Source: Candidatus Heimdallarchaeota archaeon
GTDB lineage: Archaea; Asgardarchaeota; Heimdallarchaeia; Heimdallarchaeales; Heimdallarchaeaceae
Assembly: GCA_030668825.1 (NCBI GenBank)
Contig: DAOVET010000059.1
Span: 1 to 14,936, forward strand
DNA length: 14,936 nucleotides
Direction: 5' to 3'
Part shown: positions 1 through 14,936 of the stretch, one piece after another
How the letters are laid out: the number at the start of each line of letters is the position of its first letter
Numbering within the stretch: position 1 is the first letter of the stretch
Notes under the pieces: model-generated
Told to the model about the DNA's origin: nothing
The model's input: the letters and a program-made list of their open reading frames with translations, nothing else
Databases searched by the model: none
Made by a program: the position numbers and the translations under genes

Positions 1-1
1 T

Positions 2-838
2 GCACAGCAATTTCGAACTATTTGGCAACAAGATCCAAGAAAGGAGAAGAACTATCCTGATATAGAGAGAAAATCTAACTTGGCACAATATCTTGATGAA
101 TTAATGATAATTGAAGAAAAAGAAGTTAAAGCTGCTTTAGAAAGCATAGGACTTAGTCCAGAACAGACCTCCAAGGTATATGATTTTACTTTAATCAAAG
201 GAATTCCTCAAGATGTTATTGTAGCTCTGAAATCTCTTGAAGTAGGTGATAGGGTTAAACTTGCCATAGAGAATATGGAAGAGTTACTAACCTATCTAGA
301 ATCTTTTGATGTTATTGAAAACTGTGAATTTGATATGTCAATAGCTCGGGGTTTGGACTACTACACTGGAGTTATTTTTGAGTTTTTAGACAGAACAGGT
401 TCAGTTGCTAGAGCAATCGCAGGAGGAGGAAGATATGATCAACTTGTTGAAAATTTTGGTGGTGGAAAAATCCCTGCAACAGGAATAGGAATGGGTGAAA
501 CGGTGCTTCATTCTATTTTGAAGAAATTAAACAGGTTTCCCTCCTACAAGCATCCCGCGGAGGTTTACGTTGCAGCTATTTCAGAAGATGTTATGACAGC
601 TGCTGCAAAAATTGCTCAAGATTTACGAAAAGACTTTTCGGTGATCTTCAATCCATTTGGGTGGAAACTTTCAAGACAACTGGAGGATGCTGGAAGCAGA
701 AATGTACCGAATATGATTATTGTAGGAAAGAGAGACATAAATGAAGATAAAGTCACTCTTAGAGATATGAAATCTGGAGAACAAATTACAGTTTTGATTT
801 CAAAATTAAAAGAGGAGTTAGACCTAAAAGTAAACTAA
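2..838 (+). CDS. hisS: Histidine--tRNA ligase, 5'-truncated by the window edge
   Basis: HisRS signatures RGLDYYTG (histidine-binding) and GGGRYD are present, followed by a C-terminal HGTP-type anticodon-binding domain (EVYVAAI...LSRQLEDA...MIIVGKRDINEDKVTLRDMKSGEQ). The frame is open from position 2 (AQQFRTIWQQDPRKEKNYPDIERKSNL), so the TTG at 80 is not the true start. Confidence 0.95.
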   Translation, partial: AQQFRTIWQQDPRKEKNYPDIERKSNLAQYLDELMIIEEKEVKAALESIGLSPEQTSKVYDFTLIKGIPQDVIVALKSLEVGDRVKLAIENMEELLTYLESFDVIENCEFDMSIARGLDYYTGVIFEFLDRTGSVARAIAGGGRYDQLVENFGGGKIPATGIGMGETVLHSILKKLNRFPSYKHPAEVYVAAISEDVMTAAAKIAQDLRKDFSVIFNPFGWKLSRQLEDAGSRNVPNMIIVGKRDINEDKVTLRDMKSGEQITVLISKLKEELDLKVN

Positions 839-890
839 TTTCTCACTTCATAATTTTTAAGCCTTCAAACAAAACAGATTTATTTATTTT

Positions 891-2498
891 ATGGAATTGC
901 TATCAATGACAGTTGGTCTTCATAATTATTTGAAAGGAATAAACCTCGATGAATTCGTTGTCAATGTAAAGGACAGGAGCAAATTTGAAAAAATTCTCAC
1001 CCATCTTGGGTTAGACTCTAACTTTTCATTAGAGAAGTTTGTTGAACATCTGTTATATGAGAGTAAATTATTCCTTAACAAAGAAAAACGCAAAGAAGCC
1101 TTGATTATATTAAAAGCTACTAAACCCTTGCTTAATCTAGTTCCAAAGTATTTGAGTGCTTTCTTTTATCTCACTTTAACTGATTCATTTCTTCTAGCTA
1201 ATGATTATGAAGGAGCAACAAAATCTGTTAATCGTGCAAATTCTATAGCTGAAGAACTGAATGATCCTAGGCTTATAGTAAGAGTTCTAAATCTCATGTT
1301 TGTTATTAATAGAACTGTTTTGAAGGACAAAGCTGTAGAATTTTTGCTTAAATCTAAGGAAATCTCTGAAAAGAATGAATTTTATGAAAACATAGTTTAT
1401 TGTGATGTTAATATTGGTTTGATGCACTTTTTCAAAAAAGAATACAGTAAATCTGCTGAATATTGCTCATATGTAATTGATCTCATTACAACAAAGAAAT
1501 ATCCTAATAATAAGTTGATTATGCCTGCTGATTATTTTCTTCAGATCTTTTCTGAAAGCCCAGAACTTGTTGCTAATCCTAAGAATCAAGATATGATTTT
1601 GAAAGGTGTCACTATTGTACTTAAAACTATAAAACAATTCAAATCAGATTATGAAGCAACCCGAAGACTTTCTATACTTGTAAGTTTTCTAAAACTTTCT
1701 GAAAACTTAGTTGAACGCTCTCTGAAAGAAATCGATTTGTTTATTGAGAATCTTCCCAAGGATAAAAAATCTCTTTATTACTATGGAATTGCAAATGGGA
1801 TAGCTAATTTCAAAGATTATAAGGTGTCACTAGTTTATTTCGAGAAAGCAATAAGTCAAATGAAAAATCTGAAAGATGAGGAACAAAGAAGAATAAAGAA
1901 AAATTATGCATATACTCTTTCTATTATCATGGGAACTTCAATGATTTACGATTTGGAGACTTCACCACAAACATCTCAAAGACTTAAAGGGTTAAGAATT
2001 AAAACAAATGAAGATAATCTCGCTGGGAAAAAAGGCAAGCAAATTAATTTTAGAAATTCAGTAAGTGATTCAGATGCGGTTTTTGGTGTAAAAAGAGATT
2101 TTTTGGAGAAAAAATTGCTCAACAGTATTAAGGATTATTACACACAACGAGAAATAGTTACAGGCTTTTCATATCAGAACAGTAGAGACGACATCTTGAA
2201 CCATTTGGAGATGTTTGCAATAAATGCACTAAACCAGAATGATGAATTATTATCACTTCTCTTAGTTGGTACAACACTTAGCGAAAAAGACTCAAAGAAG
2301 AAGAAGCGTACTTTTACAGGATACCAGATTCTAGGACATAGGGTACCTAAGTCAATATTAGATACAAAACACTTTGAAGAATTTGATATCAGATTCCTTT
2401 ATGATTTAGTCACTGCTCCTCAAAAGTTTAAACAAATTGAGATCATAACTCCACATGAATCTTTAGAAGCAGACTATAAGAGAATTTTAAGCAAATAG
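891..2498 (+). CDS. TPR-like helical repeat protein with an uncharacterised C-terminal alpha/beta region
   Basis: 535-aa ORF with TPR-like units (AFFYLTLTDSFLLANDYEGATKSVNRANSIAEELND; VYCDVNIGLMHFFKKEYSKSAEYC; LYYYGIANGIANFKDYKVSLVYFEKAI). The last ~185 aa are not recognised. A TATA-like TTTTTAAG lies at about 854-861. Confidence 0.7.
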   Translation: MELLSMTVGLHNYLKGINLDEFVVNVKDRSKFEKILTHLGLDSNFSLEKFVEHLLYESKLFLNKEKRKEALIILKATKPLLNLVPKYLSAFFYLTLTDSFLLANDYEGATKSVNRANSIAEELNDPRLIVRVLNLMFVINRTVLKDKAVEFLLKSKEISEKNEFYENIVYCDVNIGLMHFFKKEYSKSAEYCSYVIDLITTKKYPNNKLIMPADYFLQIFSESPELVANPKNQDMILKGVTIVLKTIKQFKSDYEATRRLSILVSFLKLSENLVERSLKEIDLFIENLPKDKKSLYYYGIANGIANFKDYKVSLVYFEKAISQMKNLKDEEQRRIKKNYAYTLSIIMGTSMIYDLETSPQTSQRLKGLRIKTNEDNLAGKKGKQINFRNSVSDSDAVFGVKRDFLEKKLLNSIKDYYTQREIVTGFSYQNSRDDILNHLEMFAINALNQNDELLSLLLVGTTLSEKDSKKKKRTFTGYQILGHRVPKSILDTKHFEEFDIRFLYDLVTAPQKFKQIEIITPHESLEADYKRILSK

Positions 2499-2501
2499 AA
2501 C

Positions 2502-3299
2502 TCAATTGAACATTGTAAGTATCGTTTGTTTGAGTTGATTTATTTTCTCAGTTGAATATTGAAAATTCTTCATTTCATCTATAGCTTTGAACATGTAGTC
2601 CTTAGCTTTTGATTTCTTGTCTAATTCAAAAAATACTCTCCCAATTAAAATAGATAATACGATTATTTGATCTTTGTCTTTTTGCTTCCTGAAGTGATTC
2701 AGAGCATTTTGGAAGACTTTTATAGATTCTTCATATTTAGTTTGGGATACTAATAAGTGACCCAAATCATTTTCTACTTCGGCTTTTTTATCAAATGCTT
2801 TAATCTTCTTATAAATCTCAATCGCCTTTTTGTAAGCATTAACGGCTCTTGCAGGATAAGCAGAATATTCAACTAAATCTGTTTGGTAAGTAAGAGCAAG
2901 TTCTTTCCAGGAATCACCAAGTTTTTCCAAATTGCTCAAATTAGTAAAAGTGTCTGTGGCTTTAGCTAAGTATTGCTTACTTTTTTTGAATTCCCCTTCT
3001 TCTCGGTAAATCACTCCTAGAAGAAGAGCGCATTCGCCTATTTTGGGTAAAAGATTTAATTCTTGGAATCTGCTAATAGCTAATGAATAAAATTGACGAG
3101 CTTGGGAAAACTGGTTTATGTTGTAGTAAGCGGTACCTAATAATAATAATGTCTCGGCGGATTGCCTTTTGTTACCAATTGAGGAAAAAATCTCTTGGGC
3201 ATAAATGAGGTCCTTAATACAGTTTTGAAAGTTTCCCTTTTGAAAATCTTTTTGTCCTCGAACAAAGAAATAAACAGCATTAGTCTCTTGATCTTTCAT
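2502..3299 (-). CDS. Tetratricopeptide repeat protein (about six ~40-aa repeats)
   Basis: Regular A/G-x3-L-G-x2-Y...A-x3-Y-x2-A pattern (AETLLLLGTAYYNINQFSQARQFYSLA; GECALLLGVIYREEGEFKKSKQYLAKA; AEVENDLGHLLVSQTKYEESIKVFQNA). An in-frame stop lies just upstream of the ATG and a GGGGT SD-like sequence precedes it. Confidence 0.85.
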   Translation of the reverse strand: MKDQETNAVYFFVRGQKDFQKGNFQNCIKDLIYAQEIFSSIGNKRQSAETLLLLGTAYYNINQFSQARQFYSLAISRFQELNLLPKIGECALLLGVIYREEGEFKKSKQYLAKATDTFTNLSNLEKLGDSWKELALTYQTDLVEYSAYPARAVNAYKKAIEIYKKIKAFDKKAEVENDLGHLLVSQTKYEESIKVFQNALNHFRKQKDKDQIIVLSILIGRVFFELDKKSKAKDYMFKAIDEMKNFQYSTEKINQLKQTILTMFN

Positions 3300-3385
3300 A
3301 ATGGGTACCCCTAGCCACTACACTAATTCTTCCTAAACAAGTACAACCTTCTTCTAATATATACTTTCTAATAGTTTTATCCGCA

Positions 3386-3416
3386 AATAAAAATAAGGGA
3401 AAAAAAGTGACAAAGA
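3386..3416 (-). terminator. Oligo-T tract downstream of the 585-aa gene (archaeal-type terminator candidate)
   Basis: The minus strand after the TAG reads TCTTTGTCACTTTTTTTCCCTTATTTTTATTT. Confidence 0.45.
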
Positions 3417-5174
3417 CTAACTCACAAAGAATAACGATTTTTCTTCAAAGCTTTTATTTACCTTATCCCAGTCAATTTCTCGAGCAAGTGTTCTCTTCCC
3501 TGAGTCGATTATATTATTGACTCTTCTAGCATGTAAAATTTCGTTTGCTTTCCTAATAAGTGATCTCCTTTGATAGCTTGGTTCAGGTCGTGCAACTGTC
3601 ATAGCAGTTTTTGCTTGTTTTTCAGCTAAGATACCAATTACCACCTTTTCTCCTTTGACGAACTCTACTAATCGAAAAACTTCAGGGTTCAACTTATTCT
3701 CAAAGAAAGCTTCTTCAGGAATTATTGATAGTGTCTTCTCACTATAACTAACCGATATAAACCGTTTGGCAAGTTCTAGGATACCAATCACTGGATCTAA
3801 GAATTCAGTAGGAAACTGAATAGGTGATTCAGAGTAGAAAACTGTTGGCTGGGTTTGTTTCTGTTCGGATTCAATCACACCACTAATAACAAAATCATCC
3901 TCTCTGAAGGAGTCGTAAACTTCTTCACCTATGCCAATACCAGAAACACTGGTTAAAATCATTTCATCTAGAATCAGTCGAGACCAAGCATCAATTGGTA
4001 TTGCTTTCTTAATTGTTGATTTCCTAATTTTAGGCTCCTTTTTCTTTTTGAAAACAGAGAGAAGTTTGCCAAAGAAACCTGTAGGCTTGGGTTGTTCTTC
4101 AATTTCAATTTTTTCTTCTATAATCTCTCTTTCTTCTTTAACTCGCTTGAAAACATCCATCTGAGGTAAATCTTTCTTGAATTTTTCAAACGCACCAATA
4201 TCTTCTAATTTTAGTTGTAGAAGGGCTTCAACTTCCTTGAGATTGATATCATCTAGAGGACTTAGTAATCCTATCCACCCTTCAGCTGTTGCAGTCTTAG
4301 CATGGACAACAAAAAGATTGATTTCTGATGTTATTGATTCTAGCTTATTTGTAAATCTGATATACTTTAGTATGTGAGGATAATCTCCACTCAACAGCTT
4401 TGTAGTATTCTTGAATTTCTTGGCAAATTGTGCAGTCTTAAGTACTGGAATAAGGGATTCAAATTTTTCACCTTTGGTTTCGCCATCTTGCCATCTGAAG
4501 TAATAAAACATTGTTGATTCTTTGAAATAAGGGATTGGAACAGCTGGATTTGGTTCTCCTTCTGTTTCAATCGCAAAATGTTTGGCAATAATCTGAGAGA
4601 TAATTCCTGTTTGTTGTGATTCCATAATATCTCGAAGATTCACCCATTTTTCCAAGGATTTTGAAAAAATAGATTGGCACAAAGCAGTTTCAATCAGGAA
4701 TGCAGCCCACCATGGTGGAATATATTTCATTTTTTCTCTTACAAATACCAAAAGATGTCTGGTATAATAATCTGAAACTAATGCAGCCGCTATATGTTTG
4801 GCAACTCCTCGATCAAGAAGATAGTAGAATCTCTTTCTCAATATAGAAGCAACTTTGAAAGAAAATGCTACAAGATGTGTTAATTCATACCATGAATCTT
4901 CCTTAGGTAATGACAATTTTTTCCAAAAATCAATAATTTCTTGCCTTCTTACAGAATCTTCTAGTTCAAACTTTACTTCAGAAGACATTATAATATAATC
5001 AGCAGTGTAAAGGGCAGAAAGAACGAGATTATTTGAGTTATCAAAATCTGCTTGGAATTCTTCTATGAGATCTTCACTCATTATTTTATAACGTTCAAAT
5101 AGAGGTTGAAGCTGATGAACCCTTTTCGCTTCTTGATATTCTTTCTCCAAAAATTGGTGAACTGCGTCTTTCAT
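3417..5174 (-). CDS. Hypothetical multi-domain protein: helical N-terminus, internal amphipathic/basic helix, putative longin-like C-terminal domain
   Basis: 585-aa uninterrupted ORF with an ATG start and a TATA-like element about 25 nt upstream. No enzyme motifs were recognised; the domain calls come from secondary-structure pattern only. Confidence 0.75.
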   Translation of the reverse strand: MKDAVHQFLEKEYQEAKRVHQLQPLFERYKIMSEDLIEEFQADFDNSNNLVLSALYTADYIIMSSEVKFELEDSVRRQEIIDFWKKLSLPKEDSWYELTHLVAFSFKVASILRKRFYYLLDRGVAKHIAAALVSDYYTRHLLVFVREKMKYIPPWWAAFLIETALCQSIFSKSLEKWVNLRDIMESQQTGIISQIIAKHFAIETEGEPNPAVPIPYFKESTMFYYFRWQDGETKGEKFESLIPVLKTAQFAKKFKNTTKLLSGDYPHILKYIRFTNKLESITSEINLFVVHAKTATAEGWIGLLSPLDDINLKEVEALLQLKLEDIGAFEKFKKDLPQMDVFKRVKEEREIIEEKIEIEEQPKPTGFFGKLLSVFKKKKEPKIRKSTIKKAIPIDAWSRLILDEMILTSVSGIGIGEEVYDSFREDDFVISGVIESEQKQTQPTVFYSESPIQFPTEFLDPVIGILELAKRFISVSYSEKTLSIIPEEAFFENKLNPEVFRLVEFVKGEKVVIGILAEKQAKTAMTVARPEPSYQRRSLIRKANEILHARRVNNIIDSGKRTLAREIDWDKVNKSFEEKSLFFVS

Positions 5175-5214
5175 TACGAATATGTTTACTAAAGATAAAT
5201 TAAATCTATCGCAA

Positions 5215-5230
5215 GGGAAAGTTTATTTTT
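5215..5230 (+). promoter_or_regulatory. BRE + TATA-like promoter for the putative sRNA
   Basis: Purine-rich GGGAAAG is followed by TTTATTTT (5222-5229), 22-29 nt upstream of the predicted RNA 5' end at 5251. This is the canonical archaeal spacing. Confidence 0.5.
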
Positions 5231-5250
5231 GGAAAAAAGAAGTTAATTTT

Positions 5251-5321
5251 GCGTAGATAGTGATGTAGGTTTTACCGTTGGAGCGAAAGCTATGAAAATA
5301 ACGGCACCTCTGAATCTGCGC
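5251..5321 (+). ncRNA. Box C/D-type small RNA (double kink-turn, dual guide architecture)
   Basis: Terminal stem GCGTAGAT(5251-58)/ATCTGCGC(5314-21); box C GTGATGT(5260-66); 12-nt spacer AGGTTTTACCGT; D' TGGA(5279-82); GC-GAAA-GC hairpin; C' ATGAAAA(5292-98); 11-nt spacer TAACGGCACCT; box D CTGA(5310-13). Both K-turns have the 3-nt bulge and tandem GA geometry. The element is a GC-richer island in an AT-rich spacer and is followed by TTTATTT. Confidence 0.75.
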
Positions 5322-5326
5322 TTTAT

Positions 5327-6721
5327 TTATATTTCCAGTCTTACTTGTTTATTTTGTCTATTCCAAAAGACTCTGTTACGATAACTTGGCTTTACCTTTA
5401 TTGGCATTTTTTCTATTTTTTTAGTCCACTCTTTGACTTTCTTTATGCTTTTAGCAAAAGCATCATTAGACACATTGGTCATTATCTTTAGTTCATCTGC
5501 AGTTGGTTTTCCTGAAACTGCCTTAATTATATCATCAGTTTTCTCGATAAATTCTTTCTCCAGCTTGTTTCTACCATCTTCAAAAACACTTAGTCTATGT
5601 TGATAATCTTGACTAACCAATCTTTGGAATTTCTCATTAAGCCACCAAAAACTATCTGGGTCGTAAAGAGCGGCTGATATTTTTAGTTTCTTCTTTAAGC
5701 CAGGTTTTGGAAGGAAAATAGGTTTAAAAGTACTGATACATGGAGCTGATGATCCTGTTACCCAATGAATTTGAATATCTTTTAGAATGTGAGATACGAG
5801 GGATCCTGTTGTTTGATCTGGAATAATTATTCCTGTTGCATGATGACACGGACTATTAGCTTTTGCTTTTGCTGGAGCCCATTTTTCCTCTTTCTCTGGT
5901 GTGACATTGTGATTTCTAAGAACGTCCATAACATCCTTGGGCGTGATTTTTCCTTTGTTTTTTAACATTAGTGTAGTGGTACACTGTTGTCTCTTAAATC
6001 CCTTAGTGAAATAATGTGACCTTTGTGAAGATTCTTTTATTACATGATAAATTCTGAATTTTGGAACAAAATCCTTTGCAAAATTAAATTCATCTTTTGA
6101 TTTACTATATCCTTTTTCGATTGAATGCTTTATGAGATCGTGATGAATTAGATCATAATTGTCTCCAATTGAAAAAGTGTTAGAAATTGTTCTAATATCT
6201 TTAACTTTTTCTGCAATCCAGTATTTGTCCGCTGTTTCTAGAACCCATGCTTCTTTTTGGTCTGCAATTATGAAGGAATTATGATAATCTCTACCTACAA
6301 CACCGTAAGAACACTGTCCGCCTTGTCCATATTCCCCTAGAAATGAAATTATGGTTTCAAGAGCTGTTTTAGCAGTTTTAGCTCTTTCTAAGGCAAGTCT
6401 TATTAAATCCATACCCAGTAATCCAGTATCTCTAATTGGTTCTTTACTCCAGACAGCTTCATTTCCTATAGTTAAACCATGTTCATTTGCTCCCATCTCA
6501 CATCCAAACATCCAGAAAGGTTTCATAAGGAGAACATCATATGTTTGTTCGACTTGGGGAATTGAAATATGAGTACATTTCACTTTAGAATTTTTCGAAT
6601 GCTTTTTTCCAGGAATGTATTCTATATTATGGGCTTCATTTGCAACTCGATTAGAGTTCTTACCTAGTATAACACTCCCATCTTTTGTTGAATTACCAAC
6701 AGCAACAACAGTATCACACAT
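5327..6721 (-). CDS. Secernin-like C69 family peptidase (Ntn-hydrolase)
   Basis: Starts M-CDTVVA, placing the catalytic Cys at the N-terminus, so the ATG at 6721 is preferred over the TTG at 6742. Motifs GKNSNR, GCEMGANEHGLTIGNEAVW, LLGMDLIRLALERA, YGQGG, YHNSFIIAD and QTTGSLVS. A BRE/TATA-like GAAAACTTTTTTATTA lies 25-35 nt upstream. Confidence 0.92.
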   Translation of the reverse strand: MCDTVVAVGNSTKDGSVILGKNSNRVANEAHNIEYIPGKKHSKNSKVKCTHISIPQVEQTYDVLLMKPFWMFGCEMGANEHGLTIGNEAVWSKEPIRDTGLLGMDLIRLALERAKTAKTALETIISFLGEYGQGGQCSYGVVGRDYHNSFIIADQKEAWVLETADKYWIAEKVKDIRTISNTFSIGDNYDLIHHDLIKHSIEKGYSKSKDEFNFAKDFVPKFRIYHVIKESSQRSHYFTKGFKRQQCTTTLMLKNKGKITPKDVMDVLRNHNVTPEKEEKWAPAKAKANSPCHHATGIIIPDQTTGSLVSHILKDIQIHWVTGSSAPCISTFKPIFLPKPGLKKKLKISAALYDPDSFWWLNEKFQRLVSQDYQHRLSVFEDGRNKLEKEFIEKTDDIIKAVSGKPTADELKIMTNVSNDAFAKSIKKVKEWTKKIEKMPIKVKPSYRNRVFWNRQNKQVRLEI

Positions 6722-6769
6722 TATAACGAATATTAAAAACAAGTAATAAAAAAAGTTTTCACCGATTCT

Positions 6770-8107
6770 TTAGAATCGATGAATTAAATTAGCAATCGTT
6801 TTCATTCCAATAACAAAATCCTCTATGAATATATTCTCATTGGGAGCATGAGCATTTGCATTTGCATGCCCACAACCTATTGATATGCAGGGAACTCCTT
6901 CGAACAAGTACATTGGACCAGATCCTCCAACCATCGGCCAAATGACTGGTTCATGATTCTCAACATCTTTAATTGTATCAACAACTTGCTTGGCAAAAGA
7001 ATCATTGATAGATGTTTGGGCAGCTTGATAGCCATCCCAGCTAGTGATTTCAATATGTTGAAAACCATTATCGTTCCAGAATTTACGAATCTTCTCAACC
7101 AAATCTTTTGCATCTTGTCCAGGAACAAGTCTAAAGTCAACTTTAGCAAAAGCTTCATTTGGAGTGACAGTTTTTCCACCCGGACCCTGATATCCGCTCC
7201 ATAAACCACAAATGTTGCATGTAGGCTCTAAGAAATATTTTTTCTTCAAGTCCAAACCAGTAAGATTCAAACGAAAGCTGTCTATGCCAAAATTTTCCTT
7301 GAATAAGTTTTCCTTCAAATTAAAATCTTCTATAATTTTCATATCTTCAGGTGAGGGTTCAGGGATATTATCGTAGAAACCAGGGACTAGAATTCTATCA
7401 TTTCTGTCTTTCAGTGAAGCTAAAGCCCAACTCATTTCATAAGCAGCATTGTTAACAAATTGTGTATAACCACTGTGGACATCTCTTCCGATAGTATTAG
7501 TTTTCAAATGAAGATAAAGGATACCTTTGACACCCAAATAAACCTCTTGGATGCCATCTCCATCTCTACCTCCAAATTCCCAAATACAACCATCTGCATC
7601 AGTAATGAATTCTTTATTGTTTTTTACAAATTCTTCTAAATTGGGAGAACCAACTTCCTCTTCTCCTTCAATAACAAACTTGACATTAACGGGAAGTTTC
7701 CTAAAAACTTCATTATACGCCTTTATTGCTTGAAGTCTGCAAATTATCTCTCCTTTGTTATCTGAAACACCTCTAGCAAATATTTTTCCTTCTCTAATGG
7801 TTGGTTCAAAAGGAGGAGAATCCCATAAATCTATTGGGTCTTCTGGTTGAACATCATAGTGATCGTAGAATAGAAGGGTTTTGTCTGCTCCAACGTTCAT
7901 CTCTGCACAGAAAACAGGATTGCCAGAAGTTTCTGCTAGAAAATATGTAAATCCAGCTTCTTCAAAATGCTTTGATAGAAACTCAATAGCTTCTGGTCCA
8001 CCAGTTTTTTTAGCAGCAATACTAGGTATTTTAAGTAGTTCACACAAAAGGTCGACTGAAGCATCTTTATTTTGTTCTATTATTTGATAAACATCTTCTA
8101 ATGTCAT
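6770..8107 (-). CDS. M20 family metallopeptidase (ArgE/DapE/CNDP2-like dipeptidase)
   Basis: All metal-ligand motifs are intact: YDHYDVQP, ARGVSDNKG, IEGEEEVGS, CIWE, DVHSG and AHAPNENI. Confidence 0.93.
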   Translation of the reverse strand: MTLEDVYQIIEQNKDASVDLLCELLKIPSIAAKKTGGPEAIEFLSKHFEEAGFTYFLAETSGNPVFCAEMNVGADKTLLFYDHYDVQPEDPIDLWDSPPFEPTIREGKIFARGVSDNKGEIICRLQAIKAYNEVFRKLPVNVKFVIEGEEEVGSPNLEEFVKNNKEFITDADGCIWEFGGRDGDGIQEVYLGVKGILYLHLKTNTIGRDVHSGYTQFVNNAAYEMSWALASLKDRNDRILVPGFYDNIPEPSPEDMKIIEDFNLKENLFKENFGIDSFRLNLTGLDLKKKYFLEPTCNICGLWSGYQGPGGKTVTPNEAFAKVDFRLVPGQDAKDLVEKIRKFWNDNGFQHIEITSWDGYQAAQTSINDSFAKQVVDTIKDVENHEPVIWPMVGGSGPMYLFEGVPCISIGCGHANANAHAPNENIFIEDFVIGMKTIANLIHRF

Positions 8108-8182
8108 ATCTCTCTTGTTTTAATAGAAAATTTAATCTTTAAGACTTTCTCAATAACTTAATATCAGAAAGAAAAGAAGAAT

Positions 8183-9148
8183 CTAAAGTTTGAGTAATTC
8201 CTCATAGATTCCTTTAACTAATCCTAAAATGAGATTTAAATCAGCTGATTTAGTAAGGCCAAATTCTATGTTTTTCTTTTCGATTTTCAAGTAATCCATT
8301 GATTCATGGATTTTAGATAATTTCTCTTCTAACATTAATACTTTCTTAAAAAAATTCCAATCAGCTGAAGTATCACTGTTAAAGACATATTCTCCCTTAT
8401 CACTTGCCTTATCTTTATGGAGAGAAAGTGTAAAGGGTTGTTTTCTCTTTAATATGCCATTAAAACTTAAGATTTCTTCCTTATCCAATTGAACAATAAT
8501 GCCTATAATGAAACTGTAATCGCTTTTATCAGGAAAATTGAATGAAAAGTTTGGTCCAGAATCATCAAAGTAAAACTGCGAATTTTCTGTTTCTAGTAGT
8601 AATAGATTCCCTCTTAATTTTTCCATTATCATTAGTTCTTCTTCTTCAAGAATCTGTTTCATACTAATCATTTTATCCTCAGAACCACCAATTATTGATT
8701 CTTTCATTTTATAATCCCGAAGTTTCTTATTCCCATGAATTGCAAAAGAATATTCGTCTTTAGAACTTATTTTTCCATAAAAAATACCCTTATCTACTCG
8801 TTGCCCATGAAGCCATTCTTGTTGTGAAACAATTCTCGGCTTTCCTGGAACTCTATCTAATCTAGCTTGTCTAGACATTTTTCGATCTGAAATTTCAGGT
8901 ATACCTTTTCTAAATGCCGCTCGTTCTTCTATTGATTTTTCTTGGTTTTTTCCATGAATAGTACGTCGTGTAAGATACAACAATATAGGTAAGGCTATTA
9001 TCGTAATTGGTATCGCAATCAGAAATTGTTGAGGGGTATTAAATGTAAAAACAAATATCAAAACAGCTATAATAAAAAGTAGAATTGCTATAATTTCTAG
9101 ATATCTTTTCCTGATTAATTCTGAATATTGAAAGTCCCCACTCTTCAT
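8183..9148 (-). CDS. Hypothetical membrane protein with two N-terminal TM helices and a large soluble C-terminal domain
   Basis: Hydrophobic segments IIAILLFIIAVLIFVFTF and FLIAIPITIIALPILLYL are flanked by basic residues (RKR before, RRT after). By the positive-inside rule, both termini are cytoplasmic. Confidence 0.8.
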   Translation of the reverse strand: MKSGDFQYSELIRKRYLEIIAILLFIIAVLIFVFTFNTPQQFLIAIPITIIALPILLYLTRRTIHGKNQEKSIEERAAFRKGIPEISDRKMSRQARLDRVPGKPRIVSQQEWLHGQRVDKGIFYGKISSKDEYSFAIHGNKKLRDYKMKESIIGGSEDKMISMKQILEEEELMIMEKLRGNLLLLETENSQFYFDDSGPNFSFNFPDKSDYSFIIGIIVQLDKEEILSFNGILKRKQPFTLSLHKDKASDKGEYVFNSDTSADWNFFKKVLMLEEKLSKIHESMDYLKIEKKNIEFGLTKSADLNLILGLVKGIYEELLKL

Positions 9149-9196
9149 TCTTAAGCTATAATGTAAGCATTCTTCTATATATAATCTCTCATTAAA

Positions 9197-9336
9197 ATGA
9201 GCTCTAGTGCAACAGAAGATGAAAAGTTTAAGAATTACATTCTCTTAATTTACTCATGATAAGAATGTCAGTTGGTTTAGAAGATATCGACGATTTAATA
9301 AAGGATGTAGACCAAGCTCTCTCAAGAATACGATGA
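9197..9336 (+). pseudogene. Remnant of a Cys/Met metabolism PLP-dependent enzyme gene (cystathionine gamma-synthase/lyase or methionine gamma-lyase family)
   Basis: 9256-9336 translates to MIRMSVGLEDIDDLIKDVDQALSRIR*, matching the family C-terminal hallmark IRLSVGLEDxxDLxxDLxQAL. An in-frame stop at 9229 precludes a full gene. An out-of-frame 20-codon ORF (9197-9259, MSSSATEDEKFKNYILLIYS*) precedes it. Confidence 0.75.
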
Positions 9337-9365
9337 AAAATTGGAAAAAAGGGAGGGGAAAGAAT
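9337..9365 (-). terminator. Pyrimidine/T-rich tract downstream of tbp
   Basis: The minus strand after the TAA reads ATTCTTTCCCCTCCCTTTTTTCCAATTTT. Confidence 0.45.
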
Positions 9366-9980
9366 TTAGAAATCAAAAGCGTTGATTTCATCTAAAGTAA
9401 TGTAAGTATTTTCAACAGCTTGGCGAACTTGCGCTTCAGTCTTTGCACCAGTACAAACGAGGTTTCCAGATTGGAATAAGAGAAGAACAGTTTTGGGCTC
9501 TGCAAGTCTGTAAATTAAACCGGGAAATTGTTCAGGTTCATACATGGAGTGTTCTAACCACAATGCTGCTAATTCTAAGTTTATTGTTCTATGATTAAAA
9601 TGACCAGATGCTACAATATTTTGAACTATTATTTCTGGTTCTTCATCTATCTTTGTTCCTACAGTTCTTAGGATTTTGGTCATTTGTACAACTCCCTCAT
9701 GAACCATCTCAGTGGATTTAGCACCAGTTAAAACTAGTTTTCCAGAGCTGAAAACAAGACTTGAAATCTTTGGTTTCTTTATTTTTAATATTAGACCTGG
9801 GAAGGTTTCTGGATTATAACTAACAAATAAATCGTCATCATCAATGAGAGTTTGATAAGCAGTAACTAAATCAATTGTTGTAAAAAGATTGATACTTGCT
9901 ACAACGTTTTGGATTACTATACCATAATCTATTCCTTTTGGTGTCATTTTATCCCATCTATCCTTTATATATTGAGGCAA
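9366..9980 (-). CDS. tbp: TATA-box-binding protein
   Basis: Two TBP repeats: QNVVAS...YNPETFPGLILK...LVFSSGKLVLTGAKS and QNIVAS...YEPEQFPGLIYR...LLFQSGNLVCTGAKT. The start is ambiguous between TTG 9980 and ATG 9947; the latter gives a more typical N-terminal length. Confidence 0.97.
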   Translation of the reverse strand: MPQYIKDRWDKMTPKGIDYGIVIQNVVASINLFTTIDLVTAYQTLIDDDDLFVSYNPETFPGLILKIKKPKISSLVFSSGKLVLTGAKSTEMVHEGVVQMTKILRTVGTKIDEEPEIIVQNIVASGHFNHRTINLELAALWLEHSMYEPEQFPGLIYRLAEPKTVLLLFQSGNLVCTGAKTEAQVRQAVENTYITLDEINAFDF

Positions 9981-9992
9981 CTAAATAACATC

Positions 9993-10099
9993 TATTTAAA
10001 AAGTTTTTTATCTCAAGTTTATTGAAATCGTTCTCTGTTGCATCTAGATGACTTTTACGCGCCTTTCTGATATAGACCATGTTTTATTGAGTATTTAAA
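9993..10099 (-). promoter_or_regulatory. tbp upstream region with two identical TATA boxes
   Basis: TTTAAATA occurs on the minus strand at 10099-10092 and at 10000-9993. Confidence 0.5.
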
Positions 10100-10111
10100 G
10101 GGAGATTTCAA

Positions 10112-10903
10112 CTAATCTTTACAATCACACTTAATATCCAGTATTTTTTGTGCAATAATATTCTTCATTATTTCTTTGATTGTGTCTGTTTTTTCCTTAA
10201 AAATTCTTACAACTTCTTCATGTGTAATTTTTTCTTGCATTCCTGCACCATAATTTGTGATCAAACATAATGTTGTATAACACATTTTTAGCTCTCTGGC
10301 TAGAATAGCTTCAGGAATAGTAGTCATCCCTACTACAGTTCCTCCCATCTTTTGGTACATGATTATTTCAGCTGGTGTTTCAAATCTTGGTCCATCGGCA
10401 CAAACATGAACTCCCTTTGTGTGCACCATCCCACCTATTTCTTCTACAGCCCTTATGTATTGTGTTCTCAATTTTGGACAATAAGGATTTGTATAATCTA
10501 GATGTACAACACCTTGTCTAGAGGTTCCATCACTAAAGTTGATTTTTGTTTGACCATCATAATATGTTAGTGGTCTATGTTTGGTCATATCAATTATCTG
10601 ATCAGGAATAACAAAATCTCCAGGATTAATGCTTGTATCTATTGAACCTACAGCATTAGTAGCAAAAATTCTAGAAACTCCTAATTCATATAGAGCATAA
10701 AGGTTTGCTCTATAATTAATTAAGTGGGGTGGGACTGAATGTTTAGGTCCATGTCTAGGTAGGAAAAATATTTCTTGATCTTTATGTTTGACTTTAGTTA
10801 TATTATCTACTTTACCATAAGGAGTTTTCATAGAAACTTTTTTGGCTTTCTTGAATAAACCATAGACTCCTGACCCGCCTATAATTGCTATTTTGTCTTG
10901 CAT
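10112..10903 (-). CDS. mtnP: MTAP-family purine nucleoside phosphorylase, probably methylthioinosine/6-oxopurine specific
   Basis: Motifs IAIIGGSG, FLPRHG, NYRANL, NAVGS, DGPRFETPAE, VGMT and EAILAREL are present. The base-specificity motif is ITNYG rather than TDYD, and there is a C-terminal CxC. A likely own promoter (CCGAAAAA...TTTTAAG) lies 21-38 nt upstream. Confidence 0.92.
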   Translation of the reverse strand: MQDKIAIIGGSGVYGLFKKAKKVSMKTPYGKVDNITKVKHKDQEIFFLPRHGPKHSVPPHLINYRANLYALYELGVSRIFATNAVGSIDTSINPGDFVIPDQIIDMTKHRPLTYYDGQTKINFSDGTSRQGVVHLDYTNPYCPKLRTQYIRAVEEIGGMVHTKGVHVCADGPRFETPAEIIMYQKMGGTVVGMTTIPEAILARELKMCYTTLCLITNYGAGMQEKITHEEVVRIFKEKTDTIKEIMKNIIAQKILDIKCDCKD

Positions 10904-10945
10904 TAACTATAAATGTAATTTAACTTAAAAGAATTTTTCGGATGA

Positions 10946-10962
10946 AATCCCATCAAGGGATT
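10946..10962 (-). terminator. Short hairpin directly after the bax1 stop codon
   Basis: AATCCC-N5-GGGATT forms a perfect 6-bp stem abutting the TAG at 10965-10963. Confidence 0.3.
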
Positions 10963-12684
10963 CTAAATCAAAGAAATTTCAACTTCATCAATTGATTTCC
11001 ATTTAACAGTACAACCTATATGCTGACAAATTGCTATTAAAGCTTCTTTGAAATCAGGGAATTGGTCTTTTAAAGCCAAAAGAGATGACTTACCGATAGA
11101 TTTCATATGCTTCCGAACAGTCTCAAAAACTTCAGAGTGAACCAATCCATAACTTGTTAAAAATGTCAAGTTAAATTCTTTTAATATTTTATCTACCTCT
11201 GAGGAAGAGAGTATCTTGGTTGTTTCATCTGTTGAATAAGAATTGAATCTTGTATCCAAATCATTGAGAGCTATACTTTTTTTACTCTTGTCTAGTTCCC
11301 TTCCTACTTCTATTATTATCGCTTGAAAAACAGGAAGTCTCTCTTCAAAATCTGAATAATGTTGTTCTAATAGTTGACTTAATTCATTGTTCGGTATCCT
11401 TGTTCCAGTGTAGAATATGTGATTGATTTTTCTCTTTTCTGTGAAATGGGGTTTAAGATTTTCATCAATTACATAGATGATATGAATGTCTACTTTATCT
11501 AACTCCTCCATCTGTTTTTTCTTCTTCAAGATGTATTTTGTTGTATAGAAACCAACAATCTCTAAATAAAGTGTTTTTTCCCCTCGCTGTAAAAGAAAAT
11601 CTGGGACATACATTTTTTTTCCAATAATTATAGCTTCAGGTTCAGGAATTGCCTTCCAACCATGATAATTTCTCCAAGATTTCAAGAATTGATTTTCTAC
11701 TTTAGAATCTATTTCCGGTCTGAAATTGATTCCATCATCTTCATCTGCTTTAAAGGTAGGAAGCAGTGGTAATTCAGGTGAGTTAAGTGAAAACTTTGCC
11801 TTTCTGTTTCTTGGTTTAACAATAGCATTAATTTGGAAATCTATTTCTTCTCGCAATAGAACTCGTAGAATATATGTAGCGACGTTAGCAATGTTCTTCC
11901 CCCATCCTCCCTGCTCAGTATAAAGTTCTAAAGGGGGATGAATTGTAATTCTGTAGCCATCTTCTTCAAGAATTATGTCAGTAAATACATAATTCTTCTT
12001 TGAGAGATAGATGACTTTTTTTGCTAGATATCCTGGTAATTTTTTTATTCGCATTTGAAAATCTATTGAAAAACACAAGATAGTTTCAATCGTGTCATAA
12101 TTTAAATATCTTATTAGCTGTAAAGGATCTATATTTTCATTTTTCAGAAGCACTCTTTCTGAATCTATATCTCTATACAGAAGTTTGTCAAGAGAAAAGG
12201 CAGGAATTCCCAACTCCTGTTCAATTTTGCTAACTATTTCCTCTCTTAATTCATTTGTAACAAAACTATTTTGTTTCCTAGCAACATTTTCATATACTTT
12301 GGATCGAAACTGAGCTGGAGTCATACTAGAAATGGCGTTTTTATTAGAAACACTATCGGCAATAAAAGAGGTGATGTCACTACCAGTCTTCTTAGGTTCT
12401 TTTGTTTTTCTAACTCCTATAATTTCGTCTGTTGATTTAGAAGAATAAGAATAAAACCTCGCAGAAGATGCATTTAGAGATTTGATTATTTTATATGACG
12501 GAAAAAGATCTTCAATAATTTCGAATAATACTTCTGATTTCTTTCTTCCTAAGTTTTTTTCAAGAAATTGAATATAACCAAGAACCTTGTTTCGTTCTTC
12601 TGCTTGTAAGAAAATTGGAACAAACACTGTATTGTTTCCAGTTCCTCTTATTTCATATTCCAAATCAGATAAAGCTATTCTCAT
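10963..12684 (-). CDS. bax1: Bax1 / DUF790 family PD-(D/E)xK endonuclease, partner of XPB
   Basis: DSKVENQF...W...PEPE...YVPDFLL...LYLEIVGFYTTKYILKK matches the DUF790 nuclease core. The gene is translationally coupled to xpb through a TAATG overlap at 12686-12682. Confidence 0.9.
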   Translation of the reverse strand: MRIALSDLEYEIRGTGNNTVFVPIFLQAEERNKVLGYIQFLEKNLGRKKSEVLFEIIEDLFPSYKIIKSLNASSARFYSYSSKSTDEIIGVRKTKEPKKTGSDITSFIADSVSNKNAISSMTPAQFRSKVYENVARKQNSFVTNELREEIVSKIEQELGIPAFSLDKLLYRDIDSERVLLKNENIDPLQLIRYLNYDTIETILCFSIDFQMRIKKLPGYLAKKVIYLSKKNYVFTDIILEEDGYRITIHPPLELYTEQGGWGKNIANVATYILRVLLREEIDFQINAIVKPRNRKAKFSLNSPELPLLPTFKADEDDGINFRPEIDSKVENQFLKSWRNYHGWKAIPEPEAIIIGKKMYVPDFLLQRGEKTLYLEIVGFYTTKYILKKKKQMEELDKVDIHIIYVIDENLKPHFTEKRKINHIFYTGTRIPNNELSQLLEQHYSDFEERLPVFQAIIIEVGRELDKSKKSIALNDLDTRFNSYSTDETTKILSSSEVDKILKEFNLTFLTSYGLVHSEVFETVRKHMKSIGKSSLLALKDQFPDFKEALIAICQHIGCTVKWKSIDEVEISLI

Positions 12685-14087
12685 TAGATCACATCACTTT
12701 GTTTTCTTCTTCTGACTGTTCCAGTCTCAAGACTTTCTGGTGTAACAAGCTCATAGAGGATAGCTTTTCCTTCCTTTGGTCGTAGAATTCTTCCTAATCT
12801 TTGAATAAATTGCCTTGCTTGTCCTGTTCCACTTACTATTATTCCAACATTTACATTTCCACAATCCCACCCCTCATCAAGAACTTTACCAGTAACTATC
12901 TTAGAGTAAGTTCCTCTGCTAAATTTTTGTAGTATATCACTGCGTTCAGCACTCTTTGTTTCATGGGTGATTGCTGGAATTAAATGCCTTCTACTAATAT
13001 CATATACCATATCATTAAACTCTGAAAAAATAATAATATGGTCCTCTTGGTGTTTTACCAGAATTTCTTCGATTTTACTCAGTTTTGCTTTTGATGAAAA
13101 AACAAGATTCCTTGCCATGCGATGAGCATCTAAAGCTTCTTTTGCTTCATGGTCTTGATTTACTCTGAAAATGAGATATCTTTCATAATCTTCAGGAGTT
13201 CTGATTTGAATGTTCCTTTTTCGGAGATAATCTCTATATGTTGCCATGAGCTTATTATAGGTTTCTCGTTCTTCTTTATCTAAAGGCACTTTTATAGTCA
13301 TTTGTTCATATTCTGCTACATATCCTTTTTTTGAAAGATCTGAAACACTAGCAACCTTAATTGGACTCCCAATTAATTTGTATAGACGTTCTTCTCCTCT
13401 ATCAGATCGATCTGGTGTTGCGGTTAGTCCCAAACGATAAGCTGAAGGTAAGCCTTTAAGCACTTTGAGTGTTTCTTTTGATCCTGCATGATGTGCTTCA
13501 TCTAGAATGATAAAATTGAAATTTTTTCTTAGCAAATTAATATTTAATCTTGCACTATCATAAGTTGTTACTGTTATCTCTTTAATCTCTCTTATCTGGT
13601 CTCCAAGTTGACCAATCATGTCATGAGTAAGAGAAGAATATTTCTTCAAGTGCTCTATCCATTGGTAGAGCAAGTTTTTGGTTGGAACAACAATAATCGT
13701 TTTTTGTTTTAGCTTTTCAATAGCTTTTAATCCAATGATGGTTTTCCCTGCTGCAGTTGGTAAAATGACGATGCCTTTTCCATCATTTTGTAGAAATTCA
13801 TCCAAAGCTTGTTCTTGATATTCTCTTAACTCCAGTTTCACTTTGAATTTACCTTGGTAAACTTGAGATAAGCTTGTATCTTGTAAGATGGATGAATTAA
13901 TCTTAATATTCTTTTTTTCTAGAATTTGAATGATTTTGAAATAATTTATTGGTAATGCCCTGTATTCCTTTTCTTTCTTTGGATTAGCTTTTAGGTAGGT
14001 TAATAATTCTCTATCCTCTATTTTTTGATTTGATTCTAGAATAAGATCAAAAGCTACTCTAAAGAATATCTTAACTTCTGTAGGCAT
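12684..14087 (-). CDS. xpb: XPB/Rad25-type SF2 DNA helicase
   Basis: Q-motif LREYQ, motif I LPTAAGKT, Ia VVPT, II DEAHH, III LGLTATP followed by the RED-motif equivalent RSD, V VLDEGWD and VI QRLGRILR. The N-terminal YRALPINYFKII resembles the XPB damage-recognition domain. The gene is adjacent to bax1. Confidence 0.93.
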   Translation of the reverse strand: MPTEVKIFFRVAFDLILESNQKIEDRELLTYLKANPKKEKEYRALPINYFKIIQILEKKNIKINSSILQDTSLSQVYQGKFKVKLELREYQEQALDEFLQNDGKGIVILPTAAGKTIIGLKAIEKLKQKTIIVVPTKNLLYQWIEHLKKYSSLTHDMIGQLGDQIREIKEITVTTYDSARLNINLLRKNFNFIILDEAHHAGSKETLKVLKGLPSAYRLGLTATPDRSDRGEERLYKLIGSPIKVASVSDLSKKGYVAEYEQMTIKVPLDKEERETYNKLMATYRDYLRKRNIQIRTPEDYERYLIFRVNQDHEAKEALDAHRMARNLVFSSKAKLSKIEEILVKHQEDHIIIFSEFNDMVYDISRRHLIPAITHETKSAERSDILQKFSRGTYSKIVTGKVLDEGWDCGNVNVGIIVSGTGQARQFIQRLGRILRPKEGKAILYELVTPESLETGTVRRRKQSDVI

Positions 14088-14094
14088 TATTCTT

Positions 14095-14128
14095 CCTCCA
14101 GTTTAAATACTAGTTTTAAATATAAAAA
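14095..14128 (-). promoter_or_regulatory. Shine-Dalgarno (GGAGG, 14099-14095) and TATA-like element for the xpb-bax1 operon
   Basis: The minus strand reads TTTTTATATTTAAAACTAGTATTTAAACTGGAGGAAGAATA-ATG, with GGAGG 7 nt from the ATG. Confidence 0.55.
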
Positions 14129-14159
14129 GACTGCTTAATTAAAGAGTCTGAACACTTGA

Positions 14160-14184
14160 GTAAAAAGAAAAATAAAAAGAGAAG
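14160..14184 (-). terminator. Oligo-T tract after the last gene
   Basis: The minus strand after the TAG reads CTTCTCTTTTTATTTTTCTTTTTAC. Confidence 0.5.
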
Positions 14185-14934
14185 CTAAATTGAGAGCTTC
14201 CTTGGGTTGAGATAGAGATTTGTTTCACTATCATCAAGTTTTACTTCAGTGTCTGAAATTTTCAATTCTTTAAGTGACTTCTTAATGTTCTTTTTTATAT
14301 TCCTATAGAATCTAAGAGTTGAACTGAATAGTATTAATATATTAAAGAAAGTTTTATCTTTAGCTAATTTCTCTTCGAAAATATCGATTTTAAATCTTCC
14401 ACCAATATTCAAAAACTTTCCATTTATTTTTGCTATAACTTTGTTGTGGATGTTTTTGATTACCCAATCAGATCCAAATTTAAGTCTTTTATCGTCAATG
14501 ACAAATGACCGGAATACATCGTTTTCATCTAAATAACTGAAACCAAAGATTTGACCTTGAAAACGTGGAAAATGAGATAGCCTTCGAATTCTATACAAGT
14601 TACGTGTATGCTTGAAAATACAAACATAAGCTGGACATGGTTCTTTAGTAGCATGAGAATTAGCAAAACTCTCACCTTGTAATCTTTCAATGCTCGCTCG
14701 CCAATAACCACTTGGAGAAAAGAGTTTCATAACAAATCTTCTCTCGAGAGGATCTTTTCCTTTCCAAAGACCTTCCCTGATTGCAAGCAGACCATAATCT
14801 TTTCCATCAACTTTTACAGTTCCAATTGCATCCATATCTCTAGTCCATTGCCTATCTTTTTGAGCTCTTTGAGCATCTAGTCTGATACCCCACTCTTCTT
14901 TATGCATTTTTGTGCGCCATAAATCTACATCGAT
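14185..14934 (-). CDS. Hypothetical protein with a Tubby C-terminal-like (LURP-one/scramblase) beta-barrel; probably 5'-truncated
   Basis: The frame stays open to the window edge (IDVDLWRTK-MHKEEW). The protein is beta-strand-rich and ends DWVIKNIHNKVIAKINGKFLNIGGRFKIDI...TFFNILILFSSTL, i.e. final barrel strands plus the hydrophobic central helix typical of this fold. Confidence 0.6.
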   Translation of the reverse strand: MDVDLWRTKMHKEEWGIRLDAQRAQKDRQWTRDMDAIGTVKVDGKDYGLLAIREGLWKGKDPLERRFVMKLFSPSGYWRASIERLQGESFANSHATKEPCPAYVCIFKHTRNLYRIRRLSHFPRFQGQIFGFSYLDENDVFRSFVIDDKRLKFGSDWVIKNIHNKVIAKINGKFLNIGGRFKIDIFEEKLAKDKTFFNILILFSSTLRFYRNIKKNIKKSLKELKISDTEVKLDDSETNLYLNPRKLSI

Positions 14935-14936
14935 AT

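Follow-up and report, generated by a model that had tools for sequence, protein, structure and literature searches.

A 71-nt stretch at positions 5251-5321 (+) of the window, which is the whole 14,936-nt DNA analysed here from a Candidatus Heimdallarchaeota archaeon, is predicted to be a box C/D sRNA gene with its own TATA promoter, and we consider it quite probable that its D' guide directs the 2'-O-methylation of U531 (Um531, E. coli numbering) in small-subunit (SSU) rRNA, with the D guide having an accessory role. The assignment to the class of independently promoted archaeal box C/D sRNAs, proposed in an earlier note on this DNA, is well supported, because conservation, covariation of the stems, invariant guides and RNP protein genes in the genome were all observed directly, as were the anatomy and the complementarity to rRNA.

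The predicted mature RNA has a complete C-D'-hairpin-C'-D layout closed by an 8-bp terminal stem, and every element previously described for it was found in place. The terminal stem is formed by a 5' strand, GCGUAGAU (5251-5258, +), and a 3' strand, AUCUGCGC (5314-5321, +), with one U-G pair among its 8 bp, and it leads into a K-turn with a 3-nt bulge (A5259, G5260, U5261) followed by G5262.A5313, A5263.G5312, U5264.U5311 and G5265-C5310, which matches the standard C/D K-turn register. The C box, GUGAUGU (5260-5266, +), has U and not A as its last base; its core UGAUG is invariant within the genus, and other genera have AUGACGA, AUGAAGA or AUGAUGA. The D box, CUGA (5310-5313, +), is invariant in the genus and reads CUUA in G043. 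The D' box, UGGA (5279-5282, +), is a degenerate CUGA in which GA is invariant and the first two bases are variable among relatives (UGGA, UUGA, UCGA, CUGA and AUGA). It is followed by an internal hairpin, GC-GAAA-GC (5283-5290, +), which serves as the canonical stem of the C'/D' K-turn and has a loop differing in sequence and length among relatives, and by the C' box, UAUGAAA (5291-5297, +), which is read as a 3-nt bulge, UAU, and then G.A and A.G. The second sheared pair of this C'/D' K-turn would be U.G in the part of the genus in which the C' box is AAUGUAA or AAUGUGA; the internal boxes of g14, a genus of a second family of the class, are canonical (D' CUGA and C' AUGAUGA).

The D' guide, AGGUUUUACCGU (5267-5278, +), is complementary to the 530 loop of SSU rRNA, and the D guide, AUAACGGCACCU (5298-5309, +), is without a canonical target, its GGCACC pairing with GGUGCC in the 5' strand of helix 18. 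The C-D' spacer is 12 nt as had been claimed, and the C'-D spacer is 12 nt by our reading, or 11 nt when the C' boundary of the earlier note is used. The features of an archaeal box C/D sRNA, namely, terminal C and D boxes with a stem, internal D' and C' boxes and spacers of about 12 nt, are thus all present. A strict scan for this layout yielded three matches in the whole 2.76-Mb genome and none in the reversed genome. Thermodynamic folding was not significant on its own (MFE of -18.8 kcal/mol, z-score of -0.87, with 36 of 200 shuffled sequences folding as well). The element is nevertheless more than a chance occurrence, because of the three layout matches against none, its conservation and the covarying stems in relatives. 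Comparison with Rfam gave no match at the gathering score, and the best sub-threshold match, for positions 5100-5450, was SNORD58 (17.7 bits and an E of 0.37, against a threshold of 42).

The sRNA lies on the plus strand, opposite to the strand of the flanking open reading frames at 3417..5174 (-) and 5327..6742 (-), and the description of the RNA as antisense to its neighbours was correct in that sense. The expected promoter elements are also present: the TATA box TTTATTTTT (5222-5230, +) has its centre about 25 nt upstream of the stem base at 5251, the usual archaeal position being about -26, and it is immediately preceded by a purine-rich GGGAAAG (5215-5221, +), which may be the BRE. The TATA-like block stands at a constant 20 nt from the stem throughout the genus alignment, in which GGGAAAG is kept in part, and outside the genus this distance is 20 nt in G041 and 18 nt in G044. 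A T-rich tail, TTTATTTATATTT (5322-5334, +), follows the RNA, as had been noted; it extends over the stop codon (5327-5329) of peptidase C69, whose gene is convergent, and is a possible terminator. On the other side, a TATA-like TTTAATTT (5197-5204, -) is located about 26 nt before the ATG at 5174 of the divergent 585-aa gene, which suggests that the mRNA of this gene is leaderless, and a block at its promoter, AAATTAAAYYTATCGCAA, is also kept across the genus alignment.

Homologues were found in 23 of the 24 genomes of the same genus, and CM R1, with which 5251..5321 scores 95.8 bits, likewise gave matches in 23; the sole exception was G004, an 88% complete genome. Outside the genus but within the family, CM R1 matched all six genomes. 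The core of the D' guide, GGUUUUACCG, is invariant, whereas the D'-C' loop varies. Positions 5268-5278 are invariant in the 27-sequence alignment A2, and 26 of 27 genus rows, together with all six genomes of the other genera, have GGTTTTACCGT, representing the D' guide. In the D guide, AACGGCACC is kept in 24 of the 26 genus rows covering that part, whereas other genera of the family have AACUGGCAC. One genome, G013, has two copies, a full one with AAAGGCACC as the D guide and a hybrid one that keeps the canonical D guide.

Beyond the family, CM R2 gave weak matches in 19 of the 22 genomes of g14, and 15 of the 17 g14 loci inspected had the full layout and an identical D' guide core; a pattern of the C box and TTTTACCG, with GG before TTTTACCG, was likewise present in 19 of the 22. 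For other families of the same order, neither CM R1 nor CM R2 matched any of 16 genomes and a pattern search found nothing convincing; G030, a genome from one such family, has a different helix-18 sequence. Of the 151 genomes of the phylum searched with CM R2, 123 lie outside the class, and 6 of these had matches with an E of 0.5 or less, at seven loci, none of which had the guide or the layout, although CM R2 depends on the guide sequence, so that this is weak evidence of absence outside the class. The locus in G146, among those seven, is a different C/D-like RNA.

The covariation check proposed in the earlier note was carried out on these relatives, and both stems proved to covary. In the terminal stem, 97.7% of the cells were paired over 22 distinct sequences, with compensatory changes in two pairs (e.g., G-C in 11 sequences and A-U in 10), and in the internal hairpin, changes on both sides were observed in three of four pairs, including pair 39-54 (C-G in 16 and U-A in 6). 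Over all stem cells, 91.6% were paired, compared with at most 48.0% when the partner strand was slid, and 5 of 12 pairs had compensatory changes. None of 500 shuffles reached the observed percentage paired, number of double-change cells or covariation score. Two other measures did not exceed the shuffles: 154 of the 500 attained the observed number of pairs with a double change, and 459 that of further pair types. These results bear on the alternative that there is no RNA gene and that the conservation is that of a shared intergenic promoter and terminator of the 585-aa and peptidase C69 genes. The divergent gene does have its promoter in this region, which also borders on the stop codon of the convergent one, the MFE z-score is not significant, and none of the 23 sequencing runs listed as containing the locus is recorded as RNA; however, such a region would hardly account for compensatory changes in two separate stems, for boxes and 12-nt spacers kept across two families despite different flanks, or for an invariant 11-nt block exactly complementary to rRNA, and we regard this alternative as extremely improbable.

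For the predicted box C/D sRNA, the target of the D' guide was sought in rRNA and tRNAs. The best match was not the 690 loop suggested earlier but GCGGUAAAACCA, in the 530 loop of helix 18, where 11 contiguous bp are formed (10 Watson-Crick pairs and one G-U pair). The site in the organism's own SSU rRNA (G000:C25:12229-12240) forms a duplex of -17.1 kcal/mol spanning G527-C537 (E. coli numbering). The guide complements and the fifth-nucleotide rule had been read correctly in the earlier note, and application of the rule places an A-U pair at the U that follows GCGG (G000:C25:12233), which is E. coli U531. The D' guide thus exceeds the rRNA pairing criterion of at least about 9 bp and has a Watson-Crick pair at the fifth nucleotide. 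The same site was also the best SSU match in G005, G041, G043, G044, G045 and G046, with 12 bp in G045 and G046, and all nine SSU sequences read from the two families share one helix-18 sequence. When shuffled D' guides were compared with the SSU and large-subunit (LSU) rRNAs of G005, 18 of 1,000 did as well, making this a moderately strong test. Next best for the D' guide in SSU rRNA was GCGGUGAAAUGC (position 628 in G005); this site, which we take to be the 690 loop of the earlier note, had 7 Watson-Crick and three G-U pairs and was rejected, as were the matches in 30 ARAGORN tRNAs, all of which were G-U-rich.

The search with the D guide found nothing beyond chance. No target of at least 9 bp was present in SSU rRNA, LSU rRNA (from relatives) or the 30 tRNAs, the best matches being 6-8 bp, and 653 of 1,000 shuffled guides equalled the best rRNA match. 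The GGUGCCGUA-type site that had been proposed near position 850 is absent from all SSU sequences examined. Several other candidates were set aside: tRNA matches (at most 7 bp among the 30 ARAGORN tRNAs); LSU position 41 (GGGUGCCGAUGA), with 8 bp in G005 and also present in G044, without a match in other genera and treated as chance; and SSU GCCGGUU, about 54 nt downstream, which fits D-guide positions 4-12 in some genera with positions 1-3 unpaired and misfits this genus. Intramolecular pairing between the guides (CCGUU/AACGG and AGGU/ACCU, as in the MFE structure) was also rejected, G012 and G013a having uncompensated changes on the D-guide side; the guides are complementary to each other because they match opposite strands of helix 18.

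What the D guide retains is a weak pairing with the 5' strand of helix 18. In this organism, GGCACC pairs with G514-C519 (G000:C25:12216-12221; 6 bp, -12.9 kcal/mol), 7 nt upstream of the D' target, and across the lineage just 6-7 bp are kept, with a register that slides between genera, so that the rule points to G517 in this genus, to C518 in the family's other genera and to C519 in g14. A true double methylation guide, with U531 as the D' target and a base on the 5' strand of helix 18, here G517, as the D target, would account for the proximity and energy of this pairing and for the complementarity being kept in g14 as well as in five additional genera of the family; in addition, the accessible text of Dennis et al. 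describes D'/D pairs on helix 18 and relaxed pairing criteria for double guides (PMC4644070). However, the 6-7 bp fall below the 9-bp criterion given there, the predicted base varies by lineage, the conserved AA or AAC on the 5' side of the pairing core is left unpaired and matches of such strength are at chance level over rRNA as a whole, and a precise second methylation by the D guide is, in our estimation, quite unlikely.

The conservation of AACGGCACC in 24 of 26 genus rows extends to the three bases that are unpaired with helix 18, and this could be explained if the D guide had a genuine canonical target, a sequence complementary to AACGGCACC such as GGUGCCGUU, in this organism's LSU rRNA, in an expansion segment or in another ncRNA or an mRNA. 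The LSU rRNA of the organism itself is absent from the assembly, and in G013, the hybrid copy retains the canonical D guide beside the full copy with AAAGGCACC. On the other hand, neither the complete G005 LSU nor the partial G001 LSU has such a site; the 2.76-Mb genome has no 12-nt match to the D guide except the antisense of the gene itself, and two matches with G-U pairs look like chance; and the AACUGGCAC of other genera in the family means that the target would have to change together with the guide. We consider such a target very unlikely. The D guide is probably an accessory clamp or folding aid and not a precise second methylation guide.

The proteins for such an RNP are encoded in the genome. 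The genes of fibrillarin (PF01269, 301 bits) and Nop5 (PF01798, 230 bits) are adjacent on contig C45, and two genes of the L7Ae family (PF01248, 89 and 57 bits) are also present. Judging from the RNA class, L7Ae would occupy both K-turns, the terminal one (C/D) and the internal one (C'/D'), on which Nop5 and fibrillarin would assemble. The D' guide, paired to the 530 loop on its 3' side, would then set U531, which lies directly 3' of the decoding nucleotide G530, opposite the fifth guide nucleotide for 2'-O-methylation, and the weak, G+C-rich pairing of the D guide with the 5' strand of helix 18 would probably act as a clamp or assist folding. Transcription of the sRNA, RNP assembly and methylation are the steps that we infer in this scheme.

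Box C/D guides have scarcely been described from Asgard archaea, and our literature searches found no report of them there. The Heimdall sRNA is an RNA of ordinary type from a lineage that has received little study. It represents a guide conserved across two Heimdallarchaeial families, the predicted site of which is a decoding-loop uridine methylated in yeast, plants and humans, and it also offers a natural example in which the pairing register of a D guide drifts and the D' guide stays fixed. Yeast G577 corresponds to E. coli G530 according to the accessible text of PMC4896748, and yeast Um578, guided by snR77 and located in helix 18, corresponds to human Um627 in that of PMC2794176 and PMC3511168, so the predicted U531 site is the same nucleotide as yeast Um578 and human Um627. 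The clan CL00057 (yeast snR77, RF01181; human HBII-135/SNORD65, RF00571; and Arabidopsis AtsnoR77Y) therefore shares the predicted nucleotide with the Heimdall sRNA, its sites being yeast Um578, human Um627 and Arabidopsis Um580, all in helix 18 (PMC2794176; PMC3511168, accessible text). The text of PMC3511168, as far as it is accessible, places this clan among the families whose ancestry in the last eukaryotic common ancestor was assessed, and it reports that archaeal guides and ancestral eukaryotic ones are equivalent in position in only very few cases; the Heimdall sRNA would be a concrete additional case in the archaeal lineage closest to eukaryotes.

Any similarity of the guides is forced by the shared target and tells nothing about descent. 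Members of CL00057 are nucleolar snoRNAs with Nop56/Nop58 paralogues, unlike the Heimdall sRNA, and neither RF00571 nor RF01181 was among the seven Rfam matches up to an E of 10 for positions 5100-5450. A common ancestral guide with the snR77/SNORD65 clan, in which the D guide does not direct methylation at all and is a sliding clamp that, from the opposite strand of helix 18, holds the helix open during assembly, is in our view unlikely. If it were true, ribose methylation of the uridine adjacent to G530 would have been RNA-guided already in a Heimdall-type ancestor of eukaryotes, and the clamp would make the D guide an archaeal forerunner of the "extra base-pairing" in eukaryotic snoRNAs.

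With archaeal C/D sRNAs in general, the Heimdall sRNA has in common the four boxes, the 12-nt spacers, a short terminal stem, its own promoter, an rRNA guide and the fifth-nucleotide rule. It differs from them in exceeding the compact archaeal form at 71 nt, with a structured D'-C' hairpin of 8 nt (up to 18 nt), in the degeneracy of C'/D' and in having one guide without a canonical target. The known RNAs that come closest to it are double guides for helix 18 from Crenarchaeota, among them Sac sR115, described together with Pca sR28, Tte sR114 and Iho sR21 in the accessible parts of Dennis et al. (2015, PMC4644070). The same parts give the targets of the Sac sR115 type as 16S A512 and G491 (E. 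coli A535 and G515), in contrast to U531 and, weakly, G517 for the Heimdall sRNA, and "U508" (E. coli U531) has no occurrence in three supplementary text files of that paper. In those parts, the D guides of the type also satisfy the 9-bp criterion, except that of Iho sR21, whereas the Heimdall D guide falls short of it. As far as the accessible text and supplement indicate, the two are otherwise of the same class, the D' guide being directed to the 530 loop on its 3' side and the D guide to helix 18 on its 5' strand, and in Sac sR115, inspected by eye in the supplement, the D' box is of the UUGA type and the C' box of the AUGAAA type, as in the Heimdall sRNA.

The predicted box C/D sRNA (71 nt, window 5251-5321) lies on the forward strand in the gap between two reverse-strand ORFs (3417..5174 and 5327..6742), and all of the box C/D elements listed in the earlier note were present on that strand. 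The RNA is closed by a terminal stem of 8 bp, including one U-G, formed by GCGUAGAU (5251-5258) and AUCUGCGC (5314-5321), and past a 3-nt bulge, as read from the sequence, G.A, A.G, U.U, and G-C can form between GUGAUGU (C box, 5260-5266) and CUGA (D box, 5310-5313), which is the standard K-turn register. These enclose a 12-nt first spacer (the D′ guide, 5267-5278), the D′ box UGGA (5279-5282), a GC-GAAA-GC hairpin (5283-5290), the C′ box UAUGAAA (5291-5297), and a 12-nt second spacer (the D guide, 5298-5309). A TATA box, TTTATTTTT (5222-5230, forward strand), is centered about 25 nt before position 5251 with GGGAAAG directly ahead of it, and the stop codon of the convergent gene falls within the T-rich run 3′ of the terminal stem or overlaps it. 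By its domains, the 471-aa neighbor was assigned by Pfam as a peptidase C69 protein, and no Pfam match was found for the 585-aa neighbor (window 3417-5174, reverse strand). A strongly conserved block, AAATTAAAYYTATCGCAA (5197-5214), includes a TATA-like box that precedes the ATG of the 585-aa ORF by about 26 nt, which suggests that its mRNA is leaderless and transcribed divergently from the sRNA.

Single-sequence folding of the sRNA was not significant, with a z of -0.87 and 36 of 200 shuffles folding equally well. A search of Rfam returned no family at gathering score for the locus, and the top sub-threshold matches were eukaryotic C/D families, SNORD58 with 17.7 bits (E 0.37) and snoZ196 with 17.0 bits. 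A strict C/D layout scan of the whole genome (2.76 Mb in 138 contigs, 33% G+C, with the window as contig C17) detected three sites, compared with none in the reversed genome, and the genome encodes adjacent fibrillarin and Nop5 as well as two proteins of the L7Ae family. Outside the window, we also observed a compact and fully canonical second candidate (G000:C14:20044-20091, reverse strand; AUGAUGU, 12 nt, CUGA, UCA, UUGAUGA, 11 nt, CUGA; ends GCC/GGC), of which the D′ guide has 11 Watson-Crick pairs at position 1355 and the D guide 9 at position 1428 of the SSU rRNA of a relative (G005).

In a DNA search of 40 relatives, the element was found in 23 of 24 genomes of the same genus and in none of the 16 that belong to other families in the order. 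The genus alignment, which has 27 rows and includes 26 loci fetched from the 23 genomes, indicated that the block GGTTTTACCGT is kept in 26 rows, the sole exception being a hybrid second copy in the genome G013, and that AACGGCACC is kept in 24 of the 26 rows covering that region, with AAAGGCACC in its place in G012 and G013a. The D′-C′ hairpin was variable in both length and sequence. In alignment A1 of 23 full-length sequences, with two stems and 12 pairs, 91.6% of the cells were paired, compared with no more than 48.0% for a slid 3′ partner, and both sides had changed in 5 of the 12 pairs; for example, a terminal stem pair is G-C in 11 sequences and A-U in 10, and an internal one is C-G in 16 and U-A in 6. 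The percentage paired, the double-change cells, and the covariation score were each reached by none of 500 shuffles, and two measures were not above shuffles, namely, the number of pairs with a double change (154 of 500) and that of further pair types (459 of 500). The covariation that the earlier note had proposed to seek in relatives was thus present.

The covariance model R1, built from A1, detected the sRNA in 23 of 24 genomes of the genus and in all six genomes that represent four further genera of the family, with no match in the 16 genomes from the remaining families examined in the order. A second model, R2, built from an alignment (A2) to which these six genomes were added, gave weak matches in 19 of 22 genomes of g14, a genus in another family of the same class. 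The complete layout was present in 15 of 17 fetched g14 loci: a C box AUGACGA/AUGAUGA, CGGUUUUACCGN, a canonical D′ box CUGA (or CCGA/CAGA), a covarying hairpin, a canonical C′ box AUGAUGA, GAACUGGCAA, and a D box CUGA (or CCGA). A pattern search also recovered the C box with GGTTTTACCG after it in 19 of 22 g14 genomes. In a phylum-wide draw of 151 genomes, 6 of 123 outside the class had matches at E ≤0.5 and none of seven fetched loci was a homologue, an absence that is weak evidence as the model leans on guide sequence.

The hybrid copy in G013 (G013:C117:15374-15456; L021:166-250), about 2 kb downstream of a full copy bearing the variant D guide, has a 3′ half and flank about 97% identical to those of the window and an unrelated 5′ half, in which the spacer differs (about 16 nt) and the terminal stem is missing; it may stem from a genuine rearrangement or from chimeric assembly. 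The homologue in G043 (L076, G043:C100:4969-5049) has CUUA at the place of the D box, which would break the terminal K-turn; either a sequencing error or decay of the copy could explain it. In g14, L110 (G063:C65:554-711, reverse strand) has the permuted order C′-like box, D guide, CUGA, C-like box, D′ guide, CUGA, which suggests, from a short fetched stretch, a tandem or permuted arrangement. G146, an Asgard genome from a different class, carries an unrelated C/D-like RNA (L114, G146:C42:5433-5510; AUGAUGA, 12 nt, CUAA, hairpin, UAUGAAG, 11 nt, CUGA) of like architecture with different guides.

The source assembly contains SSU rRNA positions 4-705 and no LSU rRNA, and therefore the rRNAs of relatives were also used in the target search. 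Among rRNA loci of relatives (L037, L084-L087, and L113), the LSU rRNA genes span 3.37-4.14 kb against a 2987-position model and the SSU rRNA of G065 spans 2225 nt against a 1478-position model, indicating large insertions. In G005 and G041, SSU and LSU genes lie divergently on a single contig, and in the complete genome G045 about 74 kb separates them. The D′ guide AGGUUUUACCGU pairs contiguously with GCGGUAAAACCA in the SSU rRNA of the same genome (G000:C25:12229-12240) through 10 Watson-Crick pairs and one G-U, with a duplex energy of -17.1 kcal/mol. The same site was its best SSU match in G005, G041, G043, G044, G045, and G046, the pairing extending to 12 bp in G045 and G046, where the guide starts with U, and CUGGUGCCAGCCGCCGCGGUAAAACCAGC was present in each of the nine SSU sequences read from the two families. 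Against the SSU and LSU rRNAs of G005, 18 of 1000 shuffled guides equaled the D′ guide, a result that is moderate taken singly and gains weight because the guide is invariant. Within helix 18, this site is the 530 loop. The 690 loop, proposed in the earlier note, was displaced by this site, as position 628 of the G005 SSU rRNA, which we take to be that loop, was only the second-best match (7 Watson-Crick pairs and 3 G-U).

The fifth nucleotide of the D′ guide from box D′ is A, and it faces the U after GCGG. In Dennis et al (PMC4644070), G507 is aligned with E. coli G530, A512 with A535, and G491 with G515, and by this numbering offset the target is E. coli U531. Because E. coli G530 is equated with yeast G577 in PMC4896748, the target would be yeast U578, which, according to PMC2794176 and PMC3511168, is 2′-O-methylated under snR77 and equivalent to human Um627 and Arabidopsis Um580. 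Taken together, conservation, covariation of the stems, the conserved guides, and the RNP protein genes bear out the class named in the earlier note, and the element is very probably a genuine C/D sRNA gene, of an already known RNA class and conserved in two Heimdallarchaeial families; it probably directs Um at the U531 equivalent. We infer the expression, RNP assembly, and methylation for this locus.

For the D guide AUAACGGCACCU, no canonical target was found in the rRNA searched (the partial SSU rRNA of the same genome and the rRNAs of relatives), including any GGUGCCGUA-type site as the earlier note had proposed, so that neither of its rRNA sites held. The best rRNA matches were of 7-8 bp and equaled by 653 of 1000 shuffles, and none of 30 tRNAs fitted. 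The sole perfect genomic complement is the antisense strand of the sRNA gene itself. However, GGCACC in the guide complements GGUGCC, which lies 7 nt upstream of the D′ target on the 5′ side of helix 18 (6 bp with -12.9 kcal/mol), with a seventh pair in six genomes of the genus, by the A adjoining box D. This complementarity is kept in other lineages with the register shifted: in other genera of the family, AACUGGCAC-N pairs with G515-G521 (7 bp, one being G-U in G044), and in g14, GAACUGGCAA pairs with U516-G521. By the fifth-nucleotide rule, the base chosen would be G517 in this genus, C518 in other genera of the family, and C519 in g14, and a guide selected for one methylation site should not slide so. 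The D guide is therefore read as a probable accessory pairing that clamps helix 18 or aids its folding; less probably, it is a weak second methylation guide or has its target in an RNA other than those searched. The partial complementarity between the D′ and D guides, dominant in the MFE fold, arises because the two guides match opposite strands of a single rRNA helix. A maintained pairing between them within the sRNA was rejected, as G012 and G013a alter one side only, without compensation.

In the literature outside subscription journals, including PMC8339473, we found no description of C/D sRNAs from Asgard archaea. In eukaryotes, this uridine has the guides snR77 (RF01181) and HBII-135/SNORD65 (RF00571), of clan CL00057 (PMC3511168), and neither family matched the sRNA locus in the Rfam search even at E 10. 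In that paper, Hoeppner and Poole find that archaeal guides share only a handful of equivalent positions with the ancestral snoRNAs of eukaryotes, and they judge homology unprovable. The closest described RNAs are four crenarchaeal helix-18 double guides, Sac sR115, Pca sR28, Tte sR114, and Iho sR21, which, in PMC4644070, target 16S A512 (E. coli A535) by D′ and G491 (E. coli G515) by D; its authors left undecided whether these guides arose by common descent or by convergence. The designation U508 (E. coli U531) is absent from three of its supplementary files searched as text, and therefore the paper apparently makes no prediction for this site in its seven species, as far as those files tell. 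Sac sR115 is printed in the supplement with a D′ box of the UUGA type and a C′ box of the AUGAAA type as well, a likeness judged by eye. The arrangement of the crenarchaeal double guides and of this sRNA is alike, whereas their registers are different.
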